A program made the translations under genes and the position numbers. From Eledone cirrhosa (lineage: Eukaryota): DNA of 64,000 bases. This document shows, piece by piece, positions 1-64,000 of this stretch. Every line of letters begins with the position of its first letter. Position 1 is the first letter of the stretch. Under the pieces are notes generated by a model. That model was given only the letters and a program-made list of their open reading frames with translations. It searched no databases and was not told where the DNA came from. The stretch spans positions 282,534,001 to 282,598,000 of the forward strand of contig OZ024740.1 in assembly GCA_964016885.1 (NCBI GenBank), read 5' to 3'.

Positions 1-45
1 GCCCGGTCCAGGAATTGCGAATCCAAATCTCTTACCACATGCGCC

Positions 46-48
<3 letters not shown>
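1..48 (-). mobile_element. Truncated head of a tRNA-derived SINE
   Basis: Similar to the SINE head at 10840-10946 (ttgcgaatccaa..ctcttacca..gccttca). Confidence 0.5.
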
Positions 49-107
<59 letters not shown>

Positions 108-167
108 TATATATATATATAAAAGAAAATTTCGCTTCGAGCATAGCTTTATAAAAACTTCCATACG

Positions 168-224
<57 letters not shown>

Positions 225-305
225 ATGTCTACATACTTACATATACATGTGCATACTTACATTTACGTATCAGACGTGCTAGGGTGAAAAATAGAATTCT
301 AATAT

Positions 306-365
<60 letters not shown>

Positions 366-378
366 AACACACACATAG

Positions 379-432
<54 letters not shown>

Positions 433-2879
433 CTTACTTGCGTACTATCATGAGTATAGTCCTCTTCTGGTCTGATTGGTACAATAATTCAATGTATTCG
501 AACAACATGTTTTCTTACAAAGGTAGTGAAATACAGGTTTAAAGATGAAGGATAAGTCATGCATAAAAAAACCCAACACGTCTCAAATTACACAACTCTC
601 ACCAAGGTTTACATAAAATATATTGTAGGACAAGTATTATACAGATGTTTGTGCTTTTCAAGTTAAATTGAGTAATTACTGTGTTGTAGAGAATGATGTT
701 ATACATAATATCATATTCATAAAAATTAATGGCGTAATGCATGCGTGGTAAAGAGTAGTTTTATACATTTGTTCGAGAATTAATGTTCCTCTTAGTGTTA
801 ACATGCAGCATGAAAGGAGACATTTTGCCGATGAAAATTCGGACAATAAATAAATATACCTCGTTATCATCTAGTGAAACAGAAATAAGTGCGAAAAAAT
901 TTATATTTCATTCAGCTTATATAGAATGTTGTTATTTAAGGTAATTGAAAATATGAGTGGGCAAACGGTCGATTCTGTTCTGTTTGCTATTTTACCTATG
1001 TCTCAATTAGAAAGAGAGCAGGTCTAAACAGCTCACTTATTTTTGCCTAGTGAAGAATAAAGATTCTTTAGATTTATTTAATAAAATCTCGGAAATCCCA
1101 AAACGTCTCTATTACAAGAAGAGTTGCCACAGTTTTCTCATCAGGAATACAATGTTTAATATACTCCAAAATATTCCCCAAATGTGGTGTATTTACTGAA
1201 ACAATTAAAATAATTATTATGCGATTATTGTCTTTTTCTCACCACATAATTACTTTGAATTAGATTTTTCATGCGAACTTCCCTGACGTAAGTAATGCTT
1301 ATCATGCGGAAGACATTTATGAGTAATTAACAACAGTTTTTATTTTAACTTTTAAATTGCTATGACTGTCTTGTGGCAACAGTAACCGATGCTGCTATTA
1401 CTGCTGCTGCTGCATTTTTGTTTTGTTGTTTCTGCTACAAAATTGTTTTCGTACTTGGGCATAAGGCCAGGACTTTATTATATAGAAAAACAACTATGTG
1501 TAATTGCCACAACTTTCAAAAACAAATAGCAGCGGGACATCTTTTAAAGTTATGTAAGAGTTTTTACCAGCTTTTACTTAAAGCTTATTTGCAAAGATTT
1601 GTGGTTTTGTACGAGAAAGTATAGCAAAGTCATGATTATCGCTGTTATGTTTACCCTCAAGTCTTCCCCACTCTAGCATATCAACGTAAATCTAGCTGTG
1701 AGAATTCCGCCCATTTTCAGAGTGTGTACATCTATATTATTTAATATTTTATTGTCTTACTTAAGAAAATAGGCAGTGATTTGAAAGGGGTTAGCGCATA
1801 TGCTTGGTAATGTGTATGCTTCCTGCTTGCTAGATGCTGGATTGTATAATTTTGTTTGCAGATTTTGTTGCTAATGTTGCATCAGTTTTGCTGCATTGAT
1901 ATTATTGTATTTGTTAGCACATCGAACAAAATGCATTAAGGTATTTAATTTCGAACATTTAGGCTCTGTATTTATGTCTCACCGAGATAACGTTGCTGTT
2001 GCTCATTTCTATGTAGATAAAATAAAGCACTATAAGATAACGGAAATGGGAGGAATCATAATTGACTGTACCTCACTAACATTTTGAGGCTTTTTGTTCA
2101 TGTTAAAAAAATTATTATTGCATTTGAAAATATCTCAAGAATTAAGAATGTTAATGTTATAATACAGAAAGTATATATTGTTTTACACCTTTCACATTCA
2201 TCGTTTTGCGGTTCAAATTTCCAAAGATAAGAATTTTAGTTTATTTAAATTGAATATCCTCACATTTTGGCAGCCGGTTTAACCATAAAAAGGAACTTTA
2301 AGAAATATGAACTCTATTATTTTAAAAGAAAACACCATAACAGTTTCTGAAGAGACGCAACACCCGGGATTCGCAGGCAAAGAAAAATAAGATTTCTTCT
2401 TCAAGGGTATTTACATAAATGAAATGGTTTGACTTCAGCCTAGAATATAATCCGACTTACATATCCAAGTGTGTATATTTTGTGAAAGTTTACAATTTCT
2501 AGAACTTTAAATATCTTAATAGAAAGTATTTTATCGACTCCATGAGGTAAATCCAGTATGAATTAGGCTAAAAATACTAGGTCCAAATGTCATATTCTAT
2601 ATTACTTAATGCCATTACAAAAGTAAAAAATGCAAGATGGCATCAAACAGATTGAAAAATCGTTATAATTTCAGCTCGGTGGTCAGATTTAGCTCTATGA
2701 TACAAGTAGTAATTTAATCTTATTTCATAAGGACGCTTTTTGTAAGGACGTATAATTGAATGATTCTACGTCAGTATTTCCCTGTTGCTGAGGATTCCTT
2801 TTTAATTAATTTCTGGATCTAAGCTCAATTTTGTTACCAACATCAAGATCACGGCTGGTCAAGCTATGGCCAGAAACAA

Positions 2880-3052
2880 AAAAGCAGTCATACCACATCT
2901 CATCAAAAAATTCCGTGGTTGTGGTATTGTAGATTTGGATGGAAGGTAGAAACTCCACTATTTAGGTGTGACGCCCGAAATCACAGCATAGGTGGGAGCC
3001 GGCATACTCACAAGCTTCCGACTGTCAGAATATGTTCTGAATTGGATTTCAT

Positions 3053-3137
<85 letters not shown>

Positions 3138-5125
3138 AATTGCCTCTTGAATTTGTGGTCGAAAGAAAGGTCTCTGTGGGTGGCACAAATTTATGCACCA
3201 AACAGAGAGTTCGAATATACACCTTTCCTTGATGAAGTCCATGCAACGTTAGATGCAGGTAAGACTGAGGTATATGCCCTCATGGGAGACTTCAATGCAC
3301 ATGTTGGCACTGACAACCTGACACAGAAAAGAAAGATTGGAAGGAACGGTAATCCCGATCTAAATGCAAACGGATCTAATGGGCTCTCTATCATAAACAC
3401 TTTCTTCCAGCATAAAAACATTCATAAATGCACATGGCACAAAGGGAATCGGGTACAGAGATCAATAATTGATTTTGTTATTGTTTCTGATATCTTCGAT
3501 TCTGTTCTCGATGTTCGTGTTAAGTGAGTGGTTGAGCTGTCAGCTGATTACCATCTAGTTATTTGCAAACTAAAATACCTAAGGCCAAAGAAGCCCACAA
3601 AACTAGCAGGTTCAGGTCCACCTATAGAATAAAGTAGGAGGCGTTGGTGGATAAGGAAGTCATGATGAGGTATGTATATATTATGCATCCAAATTCAGAG
3701 ATTCTGATTAAACTGAGAACGTTGAAACGGAGTGAAGATTGTTCAGCTCAGTATTTTTCGCTTCAGCCGTTAGATGGTGCGGCTTGTTGTGGATTGTGGC
3801 AAGAGGAGCCCTTGGTTCAATAAAGTACTAAAAAATGCCATACAAACAAAGAAGACGACTTCCAAAGCTTGGCATGCAAATAAGTCCTCCTTCGTGCATT
3901 TGCGGTAACAGCATGTGCAAATAGTCGCAGCAGAGACAATAGAGACGTCCAAAGTTTATACACTGAAGAAATTTGGGGTTAAGATTAAATCCGACTTCAG
4001 ATCAGCAAATAAAGTATTTTTGCAGACCAGCCACAAACTTCTTAGTAAGAAGTCCTCCTCCAGGCCTGCTATTAGGAACGTGTTTGTGGTTCTCCTCTCG
4101 TCGGAGAGATGCGTCCCAGCGAGGTGGAGAGAATACTTTGTTGGACTCCTAACCAGTCACAACAGCAACTTCAGAATGTACACGGAATGCATCTGTGAGC
4201 AATGGCTAATCTCTCGGAGGCTGAGATCACACTAGTAATTAAAGAGTTCAAATGTGGCAAGGCTTCTTCGCATGATGAAATTCTGATCGAGATGTTAAAA
4301 GCCTTAAATTGAGAAGGTATTCAATGGTTGACTCGTTTATACCAGGTCACTTGAATCTCTGGCAAGGCACCTAAGCAATGGTAATCGGGAGTGATGATCT
4401 CAATTTTCAAAAGGACAGAGAAGACAGATTTCTCTAATTATAGAGGGATCTCCTTCTAAAGTCTATCTTAAGTGCTTGGCAAAGAGATGTAGGAATATTG
4501 TCAAGTCTACGCTAGCTGTCGGACAGTATGGTTATCTCCCCGGAGGCAGCACAGGTTACCAAATATCCACACAGCAACAAGTCTTTGAGAAATCGTGAGA
4601 GTATTCTCAAGAGTTGTATGCTTGTTTCGTAGACGTAGAAAACGTATATGACTCCGCTTCATGGGAGCTGCTGAGGGAGATTCTGTCGGAGAATTGGATC
4701 GATGGACAGTTTTTTTTTTGTAGCCTTGATGGTTCTATATGAATGTGGTAGTATTTGTGTTCGGATAAATGGTGCTAAGTGAAAACCATACAATGAGGGC
4801 ATCGGAATCTGTTAAGGTTGCATGCTGTCACCTCTCCTGTTCATTATCTTTATGGACTGTACCCACGTGCAGAGCCGATTTAGAAATGGTATCACGATTA
4901 GCAAATGTAATCGGCTGGAATTTTCGATCGACATCGTAATACTTAACTCGACAGAACGTGATCTCCGACTTGCACTTGATAAATCTGCTCCTGTATACTG
5001 CACAACCGGAATGTAAATCAGTGCTGCGGAGCCTAAAACACTCATTCTCTCAAGGAAGCATGCACAGTGCACTCAACATAAGAGTGGGTCCCACTGAAGC
5101 AGGTGAATAATTTCAAGCAGCTCTT
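2880..5125 (+). mobile_element. Decayed RTE-clade LINE (APE endonuclease + RT), interrupted by (GA)n at ~3056-3136
   Basis: APE motifs IYAP, LMGDFNAHVG, INTFFQHK, SIIDFVIVS; RT motif LSPLLFIIFMD; many stops and frameshifts. Confidence 0.9.
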
Positions 5126-5189
5126 GTCTTGAAGAAGAAGAAGAAGAAGAAGAAGAAGCTAACCAAAAAGAAATTTATATTCATTCGTG

Positions 5190-5700
5190 TTTTTGATTGG
5201 ATACAAAAGACCATATCGTTTTACGGAAATAGCATATATGACATTTGACATTTGCAGCGTTATCTAATTAATATTGCATGAACTTTACAGCAGTCGCCTC
5301 CATTCAAACCAATAGGTCTAGGCCACATGCAATGATTCAAAACTTTACTGAAAGAAGTTTCTCGTTACCGTTTCCCTGACTTTAGAGCGCTTTCATTCAT
5401 CACAGCATATTTACAGCAGTCCATGCAACTATAGTACTTAGATATAGGTGTAATTGGTTGTTGAGTTTAAAATATATTTGGTCATGAAACATCACAACTG
5501 TAGCGACGACATACGAACTACTGAATACATGTCTCAATTCCTGGTCTGCTCTCCACTCGGATATCAACCTCTTCTCTAATATATGCCTGGTATATAATAA
5601 CGTTATTTATTTTTTGACAGGATTCACACCAATGTTTGCGGGGAAAAATATAGTCAACTAAATTCACAGGAGTGTTACTTAAGCACCACAGGATAAAATG
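5190..5700 (-). mobile_element. Highly degraded Penelope-like GIY-YIG endonuclease remnant
   Basis: CESCQ..NVIIYQAYI followed by RRYS..ISKY and KCHICYFRKTI, collinear with the PLE Cys-linker/EN pattern. Confidence 0.4.
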
Positions 5701-7879
5701 CAAAGTTGGAAGATATAGCATGAAACTAAATACTGTAAATCTCTAATCCAATGCCCGTCTATTTATGATATTTTGTTGTCAAAAAGTATATTAAGGCAAA
5801 CTTCTTACTACTACAATTCTATAATTATAACTTTGAAATACAATACAATGCTTCTCTTATAAAATTAATATGTACGTAAATATTTAAATGTTTTAGAGAT
5901 GACATGTTGTGTTCTGTAATAATGGTATGTAGTATGCAAACATATGAATAGAATATTAAATAGATCGCAGTGAAATATTTCCTCTATACAATAAGCTTAA
6001 GATGGTTTCAGTTTTCTGTATATTTACCAATCGAGAAATTGTGTAAATATCAAAGACACGAGAGAAAGTATGAGATAACATTTCAAAAGTCATTTGGTTG
6101 AAAACTAACGTACTGTTAGGATCATATAAATGGAATATTTGTCAAGAAACTCTGATATATTTATGTAGACGTATCATCATTACCATATATACATAAGAGG
6201 TTTTTTTTTTCTCTTTTTGTTAGCTTATATGTTAAAAATGAAACTGGAATGCGATTTTTATTAGCAAAACATTCCAACTAAAAACTATACTTAGCAAATT
6301 TAGTTTTCCTTTTAAATTCATGTTTTTTTTCACTTTAAGATATCATATTTGTCACTTGCAATAAATTCAATTCAAAACCATCGTTTAGAAGTTACATTAA
6401 AATTTGAAATATATGTAATTAAATGGAAATAGCATGCTTTAAGGAACTATATGTTGATAATTATCTAAATACATCTGATCTATTTTGATTTCATACGAGA
6501 AAAAAATTCAAAAGTCTAACACAATTTCTAGTGATTCAGGTCAACAGAAAGAAATACAAAGCTACCAACTATAAGTAGGTCATTTAGGTTTTACTCCAAA
6601 AAGTTATGTCAGTATATCCTATTTCCCACCAAATATGTCCAGACTTTGGACTTAGATAAGCGGAAATGTTACTGGTTACAGTTAATAATTAGTATCATGT
6701 GGGAGTCAAATGCTAAAAAAGAAGTTATATAATAATTTTAAATGGTTATAACATAGCAATACTATACAAAACTTAGTGATATGCTGCCTGTTGATTTTGA
6801 AGCTTATTTCAGTGTGTTGTGTCAGACAAGTGGATCTAAAACCATCTGCCTTATGGAGGAATTTATGAAATACCCAACTAATTTCCTTCCATTGTGGCTG
6901 GCGCGTGTTCAATTTATTTTAAGCAATGATGAAAAAATATGAATCCGAGCTAAGTTGAATTAGTAAATTATTTCCCATCCCTGATCCTGTTAAATACACA
7001 AAATATCCGTGTTACCTGAAAAAGTTAACGTGGTGGTAAATGCGCAAGCATGTACTGTGACGTGTAGGTCTATACGAGACAATCTTCACTTCATAAGCTC
7101 CAACGAAAGGGATAGCGGTTAATCCTAGTTTTCACGAACAATCTTGTTACACGATGCATGCGTTAGGTTACCATGCTGACATGCATTAATATTCTGCCAC
7201 TTTCAAAGATACATAAATTTAAACATGATGTAAATATTTGTGCAATGCCTGACCTGCAGTCCTATCTTAAACGAAAATAGAAAATCATTTTGCATTGAGA
7301 CGCTATTCATTTTTGCTAATCTAAAACAGACGTGTATCTATATAGTAAATTAGGAAGGGAGGGTGGGAAGTATTTAGTCTGCACCATGGAATTTATTAGA
7401 GATGATATATTTAACAATAATAATGCTTGCATTTTAACATAACATGCTTGAAATAAGATCTTTAGTAGTTAGAAATAAATTGCGCTTGCTAATGAATTCA
7501 AAACAACTAATAATATTCGGAGAAAGAAAGCGGGCTGAGATGGTAGAAGAAACATTTAGAGACGTACTATCGAATGTAATTATAGCAAAACAGTCTCTAG
7601 GCAACGTTTTCCACGCTGATCGCAAAGCTGAAATACTTGCACTGAAGTACGAGCGAAATATGATCAAATAATTCTAAGAGAAATATGATCAAATAATTTT
7701 AGTTGTGAATTGTTTTAAGATTTAATCAGTGAAGGAGGACACACCCGTGACTCTTTTTGTGTGCTGTCCAAAACTGATGAAAATGAAATAAAATTCAACC
7801 CCGTTAAAGGTATTGAAAGAGTCATGTGCAATTAAACTGCGTGACAGATTAAGTCCTGCTCCCCAAAACCTGATACAGG

Positions 7880-8045
7880 CCATCCAATAGATTTCCTCAG
7901 ATTTCTTCTACCTAATTTCACTGACAATGCTTGAGTGGACACAGGACTATGGAAGTCAAACCTTGCCCTCACTGAATTGTAGAGGTATCGAACCCGGAAC
8001 CATGTGCTTGCAAAGGTAGGTTCTTCACAACAAAGCCATATCTGT
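7880..8045 (-). mobile_element. Degenerate tRNA-derived SINE
   Basis: B-box-like ggttcgatacc on the minus strand with a tRNA-like head. Confidence 0.45.
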
Positions 8046-8332
8046 GCTTTACATCAGAGATATTTGGCTGCTATTTCTACCAAGCTGCGCTGTCACGTAA
8101 AGTTTCCCTATGGATGTGATTAGATGTGCAAGATATAATTATTCGCTAGCATTTTATTGTTGGAGAGAGCTACCTGTTGGTAACAGTTTACTATCAGTGA
8201 CATCTCTAAACATGGAAGTTTGTTTAAATGTCCAAAGATATACTAAAGTGCTTGGAGTTGCCGTAGGATATTACAAAAAACGCATGCTGACTGTATCAGA
8301 TACTATTTGAAACTATTATTAAACATGAGCTA

Positions 8333-8555
8333 GGCGGTGGATTGGCAGTATCGGTAGAGGGTCGGACGCCATGCTTTGATGCATAGAGTAACGGCCCTTT
8401 ATATTCTGAGTTAAAATCCCGCCGAGGTTAACTTTGCCTTTCGTCCTTATCGGGTCGATAAAATAAAGCACCAGTAATGCAATGGGGGTCGATTTAATAG
8501 ACTTTCCCCTCATCTTCAAATTGTTGGCCTTGTGTCTCAAGTAGAAACAATTATT
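8333..8555 (+). mobile_element. Full-length copy of the dominant tRNA-derived SINE
   Basis: A box tggcagtatcgg, B box gagttaaaatccc, central gcctttc.tcctt..gggtcgataaaataaag domain, tail ggccttgtg..gtagaaacaatt; more than 20 copies in the window. Confidence 0.9.
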
Positions 8556-10732
8556 TACAGATACACGAAGAGCCAGGGAATCCGCTTTGTCTTCTCTTTC
8601 TCAGAAGTTATAAGTGAGTATTCCTCCCCGCCCCCAAGCTAAAAGTACTATCACGTTATCCTGTTGCAATGGGGACCTAGTAGAAAACAAAAGGCAAATC
8701 CTATCAAAAATATGTAAAATACAAGAAGAGAACGACAATGACGACGACAACATGGAAATCACAATATTTTGTAAAAGCATCTCCTTCTCGAAAAACATAA
8801 TACCGAACTACTAATTAACAGACAAAGTAGGGCTGAAATACATGAGACACAAGCGATAGAACTTTGGCGAAAATAATACCAAAATATTATTGCATGCTGA
8901 AGTAAAAATACTTGTGGGATGGGAGATGTTTGCTTATTTATATATTTTGTTTCGTCTCACACTAAGGATGTTAATGGGCGTTTTTGCCTACACCAGATTC
9001 CATTATGAATAGTGGCAGGTGAACAGAGGCGTATTGTGCTCTAACATAACCTGGTTATTCACTCACTCGTGTTGGCTGAGTACTCGAAATGTCTCCTTTA
9101 TGTACATTTTTAAAATAGCATTTTCGTTTATATATTAATATAAATAAATTTGTTTGCTTTATGCAAATTTCTACCATATTTCTTTGTATACCGTCTCTCA
9201 GTCATTCTCCCTCTCGCTGCTGTACAACTTCGTCTTGATCACCCCCGCAAGGTTTTGTAATCCCAGCACGTTTTAACGTTCTATGTGTTATATATATGAA
9301 TGTATTGAGAGCAACCTTAATCAATAACATACAAAAAACTTCGTGCTAGTAAGAAGGACCAACAAAAAATTGATGGTCCTCATAGCATGAAGTGAAGAGA
9401 TCGAAAACGAAAGTTAAATTTTTGGCACCAGCACATTTAAAGTGCCTGAATCTCTCATGGTGGTACAGATGTCGCTGGTTGCCTAAAAAGGCATTAGGGA
9501 GAGCTTTCCATATGACATGGTGATCCTTCACCTTAGAGTCACTGTTAGGTTTTTGAAGGGGTTCCCAAAAGAAACCGCACCAAATATGGAAAGCCAACCA
9601 CCCGATCTCCAATAGCACCAAGCTAACATATATTCGTGAATGGTGAATAGATGTGGTTGTCTTTTATTAGGCACGTCTAACCATAGCTTGTCTCTTTGGC
9701 GGTGCTGCAGTCTTAGGTCAAGAGAAGACTAATACTGGGGGCTTGTCATCTGGAATGGTATCAGGCGCTCCCAGCCGTCTACCAAGCGGGCAATGCGATC
9801 AGTGGAAAATCCACGCCAACGTTCTGTAGTGGATTGTGGTGAGCATATGAATCGACGACGTTCTTGGTAGAACAGTAAGCGTTGATGAGAACGAACTTAC
9901 AAGTCTGCTCGGGAGTAATTTCTGTCCAGGGATTATGGACAATTTCCAGATATCATTGGCCCGGCAGTTCTACCAGGGGGCACTGACGGTTCGAGACACA
10001 CTCTACAGGCAAGGATCTGTCCGAGATGCATGTACAACGATGAAACCGTTCTGCACTCACTCGTTCAGTATCCGAGCATTGTTGACTTGAGGAGTTTTGA
10101 CGAACAGTTAATATTATGTATGAGACAGCCACCATGTTTTGGCCGGGAAAGACTGTTAGTTTTCCTTTGGTGGTGGCTGTAGCGCAAGATGTTGTGTGGC
10201 GGATGCTATGAAATACTGAAGATATACTCTTTCCTCTTCGGCCAAGCCCTCGTCGACTTTCTCTACATCCACTTCTAAAGAAAAGTGAGTATCAAGAGGA
10301 AAGCGCTGCCCCCCCCCCCCCCCAGTACAACAGCGAGGATGGCCTGAGTGAATGGCCTACTCTAATCAAGTACTTGTAGGCTGGGGTTTCAGATAGGAGA
10401 AGGAAACTGAAACTTTCCTACGGTTTTCTTGGCAATCAAGATTTTCCTAAATTATATCTGGGTGGTGCGCCCCTTTTCGCAGAATTCTGTTCCAACTTTC
10501 TTACAAGTTTCGTGTCTGTTTACTTGTATCAATATAAATCCCCACTGTCCCTATTCATTTTTATTGCCCATTTAGTTTCGGCCCTAGTGGTCAATAGATA
10601 AATAATTATCATTATTGTTGTTACCAGTTGTACAAATACGTTTGATGGAATAGTATGAGAGACTTCAAAAAGCGGTTGTTTAGTTAAAAAGATTTGATTT
10701 GAGAGAACCTGGGTTACGTCATTCACAAACAC

Positions 10733-10946
10733 ATCGACAGTCGATCCAATTTCGTCAAATTGGACCGAGGAAACAATGTTTCCGTTGGTCTTTCCAATTG
10801 CTAATACTATCTATCGGTCGCAGCTCCAGGTAAAAAGGAACAACGTGAAATAAAGTGTCTTGCTTAAGGACATAGCGCATAGGAATTGAACTCATAAGCT
10901 CACGATTGCGAATCCAATTCTCTTACCATTTGGCTACGTGCCTTCA
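10733..10946 (-). mobile_element. Second tRNA-derived SINE family plus an adjacent repeat segment
   Basis: Minus-strand tRNA head (tagccaaatggtaag..gagttcaattcc, caagacactttatttcacg); the 10733-10830 part recurs at ~15588, ~22725 and ~36500. Confidence 0.65.
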
Positions 10947-11007
10947 TAAACGCACATGCATACATGTATGTTGTATATATCTATATCTATATATATATAC
11001 ATAAATA

Positions 11008-11295
11008 AGGCGGCAAATTAGCAGAGTTTTAGAACGTCGAATAGAATGCCTTGTATTTGGTCTGGCTCTCTGTTCCCTGTGTTCAAATTCCGCTCAGGTC
11101 AACTTCGCCTTTCATCCATTCGAGGTCGATAAAAAAGTACTAGTCTTGTACTCGGATCAATTCTTACTCTTTATCTCTTTCACATCGCATCATTCTCACT
11201 TTCAATCCTTCTCTGGAAGAAATCTTTTGTAGTCAGGCCTAGAAAGGGATGGGCTCCACCTTGTGTAAAATATGCAAGAAACACCGTATTTCATC
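11008..11295 (+). mobile_element. Older subfamily copy of the dominant SINE
   Basis: ggcggcaaattagcag..gttcaaattccgc..cctttcatcc..gtcgataaaa. Confidence 0.75.
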
Positions 11296-12239
11296 GGAAG
11301 TTACGGGAGACGGGAGAAAGACGCACACACACACACAAATGTATATGGTTTTACTAACTTAGTCACTGGAGTGTGACGCAGCTGGTTTGAAAAGAGCTAT
11401 ATACAAACTAAGGTTTGTATAGGAGATCCTTTCATATTTTTAGTGCCGAAGCAACCAACCTTCAAGCATTGTCTATTGAAACTCAATCTATACTTATAAT
11501 TAAAGGAAACGGGTTTATTTGAGAAATCAAGTTTTTGTCTATGCTAGCTTTTACGTTCAGGAAAGAAGTGGAGGGCAGCAAACCAAATAATCATTCTGGT
11601 TCTGTTATTAGGGTGTGAATGTTGAGTAGTGGGATTGTAGAAAATATGTTTAAAGCCGTAATTAGCCAAGGCACTATTGTAGTAAATTACTGCCTTATCG
11701 AGGAGGATAGTTTGAAAATCCTCCTCCTTATGTTAATAGGTAGGGAGATCTTAAATGTTTATAAGTGGTTGTATATCTCTGTTCCTTTTTATGCTAACGG
11801 AATCGTTTGTATTTCTAAAATATTCTAGATTCAGTGCGACGACTAAAATGCCTATACAGTTAAGATTGGTACTGACAGCAAGTTTTAACCATGATTAAAT
11901 ACTGGAGTACGAAGATTTCTCTGGATCTATCTACAGTTAGGTAATGTTTAAGGCGTGATAGCACTAGACCGTCCCTTTGGTACAAACTAATGCTAAAATC
12001 CAGGAACTTACTCTTTAATTAATTTAACATATAGTGACCTTCTTGAAGGTCCTTGGATTTTTAGAATAATACATTAAGAGTGGCTTCACCTTCAGATCTC
12101 TTAAAGTAGTATTGCAGAAAATATGGTTAGCCTGTCCTTCATAGGCTTATGCTGATGTAGGCTCTCCTATGCTATCCCCTCCCCTAAAAAAAAAAACCCC
12201 CAATCCCATCTTAATTAAAAATCAGCGGATAATATAAAT

Positions 12240-12465
12240 TATCCGTGTTCACAAGCTTACAGAACTCAGCATAGTATTTATCTGGAGCGACTTTGAGCTG
12301 CTGGCTCTGTAATGCCTCACAACATAGTGAACGCCAAAACAGTTTTCAAAAAAATTAGATCCAGCATTTTCTGGCTTTGAATTCTACTGGTTTTACACTA
12401 ACATCAGTTGTTATACCAGGAGCAAGCTGCTCCTTTAGAGTCTCAGGTCTCTCACAAATAAATGA
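12240..12465 (+). mobile_element. Possible CR1/L2 LINE 3' end remnant
   Basis: Translates to PHNIVNAKTVF..KLD, like the CR1/L2 C-terminus, then a short hairpin and A-rich tail. Confidence 0.35.
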
Positions 12466-13991
12466 TTCACACACGGAATTACCAGGTTATTGATACGCTT
12501 TGATCTACAATAAGAAATTTTCCATCACATTGGTTTATGAGACACGAGTATCGTTGAAGCTGCACTTAACATTAGCCAACGTCGCACTATTTCGCACATA
12601 CTCGTACATTCTTTTCGGAATGGTACAAATTGACAATTTGGTCACTCCATACTTAAACTGATACCTCTCCCTCCCTTTGAAATGAGGTTTTTTCGTAATT
12701 TCTACAGTAATATTCTTTCGTGCGAGCTTTGCTGTTGGCATGTTAAATACTTTTACTTTTAACAAATTCAAACACAAATTTTCTATAAAACTAAATACAT
12801 ACTTCAAATGATTTTACTGATTCAAATGAAAATTAAAAAGCAAAATTACGCTGTAAATTTGAAAGAACACGTGTGGTGGCGGAAAACCCCCTCACGACAA
12901 CTTTCAAGTAATCATTTTGATAACATCCTGTCCGCCTTACTCGACAGATACTATTAAAAGAAGAGTGTGAATAATATAACATTTCAAAGACCACACGCAA
13001 TATGCGTAGGTGGGCCCAGGCTACCTCTTGTTACATTAGTTGTAATTTTTATATGGAAATCATCCGTTGACATTCATTACCAAGATTTTCGTTACAAAAG
13101 GGTAAACTCTCCCACTCCCCGCTCTCCTTCTCTCTCTCTCTTTCATTCGCTGTCTCAGTATGTATGTATGTGTGGGTGTGTGTATGTATGTATGTATGTG
13201 TGTGTGTTTGTATGTGTATGTATGTCGTATTTTTTGAAGAGCGAGATACTCCTAGTCTTCATTAGGACATCTCTCTAGCAGAAGGACACTCCGACATAAA
13301 ACTTGTGACTTCGTTTGCATCCAATGATGTAGAGCTGAACTACTTTTTGTGTAAATGCATTCAATGTTCAGAGAGTGGGACTGGCACCATGCAAAGCCTT
13401 TCCTCACTTAAAAAAACTTCAAGAACAGGCATCGCTTGATATGTAAGATTTTTTTGCGATGCATGGCATTGCTGGACATATGCAAGTCCATAGCAGGACT
13501 AAAAAGCCATCCATGATACTTAAGTATCAAGCGAAGGCATTACTCGAAATCGAGTTGCATGCAACTCGAAATCGATTTGCATAATAAACATATATAAGTC
13601 TCGCTATGCGTATTTTAAGCTGTTTTCATGTCACCGCTACCTCAGTAGAGAACACCAGACAATAGTTTCTAGGGAAATTTTCGATTATCAGTAACGTTTA
13701 ATCACTCGGTAGCTATAGCTCCTATACTGGGGGAAATGCTCAATTATATTTAGTAGGATCTTAACTGGCTAAAATTAATTACCATATACATAATAGAGAT
13801 GTGAAATCCTGCATGCGTTTCAACTCTTCTCATTGACAACTGCATTGTTTCATTCCAGGGACTATGTTGAAAAATAAACCACATTTGGTAATTCCTTGAG
13901 ACTATCTTGGTCAACCCATGAACCTTTCAGCCTATGAACATTTCAGCCGAACCTCATATTTAAAGACATATATATGATTATATATAATTTA

Positions 13992-14450
13992 GGGCGGCGA
14001 ATTGGCAGGGTTGTAATAACGTCGGATAGAATGCTTTATGGCAGGCATGTTAAACTGAAGGTCCCCCGAGGGCCACATGTGTCACATATGTGTTGTCTGA
14101 GCGCCACACATGACAACTAATTGTTCACATTACAAATAATTTTCATTATTTTATATTACGAAGATAAAGCATGTTCGCGCTGTAAAAACCTTTGAGCGGG
14201 CCGCAGGTGTCCTTGTAAAGGGGCGCATGTTTGGCATGCCTGCCTTATGGTATTCATTGTCTCTCTTCGCTTTGAGTTCAAATCCCACCGAGATCAACTT
14301 TGCCTTTCATCCGTTGGAGGTTGATAAAAAAAAGTACCACTCAAGTACTGGGTTGGTTTCTTTCTCTCTATGGAAGAAATCTGCTGTACTCAGGCCTGAA
14401 GTAGGATGGGCCCACCAGGCTTAAAATGCCCAAGAAACACCGTATGTCGC
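13992..14450 (+). mobile_element. SINE interrupted by a hAT MITE
   Basis: SINE head at 13992-14041 resumes at 14243. Confidence 0.75.
14042..14242. mobile_element. hAT (Charlie-like) MITE
   Basis: TIR caggcatg/catgcctg; 8-bp TSD ctttatgg/ccttatgg with one mismatch. Confidence 0.85.
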
Positions 14451-15089
14451 CCCTACGACATAAATATATAATTAACATATAAGAGACACAGCATGGATGT
14501 TTAAGCTGTGATCATGTGACTGCTAGTTCAGTAGTAAATACCAAGTGAGTAAATGTCACTGATGACGGATAAAACGTTGTGAAACTCAATTGTCTGGTGC
14601 GGCCACATTGCTACTAAGGTAGCTGTGATGTTATTTCTCAGCTTAAAACACTCAGTGTGTGACATATATATGTCTATCCTACATAAACATGCCGAATATA
14701 TTTCCATAAAAACCTTTATTATGAACCACACAAATATATATATATATATATATATTAGCTTCAGCTAATATATATATGTATATACATAGTAGTAATAATA
14801 AATTTGAAGACTAAAATCCAAAGAGGGCTCGATAAGGATAAATATATATCAAATATATAAGAACCGTAGAACAAATATTTATTAAAATAACAGATTAAAG
14901 TTTAAGCAAAGAATCATCTGAAACAGTTTAATAAATATGTATATACATATATATATATATATATATGTGTGGAGGGAGGGGGGTGAATATGTATGTATAT
15001 ATTGGCTACTCATATGTTTGTTGTATATAAACGTAAAATATATATAAATACAAGATTTCATATACGCCTCTATTACCTATATATCTAAA

Positions 15090-15280
15090 GGTGGTTGATT
15101 GGCAATGTCGGTAGAGGGTCGGACGCCATGCTTTGACGCATGGAGTTACGGTCCTTGACATTCTGTGTTCAAATCCCGCCGAGGTTAACTTTGCCTTTCA
15201 TCCTTACGGGGTCGATAAAATAAAGTACCAGTAATGCACTGGCTAATTGCTGGCCTTGTTCCAAAAGTAGAAACAATTAT
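15090..15280 (+). mobile_element. Dominant SINE copy
   Basis: High identity to other copies. Confidence 0.9.
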
Positions 15281-15609
15281 CTATATATATATATATATAT
15301 AATTAAAGGCATATATGCGTTTTGGCTAACGTTTTATGTCAATTCCTTCAATTCATATTTTCTACATAATTATTCCCATATCTACCAGGGCGCCGAAGCT
15401 ATTTTTTCCCTAAAATATGTCTCAAAAATTTATTTCGCCTCTTAGAGGATCAATATTACACTGCAAAGTACTGCAAAGTACTGCAAAATTCCGAGGACTT
15501 ATTTTTAATTTTTAATTCTCTTTATTTCTAATCTTCAAGTTAAATCTCTGATGTTTATTCGATGCCGGAAATACGATATATATATGTATCGACAGTCGAT
15601 CGACTTTTT

Positions 15610-15647
<38 letters not shown>

Positions 15648-15699
15648 AAAATTATAAAAATAGACAAAGAAGCCTTCAATACATCAAAAGTCTTTATTA

Positions 15700-15740
15700 G
15701 CCTACAATGTTTCGTCCCATTAATAAGGACTCATCAGGGC
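15700..15740 (-). ncRNA. Type I minimal hammerhead ribozyme
   Basis: gcc-CUGAUGA-gucc(uuauuaaug)ggac-GAAAC-auu-GUA-ggc, then AATAAA; in a TA-flanked island with inverted ends at 15647-15667/15793-15813. Confidence 0.9.
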
Positions 15741-15906
15741 AATTAAACAGATAAGAAGCATTAACGGCCAGAACAAGCCAAAACTCAGAAGAATTGTCTA
15801 TTTTTATAATTTTTCGGCTCTGTTGACATTGAGCTATATCCTATACTGTCATTTCTATAATACGACGAGTGTGTTTTACTCCAACGCACTCTAGTATTTT
15901 AATTCT

Positions 15907-15937
<31 letters not shown>

Positions 15938-16599
15938 GTATGTATGTATGTATCTATATATGTATATGTATGTGTGTGTGTTTGTGTGTGTGAGAACATG
16001 TGTGATTTTGTACATTTGATTAAAGGCTATTGAGTTCTTCACATAGAATTAGAGCGAGAATACATATTTGATAGTTTCTACAGCTTTGTGCTGGTCTACT
16101 AAATCTTAAAATAAATACTATCACATGAAACCACAATATGTTTGGTATTTAAAATGTTTGAAAAACATACTTGACAATCTTTTTTAAGAAAATGTTCATT
16201 TACGCAGAATTATTGCATCCAAGCAATTGAAAATATAGTTCGAATCGAGATTTGTACAAATCCCAGTATGTTGGGGCAACGCCTTCATTAAACTGCTACC
16301 ATGCTGGAGAAGTGGCTTTTAAAAATGGTTTTAATCAATAAACTGCGTCTATGCTGAATCACGGACTTGATTCGTGTTTTTTTTTTATTACGGGTTTTAC
16401 TCCTTAAAATACGGCCATGTTGGTATAAAGAGTGCAAGGTACTTGCAAAATACTGTACTGCTGACCTCTCTTTCAGCTATCATTTCCAACCACATCCTAT
16501 TCAGAGAGTTTTCTTGTGAAACGTAGGAATCCAACGTGGGCCAGGAAATTCCAGTCAGCTCTTTCCGTTTGTATTGGCGATGGCCTCACTGTCCCGTAC

Positions 16600-17370
16600 C
16601 TAGTACGCAGAACAGCTATGCAAATGCGATGACATCAAATGCAGTTCAATCTGCGCGACTACCGGTTCTTCCTTGAACCAAAGACGTCGCGTCTGCCTCA
16701 TGTCTACCTCATAGCTGAATTGCGACACGTGGCTCAGTTCGGTGTTCTCTTCCACAACTAGTATCCTTCTTGAAGATGTGTGCACCCGCATAGGATGGCC
16801 CTGTGCGTTTGGATGCAACACAAATGTGGAGTAATGTTCGCCGAGTTCAAATTACATCCACTCTCTTGTCACCAGAGTGCAGGTCGATTCACTCAGCAAG
16901 TCGCTTTAATTCACTACATCAGAGGGAGCCATAACACGGCTGGTTTATCACCACGACTCGAGCCTTTCAGCTTCAACCGTGTTTACTGTAATTGTCTGGG
17001 CAATTACAGTAACCAATTACAGTTGGTGTGGGGTAAATTTCTAATCTAGGACCCCACATGCTGCGACACGTGCTCCTTTTCCAACCGTGTCACTTAAGCC
17101 ACAAACCCAGATACTGCCTTCTATAACGCAGTAGGGCGAAATATATCTCAATACCTGGACTTGAGCGAATTTTTCGTTTTCGAGTCGCTCGCCTTTGAGC
17201 CCACGGGTCACGTAATGCTTGGACTGTCGTTTCCCCCCGCTAAATCGAGAGGAATGTATCTCGCTTGAGGAAGGAACCCAGTGAGGCGGAACCGCTGAGC
17301 GGAACGATTGATGCAGCAGATATCACTAACTGGTTTCCCCAACAATGCTTTCGCTATATTGTCAGCTGAA
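16600..17370 (+). mobile_element. Decayed CRE-clade non-LTR retrotransposon (zinc knuckle + restriction-like endonuclease)
   Basis: HKCG..LHPLSCHQSAGRF..LEP, WGKFLI*DPTCCDT, FESLAFEPTG, LMQQISL..NNAFAIL are collinear with the CRE C-terminal consensus. Confidence 0.75.
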
Positions 17371-18078
17371 ATATTGAGTTACCAACCGAGATATACTATC
17401 TAGACATGTGTGTAGAGTTTTGATTTACGTTTCCCTTTCCTGCTTTTTATTATTTACATTTTCACTACCTCTCTTTTTACTTTTATCCTATTTACTATTT
17501 TGATCATTTAAAATAAAATAAAGACTTCCATCATTGTATACTTTTCTGTTCAACAATAAAGTTCATTTATATAATTACACTAAATAAATTGTTTCTAATC
17601 TGTTTTTCCAATAACTATTGCCGTTCCTGGGGGCTCAATAATATACTACGTTTTCTGTCAGAAGTTAAAGCTAAAATGAAGAAATGCCAGTTAAAGTAGC
17701 ACAGCGTATAATGTCTCCTTAAAAGGCGCGCACATATGGAAAATTTAAGTTATCTAGGTTCACAACTATGCCCTACAATTTCGATCAATCATACATACTT
17801 TCACTTATATGTGTGTGAGTGTGTGTGCGTGTGTGTGTGTGTGTGGGGGGGGGGGGGGCTTAGTGTCAAAATAATAACACAGAGTAATGATACTGTACAT
17901 TAAAGATATATATTAGTTTAACGTTTGCTATGATAGGAAAAGTGTCTTAAACTTTCGCACGTTAATCCTTCATTACAAGATAGAATGAGTGATAAAAGAA
18001 GAGATAGAAAACTGATGAGGGCATGAAGAGAGAAAAGTCTTTTACGACTGGAAAGCATCGACTCAGACACAAACAGAG

Positions 18079-18123
<45 letters not shown>

Positions 18124-18154
18124 TACATACATACACACAAATACCCGCATTATA

Positions 18155-18218
18155 TATAGGGTGTATATACACCTTGATTAGAATGCTATTCAAATGCGTA
18201 TACATCTTTTGGGACACC

Positions 18219-18223
<5 letters not shown>
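18155..18223. mobile_element. Tiny Tc1/mariner-type MITE remnant
   Basis: agggtgt..acaccct ends flanked by TA; relative at 56405-56505. Confidence 0.55.
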
Positions 18224-18269
<46 letters not shown>

Positions 18270-18314
18270 ATAGAAAACGAAAAATCAGTGATGCATCTGA
18301 ACTCAATTTATTGT

Positions 18315-18402
18315 GTGTTACAAATGTTTCCCCGGCGGACAGCTCGAGACGCGATCATTGTGTGGATCTGTCTGATTCTGGACCCGCAGGTTCGACGGAC
18401 AC
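18315..18402 (-). ncRNA. Degenerate type I hammerhead with long stem II
   Basis: gugu-CCGUCGA-accugcgg..ccgccggg-GAAAC-auuu-GUA-acac, then AATAAA; homologous to 40409-40497. Confidence 0.6.
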
Positions 18403-18517
18403 GTCTAATGATTTCGGAGCATATTCTCTCACTCGTTATATATATATATATATATATATATACAGGGGTCACCATTCATTAAACCTAATATCGTCCTTGT
18501 ATTATTATAGTATTATA

Positions 18518-18960
18518 CTAGCAGAGGTACCCGGCGTTGCTCGGGTATTAAATAGCAGTTGTGTATACCATTTATGTCAATACTTCAGTGCTACTTCGAA
18601 AACTATACTTTTAGAAAATCAACGGCTTTTTCCAAAAGGGGGTTCCTGCCCCATGGGATCCCCTACTCAATATGTGCCAATTCTGAGAGTTCACATTCAT
18701 CTGTAGGACAAACGTAGCCCATGTGTCAAGTTTTGTGAAAATCGATTGCGAACTCCAGAAGCTATGACGTTTTGTTGCATTGCACTGCAGTGCTTCAGTC
18801 GACTCCAAGGAAGTGGTGAAAGGGGGTTATCTGCCGGGGGGCCCTATAATCAATATCTGGAAAAATGAAAGTGCTCATGACCATCCGGAGTACATAAGTA
18901 ACCTATGTCTTAAGTTTGGTGAAAATACTGTAGAAATGCATAAGGTTTATACATACGCGC
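18518..18960 (-). mobile_element. Non-autonomous Helitron/Helentron-like element
   Basis: Terminal CTAG with adjacent hairpin cccggcgttgctcggg. Confidence 0.65.
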
Positions 18961-18980
18961 GCGTGTGTGTGTGTGTGTGC

Positions 18981-19031
<51 letters not shown>

Positions 19032-20054
19032 TGTGTCTGTGTGTGTGTTTACACTCTGTCTAGCTCTACACCTCGATACTGACGTGAACCTAAACATCGA
19101 GTGCTCACCCGGGTGAACCGACAGTAACTTCACGTTACACTCCCTGGGTGTATATATATATATATATATATAACGAAGGAAATGTGGTAAGGAACCAGGT
19201 GGACCATATATATATATATATATATAACGAATGAGGTGTGGTAAGGAACCAGATGGACCATAACGCACCAAAGTACTCAATACTTAGGGTATATATATTA
19301 TTTAATATATATATATATATGTTATTTAATAGGTGTAAATCGAAATTTTAGCTGTTGTACAGCAAGTAGTATTCGATTTATTTGAGGCAACCATAAAACA
19401 GTCAAAGGAACGAAATTAAAAATAGTAGGTCCAGAGTAAACACAATAGTTATAAAGTGCGACACCAAGAAAAGCGATCAAAGGCACTAGCCATACATATA
19501 ACTGTTTCTACAATAGGCACAAGGCCAGCAATTATCCCAGTGTATTATTGGTACTTTATTTTATCGAACCCTGTAAGGATGAAAGGCAAAGTAAACCTCA
19601 CTAGCCATACATATAACACAACGAGGATAGATACAGAAAGGTAAAGGTGGTGAATTGGTAGAGGTTGTTAGAACGCTTGATTAAATGCTTTGCAGCAATC
19701 ATCTCGGTTCTGTAAATCCCACCGAGGTTAATTTAGCCTTTTATCTTTTCGATGTCGATGAATAAAATACCTTTCCAGCAGGGAAGATGAATCTCCCTCT
19801 ATATCTCTTTCTCACTTACTCTCTATCACTCGCATTCTTAGTCAAAAAGAAATCGGGTGTGTTCAAACTTGTAGAGGGATAGGCCCCACTTGGTTTTATA
19901 GAATCGCCACCCGCCACCAAAAAAAAAAAAAAAAAAATGACTTATCTCTATATGGCACTCCAGCGACTCTATCAGAAGATAAGGGTCCATGCACACACAC
20001 ACACACACATATATATATGAGGGGATAGGGGGATTCCTTGGTACAAAATAGAAG

Positions 20055-20116
<62 letters not shown>

Positions 20117-20764
20117 TTTGAAAAAGGTGAAGAATGACTTCACTCGTGGTTGGTATGCTTTAATGTGTTTGTATACACACACACATATATATATATATGT
20201 GTGTGTGTGCGTATCTCATATATGTGTGCGTGTGTGTGTATCTTATATATATATATGTGTATGTGTGTGTGTGTATCTCTTTGCATGTATACATACATAT
20301 ATGTATAAACATATATACATGTATACATGTATATATCAAATAGATAGATGTATAGGTATGAGTATAGTTGTATGTAAGTGTGTGTGTAAATACCTTGTTA
20401 AATGCTATTAAATGCTTACTGACATTTCTTAATATGTTCTATTTTTAGTCGTCAGCTAGTTTTACACTTCATCCTTATCAAATTTCTTATGTAATCGCTT
20501 TTTAATATTTTTGTTGTTGTCTTTGTCATTGCAATCCTCGACGTTGTTAACACGATAACGCGTTCCATTACATATCTCACGGCTTTTACAACTTGAGTCT
20601 CCATAGTTTTGCCATATGTCATATATTAATGAGTTTTATCTCACCAATGCAGAAAGCTACTACTACTACTATTACTACTACTATTACTACTATTACTGTT
20701 GCTGTTGCTGCTGCTGCTACTACTACTACTACTCCTATTACCTTCACCACCACTAATAATAATA

Positions 20765-21152
20765 ATTGTTTCTACTTTTGGCACCAGGCCAGCAATTAGC
20801 CAGTGCGTTACTGGTACTTTATTTTATCGACCCCGTAAGGATGAAAGGCAAAGTTAACCTTGGCGGTATTTGAACTCAGTTCGTAAAGGGACGTAACTTT
20901 GCTGCAAAGTATGACGTCCGACCCTCTACCGATACTGCCAATCCACGGCTTCTGATTTAGGCACAAGGCCAATAATGTTGGGTGAAAGGGAAAGTCGATT
21001 AAATCGATCACAGTGCATTACTGGTACTTTATTTTATTGTCCCCCACATCCTTACGGGGTCGGTAAAATAAAGTACCAGTAATGCATTGAGGTCGATTTA
21101 ATCGACTTTCCCTTTCACCCAAAATTGTTGGCCTTGTGCGTAAATCAGAAGC
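20765..21152. mobile_element. SINE cluster: minus-strand copy plus an inverted pair of SINE 3' halves
   Basis: 20765-20946 is a SINE on the minus strand; 20948-21043 is inverted relative to ~21056-21152. Confidence 0.85.
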
Positions 21153-21237
21153 CATTATTATTATTATTATCAGTGGTGGTGTTGGTGGTGGTGTTGGTGT
21201 TGGTGGTAGTAGTAAATAGCAGTAGCAGCAGCAGCAT

Positions 21238-21305
<68 letters not shown>

Positions 21306-21355
21306 ATAGTAGTAGTGGTAATGGTAGTAGTGGTAGTAGCCATACTAGTAGTAGT

Positions 21356-21428
<73 letters not shown>

Positions 21429-21480
21429 TTTGTGTTGCTGGTGGTAGTGGTGGTGGTGATGATGGAAGAAGAAGAAGATC
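21153..21480. repeat. Compound trinucleotide microsatellite (tta/ggt/agt/act/gaa)
   Basis: Seen directly. Confidence 0.95.
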
Positions 21481-22652
21481 ATATATGTTGTGACGGAATC
21501 TGTTATATTTAGCTATATGTACGAGTTTCAATTTACCCATTTAATTAATTACCTAAATGAATGTCAACAAGATGCAGGAACTCTATAATGTATTTTAAAT
21601 GATAGGGTGATTTAAACACCCGATCTTACTTACATTTGTCTAGACACAGAATAAATTACTGTAATATATTTTGTCAACCCCAGAGGGATGAATGGCAAAA
21701 ACCAACTGAATGGTATAAACAGACAACCTAGAGAAATAAATGAAACTACGAATTGTAAATCATTAAAACCCGGTATATTGCTACCACCGTCCATCTACAT
21801 ATCTCCAGTATAAGTAGCAATAAGCTATTGGGGTGTGGAATTAATTAATAAAAACGATATTGACGACAACATTAATTAATGCTTTCTAATTTAGGCTCGC
21901 AAGAGGGTGGTTGATTGGCAAAATTGTTAGATTTTTGGTAATTGTTCTAGCTCTTAACATTCTGAGTTGAAATACCTCTTTGTCAACTTTGTCATTCATA
22001 CTTCCGGGGTCGATAAAACAATGCATCAGTCAACTTAGTCGGACTCGTGCCTAAAGTAAAAATCAATTTAGAGGCTTACAATGTCAAAGATTTGTGGGGA
22101 ACTACAGAAAGACGAAGATAATACCACCACCACAGTAATTGTATGTTAATTAATTAATATCTACCCCGGAAGGAAGAAAATCAAATGTGGCCACGGTGGA
22201 GTTTGAACTCAGAATGTAAAGGCCGAAATATAATATCAGAAAGCATTTTGTCACAGTTTAACTATTCTCCCAATTTGCAGTTTGAACAAAGCCATTTATA
22301 AATACAATTAATCAACACAATAAGTTGCTGAAACGAACAACATAATATTTTTATAAAACGTTTATAAAAATGATTTTATGAAATATTCATAATCTTTTAC
22401 AATGGTCAAAGTTAATGTGCCGATGATTTATGCAGCGACCATTAATGGGGGCTCTGTACACTTCCATATGATGCTACCCCTGTAAAAATATTGGGATTTC
22501 TTGGACAATATATTTCGTATGAAAAAAAAAAAATTGAAAATAACTGATCTGATTTTCCGGGTTCATTGTATTAGGGTTCATTGAATTAGGGTTCGTTAGA
22601 GTTCATTTAGGGTTACCCTTCATTAGGTTGAACTTTGTTGTGGGTTCGGGTA

Positions 22653-23865
<1,213 letters not shown>

Positions 23866-26166
23866 TATGAGAGGAATATGCGAAATTAAAATGTGAATAT
23901 AATTTCCTGGGTATGGTATGTTCGACCGTTATAACAACGTAAATATGATAAAAGAGTTTTCACAAAAACATTGAACTCCTTTAACTAGACACAAATTACA
24001 ACTACTACAGGGAAAATGGGTATAGAGGTTGAGACTTTCACCTCTTTATTTTTCTTTATATTTAAGGGGCATTTTGGTTCATGGGAATTAAAAATGACTC
24101 TGACAGAGGATCGAAACTAGTTGTGTCAACCACAAATTTAACATTTACGATTACTGTTTGAGTTTCACACTAAATAAATCATTCACATGTATTTGCTGAA
24201 TACGTTTACATACGTTTACATATGTTTATATAGGTTTACATGTGTTTCTTATATAAACTTAAATAAAAAGAATATATTATTTTTCGACCGGCAAGTAGGT
24301 TTTTATAAGTATATATATAAATAGGAAAATTTTTATTTTTATTTTTATTTTCTTTTACGTTTGTGTTATTTGAAAAAAACTTTCAAATCTAAACTGGGAA
24401 TGGCTTCGACGATTCTACAGTAAAAAATATTATGAGGGGTTTTCTCTTACTTTTTTTCTTACTTTCATTCTTTCTTTCTCTCTATCTCTCTTTCCTCCTA
24501 TCTCTCTCTAAATCTCTCTCTCACACACACACACACACACGTACACACTAAGAACAAATACAACAAATACTTACCACCAGTAACACAAACGTTAATATCC
24601 AATAATAAATTAGTGTTCGTTTTTGTGACATACTTTTTGACATCGCATAGAATAGAGGAAAAAGAACAAACTCCAAGTACTTAGGAGTTTTCCACGGATA
24701 TATGCAAAAGAGCAACAACTAGAATCTGTAGCTACTGTTGTTGTTAATATGTTTAAGGTGTTGAATTTAAATTCATAGCATCAGTGATATTTATTGCCAG
24801 GTTATCTCATAAAAAGTAAAATACCGTCACCTTGTCTTGTGTTTATTATTAAAACGTGGGAGAGATTTCGTTGCTTTGTTGTGATTTTTATAGTGAGTAA
24901 CAATAATTTCAACAATCAGTCGTCTGTCGGTGAATGTTTGTTGATAAGAGCTATTTTACCACCCTCCCCCTGTCTTTCTATCAACTACTTTGTTGGTCTA
25001 TCCACCCACTGTCTATGCGTTGAATGGGCGTCAGTCAAGTAGCTATTGATAGTTGGAATTCATTCTTACTCCGATCTTCTTTCCCTTCCTTCTTCTAGGT
25101 CCACCTACACTTAAAAGCTTAAAAACACGTTTGTCTAATAGCAAACACTTTCTAGTTGTAGGTAGATATTTTCATTGAAGGCCACTACCACCACCACCAC
25201 CACCAGCATAAACAAACAAATACAACAACAATGAGTGTTTTAAGGTCATGTTTTCTGCTAAAAAAAGTGTTAGGTCCTATGATATGGAGTCCTTTTTGAG
25301 GTAACTACATAGACGCCCTTTCGGGCCCCAACCGGTTTAATCGTATCTCCCGACACGCATTACACAGTATTTCTTTTACAGTATTTCTATTACACAAAAA
25401 AAAGGAGAGAAAATAGAAGTAAAAGAGAAGTTGGTCATATTATCCTTTATTCAATATACAAAATCTGATAATGTCACGAAAGGCCAGCGACGTTATATAA
25501 CAATTATTGAGATGTATCTAATAAAAACAAAACACACTACTAAAGAAAAGAGAAAGGGAAGAAAGAAAAAGAAAAGGAAAAAGAGAAAAAGAAAGAAAGA
25601 TCAATCGCCGAAAGAATAGCTGGGGGCTGTCACCACACACCAATCTGAGCGGTGCCTTTTGCACTGCAGAGAATGGACTAAGATACCCGTTGGAACACCC
25701 ATCCGATTACACGGGGCTCTCTCCCTCGATTCGTTTTAAATTTATATTAAAAATAAATTATTCTATAGCTATGAAATATGACATTTTCGTCAAAGTTTAG
25801 AGTATTATATTTGTTAAAGTACCAGTAATGCACTGAGTATTTGCTGGCCTTGTGCCTAAAGTAGAAACAATTATATTTGTTATTAAATACATTTCTCTTT
25901 TTTTTTTTTTGTGACGGGGTTGTTTTAGAGTTTGGCATGGATCGATGATGGAATCCGAGCCTCAATCTTATGTATGTAGGCTTATATTTCATTGGAAATT
26001 AATTGTCATTAAGTTTCTTGCGATGTGTTCTCGAACTGAAAGCTCTTATTTGTTTTAATTTGGTCATGATTAGATAAATTAAACCTCCATTTCACCTGTC
26101 ACTTTTACTTTACTTTTTGAACATCTATGAAGATGAAGATTCAATATTCTCTGTCGTCATTATTTT

Positions 26167-26786
26167 GGATTGGCAGTATCGGTAGAGGGCCGGACGCCAT
26201 ACTTTGCAGCATGGAGTAACGGCCCTTTATTGTCTGAATTCAAATCCCGCCAAGGTTAGCTTTGTTTTTCATCCTTACGGGGTCGATAAAATAAAGTACC
26301 AGTAATGCACTGGCATAATTGCTGGCCTTGTGCCTAAAGTAGAAACAATTATTTAATAGGAGTGAAGGTGGTGGTTTGGCAGTATCAGTAGAGGGTCGGA
26401 TACCATGCTAAGCAGTATAGAGTTACGGCCCTTTATAATCTGAGTTCAAATCCCGCCGAGGTTAACTTCACCCTTCATCATTTCGGGGTTGATAAAATAA
26501 AGTTCCAGTCACGCAGTGGGGTCGATTTAATCGACTTCCCCTCTCCCAAAATATTGCTGGCCTTGAGCCTATATAAGAAACCATTATTTAACAAGAGTCG
26601 GTGGATTGGCAGTATCGGTAGAGGGTCGGACGCCATGCTTTCCAGCATAGTTACGTCCCTTTACGATCTGAGTTCAAATCCCGCCGAGGTTGACTTTGCC
26701 TTTCATCCTTACGGGGTCGATAAAATAAAGTACCAGTAATACACTGGGTAATTGCTGGCCTTGTGCCTAAAGTAGAAACAATTATT
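26167..26786 (+). mobile_element. Three head-to-tail copies of the dominant SINE
   Basis: Copies at ~26167-26352, ~26368-26588 and ~26599-26786. Confidence 0.9.
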
Positions 26787-27919
26787 TAACAAGAGTCAGC
26801 AGACCTGTGATTAAAAGTATTCAAGCTCAGCCCATCCGGCCATTTTCTTTCACTTAATGTGCGTTCATCGTGTTGTGTGCTTTTAAAAAGAGTGGGGTGT
26901 GAAATCACACCTTCCCGTTGGCACTATGAGACCTTTGTTGAATTTAAACATCAATGATCCCCTCAGGAAGATAGCCATAATTCAACAGACAAGTCAACGA
27001 AGTCACTGAGCTTGTTACAAATAAGTGTAAAATCACTCTCATACCACATACTGCCTTGGTAGGGTGTGATTTGAAAATATTCTCATAGGAACACTTAAAA
27101 TGGCTGGATGGTCATGACTGGAATGCTTTTGGCCGTAGTTCTGCTCAACGCGTACCAGCAACAGCAGCAACAATAGACAACCATCACGTATACACTTTTG
27201 TCACATGTGTGTATGGATATACCGGTATGGCAGGATTTGCGCTAGGAGAGCCGTTTATATGATATGATGATTCACTAAGTACGTCAGTAAGTACATGTGT
27301 ATATGTATGTGTGTATATTAATGAAAAGAAAACCATCCAAGCCTTTCAATTTCAATTTGTCAAATTACAGAGGGAGAAATTTAAGTTTAACCATTTAAAA
27401 GAAATAAAATGTGTATTTCATATGAGCTCATTCAATTATAATCATGAAGTATCAAATTTAATAGACGATCGTGGTTGTCGATTGAAAATAGGCCATTTTA
27501 ACAATAGATCATGTAAAATAATTGAAATTTTACCTATATCCGACAGATAGAAAACTGGTGGACGAGGAAAGAGAGAGATTGAGGGGGGGGGGGGGGGGTG
27601 TAAAGAGACAAAAATATCATTACGACTAGATAGAAGATAAAAGACGGATTATAGATGACTAAAGGAAAGATCAACTAATGTTATGCTCTTTTAGACTTCT
27701 GAATTGACATGTTAATACTTCGACAATGCTATACAAACACAAGTGGTTTTATACTACAATATAGCTTTATAATATTTCTATTGACCTGTGCCTTTACAAA
27801 ATTCTGTGACATGTTTGCAAATAAAATAGACGCGTTGTCTATGTATGTATACATATACAGACACTCAGACGCGAGCACACGCACACACACACATAGACAC
27901 ACACACACATAGGCCCACA

Positions 27920-28039
<120 letters not shown>

Positions 28040-28249
28040 AAGGCGGGGAGCTAGTTCCACAATAAATTAGCAAACCATATTCGAGGACATGTGTTTCACT
28101 GGGTGGATTTTCAACCTGTGTATGCCTGCGTTGAGAATGGATGTATATATTAGCTGACTGGATTCTGCACGGCAGATATCGGTAATTTGATGTCAAGGAA
28201 GACAACTCAATTTTGACTGTTGTAGAGGGACAAATTTCGTTTGTGTTAG

Positions 28250-29054
28250 TTCAGTCCGGGTTAAACTTCTAATTATTATTTGTCCTTTCTGTTACGCAAC
28301 AGAAACGTCATATACCTACATATGTTTTGACCTCCTACTGTTAATTCGGTTGAGGGGATATAACTTCAGCCTCATAGATGACTGCGTGTGTTACACTGTT
28401 TTTGAAGAGGGTATAATTCTGGCGTTCTGCAAGAACATCTGGGTAGGATTGGTGGTTATAGGGGCTTTCATAATTTTAGCACAGGAATATCTGAGTTTCA
28501 TCCTGTGTCTATTAAAGATATGTAAGTATTTATGTCCTATAGAGAAATGCTTGCCGAGGAGTGTCAAGAATTTCCTACCTACATTAGTTCTTACTTCAAG
28601 CGAGAAGAATGAACTATACCAAATTATTTTTTTATTTCTATTTTTCTTTCTACTGGTTGTGGGATTAGAAGGGGAGTAAAAAATTTAATAGGAGAAGCCA
28701 TTGTTGGCTAACGTGCCATTCTTTCAAAGATGGCCTTGTTAGAACAAAGATTAGAAATGCTAGTGCTGATGTTTTTAACGAAGTTTTGAAAGACCGTAGG
28801 TGGGGGACATAAGACCTTGTGTATACAAGTTAACTTTTTATTAAGTTTGTGGGAAGGTCTGAATGTGTCTGTGCGAAGGTCTAGGTTGATGTCTAAATAA
28901 TTTACGCTAGTCAGATTGGTGGCTAACTCATTGAGCGAATCAATCAGGTTTTTCCTAAATCGGTCAAGGTCGTGACCGATTTTATGACTCGATTGGATAA
29001 GACCGTTGTCGCAGTAGAAACCAGTGTGGAAATTTGAGAATGTGACTAGTAACG

Positions 29055-29111
<57 letters not shown>

Positions 29112-29310
29112 CTAACTAAATCGCATACACCAGCACTATCGAATGATCCCATTGAGACATCGAATAATTCTGATGTAATTGATGTTTTTTTACCCAGGCT
29201 ACATCATCATTGAAGTGGATGGTTTTCTGCAGTGCGTAAGAATATGTGGTGAACTCTAACGCTTTATCCAACAGAGTCACCGCGATGGACAGGTAGAAGG
29301 CCACGGTCTT
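28250..29310 (-). mobile_element. Decayed Penelope-like element RT and Cys-linker, split by (TA)n at ~29058-29108
   Basis: AFYLSI..LLDKALEF..WVKK, FDVSMGSFDSAGVCDLV, GFYCDNGL (degenerate GLYRDDGL), VNYLDINLDL, CSCK..YPLQKQC. Confidence 0.85.
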
Positions 29311-29384
29311 TAGTTAGAAATATGCTGGTGTTCCTAATTCAATTCAATTTTCAAATTCCATCGTTTTCTAATCACATGATGTTT

Positions 29385-29430
<46 letters not shown>

Positions 29431-29624
29431 TGATGAAGGGAAGTGTTAGTTCGAAATATTAGAAAAAAGGAACAACAGCAACAAAAACAAACAAAAGATT
29501 ACAGTCATCTTATCGTCTATTTTGCATTCTTTAGCCTTATATAACTTTCCACATTATAACACACACACATACACACGCACACGCACGCACACGCACACAC
29601 ACACGCACACACGCACACACGCAC

Positions 29625-29772
<148 letters not shown>

Positions 29773-30059
29773 CAGAAATCTGGACAGATTCGAGGGATGA
29801 GTCATATGCTTTGCAGAAAGTTTCAGTCTCCCATCAACTGATCGCTGCTTTCCCACATCAATCTTGGGTGGGATAGATGGCTTCTGAAGACGCCTTTTGT
29901 TTGGAAGATTGAAATCTTACTGTGCAGAGCAGTGCATGATCCGAGAGATAACAAGAAGAGTGAAAAGAACGAGTGATTTTTAAAATCTTTTAGGTGATGC
30001 CTACGGGTGAAGACATATTCAATCCTTTGATCTAGGATGCATCCATTCGCTGTCTGTGG

Positions 30060-30285
30060 CTATGCATTTTCTGACAGAGTCTCCAGTACCGAACTGTTGT
30101 GCAACATTGGTGGGATTGAGTCATTGCTGATGTAATCTCAATAAACATGGGCTGGTCATGTCCTACGGATGTCGGAAGACCGCACACCTAAGATACTGTT
30201 GTATAGTCAGCTCCAGGAAGGTGTGAATAGTGTGGGCAAGCCCCTACTCCGATATAAGTACAACGTACCTCTTTCTTCGTTTGAA

Positions 30286-30290
<5 letters not shown>
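30060..30290 (+). mobile_element. RTE-BovB-like LINE C-terminal fragment
   Basis: WAGHVLRMSEDRTPKILLYSQLQEG..GKP.LRYK. Confidence 0.8.
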
Positions 30291-30357
<67 letters not shown>

Positions 30358-30373
30358 ACAAGCGGTGGGAGGG

Positions 30374-30408
30374 ACCGTCCTGAAGATGGCCTGAAATACA
30401 TAGACGGT
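30374..30408 (+). ncRNA. Ultra-minimal type I hammerhead motif
   Basis: accguc-CUGAAGA-uggccu-GAAA-uac-AUA-gacggu; 6-bp stem I; inside a TA-flanked island. Confidence 0.7.
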
Positions 30409-30530
30409 TGTCCCTCTTGCTTCTGCTGGACACCACTAGAGGGTGTTAGCCCCGGTGTTTGCATAGCTACGGCTTCCTAAATACGAAATTTCTATACATA
30501 TTTGTATAAAGTTATGCTTGAAGCGGAATC

Positions 30531-30575
<45 letters not shown>

Positions 30576-30628
30576 TATATACATGTATATACATATATAC
30601 TATGCCATTATCTTATTAAGAATGGATT

Positions 30629-30815
30629 GGGCGGTGGATTGGCAATATCGGTAGAGGGTCGGATGCCATGCTTTGACACATAGAATTACGTCCCTTGCCA
30701 TTCTGAGTTCAAACCCCGCCGAGGTTAACTTTGCCTTTCATCGGGGTCGATAAAATAAAATACCAGTAATGCACTGAGTAATTGCTGGCCTTGTGCCAAA
30801 TGTAGAAACAATTAT
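30629..30815 (+). mobile_element. Dominant SINE copy
   Basis: High identity to other copies. Confidence 0.9.
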
Positions 30816-31189
30816 CTTATTAAGAATGTTTGGTTTTAACTCTGTCTATCATAAAAAATAACACAAAGTAAAGGAATTTATATGTTCATTTATCTGCATT
30901 GAGAGAAAGTATGATTCATTACTATTGAATTTAAGTCTCTTGTTTGTGCCGTATGCAGTCGAGTGTGTGGTAAAATTCCGTATTGTTATGCAATAGACCA
31001 ATCACTCCCGATAAAGGCTCCGCACACTATGAATAGCTGATTGTGTATTCTTCTTTACACCGTATACGTTTCTTGCTTAAATTAAAACATTCTTAGATTC
31101 AAATACTTGTGTTTTAAATTTAGTGTATATATACATATACATACATATATATATATTTAATACATTAAAAGAGAAAGCTTTAAGCGATA

Positions 31190-31250
<61 letters not shown>

Positions 31251-31483
31251 CGCGCGCGCGCGCGTGTATGTGTGTATGTGTGTGTGTGTAAGTATGTATA
31301 CATATATAGTGTAGATAGTACGGTGAAATATATCGTTTGTCGCATCACCAGTCAGAGGAGCAGATCGATAATGCAGATCGATACGATACTATGGGTCACC
31401 TTGACCCAATCCTCTGCGAAACGCGCGTAACAAGATACGCTATTAATATGTTTCATATGTAAACAAAACTTCCTCGTTGTTTC

Positions 31484-31542
<59 letters not shown>

Positions 31543-31821
31543 TATATAGAATAGAATGAAACGAAATTTCATTTCTCACTCTTAGTGCGGCACTTACTTA
31601 GATGTAAGTATGTATGTATACGTACATACATATATGTATACAGACGTACAGTAGTATGTATATATATACATACATGCACACATATATATATGTACGTATC
31701 GGTTTACCGAACATTTATTATAATGCTCGGTTTGTTTGTTTGTAAACAAACAAACAGCCCAAATTACGCCGTACAGTGTTTAGGCAACCACGTCACCTTT
31801 TTGTTCAACACTGACACAGGA

Positions 31822-31864
31822 ACGATGTACTAGTTTCAAGCTTATTAGCTATCGTCAGCATCGT
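31822..31864 (-). ncRNA. Type I minimal hammerhead ribozyme
   Basis: acgaug-CUGACGA-uagcuaauaagcuu-GAAAC-ua-GUA-caucgu; palindromic stem III. Confidence 0.85.
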
Positions 31865-32010
31865 ATACCTTCCTGCCAGATGGTTGAACGTCTGAAAGTG
31901 TGCCCGGCCGACTGAACTCACTCGATATGCAAATTAGGCTGCTCAGCCGTTAATATGCATAAGGAAAGTATATACTTTCAGACGTTTAACCATCTGGGAG
32001 GAAGGTATAC

Positions 32011-32049
32011 GATGCTGACGATAGCTAATAAGCTTGAAACTAGTACATC
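32011..32049 (+). ncRNA. Type I minimal hammerhead ribozyme
   Basis: gaug-CUGACGA-uagcuaauaagcuu-GAAACuaGUA-cauc. Confidence 0.85.
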
Positions 32050-32281
32050 ATTCCTGTGTGACTGTTGAACAAAAAGGTGACGTGGTTGCCTAAACACTGT
32101 ACGGCGTGATTCGGGCTGTTTGTTTGTTTACAAACAAACAAACCGAGGATTATAATAAATGTTCGGTAAACCGATACGTGCATATATATATGTGTGCATG
32201 TATGTATATATATACATACTACCGTACGTCAGTATACATATATGTATGTAAGTATACATACATACATACTTACACACACAA

Positions 32282-32416
<135 letters not shown>

Positions 32417-32597
32417 TATTAAAATAACAGATTAAAGTTTAAGAAAAGAATCGCTGCTTTCACCCTTAACGGGGTCTTCTGAAACTTTAATCTGTTATTT
32501 TAATAAATATTTGCTCTAGGGTTCCTATATATTTGATAGATATTTATCGTTATCGAGCCATCTTTGGATTTTAGTCTTCAAATTTATTATTATTACT

Positions 32598-33020
32598 ATG
32601 TGGTGGAGTCTGTGCTGCTGTATGGGTCTGAGACTTGGACACTGACCAAGAAACTCAATCACATGGTGGATGGGTGCTACACGAGAATGCTGAGGATGGC
32701 TCTGAACATTAATCAGTATACACTGAGGATGAAAAACTCAGAGCTGTATGGGAGCCTCCCAAAATACGCTCAAAAGTGACACAGGGGAGACTGGGGTTAG
32801 GTGGACATGCTCACCGTCATCCAGAGTTGACATTGCACTCAGTGCTCCTTTGGGAGCCCCTACATGGACACAATAGAAGAGAAAGACCAAGGTTAACGTA
32901 TGTTGATGCCCTAAGGACAGACACCGGTCTGTTGGAGACGCAGGACATGGCAGCGATAATGAGGGACAGAGACCGCTGGAGAGAACTCGTCCATGGATCT
33001 CGGGAATTTTACCCGCCTTA
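32598..33020 (+). mobile_element. RTE-clade LINE 3' fragment
   Basis: VESVLLYGSETWTLTK..DGCYTRMLR; GHAHRHPE..LLWEP..RPRLTYVD..DRDRWR. Confidence 0.9.
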
Positions 33021-33365
33021 GAATATATATATACATATATATATATATAATGAGTGGAACAACAACAACACCCAAACAAACAACACTGACCTAAGAGAAG
33101 TATAAATAAGTAAATAAAATTAAATAAAATAAGATAAATAAATACATACACAAGCACATAAACACACACTAGTCACCCAGCAGACACAACACTATACACA
33201 CTAGTCACACATCACACTATACACACACGCAAACGCATGCGCAAAGAAGACAAAATAAAATAAGATAAACAAACAAGCAAATAAATAAATAAATATATAG
33301 ACAGACTGAACAAAAAAAAATGGCGTAGACATACAACACAACAGGAGGAACAATGAATATAACAC

Positions 33366-33403
33366 CACTGACGATGTTGCAGATGTGCAACGAAAGATTT
33401 ATG
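33366..33403 (+). ncRNA. Hammerhead motif with weak stems I and III
   Basis: ca-CUGACGA-u-guugca(gaug)ugcaac-GAAA-gau-UUA-ug; 6-bp stem II. Confidence 0.55.
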
Positions 33404-33617
33404 TAAATTATGTAAACTATATATATGTGTTTGTGTCTATATTGTATCTGTATTATTTTTGACCGCCGGTCAGTCAATGGCAACATTGAGGACCGAGTAA
33501 GTTAGATCGCAGATATATATATATAAAAGACAGCGAGAAGCGAAAACCAACCAAACAGTGAGTGTGTTCTGTTATTAATTCTGGCAATATTACGCAAATA
33601 TGACCCTCCCCAAATAT

Positions 33618-33701
<84 letters not shown>

Positions 33702-33771
33702 ATATATATATGTATGTATATATCTATATCTATATATATATATCTATCTATATGTATATATATATGTATGT

Positions 33772-33812
<41 letters not shown>

Positions 33813-33865
33813 TATATATATGTATATTTATATGTATATATATATGTATGTATATATACATATGT

Positions 33866-33932
<67 letters not shown>

Positions 33933-34102
33933 AATATAAATTAGAATTGGAGCTCTGAAATAGCAATATATATATGGATGTATATATAATGTATTTTGCA
34001 ATAAACTTTATGCTTAATTAAAAGCATTTTGAAGACCGTAAGCTATTGTTTTAAAGTAGTGACAAATTCACTCACTTTGATCTCAGCAAACAGGGGAGAT
34101 AA

Positions 34103-34144
34103 GCCGACAAGACTTGTTTCGCTTTGGTTGAAGCTTATCAAGGC
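34103..34144 (-). ncRNA. Type I hammerhead, U3-A8 variant (inverted unit)
   Basis: Reverse complement of the motif at 34405-34446. Confidence 0.85.
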
Positions 34145-34404
34145 CAACTACCCCACCTGTTTGCTGAGATCATTGATGTTATATTCTTATAGAAATCTAG
34201 TAAATAATCAGGAGCTGATTATGCAGAGCGATTGCAAAATACATTATATATACATCCATATATATATTGCTATTTCAGAGCTCCAATTCTAATTTTTAAT
34301 TTCTGCCTGACCAACAACCGCTCTGCATAATCAGCTCCTGATTATTTACTAGATTTCTATAAGAATATAACATCAATGATCTCAGCAAACAGGTGGGGTA
34401 GTTG

Positions 34405-34446
34405 GCCTTGATAAGCTTCAACCAAAGCGAAACAAGTCTTGTCGGC
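34405..34446 (+). ncRNA. Type I hammerhead, U3-A8 variant
   Basis: gcc-UUGAUAA-gcuu(caacca)aagc-GAA-acaa(guc)uugU-C-ggc; GUC site at 34443. Confidence 0.88.
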
Positions 34447-34720
34447 TTATCTCCCCTGTTTGCTGAGATCAAAGTGAGTGAATTTGTCACTACTTTAAAA
34501 CAATAGCTTACGGTCTTCAAAATGCTTTTAATTAAGCATAGAGTGTATTGCAAAATACATTATATATACATCCATATATATATTGCTATTTCAGAGCTCC
34601 AATTCTAATTTTTAATTTCTGCCTGACCAACAACCGCTCTGCATAATCAGCTCCTGATTATTTACTAGATTTCTATAAGAATATAACATCAATGATCTCA
34701 GCAAACAGGTGGGGTAGTTG

Positions 34721-34762
34721 GCCTTGATAAGCTTCAACCAAAGCGAAACAAGTCTTGTCGGC
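34721..34762 (+). ncRNA. Type I hammerhead, U3-A8 variant
   Basis: Identical motif in unit 2. Confidence 0.88.
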
Positions 34763-35036
34763 TTATCTCCCCTGTTTGCTGAGATCAAAGTGAGTGAATT
34801 TGTCACTACTTTAAAACAATAGCTTACGGTCTTCAAAATGCTTTTAATTAATCATAAAGTGTATTGCAAAATACATTATATATACATCCATATATATATT
34901 GCTATTTCAGAGCTCCAATTCTAATTTTTAATTTCTGCCTGACCAACAACCGCTCTGCATAATCAGCTCCTGATTATTTACTAGATTTCTATAAGAATAT
35001 AACATCAATGATCTCAGCAAACAGGTGGGGTAGTTG

Positions 35037-35078
35037 GCCTTGATAAGCTTCAACCAAAGCGAAACAAGTCTTGTCGGC
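35037..35078 (+). ncRNA. Type I hammerhead, U3-A8 variant
   Basis: Identical motif in unit 3. Confidence 0.88.
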
Positions 35079-35205
35079 TTATCCCCCCTGTTTGCTGAGA
35101 TCAAAGTGAGTGAATTTGTCACTACTTTAAAACAATAGCTTACGGTCTTCAAAATGCTTTTAATTAAGCATAAAGTGTATTGCAAAATACATTATATATA
35201 CATCC

Positions 35206-35289
<84 letters not shown>

Positions 35290-37019
35290 TATGTATGTAT
35301 TGAATAGCTTTTGTTAACTTTAAAACCATTCTGTTGAGAACTTAATTCGTTTTGTGATATTTTGCAATTTTGCAATATTACACACTGAATTCTTCCGCCA
35401 AATATAAGGTTTGCCTCCCTTGCCGAGCCCCACGTGGTTATTGGTAACGGTCAATCCTTGGCCTGGCACTTGAACTAAAACCTGTTAAGAAAGTGACTTC
35501 CTTGTTCAATCATCTTACCAAAAGCTTAACATTATTTGTCTAAGCGGACAGTACTTGATTTAGGAGTCGCAGAAACCCAAATGCTGGATTTTACCAACCA
35601 TCCAGGGGTCCGGGTAAATGTTTCAATCACATTGTTTTATTTGTTTGACCCGAATTACTTGGTCGTTTATTTGGCTGTGCGGATAATGGTTTAACCATCG
35701 TCTCAGTGTGTTTGGCCTTTTAACGTATGTTGTAGCTCTGGTTCGTTAGAATCTATGGAGCGCTTGCCACACATCTTGGAAGTTGTTTTTCGCTAATTTC
35801 CAATAGCCGAAATACGATTCTCGCTAATTTATATTTGTATTAATCTCCAGAGTCTAGCTATTGACCAGTTAATTTCTTGATTATTTTAGTTGATTCTATC
35901 AGAATCTCACTTGTTTGCGTCTTTCAGTAGAGCAATGGATATTATTTTCACAGCTACACAGACTCAGTAAAAGTGGTATGAACAAAACACAAATCCTGTC
36001 TAAGTTTTTGTTGACATATAATTCTTCGATACTGTGAGTTGGCCACCTTTGTGAAAAAGACCCGACAAACTCAGTTTTATCGACGATTAAATCATTTTAC
36101 AATGAAATCGCAGCATGGGTCAATGTGAGTGAGACCATACCAGGGATCATAATGTAGATGATAATCAATCTCAAACAGGTCGATAGCATTTCACCATTTG
36201 TCTTTACTTCATATTTTGATGTTACTCTCAGTCATAATTCTGCAGCTTGTTGCTCCTCTGGGGTATATGTGAGGCACCGAACCTCCGGGTGGTCTTTCAA
36301 TTCGTGGTCTTTTGCAGCCAATATTCGGAAGTCTTTCATATGCAAGTTTGTCTGCCTGATTACTATACCCAACGGGTTCTTGCTTCTTGGTGACGAACTA
36401 TCTTCAAGGTTAAAAATGCAACTGACACCTTCAGGGCCTTTGAGTCCCGTGTCGGATCCCATTATTCTGAATATCGTATATGCATACTGCATGGAGTTGT
36501 GACCGACAGATAGTATTAGCAATTGGAAAAACCAATGGAAACATTGTTTCCTCGGCCCGATTTGATGAGCTCCACCACACTCGTTAAGTGAATGAGGTCT
36601 GGGATCTTGTCGTTCGCTGACTATACTTTACTTAGCTGAAAATATTCCTTAACAAGTAATAATGTATCATGAAAATATTCCTTAACAAGTACCAGTAATA
36701 CACTGGGATAATTGCTGGCCTTGTGCCAAAAGTAGAAACAATTATTTGTGATCACATATGTAATTTAAAGAATAGTCAAATTAGTCCCAAAATAATTCAC
36801 AAACAAAATGAACAAAATGTTGATTATAGTAAACTCAAGTCAATACAGGCTGACTATGAAGGAATGCAGTAAGTAAGCGCTACTGAAATGCGAATATAAC
36901 ATTTTCACAGGGATATTGTGATAACTGTGATACGACAACGAGACAATGACTATATTAATTATAAATAAACATATTGTATATGAGTATATGAAACCATATA
37001 GCTCGTTAGTATTGCACTA

Positions 37020-37232
37020 CGAAAGTGGGCTGAACGGTTCATAGGCTGACTATGAAGGATGATGCTAGGGCTATGAAATCTTGCATGCATTAGTTTCAAC
37101 TCTTCTTATTAATAACTTTATTGTTTCTTTCCAGGGACTATGTTGAAAAATAAACCTTATTTGGTCATTCCATAAGAGTATCTTGGTCAGCCTATAGACC
37201 TTTCAGCCTATGAAATGTTCAGCTGACCCTCG
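37020..37232. mobile_element. Tc1/mariner-type MITE
   Basis: TA flanks; imperfect TIR cga..gctgaa..ttcataggctga / tcagcctatgaa..ttcagc..tcg; partial relative at ~13795-13955. Confidence 0.75.
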
Positions 37233-37339
37233 TATATGTAAAAAAAAAAAGACTATCAAGAAAAATTGATTAGTTTACGTATATGAGCGTTTGCAGGGAT
37301 ATTAATGCTTTAAATGCCCACAGGAAGACTGTGTACGCA

Positions 37340-37739
37340 TCTCTCTCTATATAAAATTCTTTGTCTCCTTATACATTCCAAAACGGCTCGCCCAAATCAA
37401 ATCAAATTTTACAAGGTATGATACCCTGGGAGTGCCAACATAGAATTTTTATTTTTATTTGATTAAAATAATATAACACTTTATCTAAAATATTCTACTA
37501 TAGACAACTATAATTAAACGGATATTTGATAACACGACAACCACGTGATATTTTGTATATGAGTGCGTATGTGTCTGTGAGTGTGTGTATGTTTGCGCGT
37601 TCGTTACTCACGTTACGCCTCAGTAAGTTACATACACACACATCTTCACGTAAATACTTAATCAGATACACAGAGAATTAAACACGATTCGGACGCTGAT
37701 TTACACACACACACATACACACGCGCTCAAGTACGCACA

Positions 37740-37800
<61 letters not shown>

Positions 37801-38372
37801 TTATATACAATTATCTATATCTATATCTACATACAATATAAAATATTGGAACTTCCATCATCCTTTTGAGAATCGTGGACCCGCTACTTCTATGCAATGG
37901 CACACACTTTACAGTCAGGATGGTGATGAACCATCTTCTTGGAGGCAATCATCAAGGAGAAAATGCATTTATTTCCAAGATTCCTCTTATCCCTTCCTCT
38001 ACCGAACTGCCATTCAACTTTTCCAGATTTCAGTTCCCTGTTAGAGCCAGTTTTGTTATGAGTGTACATAAAGCTCAGGCTCAGAATTTCAAAGTTGTAG
38101 AATTGAATACAAGAGAATCGCTTTTTACACATGGACAGTTATATGTAGGTTGTTCATGAGTGGAAACACCTAGAAATCTTCATATACTATGCACGAATGG
38201 TAAAACGAAGAATCTGGTGTATCTGGAAGATTTTTTACTGTTTATTTTTTGTAACACACGCACACCTCGCTCTCGCCCTCATACTGTAAAGCAGGCGAAC
38301 ATCCAATATAGTCATTTTCTCTTCTACATGTCTTCTCTTATCATCTGTTGGATACGTGGGTACGTCAGCTAG
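37340..38372 (+). mobile_element. Internally deleted Helitron with the PIF1 helicase C-terminus
   Basis: 5' TC, 3' CTAG, A|T target; LCNGT..KIPLIPS..PFNFSRFQFPVRASF..HKAQAQ..FTHGQLYVGCS at 37866-38230. Confidence 0.9.
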
Positions 38373-38559
38373 TTTTATATATAATGTATTGAATGTTTAC
38401 AATGTAGGCCTCTATTCTGAATAACGCTCAGCCATTAGTATTGCTAATAATGCATTATATGTATATATGTAAGTATGTAGGCAGGTAGGTATATATGTAT
38501 GCATATATGTATGCATGTATATGTATGTATATGTATGTATATGTATGCATATGTATGTA

Positions 38560-38612
<53 letters not shown>

Positions 38613-38661
38613 GTGTGTGTGTGTGTGTACATATATATGTATATTAAATTAAAAGTCGAAT

Positions 38662-38733
<72 letters not shown>

Positions 38734-38745
38734 CATATATATGTA

Positions 38746-38873
<128 letters not shown>

Positions 38874-38939
38874 TGAGTGTGTGTGTACATATATATGTAT
38901 ATTAAATTAAAAGTCGAGTGACATATATATATATATATA

Positions 38940-39142
38940 TAATAAACACATCAAACAATTACCGGGGATAATTTATAAAGAGTGTAAACACACATAGATA
39001 CGTATTGAAAATTTACCAGAAACTTGAATGTAGATAGTGATTAATCAATATTCAAGGTTCTTGTTAATTTTTAATATGTTACCACCGTAACAATGTGTGT
39101 TTAGACTCTTTACAAATTATCCCCTTGTTTGATGTGTTTATT
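38940..39142. repeat. Imperfect ~200-bp palindrome flanked by TA
   Basis: aataaacacatcaaacaa..ggggataatt / aattatcccc..ttgtttgatgtgtttatt. Confidence 0.75.
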
Positions 39143-39447
39143 TTATATATATACGTGGCGAAAGATGGTTGTAAACAATAGAGGCTACATTGAAAAAATA
39201 ACTTTATTAATGTTTTCTTTACTAGTATTGAATGTATTTTCAAATAAAATTCGTTTGAATGTTCTAGCTTTTCTTTTCATACCGAGTATTAGAGATTATT
39301 GAACCGACCACGTATGTCATTCGACTTTTAATTTAATGTTAATAAATGTCCGGATATACGGCTTGGAGTCTTTGAGCTTATTCCACAGATGGTATGGCGC
39401 ATTCTTCTCATATTCTCAGACATGGCATCTTTAATCTAATTTTGGTA

Positions 39448-39487
<40 letters not shown>

Positions 39488-39489
<2 letters not shown>

Positions 39490-39790
39490 AAAAGAATGAA
39501 ACGAAATTTCATTTCTCACTCTTAGTACGGCTGTGACCTAAATATAAGTATGTATACGTACATACATATATGTGTACAGACGTACAGTAGTATGTATATA
39601 TATATACATACATGCACATATATATACATATATGTACGTATGGGTTTACCGAACATTTATTATAATGTTCGGTTTGTTTGTAAGCAAACAGCCCGAATTA
39701 CGCCGTACAGTGCTCAGAAACCATCCTCGCCCTTTTGTTCAACACTGACACAGGAACGATTTTCAAGATTATTAGCTATATATATAGTAA
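39488..39790 (-). mobile_element. Truncated copy of the 31549-32273 family with a disrupted HHR
   Basis: Collinear homology; deletion across the GAAACTAGTA segment. Confidence 0.8.
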
Positions 39791-39794
39791 TAAT

Positions 39795-39977
39795 AATTGT
39801 TTCTACTATTGGCACAAGGCCAGCAATTACCCAGTGCATTACTGGTACTTTATTTTATCGACCCCGTAAGGATGAAAGGCAAAGTTAACCTCGGCGGGAT
39901 TTGAACTCAGAATGGCAAGGGCCGTAACTCCATGCGTCAAAGCATGGCATCCGACGCTCTACCGATACTGCCAATCT
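39795..39977 (-). mobile_element. Dominant SINE copy
   Basis: High identity to other copies. Confidence 0.9.
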
Positions 39978-40110
39978 AATAGTAATAATAATGAATGTGA
40001 AACTAAAATCCGTAGAGGGCTCGATAAGGATAATATATATATATATTTCAGAAGATCCCGTTAAGGGTGAAAGTAGCGATTCTTTGCTTAAACTTTAATC
40101 TGTTATTTTA

Positions 40111-40232
<122 letters not shown>

Positions 40233-40356
40233 GTGTGTGTGTGTGTTTGTACATATGTACGTATATATATATATAGTTGTGTATAGTGGTAGCTAAGGTG
40301 CTTCCATAGGCGGTATGCCAAAATTAGTACTCGATATTCATCAGAGTAGAGTGTAG

Positions 40357-40676
<320 letters not shown>

Positions 40677-41008
40677 AACACACACGCACACACACACATA
40701 TATATATTTAATGTGGATAATATTAAATATTATCCGATTTCAAGTATGAAAATAGCACGATGTAAAATAACAAGGCCACTTCAGAGCTTTGATTCTTATT
40801 TACAATACATTGTAAATAACAATCAAAGAGAGTTTTAAACATTTAATCACTTACGATTGTTTACTATATATATATCTATGATTGTGTGGGTGTATAATGT
40901 TGAACGTATAAAAAAATCTACGTGGTGTGTAAACAGTTGGACATTTGACGACCTAGATTTCAGAAGGGCGCCTATGTTTAACAATTATCTTCCGTAAGAG
41001 GGTGGTAT

Positions 41009-41126
<118 letters not shown>

Positions 41127-41548
41127 AATTATTATAAAATAACAGAAGACTGGTGTGGTGTAAATCCTTGAAAGGTTTATTATACCATGATCGAGTTCAG
41201 CATGAATCCGGTGATGTCATCAGGTATTCGAAATATAACAAAGGAATAAAACAGATAAAATTCATAGGGCTGAAAATCAGAGACAAGAGGACGACCGACT
41301 ATTTAGCAGCTTCTACCTTAGTCGGGGCGCCCTTGAGGGCCGACTGATAGAAGCTGCTAAATAGTCGGTCGTCCTCTTGTCTCTGATTTTCAGCCCCATA
41401 GATTTTATCTGTTATATTCCTTTGTTATATTTCGGATACCTGATGATATCACCGGATTTATACTGAACCCGGTCATTGAAATGATCATGGTATAATAAAC
41501 CTTTCAAGGATTTACACCAGTCCAGCCTCCTGTTATTTTATAATAATT
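41127..41548. mobile_element. ~420-bp fold-back element in (TA)n with a degenerate HHR at 41436-41493
   Basis: Near-perfect arms meeting at ~41326-41340; auac-CUGAUGA..accgg..ccggu..GAAA-ugauca-UG-guau, then AATAAA. Confidence 0.8.
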
Positions 41549-41764
41549 AACTCCGTACTCGCACCACCAACTACACAAACGAAGACGGGTGAGTTGCATT
41601 ACGTTGAGTGCTCTCCATAATATTACATCAAGATTGACCATACGGAATGACCAGTTCTATCCAGTGGTGAACCAACAAACCTAAATAAATATATATATAT
41701 ATATATATATACATATATATATGTACATATATATATATATGTACATATATATATATATGTAAAG

Positions 41765-42003
41765 TCAGCACGAAAGTAACACAGAGAAGATTGAGGTTAA
41801 CTGGACATGCTCACCAGAGTTGACACTGCACTCAGTGCTCCCGTGGGAGCCCCTGCATGGACACACTGGAAGTGGAAGACCGAGGTTAACATATGTTGAT
41901 GCCCTAAGGACAGACACTGGTCTCTTGGAAACGCACGACATGGCAGCGATAATGACTGACAGAGAGAACTCGTCCATTGATCTCGGGAATTTTACCTGTC
42001 CTA
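41765..42003 (+). mobile_element. RTE-clade LINE 3' fragment, same family as 32598-33020
   Basis: WEPLHGH..GRPRLTYVDALRTDTGL. Confidence 0.85.
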
Positions 42004-42129
42004 GATGTATGTATGTATGTATGTATGTATGTATGTATGTATGTATGTATGTATGTATGTATGTATGTATGTGTGTATGTATTTACGTAGATACATACAC
42101 CCAGATATATATTTATATATGTATATCTG

Positions 42130-42470
42130 GCTAACCTAATTTTTTCCACATTAGCATATACATCAGGATTGGTGCTCTGAAATAGCGATGTATACATGAG
42201 TGTATGCATAGTATATTTGGCAATATACAGTGTTTAATTAAAAACATTTTGAACACCTTACGCTATCATTTCAAAGTAGTGACTATGTCACTTACTTCTT
42301 TTCGGCGAAAGAAGACAGAGAAGCTAATAATCTGTTTCATGGTGTTTGGCAATCATCAGAACTACGTACTGCCCTCTTCCGTTGAAAATTATAGAAGCTG
42401 GATTCTTACAGAATTCCAGTAATAATCAGGATTCCAGTAATATACAGAGCGATTGCCGGTCCGGCAAATA
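42130..42470 (-). mobile_element. Diverged monomeric relative of the 316-bp unit; HHR with canonical core at 42322-42363
   Basis: Shared blocks gctctgaaatagc, aaagtagtgac, aataatcagga, cagagcgattgc; aguu-CUGAUGA..GAAAC..UU-agcu. Confidence 0.7.
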
Positions 42471-42471
42471 T

Positions 42472-42521
<50 letters not shown>

Positions 42522-42606
42522 AATACATAAATATATATATACATATATATATATATATACATATATATAATCCATGCTAACGTGGAAAAATTTAGGTTAA
42601 ATATAT

Positions 42607-42730
<124 letters not shown>

Positions 42731-43326
42731 ATAGAGGTGTAACACACAAGTTATGATATATTGGTAAACGGAATAGAAAATGCTGACAAATTGTTCACAG
42801 TGAAAAATAGTTTAATTAGGAATACGTGAGAATTAGTAATAGTATTGGTTAGTATTCAGTTTTGGTTTTAAGTTTTACCGGTTGCACATTTCTAGTGCTT
42901 TTCAAAAATAATTTTGAGATAGAGCCTCCGTGATGTTTGCTCTGATCTGATTAGTTTGGGGAATTCTACCTGTTTTTATGTTCAAAAAGTGGCTCCAGAG
43001 GTATTAAAATAAGTTTTGCGCCAATTCGTGTTGCAAAAATTCTTGTGGTCAAAACAATTTTGATTAGTCGGTAGAGGTCATGTGAATGAAAAAATTGATT
43101 TTGCGCCAAAAGTAGGTTTGTGTCGGCTGACTGAGAAATAAGTCTTTCACAACAAATATGTGTGTGTGTGTGTGTGTGTGTGTAGTAGTAGTAAAGAGGT
43201 TCGTTGTTGTGATAATGGTCAGCAGGGATGTGTGTACGAACCGCAGCCTGTTGACAGTTCAAATGCCTATTAAGACAAGTGTGTGTGTGTGTGTGTGTGT
43301 AACACACGCGTACATTAACATACAAA

Positions 43327-43409
<83 letters not shown>

Positions 43410-43607
43410 ACACTTCTCCGTATAAGACAAGAGCTGAAAAAATATCTTTTAACATGTTAAAATAACCCCCACACACTTACAGACACATTCCTACTGACCA
43501 TCCCTCTACCACGAATTACACTGCTACACACACACAGCAAATTTCTTTCAGAAACGGAAAGAGTGTGAGACAATGAAAGATAGAAAGAGATATAGAGAAA
43601 ACATCAA

Positions 43608-43760
43608 CCCCAGTACTAGACTGGTACTTTTTTTATCGACCTTGAATTGATGAAAGTCAATGTTGACCTCGGTGAGATTTGAATTCAGAGAGCAGAGATT
43701 CTAAATGAATACCGCAAAGCATTCTATCCGACGTAATAATGACTCTGCCAAGTCTCCGCC
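43608..43760 (-). mobile_element. Older SINE subfamily copy
   Basis: Homologous to 11008 and 13992. Confidence 0.75.
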
Positions 43761-44364
43761 TATAAGGATACTTATAATTGCTGCAATTGATCATCTGATG
43801 TTCATCCCATCCTTAGGTGATGGTGTGTACGATAGTTTTGTGTCAACAGATTACTTCTCTTTTTCTTAATTTTAGCTGCAGTAGCTGCTAGAAATTAAAT
43901 AATTGTCAAGGAGAGATTGAGTAGTTAGTAGTAATTTTTTAAGTGAATAATGAAATGTCGTAATCTGGAACTTAGTCGTGTGGTGCACCCAGGAAATGGC
44001 AGTATGGTCAAGAGTTGACCTTGATCACTGATACAGATGAAATGGTTAGTTTGAAATGTTATCAGTTACGAGCAACTATCTCATCGCAACTATCTCTTCG
44101 CAACCGGACAAAAAGGAAAGCAACTATTCCTTGTTCATTATCATCCCTTGATATGTACGATGTCGTGAATGTTCATTTCTGTCCATTTTTATACATATCT
44201 CTCTGCTCTTCTGTTTGTCTCTATGTTTTGGATTCTTTACTTTCTTTATATTTTCCCCTTTTCTCGCTCTTTCCCCCTTTTCTCTTTATCTGTATATCCG
44301 TTTCCTTTCTCTTGTGTACATGTGTTTTCTCATATATTTCCCTGTTGTGTGTTTTTCCAATACG

Positions 44365-45610
44365 GTAAAGTCTATGCTAAGTACCTGGTAAAGACGTGTA
44401 GAGATATTGTCGAGTCCAGATTAGCTGACGATTTATGTGGTTTTTCACCACGGGCACAGCATAGCCGACCAAATATTCACTGTTGGAGGTCTTTAGGAAA
44501 TCGTGGCAGTATTGCCAAGGGGTGTATTCTTGTTTCGTAGATCTCGAAAGGGCATATGACCGAGTTCCAAGGGACCTGTTGTGGAAGGTTCTGCAGGATC
44601 ATGGGATTAATGGTCACTTCTTGTTGCCTTGATGTCTCTATACGAATCTCCTAGTATTTCTGTTCGGGTAAATGGTGCCACGTCGAAACCATTCAATGAG
44701 GATGTTGGACTCCACCAAGGGTGCATACTGTTACCTCTCCTTTTTATAATCTTCATGGATAGAATTGACATACGCAGTCGAATTCGAAGTAGTATTGAGA
44801 CTGGTAGGTGTAGGATGTGTCGGCTGGAATTTGCGGACGACATGGTACTACTTAACTCGTCAGAAGATAATCTACAACATGCACAGGTTACATTTTCTGC
44901 CGAGTGCTACACGACTGGAATGAAAATCAGTGCTGCAAAGACAGAGATTCGTCCTCTCAAGGAAGCCTGCGCAGTACACTCAACATATGAGTGGAGTTCC
45001 AGTAAATCAAGGGAAAATGTTCAAGTATCTTGGGGCCGTGTTCACGAGTGATGGAAGGCAGGAGGCTGGATTAAATGCAAGAAGTGCAGGAACTGTTGCA
45101 ATAATGCGCTAGCTTCAGTATTCGGTTGTCAGAAGAAAGGAGGTATGCATAAAAGCCAAACATTCTATCTTCAATTCGGTATCCGTGCCATCCCTTACCT
45201 ATGGTCGTTTATCATGATTAATGACCGAAATGATAAGATCGTGAATATAAGCAGTCAAAATGGGGTTTCTTCAATGGGTCTTTGGAATAGCGTTACTTGA
45301 CAGAGTGCATAGCTCGGAGATCCGGGAGTCGTTCTAGGTGTTGACACTAATCCTCTGATTTGAGAGGTCATAGCTCCGATATTACGGACATGTGGTTAGG
45401 ATTTTTCAGGAAAGAGTCGTCAGACAAATTTTACGGGCAAAACCAAGCGGCAAAAGACGCAGGGATAGACCCCGAGCAATATGGTTGTATAACATCTATG
45501 AGCTCGGGTGGTAATACTTGGGGATCCAGGTGGATCAATTGGAAACGGTTGCTACTGACAGGACCCGTTAGAAGGAATGTTTGCGGACTCTGCTCCCACA
45601 ATTTTTGCCA
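44365..45610 (+). mobile_element. 5'-truncated RTE-clade LINE (RT + C-terminus)
   Basis: FVDLERAYDRV, VGLHQGCILLPLLFIIFMD, LEFADDMVLL, FKYLG. Confidence 0.92.
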
Positions 45611-45999
45611 ATAAATTCAGGTTGAAGCACATTTTATCATAGTAATAAACAATATTAATAATTTTTCCATGTAAATTATTGTGCACTTTACGGTATATAC
45701 TTACCTTAATTACTGTTAAAAAGCTAATATGTTGTTTTTTTTTGTATGATATCCAGACCTATCCTATATGTTGTTTGCTGTAAATTATTTACGCCATGAC
45801 AATTATGAATGCTTGATGGTTCAAGACTAGGCTACTTACATCATTCCTTAATTATCTACAGAAAATTGTCGTTTTACAACTATGTAAATGAGCATATGTA
45901 ATTGTTAGGAATTAGCTCTATCTAATGCATTTAAGGTGGTATGTTGCTATACGTATGATTATTGGTGAAATATTTTTAAATAGTATTTAATCATTTTTA

Positions 46000-47155
46000 G
46001 CTTCTTCAAAATGTCATATTAACCTACAAGGAAACAAAAAAATGACATCAAATATAGAGGGTATTTTAGGAAATGCGGGTGGCTTGCATCCTATGTGGTC
46101 ATTTAGTTCCCCAATCGCCTTACGCACATTGCAGCAAAGACTTACAATGGGAATGAGAGTACTTCAGTACTTGTGATAACAACCGAGGGATACTCAGACC
46201 ATGTATGAGAATACTTCAGTACTTGTGATAACAACCGAGGGATTCTCAGACATATTCTCCATTGATACTGGAGTCCTCCGGGGAGATCTTCTGGGCCCTT
46301 TCCGTTTTGTGATACATTTTGATTATGCACTGCGTAATGCCATTGCACCATTAGGAAGAATAAGAATAATGCTGAAAAGTCGACAAGGCACCCGACATAG
46401 CTCTTCTGGAAAACACATAAAAAGAAGCTGAAGAAGTGCTGCACATAGCAGAGGCTGCAGCGCAATTTATTGGACTCCTCTTGAATGATGACAAAGCAAA
46501 CTTCATGTACCTAAATGCAACGTCAAATAAACAAATGTATTCCCTGGAAGGTTTCGGAAAATGAGGAAGTCAATGAATTCTTGTATTCTGGCAGTTTTAT
46601 GAACACTGTACACGATGTCAACACCAGGATAGGCAAGGCATTGGAGGCTCTCAACACTCTATCAAATATATGGGTGTCTCCGATCAAGGAAACCACAAAA
46701 ATGAGGCTATTTAAAGCACCTGTTGAGTTCATTCTCCTTTACGGATGGAAGTTATGGACATTAACAAAACCACCCACAGCGAGGATTAATAGCACATTCA
46801 CCCGGATGCTAAGAAACGTCCAGAACGTATCCTGGAGAACACACAGAGAAACGACATCGTTCTCCTACCCACACCTTCCTTTTTCTGATATCATAAGGCG
46901 TAGTAGGATTGCATTATCCGGACATGAAACGTCACAATGAACCTGCTGGTAGAGTTCTTTTCTGGAAACCTGATGCATGCATACGAGTTGGGAGACCAAA
47001 CACTACGCTGTAGAATGTTCTTCAAGATGATATCGGGCTGGAGTCAGGGGAACTTCAGATGGCAATGCAAGACAGGGTGAGTTGGAGAAGGAACCTAGTC
47101 GTAGAACCGGTAACAAATGTGTGGAAGAAGCAGAAGAAGAAGAAGAAGAAGAAGA
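46000..47155 (+). mobile_element. Decayed LINE of a second RTE family with a (gaa)n tail
   Basis: FSIDTGVLRGDLLGPF.F..FDYALR; DVNTRIGKA; VEFILLYG..WTL; ~52-bp internal duplication at 46153-46250. Confidence 0.88.
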
Positions 47156-47912
47156 AATATCATTAGTAGTAGTACTTTAGTATATATTTTGACTTTCTTA
47201 TTTCAGGTGTATTTCTTTTTAATAGTTACTTACATTTAACTATATTGTATTCAGCTGAACTTTTCAATCTCTGTTTTCTTTGGCACCTTTATAGATAAAC
47301 CTATGTGCTTACGAAATACTGAGTAATCAATAAATTTGAAAGGAATTCATAGTGATTCTTGTTAAGTCATTTGATTCCTAAAACTGGCGATACTGTTTTG
47401 AGGAATTAAGGTGTGATTTGAGATGGATTCGCTTGCTACTTGCATGTTGATCGGCCACATAGGGGTTCTCATGCTGACTTGTCTATATTTAATGTTTATT
47501 GTTTACAGCTGTATCAGCAGAATTAGGATTAAATTATCTTGAAAATCGAATTAGGTATGGCTTGTGTCTGTCTATCTAATTAGAATTGTAACTAAGTTAC
47601 CAATCCTTCGCTTGTTATTCAGACCAGGCAGATTCCCCACGCTTCTTCTGAAACAGAATATAACTTCCCATTTTAACAACTATATTATATTTTAGTTAAC
47701 AATAAGTTCCTTTGTCTATTTGGTCAGTAGACGTCTAATTACATAATTTGGTAATATCATCGTTCAGAGGTATCTTACACCCATACACCCACTCTCGGAG
47801 AAACACGCCCGTGCACACAAACACACACATGCACACACGTAATCGTACATAAACATACACCCACACATGCACAGGCGTAAAGGTGTATAAGGGATATACG
47901 TAGATGAAGGAT

Positions 47913-47985
<73 letters not shown>

Positions 47986-48157
47986 GTTACATTTAATTGG
48001 TCTGCTGCTATACTGGGTCACCACCTTGATCTAGTCTGGTACTTAATGAAATGGATATGGGATGGGAATAAAGAAAGGAAAAAAGAGAAAAAGGCGTTCT
48101 GAGATATGTGAATCAGAGTATGTGTGTTCATACCTATATAAGCATACATACATATAT

Positions 48158-48330
48158 TGTGGCTGCCAACTCGTTTTCGAGTACGGCCACTACTTTATAT
48201 CCATGTAGGAGAACCCCTACCGATGCGCTGAACGAGTGTGACCTTTTAGTCCAGCCAGCGACTTGAAAACTCTGGTACAAACACTACACTTGTGACAATC
48301 ATTGACACATAGTGCTGGGCCCATGGTACC
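48158..48330 (-). mobile_element. LINE 3' end (RTE-BovB-like) with a terminal C2H2 finger
   Basis: HKCSVCTRVFKSLAGLKGHTRSAHR* (48217-48294), then the stem-loop ctcg-aaaa-cgag. Confidence 0.55.
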
Positions 48331-48749
48331 ATGTGACGACAAGTGCAGAGAGATCTCCAGATATAAAGCAATGCCTGTGCCGTGAAGCTTTTATAGTGAG
48401 CAAAGGCACTGCACAAAGCCACTCCCACTCTATTAACCAAGATGATATTTACCAAAAAGAAGTCAACATCATTGGATACCATCAGGGTTGCAGGTGTTAT
48501 ATCAGAGTTTTCCTTCTCTTAGAATTGTGCCTTGACAAAGGCTAAGGGGTAATCTCTCCCGGTAATTTTGGATGGCCATTGACTCTTAAGAGCTCCTTTG
48601 CCCTTTGACAGGTTTTGTTTTTAGTCCTGCAGGATGTTCCAAAGTTACCAAGAAACCTTGGTGGGGTTGCCAGTTTAGTCGCCAACGACCCGACCATGAT
48701 ACAGGTTGTACTGGAATACATGTTACCAGTAGCACCAACTGGTAACCTG

Positions 48750-48811
<62 letters not shown>

Positions 48812-48815
<4 letters not shown>

Positions 48816-49250
48816 CTTTGTCTCACTGTCTGTCTGTTTCCTCATGCATTCTCAAAGCGCTCGACCAAATCAAATCAAATTTTACAAGGTGATAGTATTA
48901 GACACCTGATTAACAATATCTACTTTTTATTTTCATTTTCATTAAAACAATATAACATTTTATCTAAAATAATCTTTCTATATTCAACTACAGTAAACGA
49001 CATTTTATAACACGTCGACGACGACGTCAGATTTTGTATATGAGTGTGTATGTGTCTGAGTGTGTGTGTGTGTATTTGCGCGTTCGTTATGTAAGTTAGG
49101 CCTTAATAAGTTACACAGAGAATTAAACATACACACACATCTACTCATACATATGTGTTGACTGACAAGTATATATGTGTGAATGTATGTGTGTGAGTAT
49201 ACATACATTTGTGTGGCGTCTGACATAATGAACACACACACACATATCTG
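48812..49250 (+). mobile_element. Helitron 5' region related to 37340-37700
   Basis: Shared ccaaatcaaatcaaattttacaaggt and ttaaaa.aatataaca.tttatctaaaata blocks. Confidence 0.7.
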
Positions 49251-49278
49251 AAGAGAGAGGACAGAGAGGGAGAGGGAG

Positions 49279-49361
<83 letters not shown>

Positions 49362-49544
49362 AACAGAAAGAAAGAGAGAGAGAGATAGATAAGCCATTAT
49401 ACAGTGAGAGATACGATTAAATTGCTAGATATTTAGAGAGAGAGAGTGTGTGACATCCCAGAAAAGTCTAGAATCGGCTTAATCTACAGAACAAAGTATC
49501 ACTTGAATGTTTAACAATATTGCGCCAGCTTTTATAAAGCGTAC

Positions 49545-49614
<70 letters not shown>

Positions 49615-49923
49615 GTGTGTGTGTGTGTGTGTGTGAATACTCACATTTATGTATCCTTATCATTATCTTCTGTTTTACTATTTGTCACCTGTCTATATTT
49701 TTTCTCCTTTGGCTAAGCCCTTGCGCACTCTATATTTGTGAAATTTGCCTTAAGGCATAACTAGTCTTTATTCTATCCGTTTTTTTATGTCAATGGAATG
49801 AACGGTATCAACCTTAATGCACTGAAACCGTATTGATTTCTAGAGGTTGTCTGGGGGAGATTAGGCTGTCCGTCTTTCCGTAGTTTTTTTTTTCTCTTCT
49901 CTTTGTCAAGTAAGCCCTCTATT

Positions 49924-50090
<167 letters not shown>

Positions 50091-50369
50091 TGTGTGTGTG
50101 CGCGTGTGTGTGTGTGTTTCTTTGTTTGTTTTGAACACCGAAAATGTAAAAAAAGACGAAGATAAGTTCTTAATTATTTCATTGTTTTACGATAGTTTGA
50201 GAAGGTTGATTGATCTTGATAAATTGATACATTGACTAAATGAGTGGTTATGCCATCACCTATTACTTGTCTCGACACCCTAGATCCGTCTCACCATCTT
50301 TCTCAGAAACAATAAAGACAACGTCATTCTAACAACGTTATTGGCCCTACCATATATATAAAGAGTTTA

Positions 50370-50620
50370 AAGTCTGTCTTAAACCAGAAGGCTTATCCTG
50401 GTTCCATGGCGTGGTGCGACTGAGAATAGAAGACTCCCCAATGGACAGGACGTCAGTCTGTCGCAGACTTAAACCCCCAGTTATTGCTGGTATTCATTTT
50501 CAGCTGAGTATACTGGAGCAACGTGAACTGAAGTGTTTTGCTCAAGAACACAACGCGCAACCCAGGAATCGAACTCACGACATTATGATCGTAAGTCCAA
50601 CACCCTTACCACTAGGCCAC
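50370..50620 (-). mobile_element. tRNA-derived SINE (second family)
   Basis: gtggcctagtggtaag A box, gagttcgattcc B box, ttcttgagcaaaacacttca. Confidence 0.8.
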
Positions 50621-50654
50621 ATATCTCCACTATATATATATACACACACACACT

Positions 50655-50779
<125 letters not shown>

Positions 50780-50793
50780 TGGCAGAAGGGTAT

Positions 50794-50836
50794 ACGGTGC
50801 TGATGATAGCTAAGAAGCTTGAAACTAGTACATCGT
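50794..50836 (+). ncRNA. Type I minimal hammerhead ribozyme in TA-flanked element 50778-51125
   Basis: acggug-CUGAUGA-uagcuaagaagcuu-GAAACuaGUA-caucgu. Confidence 0.88.
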
Positions 50837-51122
50837 TCCTGTGTCAGTGTTGAACAAAAAGGTGACGGGGTTGCCTTAACACCGTACGGCAAAAATCAGA
50901 CTGTCCGTTTGTTTACAAACGGACAAAGCGGGCGTTATAATAAACGTCCGCTAAACTGATACGTACATATATATATGTGTACCTGTATGAATATATATAT
51001 ATATATATGCATACTACTGTACGTCTGTATACATATATGTATGTACGTATACACACATACTTACATTTAAGTAAGTGCCGTACTAAGAGTGAGAAATGAA
51101 ATTTCGTTTCATCCTATTTCAA

Positions 51123-51167
<45 letters not shown>

Positions 51168-51329
51168 GCCTGATATGCTTGTGCATGCACATCAGCGTAG
51201 GAGTAGGTGCTTGTGTGCTTAGATTAGTGTATTTAAAGGCCTATGGATTTATAAATACACATCTCTTCATGAGACATGATTGACATGCGTAGCCGAGTGC
51301 GAAGTGGTATCAAATCCAGCGACGGTAGA

Positions 51330-51747
51330 ATCAAACCGGTGCACCACCGCTCGCAACGCATATGATAGATAACTAAATACCAAGGCTTGACAGACCGCAG
51401 CCTTTTCGTACCGGTCGCTGTCGATACCTCAGATGACCTCCGTCCCTGCACTGCTAATTTCCTTCGTAAAATCGGAAAAGTCCGCTTGAGGAAGGAGTCC
51501 CGCGAGGTGGAGTGACTGTTGCAGCAGGTGTCACTGGCCATTCTCACGGCAATATTTTTCTCGTTGCTTAACTCCTTTTTTGTTCACATTGTGCTTTTGT
51601 TTCGTTTCTTTATTGCTATGTATATTGTACCGTATCTATCACATTTTCTGTATTCAGTGAAATATTTTGATTTCAAAGGTTTTGAAAATTTCCGATAAAA
51701 CTTATTAATACTTGCCCCCCAAAAATAAAAAAAATGAATAAATAACA
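51330..51747 (+). mobile_element. CRE-clade LINE 3' fragment inserted into an RTE
   Basis: KYQGL..FVPVAVDTS..P.TANFLRKIG..RE..LLQQVSLAI; A-rich tail. Confidence 0.7.
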
Positions 51748-52430
51748 TCAGTCATCTGGATTTTGTAGATGGTATGGTGCTACTTAACTCATAGGCTATT
51801 TATCATATGCACAGGTTAGGGTTACTGCTGTGTGCTGCACGGCAGAAATGGGAATTATTTCTGTGAAAACTAAGACACTCATCCTCTCAAGAATGCCAAC
51901 GCAGTGCACTCTGCATGTCAGTGGAGCTGCACTGAAGCAGTTGGAGAATTTCAAGTATCTCAAGGCCGTTTTTACAGGAGATGGAAAGCAGATGACTGAA
52001 TTAAATGTGCCTGCTTCAGCGCTCGGTCATTAGAAGGGAGGTAGTTAAACAAGCCAAACTTGCTATATTCAATTCAGTATTCGTACTTTTGGTCATATAT
52101 GTTTGATAATGACTGAAAGAGTACGACCACGAATACAAGTAGCTGACATGGTTCCTCTGGTGGGTCATGGTGTAACATTACTCGATAAGGTGCATAGTTC
52201 AGAGAACCGGGGATCACTACAGGTAAAGCCGCTACTTCTCTGATGTACAACGGACATATGGTTAGAATGTGTAAGAAAAGAATCGCTGGACAGATTTTAC
52301 GGACAAAGTCAACCGGCATGAGTACCAGTGTTAGACTAGGAGGATGATGGTTGGATAACATCAATGAGCTCAGTTGGTCTCGCTTGGGAATCGGCCGGAT
52401 AATTTACAGACAGTCACTTCCGATAGGATG
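51748..52430 (+). mobile_element. RTE-clade LINE fragment (5' piece at ~51260-51330)
   Basis: LDFVDGMVLL, KTLILSR..LKQLENFKYL; homologous to 44365-45610. Confidence 0.85.
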
Positions 52431-52614
52431 GAGGAAGGAGATGAAAGGATTCTTTGAAGTTTGGTAATCATTGTTGGCGTTTACGAGGGGTTATGGTGGG
52501 TACTGTAGTCACTGGCAAGGATAGGATAGAGAGAGGCTTAGTTCGTGGAAGATAAATATTAAAATGGAGACACAGATGAATGGTGACAGCAGAGTTTACA
52601 TATATATGTAAACG

Positions 52615-52684
<70 letters not shown>

Positions 52685-53075
52685 AGAAACATGAGAAGAA
52701 AGAAGAATACTGCGTGATTGCACATGGGTTACATATGATAAAAATAGTCCTTCGTCAGTGATTTTCCAGCCATCATTGATATTTCATCGCATTATATATA
52801 TATATATATATATATAAAGAATTAGTATATCTACTAACATATATATACAGATGCATACCTATGCCAGCAAATATATAGGTCCACTGAATTATTTTTGTAT
52901 AAGTTCCCTGTGTCCACGCATTGCCTGGAAACTTAGCTGAGAATAGACTTCCCTGATGACTAAAGGCTCTCCGTACGTTTCTTCGGAAACTATGTTTATT
53001 CCCTTTCAGAAACTAATTAGTTGGAGTGAAATTTTAGTAAGTAAGTTAATTTTTATAATTTTCTTATTTTACGTC

Positions 53076-53114
<39 letters not shown>

Positions 53115-53495
53115 TGTTTCTGATTTAGGCACAAGGCCAACAATTTTGGGGAATGTAAAGTCAATTAAATTGATTCCAGTGTATTACTGTTGCTTTATTT
53201 TATCGACGCCCGTAAGGATGAAAGGCAAATCTAACCTCGGCCTTAACTCTGTGCCACTAAAACAAATACATCGTTGGCCATCCAATAGTGTGTATATATG
53301 TATATATTGTGTTGGAGTGTAAATGTGTATATGTGGGTGTGTGTAGGATAGTTTGCATGGACGTTTGTTTATTTTATTCTAAACATTTAAACTTTTAAAT
53401 ATTTTTATTTTATCTCCTGTTATCTAACTTATCTATTTTACCTATTTATTATTTATTTGGGAAAACCTACGGCTACTCCAGCAGAGAGAGAGAGA

Positions 53496-53587
<92 letters not shown>

Positions 53588-53829
53588 CAGACAAAACTGC
53601 AGTTGATAACGCTACCTATCATCTTGCATATGGTTGTCATTGGATTCTGGCTTTTGATATTTATGAGCTGCATGTGTTTAGCACAAACACATGCTGCTTT
53701 GATTTCCTCATGCAGATATTTCTTTGAAGTCCTGTGGCGATGGGGAAGCAGCGACGTATTCAGACTTAACCAGCTGGAGGTATACAGTTGCTAATCTACA
53801 AGCGGGTGACTTAAGGCTTATCTAACGTC

Positions 53830-54070
53830 GTTGCCAGATTCAGACTAGAAACTGGCTTCGACGGAGTCTTTTGCGAATGAGCAGCCCTTACAAGGGAGAA
53901 CACATCTCAGCCAACTCTTGGGAAAGGTCAAGAAAAGAGGACCCAAACATTATCTGTTCCACAATAAAGCTTCTTATGGATGCGAAACGTGGACAAATTA
54001 CAGGCTTCCCATCGGGCAGCTGGAAAAGTTTCATCAGTATAGTATCCGACGCATCCTGGGGATCGAAAAG
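53830..54070 (+). mobile_element. RTE-BovB-like fragment
   Basis: SYGCETWT..QLEKFHQYSIRRILGI. Confidence 0.8.
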
Positions 54071-54074
54071 TCTA

Positions 54075-54705
54075 CTAAATCGACCCCAGTGCTTAAATAG
54101 TGCTTTATATTATCGACCCCGTAAGTATGAAAGAGAAAACTAACCTCGGCGGGATTAGAACTCAGACCGTAAAGGGCCGTAATTCTATGCTGCAAAGCAT
54201 GGTGTCCGACTCTAGCGATACTGCCAATCCACCGCCCTTGTCTACCCCAAAATAATGATTTCTAGTATAGGCACAAGGCCAGTAATTTGGGGGAGGGGAA
54301 AGTCGATTAAGTTACCGGTGCTTTATTCTATCGACCACGTAAGGATGAAAGGCAAAGCTAACCTCGGCTGGATTCGAACTCATAACGTAAAGGGCAGTAA
54401 TTCTCTGCTGCGAGGCAGGGGTCCGACGCTTTACCAATACTACCAAACCACATAATAATGGTTTCTTATATTTTTATGGTTTATTACATAATAATAATAA
54501 TTGTTTCTACTTTTGGCACAAGGCCAACAATTATCCCAGTACATTACTGGTACTTTATTTTATCGACTCCGTAAGGATGAAAGGCAAAGTTAACCTCGGC
54601 CTTTCATCCTTACGGGGTCGATAAAATAAAGCACCAGTTAAGCAATGGGGTCGATTTAATAGACTTTCCCATCCCACAAAATTGCTGGCTTTGAGCCTAT
54701 AATAG
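54075..54705. mobile_element. SINE cluster: two minus-strand copies plus an inverted pair
   Basis: Homology to the dominant SINE. Confidence 0.85.
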
Positions 54706-55347
54706 TAGATATTTAACAGGGATTATGTGATGGAGTTGGCTAGTATTAGGCAAGAGTACTATTTCTGTGTGTGCGTGTGTCCGTTAACGTTAGTTCTTAA
54801 AGGTTCATAGAGAGAAAGTGAATGACACCCAGACTAAATTCGCGGGATATCCTTCATTGATCAAAAGGACTACAATTTCTTTAGAGAAATTAGCTCTTTG
54901 TTCATTATTTTCTTGCTGTACTCATTTGAACTTGGTTTACTGAGGCGTTTTTCTGTCTAGTTTCCGATTGGTAACATTAAGCTTTAACTCACTCTCCTAT
55001 CTATTGTTTACTGATGTTGTGGCCGACTACGTCCACATAAGCCCAACAAAGATGCATAAAGCTATCCTTGTTGATCACATTACATTTATGTCCTCTGCAT
55101 CATATATATTCCTCTGTACATGCACATGCGCATGCCCAAACCTTTACACACACTCACACACACACTCACACATACATATATATACATATATATATATATG
55201 TGTGTGTATATATCAGTCCAGAAATAGCCGTCGAAAGGGCTTGAGCTCTGCCGTCGGGGTCAAACATTTTCCTATTATCCACTCTACTACCCTAAGTATT
55301 GAGTACCCTGGTGCGTTATCGTCCATCTGGTTCCTTACCACTCTTCC

Positions 55348-55716
<369 letters not shown>

Positions 55717-55936
55717 TATATATATATATAGAGAGAGATTTTGAATGAGGAATGTTCTAATAACTGACCAATGAGAGGAGAAGGGGACCTTTGACACTGA
55801 AATTCGTTTGTTTGAATTCATATGACTCCAGTTCCTCAGTGAATTAACAACCCAACAAGGAACTGGGCATATCAGAGTATTGACAATATCATACACCTAA
55901 ATAACATATGTACTTGTCTATACCATACTAATTCAA

Positions 55937-55991
55937 ACTGCCTGAAGAGGTCACAGCCAAAGATGGCTGTCACTGAAATATATATAGCAGT
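55937..55991 (+). ncRNA. Type I hammerhead ribozyme
   Basis: acugc-CUGAAGA-ggucacagcc(aaagau)ggcugucacu-GAAA-u-auau-AUA-gcagu, then AATAAA. Confidence 0.88.
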
Positions 55992-56375
55992 AATAAACGA
56001 AGCTAAATTTTAATCATTTGACTTTTATTTAACTTTATTTTATATATATATATAGGAAAAGAGACCGGCCTTTTCGAAAGCTAGCTAGATCCGAGCTAAG
56101 CCACCAGTATTAGAACGGCAGGAATCTAGCTGAGCTTATCAAGGGTTACAGTCCATATATGGGTATGCAGTCAAAGCAAAATATATATATATATATATAT
56201 AAGCAAAAAATCCTAAAATGTTGTTGTTTTTCTTGTCTGTCACTGTCACAGGGAGTTTTCAATGATCATGGACTCTTCCTATTACCCACTCTACTACCCT
56301 AAGTATTAGAGTACTTTGGTGTGTTATGGTTCACCTGGTATCTTACCACATCCTCTTTGTTACACACACACACAC

Positions 56376-56406
<31 letters not shown>

Positions 56407-56499
56407 CAGCGTCTCTCAAAATATGTATACACACTTCAACAGCATTCTAATAAATATTGCCTCTACAGGCAATAAAAGTGTGTATACATTTTGAGTAAC

Positions 56500-56558
<59 letters not shown>

Positions 56559-58421
56559 ATATATATGTATATATATGTGCGTGTGTATGTGTGTGCATGT
56601 CTCTGTGTGTATATGTATGTATGTGTATGCATACACGCCTACACATATATATGCTTTTACACATGTGTATATAAATATAGTCCTATGCATGCACGTACTT
56701 ACGTGAATTACACCAACATCTGTGTGTACTCTCGTACACATACACACATTCTTACTTACATGCATCCATGCATAGTTGTCTCCAACCATGCACATCCACG
56801 TATACGTAGGCTTATACGCGCTTGCAAACATATAGACATGGACACACATTCTCACATAATGCATTCAACATTGCACTCACATTAACGGACGCCATATCTA
56901 TGTGCATGCATATGTGCGTGGGTGTCTTTACGGCTTCTCAGCCCACACCTATACCCACGGACCTTTGTATATGCGCCTCACATGCATATGTGTATACTAA
57001 TGTATACACTTCACATATTCATACATGTGCTAGCCCTTTGCGCGCCACCCACATTCAGATTTATACATGCAGATATAGGTACGGATTGTTTGTCAGGGTG
57101 CATGCACATGGGTGGTTCATTGACGTCTATTGGTATTAATTTGCCTTTGCATATAAGTGCAAGCCTGAGGTGACGGAAATCTGCATCAGTGTACGTGTTT
57201 CCGGCCATGGAAAGCATATGAATGCATAGTTCAATTTATCGGATCCAGCTTCTTGTCTGTACATCCGTGTTCCGTAATTCTTTGGACTGTTTTCTATCGA
57301 TCAACATACGGTTCTTACTAAGATTTCAGAATATGTCTCGTCTCTTGTCTGCATTTTCAAGGATCTTTAACTTGAAGGTCAGCTATATGTTTAGTTGTCG
57401 CTAGTGTTTCAAACTTCTTTGGCAGTGCAACAATTACAGTTATAGTGCGCCTGTTTTTTTTTGTTTTTGTTTTTTTTCCCGCTTGTTTTCGTATACTTAA
57501 TTTGATGCGTTAGCCAGAGTTGGTCTTGCAATTCAGATGTAATTGGACGCTTAAGTCTTGTGTCGCTCTTCAAAGCTTCTGAAATTTGACAGGTGGTGAT
57601 TACATTTATTATATCGTTTCAGGTTGTTATACGCTATCATTTGTATGTACCACTCGATACCACCTTAGATTGTGTTAGAAAGTACGACTTCTATTACTTA
57701 GATGGCAGCTTTGGAGTCACATTAACTGTTGTAGGTGATAATTCTACTAGATAAGTTTTCTTCGATTGTAGCTGGCGGACTCTAAGGGTGAGTGGCGAAA
57801 TAATACTTTGATGCGGGTTGGCATTTCATTTAGCTTTTGTGGGCTTTGTATAGAGTATTTCTGAGGTTTTAAGATTACATTAGTAATCTTAAATCCTTAT
57901 ATGCTGAAAAGCTGGTTCATGTATTTTCTAAATCTGTCTTATGTCGTCGCGGTAAAGACGGACATCTATATACTACTAAAGTTATGTAATTGTGTGCTTG
58001 TCTGTAATTAAATAAAGCCAAAACGGCGCATCATAGAAAAATATTTTGAAAGCAACTGTCCCTGAAATGGGAATACAAATGGAATAAAACAAATTTCGTG
58101 TGAATCGGAGCACGGGTTCCCGAGTTATAGGGTTTTTCCGGGTACCTTCATAAATGTGTAGAGAGAAAGAGATGGTGGTTGTGGGAGAGTAGCGAATATT
58201 TCCTACTAAATAGTGCGTGTATATATGTGTATGTGCGTGTGTGTATATGTGTGTCTGTGACCAGTGTATATAGGTCACATACACCCCACCCACCCCATAT
58301 ATATATATATAAAATGGGGTAAATATCTCTCTGAGTACTAAGTACCCATAGAGATATATAGTGTGTCTATAATATAATTGGTGTTCAATGGTACTAATTC
58401 GAGATACCAGAACTATAATAT

Positions 58422-58872
58422 TTAAGAAGAGCAGAACAAACAAACATTAAACAATTCTTTTAAGAATTTAAAAAAATGATTTAAATATCTACCCGTTCAT
58501 AATGCTATTACCGGGGGTTTCGCTTTACAAAAAGTTAGAGATTCGGAGAATTCGTTGCTACTTACTGCTATTTTCTTTAGCAGAATAGCCATCAACGAGT
58601 CTGTAATATTTCCCGCTTTTTCTAGTGGTCTGTTCATGTGTGGGTCATTCTAACGGCCTTACTTACACTAGCTGGTAGTTGCCAATATATTTGCAGACTG
58701 TGGGACTAGTTTCCTACTGTATGGAAATAGCTATCTGATGAACTTTACTTTTCCGTTAGAAATTCTCCGAATCTCTAACCTTTTGTAAAGCGAAACCCCC
58801 GGGTAGATATTTAAATCATTTTTTTAATTTTTAAAAGAATTATTTAATGTTTGTTTGTTCTGCTCTTCTTAA
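58422..58872. mobile_element. Fold-back element with ~115-bp arms and a long-stem-II HHR at 58732-58809 (+)
   Basis: CUGAUGA-acuuuac..guuaga..ucuaac..guaaagc-GAAAC-ccccgg-GUA; stem I register is off by one base. Confidence 0.7.
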
Positions 58873-59074
58873 TTTATATATATATATAAATATGGGCCTT
58901 CCAATTTCATTTTACATTGTATACAATTCTGCGTATATTTAAATTATTAAAGAAACCGACCATAGTATGACACCAAATCTACAACACCACTTACTATACT
59001 AAACCAGACTCACCTCTGCATCGTGTGCTTAAGTTGGTGAACCAATAATAACGTAAAGTTACAATCCATTAAAC

Positions 59075-59128
<54 letters not shown>

Positions 59129-59271
59129 AGTGGAAGGTTAGTAAAATCGAAGTTTTGGCTGTGGCCAAGCTAACGATATACAATTAGGAATGTGCAGAAA
59201 GCACTCGATAAGGTTGTAGGCCTTAGAGTAATAACATACGTTTAGACAGGTTGACAAATTGAAAATTGCGG

Positions 59272-59596
59272 CAGGTAAACCTGTGCCCCGGCATTCGAGG
59301 TCCTGGTTATTCGCGGAATTTTCCTTAGAACCTAACTAATAATTGTTCGTTGAAACCACCGCATATTTGCGGGATCGTAAATATATTCCGCGAATTTTTT
59401 ATGACGTTTTTCGTGGCAATATATCATTTTCACGCTTTTTAACTCTAAATTATTAATAACAATATACTGTACTTGCCGGCCTATATTTTATGTTATGTTT
59501 TGACGTTTATAGGAATTTCTATGGACCACGCCCGATACTCGCGGTTTTTCTCTCTTCGCAGGTGCATCTAGGAACGTAACCCCCGGGGGACAACTG
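59272..59596. mobile_element. Tigger/pogo-like MITE
   Basis: cag..tattcgcgg and ggaacgtaacccccg..gggacaactg ends typical of Tigger-type MITEs. Confidence 0.5.
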
Positions 59597-59614
59597 ACAT
59601 TTTACTATAATTAT

Positions 59615-59664
<50 letters not shown>

Positions 59665-59806
59665 TCAGGTTAGTAGGAGTTAGGTATTATATACCCGTGT
59701 CCCATTAAGGTATTGGCAGCATAATAATTAGCTCTATGCTTTGGAGCAGAGCCGTATATATGAAAAAGAACACAAGAGCGTCTACAACATCAAAAGGTTT
59801 TTATTG

Positions 59807-59853
59807 GCTAACAATGTTTCTTCCTTACGTGTAACCGTAGGATTCATCAGAGC
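59807..59853 (-). ncRNA. Type I hammerhead ribozyme (left arm)
   Basis: Reverse complement of 62342-62388. Confidence 0.8.
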
Positions 59854-62341
59854 TACAAAAGGGGCCCGACTGGTGTTATGGACTCTACCAACCAAACACC
59901 CAAGAACAAAGAGTAAAGAGGGTAAAGAGCAAAAGTAGGGGACGATAAGTCTAATTTTGGTGCGGGAGGGTGGGGTGTTGGTCCTTGTTTACTAGCTGCG
60001 GTCATATTCATTCCCGGGGGTCGGGTGGTTAGCTGAACCATAGATGGGGTGGCGTGGATAGTATGGTGCAGAGGGTGCGCAGAGGCTACACAAACACAAA
60101 GGGCGTAGAATACATATATACATATAGCGGAGGAGGTACATGAGGTAATTAGAAATGGAAAAAGAGTAATAATAATAATCAATAATTAATAGTGTATAAT
60201 AAGGCATGGGGAAGATTACACTATAATAAGGTATAAAGGTAAGAATAAGGTAAAATATAAAGGAGGATAAAAGTGGAAATAATAATAAAGATAAAAAATA
60301 TATAGAGAATATATAAGGAAATATAAGCGAATATTTGGAGGGGAAAACACAATGTAAAAAAACCGATTTTTTTCATACAATAATAAAAAAAAAATAATTA
60401 TGGGGGGGGGGGGGGGGGGGGCAGGACAGAGAAATATGATCAAGTGTGATTCGTTGAGAGAATATAGGATGATAACAGTCGTGTCCAGTTTATACATCTT
60501 AATAATAAATAATAAACAATATGTGTATCAGAGTTGCAGAACCTTCAATTCACTTACGGGTTCAAGCCACGTGGCATGGTCCATTGTTTATCTGTGCGGT
60601 CATGTGCGTTTGTTTTTGACACCACAGCAGATGCACAAGTTTGTAAATTCCAATGCAGATAGAAGTCAATTTTTGCTCACCCGGACATTGACCGAGGATC
60701 CAATATTCCTAGTTCAAAATGTGTTTGGTGTTATTTTGTTTGCACAAATCAATCAATTGGTTCAATATATGGAGTATGGTTTCCTGGTCTTCATGACAGT
60801 GTCAGTGGTTGTATATTTGGAAGTCACAAGGATTACAGTACTCCGGTTTGGTGTGATACCCAAACGTTGAACTTTGGTGTCGATAGGACATCAACGAAGC
60901 AGGGTGATATCGCAATGTGGTACAAAACGGTGCGGAAGGAAAATCTTCGTCTTCGTTTCATCCGGGTCCAGTAGTCACGTGCAAGAACCGCTACGTAGTA
61001 ATTGTGGGGTTAATCAGTCAAGTCAGCAACTGACCGAAAATTCAGGCAGGCATAACAGCTTTTTTATGTGTGTACGTGTGTCCGACACACACAGACACAT
61101 ATCTATATGTATTTCAACCCAAAAAACCCAAATGATTCACCCAGTGGTACTACAATCGGTCAAGACCGTAACTGGCCGACAGTTCCCTTAGGGATTCAGA
61201 CAGGCATGACAGGTATATTTAGGTCAAGAGCCTCCTTATGTGTTCGTGTGTTCGATACACACAGACACATATCCACATGTATTTCAACTCAAAAAATTTC
61301 AGTTGATTCCCCCATTGATATCATATCTGTGCTGTTTGGATATGCATGCTGTGGTGTTCTGGTCGTGCATATCATTCACTGTATTTTGCCACTACATTGG
61401 AATGTGATGTTATGGTATAACATCACATTCCAAATTTTGAACCAATTGATTGATTTGTGCAAACAAAATAACACCAAACACATTTTGAACTAGGAATATT
61501 GGATCCTCGGTCAATGTCCGGGTGAGCAAAAATAGAGTTCTATCTGCATTGGAATTTACGAACTTGTGCATCTGCTGTGGTGTCAAAAACAAACGCACAT
61601 GACCGCACAGATAAACAATGGACCATGCCACGTGGCTTGAACCCGTAAGTGAATTGAAGGTTCTGCAACTCTGATATACATATTGTTTATTATTTATTAT
61701 TAAGATGTATAAACTGGACACGACTGTTATCATCCTATATTCTCTCAACGAATCACACTTGATCATATTTCTCTGTCCTGTCCCCCCCCCCCCATAATTA
61801 TTTTTTTTTTATTATTGTTTGAAAAAAATCGGTTTTTTTACATTGTGTTTTCCCCTCCAAATATTCGCTTATATTTCCTTATATATTCTCTATATATTTT
61901 TTATCTTTATTATTATTTCCACTTTTATCCTCCTTTATATTTTACCTTATTCTTACCTTTATACCTTATTATAGTGTAATCTTCCCCATGCCTTATTATA
62001 CACTATTAATTATTGATTATTATTATTACTCTTTTTCCATTTCTAATTACCTCATGTACCTCCTCCGCTATATGTATATATGTATTCTACGCCCTTTGTG
62101 TTTGTGTAGCCTCTGCGCACCCTCTGCACCATACTATCCACGCCACCCCATCTATGGTTCAGCTAACCACCCGACCCCCGGGAATGAATATGACCGCAGC
62201 TAGTAAACAAGGACCAACACCCCACCCTCCCGCACCAAAATTAGACTTATCGTCCCCTACTTTTGCTCTTTACCCTCTTTACTCTTTGTTCTTGGGTGTT
62301 TGGTTGGTAGAGTCCATAACACCAGTCGGGCCCCTTTTGTA

Positions 62342-62388
62342 GCTCTGATGAATCCTACGGTTACACGTAAGGAAGAAACATTGTTAGC
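62342..62388 (+). ncRNA. Type I hammerhead ribozyme (right arm)
   Basis: gcu-CUGAUGA-auccuacg(guuaca)cguaaggaa-GAAAC-auu-GUU-agc, then AATAAA. Confidence 0.8.
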
Positions 62389-62429
62389 CAATAAAAACCT
62401 TTTGATGTTGTAGACGCTCTTGTGTTCTT

Positions 62430-62471
<42 letters not shown>

Positions 62472-62474
62472 ACA

Positions 62475-62676
62475 ATAATAAATTTGAAGACTAAAATCCA
62501 AAGAGGGCTCGATAAGGATAAATATATATCAACTATATAAGAACCGTAGAGCAAATATTTATTAAAGTAACAGATTAAAGTTTAAGCAAAGAATCGCTGC
62601 TTTCACCCTTAACCCAGAAGATCCCGTTAAGTGTGAGAGCATCGATTCTTTGCTTAAACTTTAATCTCTTATTTTA

Positions 62677-62685
<9 letters not shown>
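62475..62685. mobile_element. TA-associated fold-back repeat family (also ~14795-14935, ~32415-32595, ~39980-40112)
   Basis: Shared aatttgaagactaaaatcc..taacagattaaagtttaag; ~58-bp inverted arms here. Confidence 0.8.
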
Positions 62686-62728
<43 letters not shown>

Positions 62729-62829
62729 TATAATATAATAATAATTATAATAAAACATCAGGACACTGACGGCTGAGCGCTTGCCGTTTCAAAAGCTACT
62801 TTCAGAATATATATATATATATATATATA

Positions 62830-63807
62830 CTGTGCGAAATTCCTTCCTTGCTCACATTTCAACCAGGTTTGATGGTCTTTATTCTCTCTCGTTCACGATT
62901 TCAGCGAATTTAAATTCATAGAAATTTGGGACTTGACTCCTTCTTCCTCATTTTTCGTTGCTTCACCATTTTTGTTTGTTTACACTCGTGTCCCCTTTAT
63001 TTACGTGTCCCAACGACTTTTTTTAGCCGTTGCTCGCACCAACCGGAGGTATATGGTCTTTAAAGCGATGAAATACCAATGATGGTTGGAAGATCACTGA
63101 TGAAGGACTAACTTTATTCATATGTAACCCATTAGCAACCCCGCAGCACGTTTATTTCATATTTACACATATTTTTTCCCCTGCTGTTACCCGTCTATTT
63201 CGTTCTTACTGCTTCCTCTTTCTCCGTATCTTTACCCTCTCTAGCAGTCACTCTCTCTGTTAGCCTCTTCCTCACCCTTCACTCACTCATTCTCCGTTAC
63301 TACCTCTCCTCCTCCTTCTTCCCGTTTGACCTGTGCGTAATTCTTTTCTTTCGCACGCTTGGCCAGGCCGGTCGGCATTTTTTCTCTCTCTCGTCTACGA
63401 TTTCACAGAACTTATGTTTACCGAATTCACAGACTACACCCCTTCTTCCTCCCGTTAGACCTGTGCGAAATTCCTTCCTTTCTCACATTTCAACCAGGTT
63501 TGATGGTCTTTATTCTCTCTCGTTCACGATTTCACCGAATTTAAATTCATAAAAATTTGGGACTTGACTCCTTCTTCCTCACTTTTCGTTGCTTCACCAT
63601 CTTTGTTTGTTTACACTCGTGTCCCCTTTATTTACGTGTCCCAACGACTTTTTTTAGCCGTTGCTCGCACCAACCGGAGGTATATGGTCTTTAAAGCGAT
63701 GAAATACCGATGATGGTTGGAAGATCACTGATGAAGGACTAACTTTATTCATATGTAACCCATTAGCAACCCCGCAGCACGTTTATTTCATATTTACACA
63801 TATTTTT
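62830..63807. repeat. Partial tandem duplication: ~345-bp direct repeats, period ~631
   Basis: 62830-63176 matches 63461-63807; TA-flanked; related fragment at ~52700-52790 (-). Confidence 0.9.
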
Positions 63808-63885
63808 ATATATACCCTCACAGACGCACAACACACACACGCGCTTGCCAGCACACACACACTCACACACGTATATATATTATAA

Positions 63886-64000
63886 CTGTTTCTACTTTTG
63901 GCACAAGGGCAGCAATCATCCCAGTGCATTACTGGTACTTTATTTTATCGACCCCATAAGGATGAAAGGCAAAGTTAACCTCGGCGGGATTTGAACTCAG
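63886..64000 (-). mobile_element. Dominant SINE copy, cut by the window edge
   Basis: Homology to other copies. Confidence 0.9.

Follow-up and report, generated by a model that had tools for sequence, protein, structure and literature searches.

The palindrome studied here lies in a window of 64,000 nt (the whole stretch of Eledone cirrhosa DNA that was analyzed) and consists, with a probability that we put at about 0.95, of two 5'-truncated copies of a single Penelope-like element (PLE), 1.66 kb on the minus strand and 1.0 kb on the plus strand, in head-to-head orientation within a (TA)n tract. Its parts are:

59618 to 59663: (TA)n target remnant, left
59664 to 59754, minus strand: tail of the PLE (91 nt), absent from the right arm
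59755 to 61416, minus strand: left copy, the 5'-truncated 3' UTR/pLTR of a putative Hydra-clade PLE, ending in ATATATA (equals 7224-8944 of the full copy L047)
61069 to 61320: degenerate internal duplication of ~170 nt, belonging to the family's UTR
61397 to 61433: junction fold-back with a stem of 17 nt and a loop of 3 nt
61429 to 62433, plus strand: right copy, 5'-truncated 3' UTR/pLTR without tail (equals L047 7931-8937)
62434 to 62468: (TA)n target remnant, right

An earlier note on this DNA had described a ~2.7-kb palindrome with near-identical inverted arms of ~1 kb, and this was borne out by alignment of the arms (59755-60773 and 61429-62440), which showed 98.5% identity with eight mismatches and one 7-nt homopolymer gap. 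The 640-nt "spacer" contains no foreign loop; there the left copy simply extends farther upstream, since it is colinear with other copies along the minus strand between 61416 and 59755. At the junction, positions 61417-61433 duplicate the 5'-most bases of the left copy. Apart from the tail, the palindrome is entirely 3' UTR and encodes nothing. Both arms had been said to run outward into a TA repeat; the right arm does so at once, but the left arm first passes through a 91-nt, element-derived tail (59754-59664). The outer flanks of the two arms are unrelated to each other.

Several other elements were observed in the window. An inverted-repeat element of ~340 nt (58465-58830) lies to the left of the palindrome. 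A distinct repeat of ~210 nt occupies 62469-62680, includes a hairpin of 86 nt (62577-62662), and stands beside (TA)n at several loci; this ~210-nt repeat is also found at 14794, 32416, and 39982, and likewise 3' of the PLE end in L003. A direct repeat (62830-63176 and 63461-63807; 98% identical, 631 nt apart) carries a CTGATGA motif and has matches of 75-86% at other loci. A decayed PLE RT (28469-29355, minus strand) and a Tx1-type LINE RT/C-terminus fragment (9639-10356, plus strand) were also seen.

A search of the 3.0-Gb genome with the right arm, in which 40 of 1,441 candidates were scored, yielded at least 47 matches, and a 34-nt pattern put the number of 3' ends of the PLE family at ~1,060 (1,059). 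AT repeats follow all 30 family ends listed, indicating a preference for (TA)n. Longer copies of the arm, followed through the genome as the earlier note had suggested, extend into an ORF with PLE RT and GIY-YIG. Its linking of the hammerhead and pLTR-type end to PLEs was right, and its alternative, acquisition of a hammerhead by a LINE family, is refuted, as these copies do not run into APE-RT. The full copy, L047, is arranged as a 5' pLTR (3601-3857), the 91-nt tail (to 3951), a 5' UTR, an open ORF of 845 aa (4029-6563), a 2.4-kb 3' UTR (to 8944) with its hammerhead, the tail again, and (TA)n. The same layout was found in L038, L082, L090, and L096. In full tandem copies, the tail lies between the 5' pLTR and the 5' UTR. 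Tandem units are spaced 4,958-5,087 nt apart, longer than the "generally <3 kb" of the Hydra clade.

The parent ORF is single, with RT followed by a C-terminal GIY-YIG, and its protein (P0003) has YRDD and YIG motifs. Pfam matched neither RT nor GIY-YIG in P0003, and a PDB sequence search with the ORF returned no match. P0003 has 957 relatives at E<=0.001, and PF01541 was found in 2 of the 120 listed. As set out in section 11 of PMC8557442, Hydra-clade diagnostics are RWK-type, DKT, CxCx5C, and CxxC/CxH motifs and a C-terminal EN; a length generally <3 kb describes the clade without being diagnostic of it. P0003 has RWR at 38, DKT at 121, CxCx5C at 704, CxxC at 802, and CxH at 830; the Hydra-type motifs CxCx5C, CxxC, and CxH around E/N are all found, and each Hydra motif tested is present in 111 to 115 of the 120 listed relatives. 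The EN+ PLE traits of pLTR tandems, inverted 5'-truncated copies, a one-ended tail, and a hammerhead motif in the pLTR are present as well. The motifs fit the Hydra clade, an assignment made from them and from comparison by eye with the published alignment; the absence of CCHH was likewise judged by eye. On these sequence grounds, we place the family in the Hydra clade of PLEs as a probable new member, one with a long UTR. Neptune, our first assumption for the element's identity, was dropped on the motifs, which indicate Hydra. Among side observations, the ORF L047:4029-6563 (G000:C4, 235.265 Mb) has a region rich in Asn/Thr that separates RT from nuclease, and it lies in a pLTR-ORF-pLTR tandem; a different PLE ORF (L047:1-2349) is found just upstream of it. 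Further divergent Hydra-type families (L089:1181-2888 and L092:2287-4425), with 30-48% identity to P0003, occur beside family copies.

Both arms end in hammerhead-like motifs, located with our own descriptor scan:

59799 to 59860, minus strand: hammerhead-like motif with AATAAA, left arm (core at -59850, AATAAA at 59805-59800)
62335 to 62396, plus strand: minimal type I hammerhead-like motif with AATAAA, right arm

The descriptor was matched at +62345 and -59850 by CUGAUGA, stem II, GAAA, a one-pair stem III, and a GUU site. In the right arm, the core (62345-62351) and stem II are followed by GAAA (62375-62378) and AATAAA (62390-62395), with the predicted cut after GUU 62385. A hammerhead and AATAAA had been claimed for each arm; by the descriptor the motifs are present at both, but Rfam detected no hammerhead, either at its gathering cut-off or at E<=10. 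Minimum free energy folding without constraints gave z=+1.2, as expected for a minimal motif and of no support in itself. In the descriptor scan, the core, stems I and II, and the NUH site were kept across subfamilies while the free position varied. Judged from the sequence, the GUU site (GUA in older copies) and a basal A-A mismatch in stem II may reduce any self-cleavage. Minimal hammerheads of this type cleave as dimers. A short 3' end of a related PLE family at -15737 in the window has a canonical G-C in stem II, a GUA site, and AATAAA, then (TA)n; the layout is the same, and its stems are changed yet still paired. Another hammerhead family, with a palindromic CTAG loop, is present at +32015, -31858, and +50800, the first two forming an outward-facing pair ~160 nt apart.

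The head-to-head arrangement is common in the family. It was found at 13 of the 38 loci from the right-arm search (with 1.5-kb flanks, in which partners may be missed), and the first 100 listed of the 1,059 3' ends contained 10 head-to-head pairs within 7 kb vs. a single tail-to-tail pair. The tail was on exactly one arm in 16 of the 17 pairs examined first, the window's included (P = 1.4e-4 even under the most favorable independent rate). Another 12 pairs, for which strand and distance were the sole selection criteria, showed this pattern in 11 cases. The total is 27/29, with no tail-free pair; the two exceptions (L090 and L114) both contain a tandem pLTR. Only 3 of 23 solo copies have the tail. 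Given this one-tail pattern, the arms appear to have been made together in a single coordinated insertion, and the palindrome is likely the product of one such event. Inverted PLE insertions with a one-sided tail are already known, and this locus is an ordinary example.

By analogy with another PLE, both strands were probably primed, from two starts. The element's GIY-YIG nuclease would nick both strands of the (TA)n target, and RT would extend both target ends on sense RNA, one start site being at the far end of the tail and the other at ATATATA on the border of body and tail. Both cDNAs would terminate prematurely, still within the 2.4-kb UTR, and would then be joined at their 3' ends via snap-back and microhomology. 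This route is favored because either arm can be the longer, the tail-less one being so in about half of the pairs, and because at two loci (L005 and L033) the inverted arm is the tail alone. Counting against it here are its being borrowed from another PLE clade, the absence of any common rare change between the arms of some pairs (L040 and L042), the two exceptions to the one-tail rule, and the 17-nt fold-back, which would be explained most simply as snap-back copying.

Because of this fold-back (61397-61433), copying of the second arm from the first cDNA, after snap-back of the tail-bearing cDNA, stays alive for the window locus, unlikely as we consider it. The cDNA would have folded at 61416, with 17 nt copied, a jump of ~640 nt, and copying on to ATATATA, where it would have ended by annealing to the other target end or by nuclease trimming. 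The plus strand reads continuously through the fold-back, comparable fold-backs occur in L039, L040, and L112, and self-priming has been inferred from junction palindromes in PMC3846280. In addition, the window's arms share 17 rare changes vs. 4 that are arm-specific, unrelated copies sharing 0.09 on average, a result that equally favors a single event with two starts. To account for the pairs, about half, in which the tail-less arm is the longer, and for the tail-only arms of L005 and L033, such copying would require an extra trimming step. We regard two independent insertions into one (TA)n tract, with later homogenization of the arms by gene conversion, as most improbable. The genome's (TA)n tracts do gather many insertions, and AT>GC makes up 14 of the 17 shared changes, in line with GC-biased conversion; however, there is no (TA)n between the arms, head-to-head pairs outnumber tail-to-tail pairs 10 to 1 among those first 100 ends, and the one-tail rule largely refutes the idea. 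Conversion after insertion could be enough for the shared changes alone. That the palindrome is a fold-back artifact of assembly or library is scarcely credible, because the arms differ at eight positions and in the tail and their outer flanks are unrelated; moreover, the head-to-head layout recurs with other breakpoints at 28 other loci. In favor of an artifact is that no junction-spanning sequence was found in the four contig sets that contain the family (from at most two samples of one study). No RNA run carrying the sequence was found among the sequencing runs listed.

The 17 rare changes common to the arms of the window, comprising 7 A>G, 7 T>C, and 3 others, include two private clusters:

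62325 to 62339, plus strand: five A>G changes (62325, 62328-62330, and 62339), mirrored at 59870, 59867-59865, and 59856, in predicted stems
61781 to 61793, plus strand: T>C changes producing a C run, mirrored as a G run at 60402-60421

The five A>G changes fall within 15 nt beside the hammerhead, and all five affect A-U pairs of the predicted fold; by predicted pairing stability, four of the sites rank in the top 2% of all A's in the arm, and the fifth is only moderately paired. The five-G form occurs at the window locus only, while the unchanged 43-mer has 194 exact matches. In 28 other copies, 18 of the 218 changes are A>G, vs. 7/17 here (P = 2.4e-4, with clustering ignored and the pattern noticed post hoc). 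It is possible, though less likely than not, that the locus is a fossil of ADAR-edited PLE RNA, in which case A>G in both arms would show that one sense RNA molecule served as template for both. The T>C cluster could have arisen if the cDNA strand of the hybrid was edited; ADAR activity on DNA in hybrids is reported (PMC5389660). Arguing against simple editing are the equal number of T>C changes, five of which lie in one tract that is altered in no other copy, and the lack of a family-wide excess: no surplus of A>G was seen in hammerhead stems (1,059 matches with A/G allowed vs. 1,064 with T/C allowed; variants in 0/100 and 3/100 of the matches listed, respectively). Three or more A>G within 20 nt were seen in no aligned copy kept besides the window's, the short-arm rows that aligned unrelated sequence (L109_A, L110, L111_B, L112_B, L113_A, and L114-L118) having been dropped by eye. 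The shared changes could also come from conversion between the arms or from a lost source copy. In the literature outside subscription journals, we found no report of such footprints in PLE copies.

The segment that had suggested a LINE is the following:

60763 to 60837, minus strand: zinc-finger look-alike (CxxC followed by a stop and ETILH), in non-coding UTR

The earlier note read here the C-terminal zinc-binding motif of L1/Tx1, a reading that is unsupported. All the peptides that it quoted occur in the sequence, but CPIDTKVQRLGITPNR lies in another frame from HCHEDQETILH and has one Cys, and its second half is owed solely to a 47-nt deletion of the palindrome's subfamily. On the plus strand, HIIHC..W at 61368 does read on into ILNQ..., but it is the antisense of the left copy and is joined to ILNQ... 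only by the insertion junction. No zf-RVT similarity was found in 11 translations of the segment and its surroundings, whereas a true Tx1 piece of this genome used as control gave E=2.4e-10. Of the relatives of this genome's Tx1 protein, the single one with a species name is from Argonauta, in keeping with a cephalopod host. A zf-RVT LINE profile of this genome (30 genomic loci and 4 proteins, mostly of one LINE family, with 150 of 44,775 candidates scored) gave E=0.79 against the window and 1.7 against reversed sequences. Searching 1.84 billion representative proteins with phmmer returned no match to the segment at E<=0.001. With the UTR peptide, a word-index search gave 14 candidates, none of them scored (weak evidence), and a PDB sequence search gave no match, the true Tx1 control being likewise unmatched. 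A codon-position test for past coding in the UTR showed no signal, as did its ORF control. All 20 loci from the peptide search, picked for divergence or pairing, align to the PLE UTR well beyond the segment.

Variation within the family points to the origin of the motif. Among 56 matches (some loci counted twice), 15 had K with an extra A, 12 had K without it, and 29 had E. The extra A shifts the frame, and older subfamilies read KTILH and then a frameshift. When 48 flanking sequences were placed in a midpoint-rooted tree, the E copies fell into a single group nested within the K copies (rough supports of 90/78), and only this young group has both E and the frame-restoring deletion. The motif sits in a short repeat present four times in the UTR, and the upstream repeat copy keeps the older state. 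Sequence comparison indicates that ETxxH is not ancestral but arose in the youngest subfamily through two recent mutations, and the zinc-finger look-alike is a chance occurrence in non-coding UTR. It is very unlikely that the C-terminus of an L1/Tx1 ORF2 was captured within the PLE UTR, one of the origins envisaged in the earlier note. The young subfamily has CxxC, ETILH, and a later ILG...LLW in one frame, the UTR exceeds the length usual in the clade, and rotifer PLEs are described as capturing host DNA between ORF and pLTR (PMC3846280); nevertheless, no profile, protein, or sequence search gave a significant match, and the E copies are nested inside the K copies. A very old, decayed LINE capture in the UTR is conceivable at most.

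As found, the locus matters little, being a known PLE insertion pattern in a long-UTR family of a known clade. The family has value as material: with its ~1,060 ends, its numerous head-to-head pairs that follow the one-tail pattern strictly, and an open full-length ORF in one copy or more, it permits a genome-wide test of how PLE inverted repeats originate, a question called open in PMC8557442 and PMC3846280. Should editing prove to be the source of the A>G cluster, the cluster would directly mark the template strand and bear on the open question of a sense vs. an antisense template; together with the 27/29 one-tail rule, it would constitute in vivo evidence for two-site, both-strand priming.

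With the zf-RVT (PF13966) of L1/Tx1 ORF2, the palindrome has in common only a six-residue look-alike (ETILH), and this in the young subfamily alone; the Cys/His spacing is wrong, stops are shared, the motif is derived, there is no profile match, and the longer copies have neither APE nor LINE RT upstream. The Hydra clade, as described in PMC8557442, shares with this family a single ORF of RT and C-terminal GIY-YIG, the clade motifs, the hammerhead, and the (TA)n target. However, its members are generally <3 kb, whereas the unit here is about 5.0-5.1 kb with a 3' UTR of 2.4 kb; the ORF of 845 aa compares with 677-815 aa in 118 of the 120 listed relatives, and the family, in contrast to the clade, has clear pLTR tandems. 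The supplement of PMC8557442 includes one octopus family, the 2,507-bp Hydra-1_Obim, whose protein, compared by eye, is related but represents a distinct family. A Poseidon PLE is reported to cleave and extend both strands in vitro, its RT starting at two sites that bracket the tail (PMC11167929). Poseidon_Ac resembles the present family in its AT-rich target and in two 3' end positions bracketing the tail; it belongs to another clade, and its hammerhead overlaps the ORF start, whereas here the ATG lies ~170 nt past the hammerhead. Finally, inverted pLTR insertions with a one-sided tail and junction palindromes occur in Penelope and other EN+ PLEs (PMC8557442, legend of Fig. 2; PMC3846280). 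Those insertions, as there described, and the pairs reported here have in common an inverted 5'-truncated copy at the 5' end, a tail at one end only, and a small palindrome at the junction. They differ in the length of the tail, which is 91 nt here and 30-40 nt in the EN+ PLE insertions described in these papers, and in that the one-tail pattern is given here as a count of pairs.
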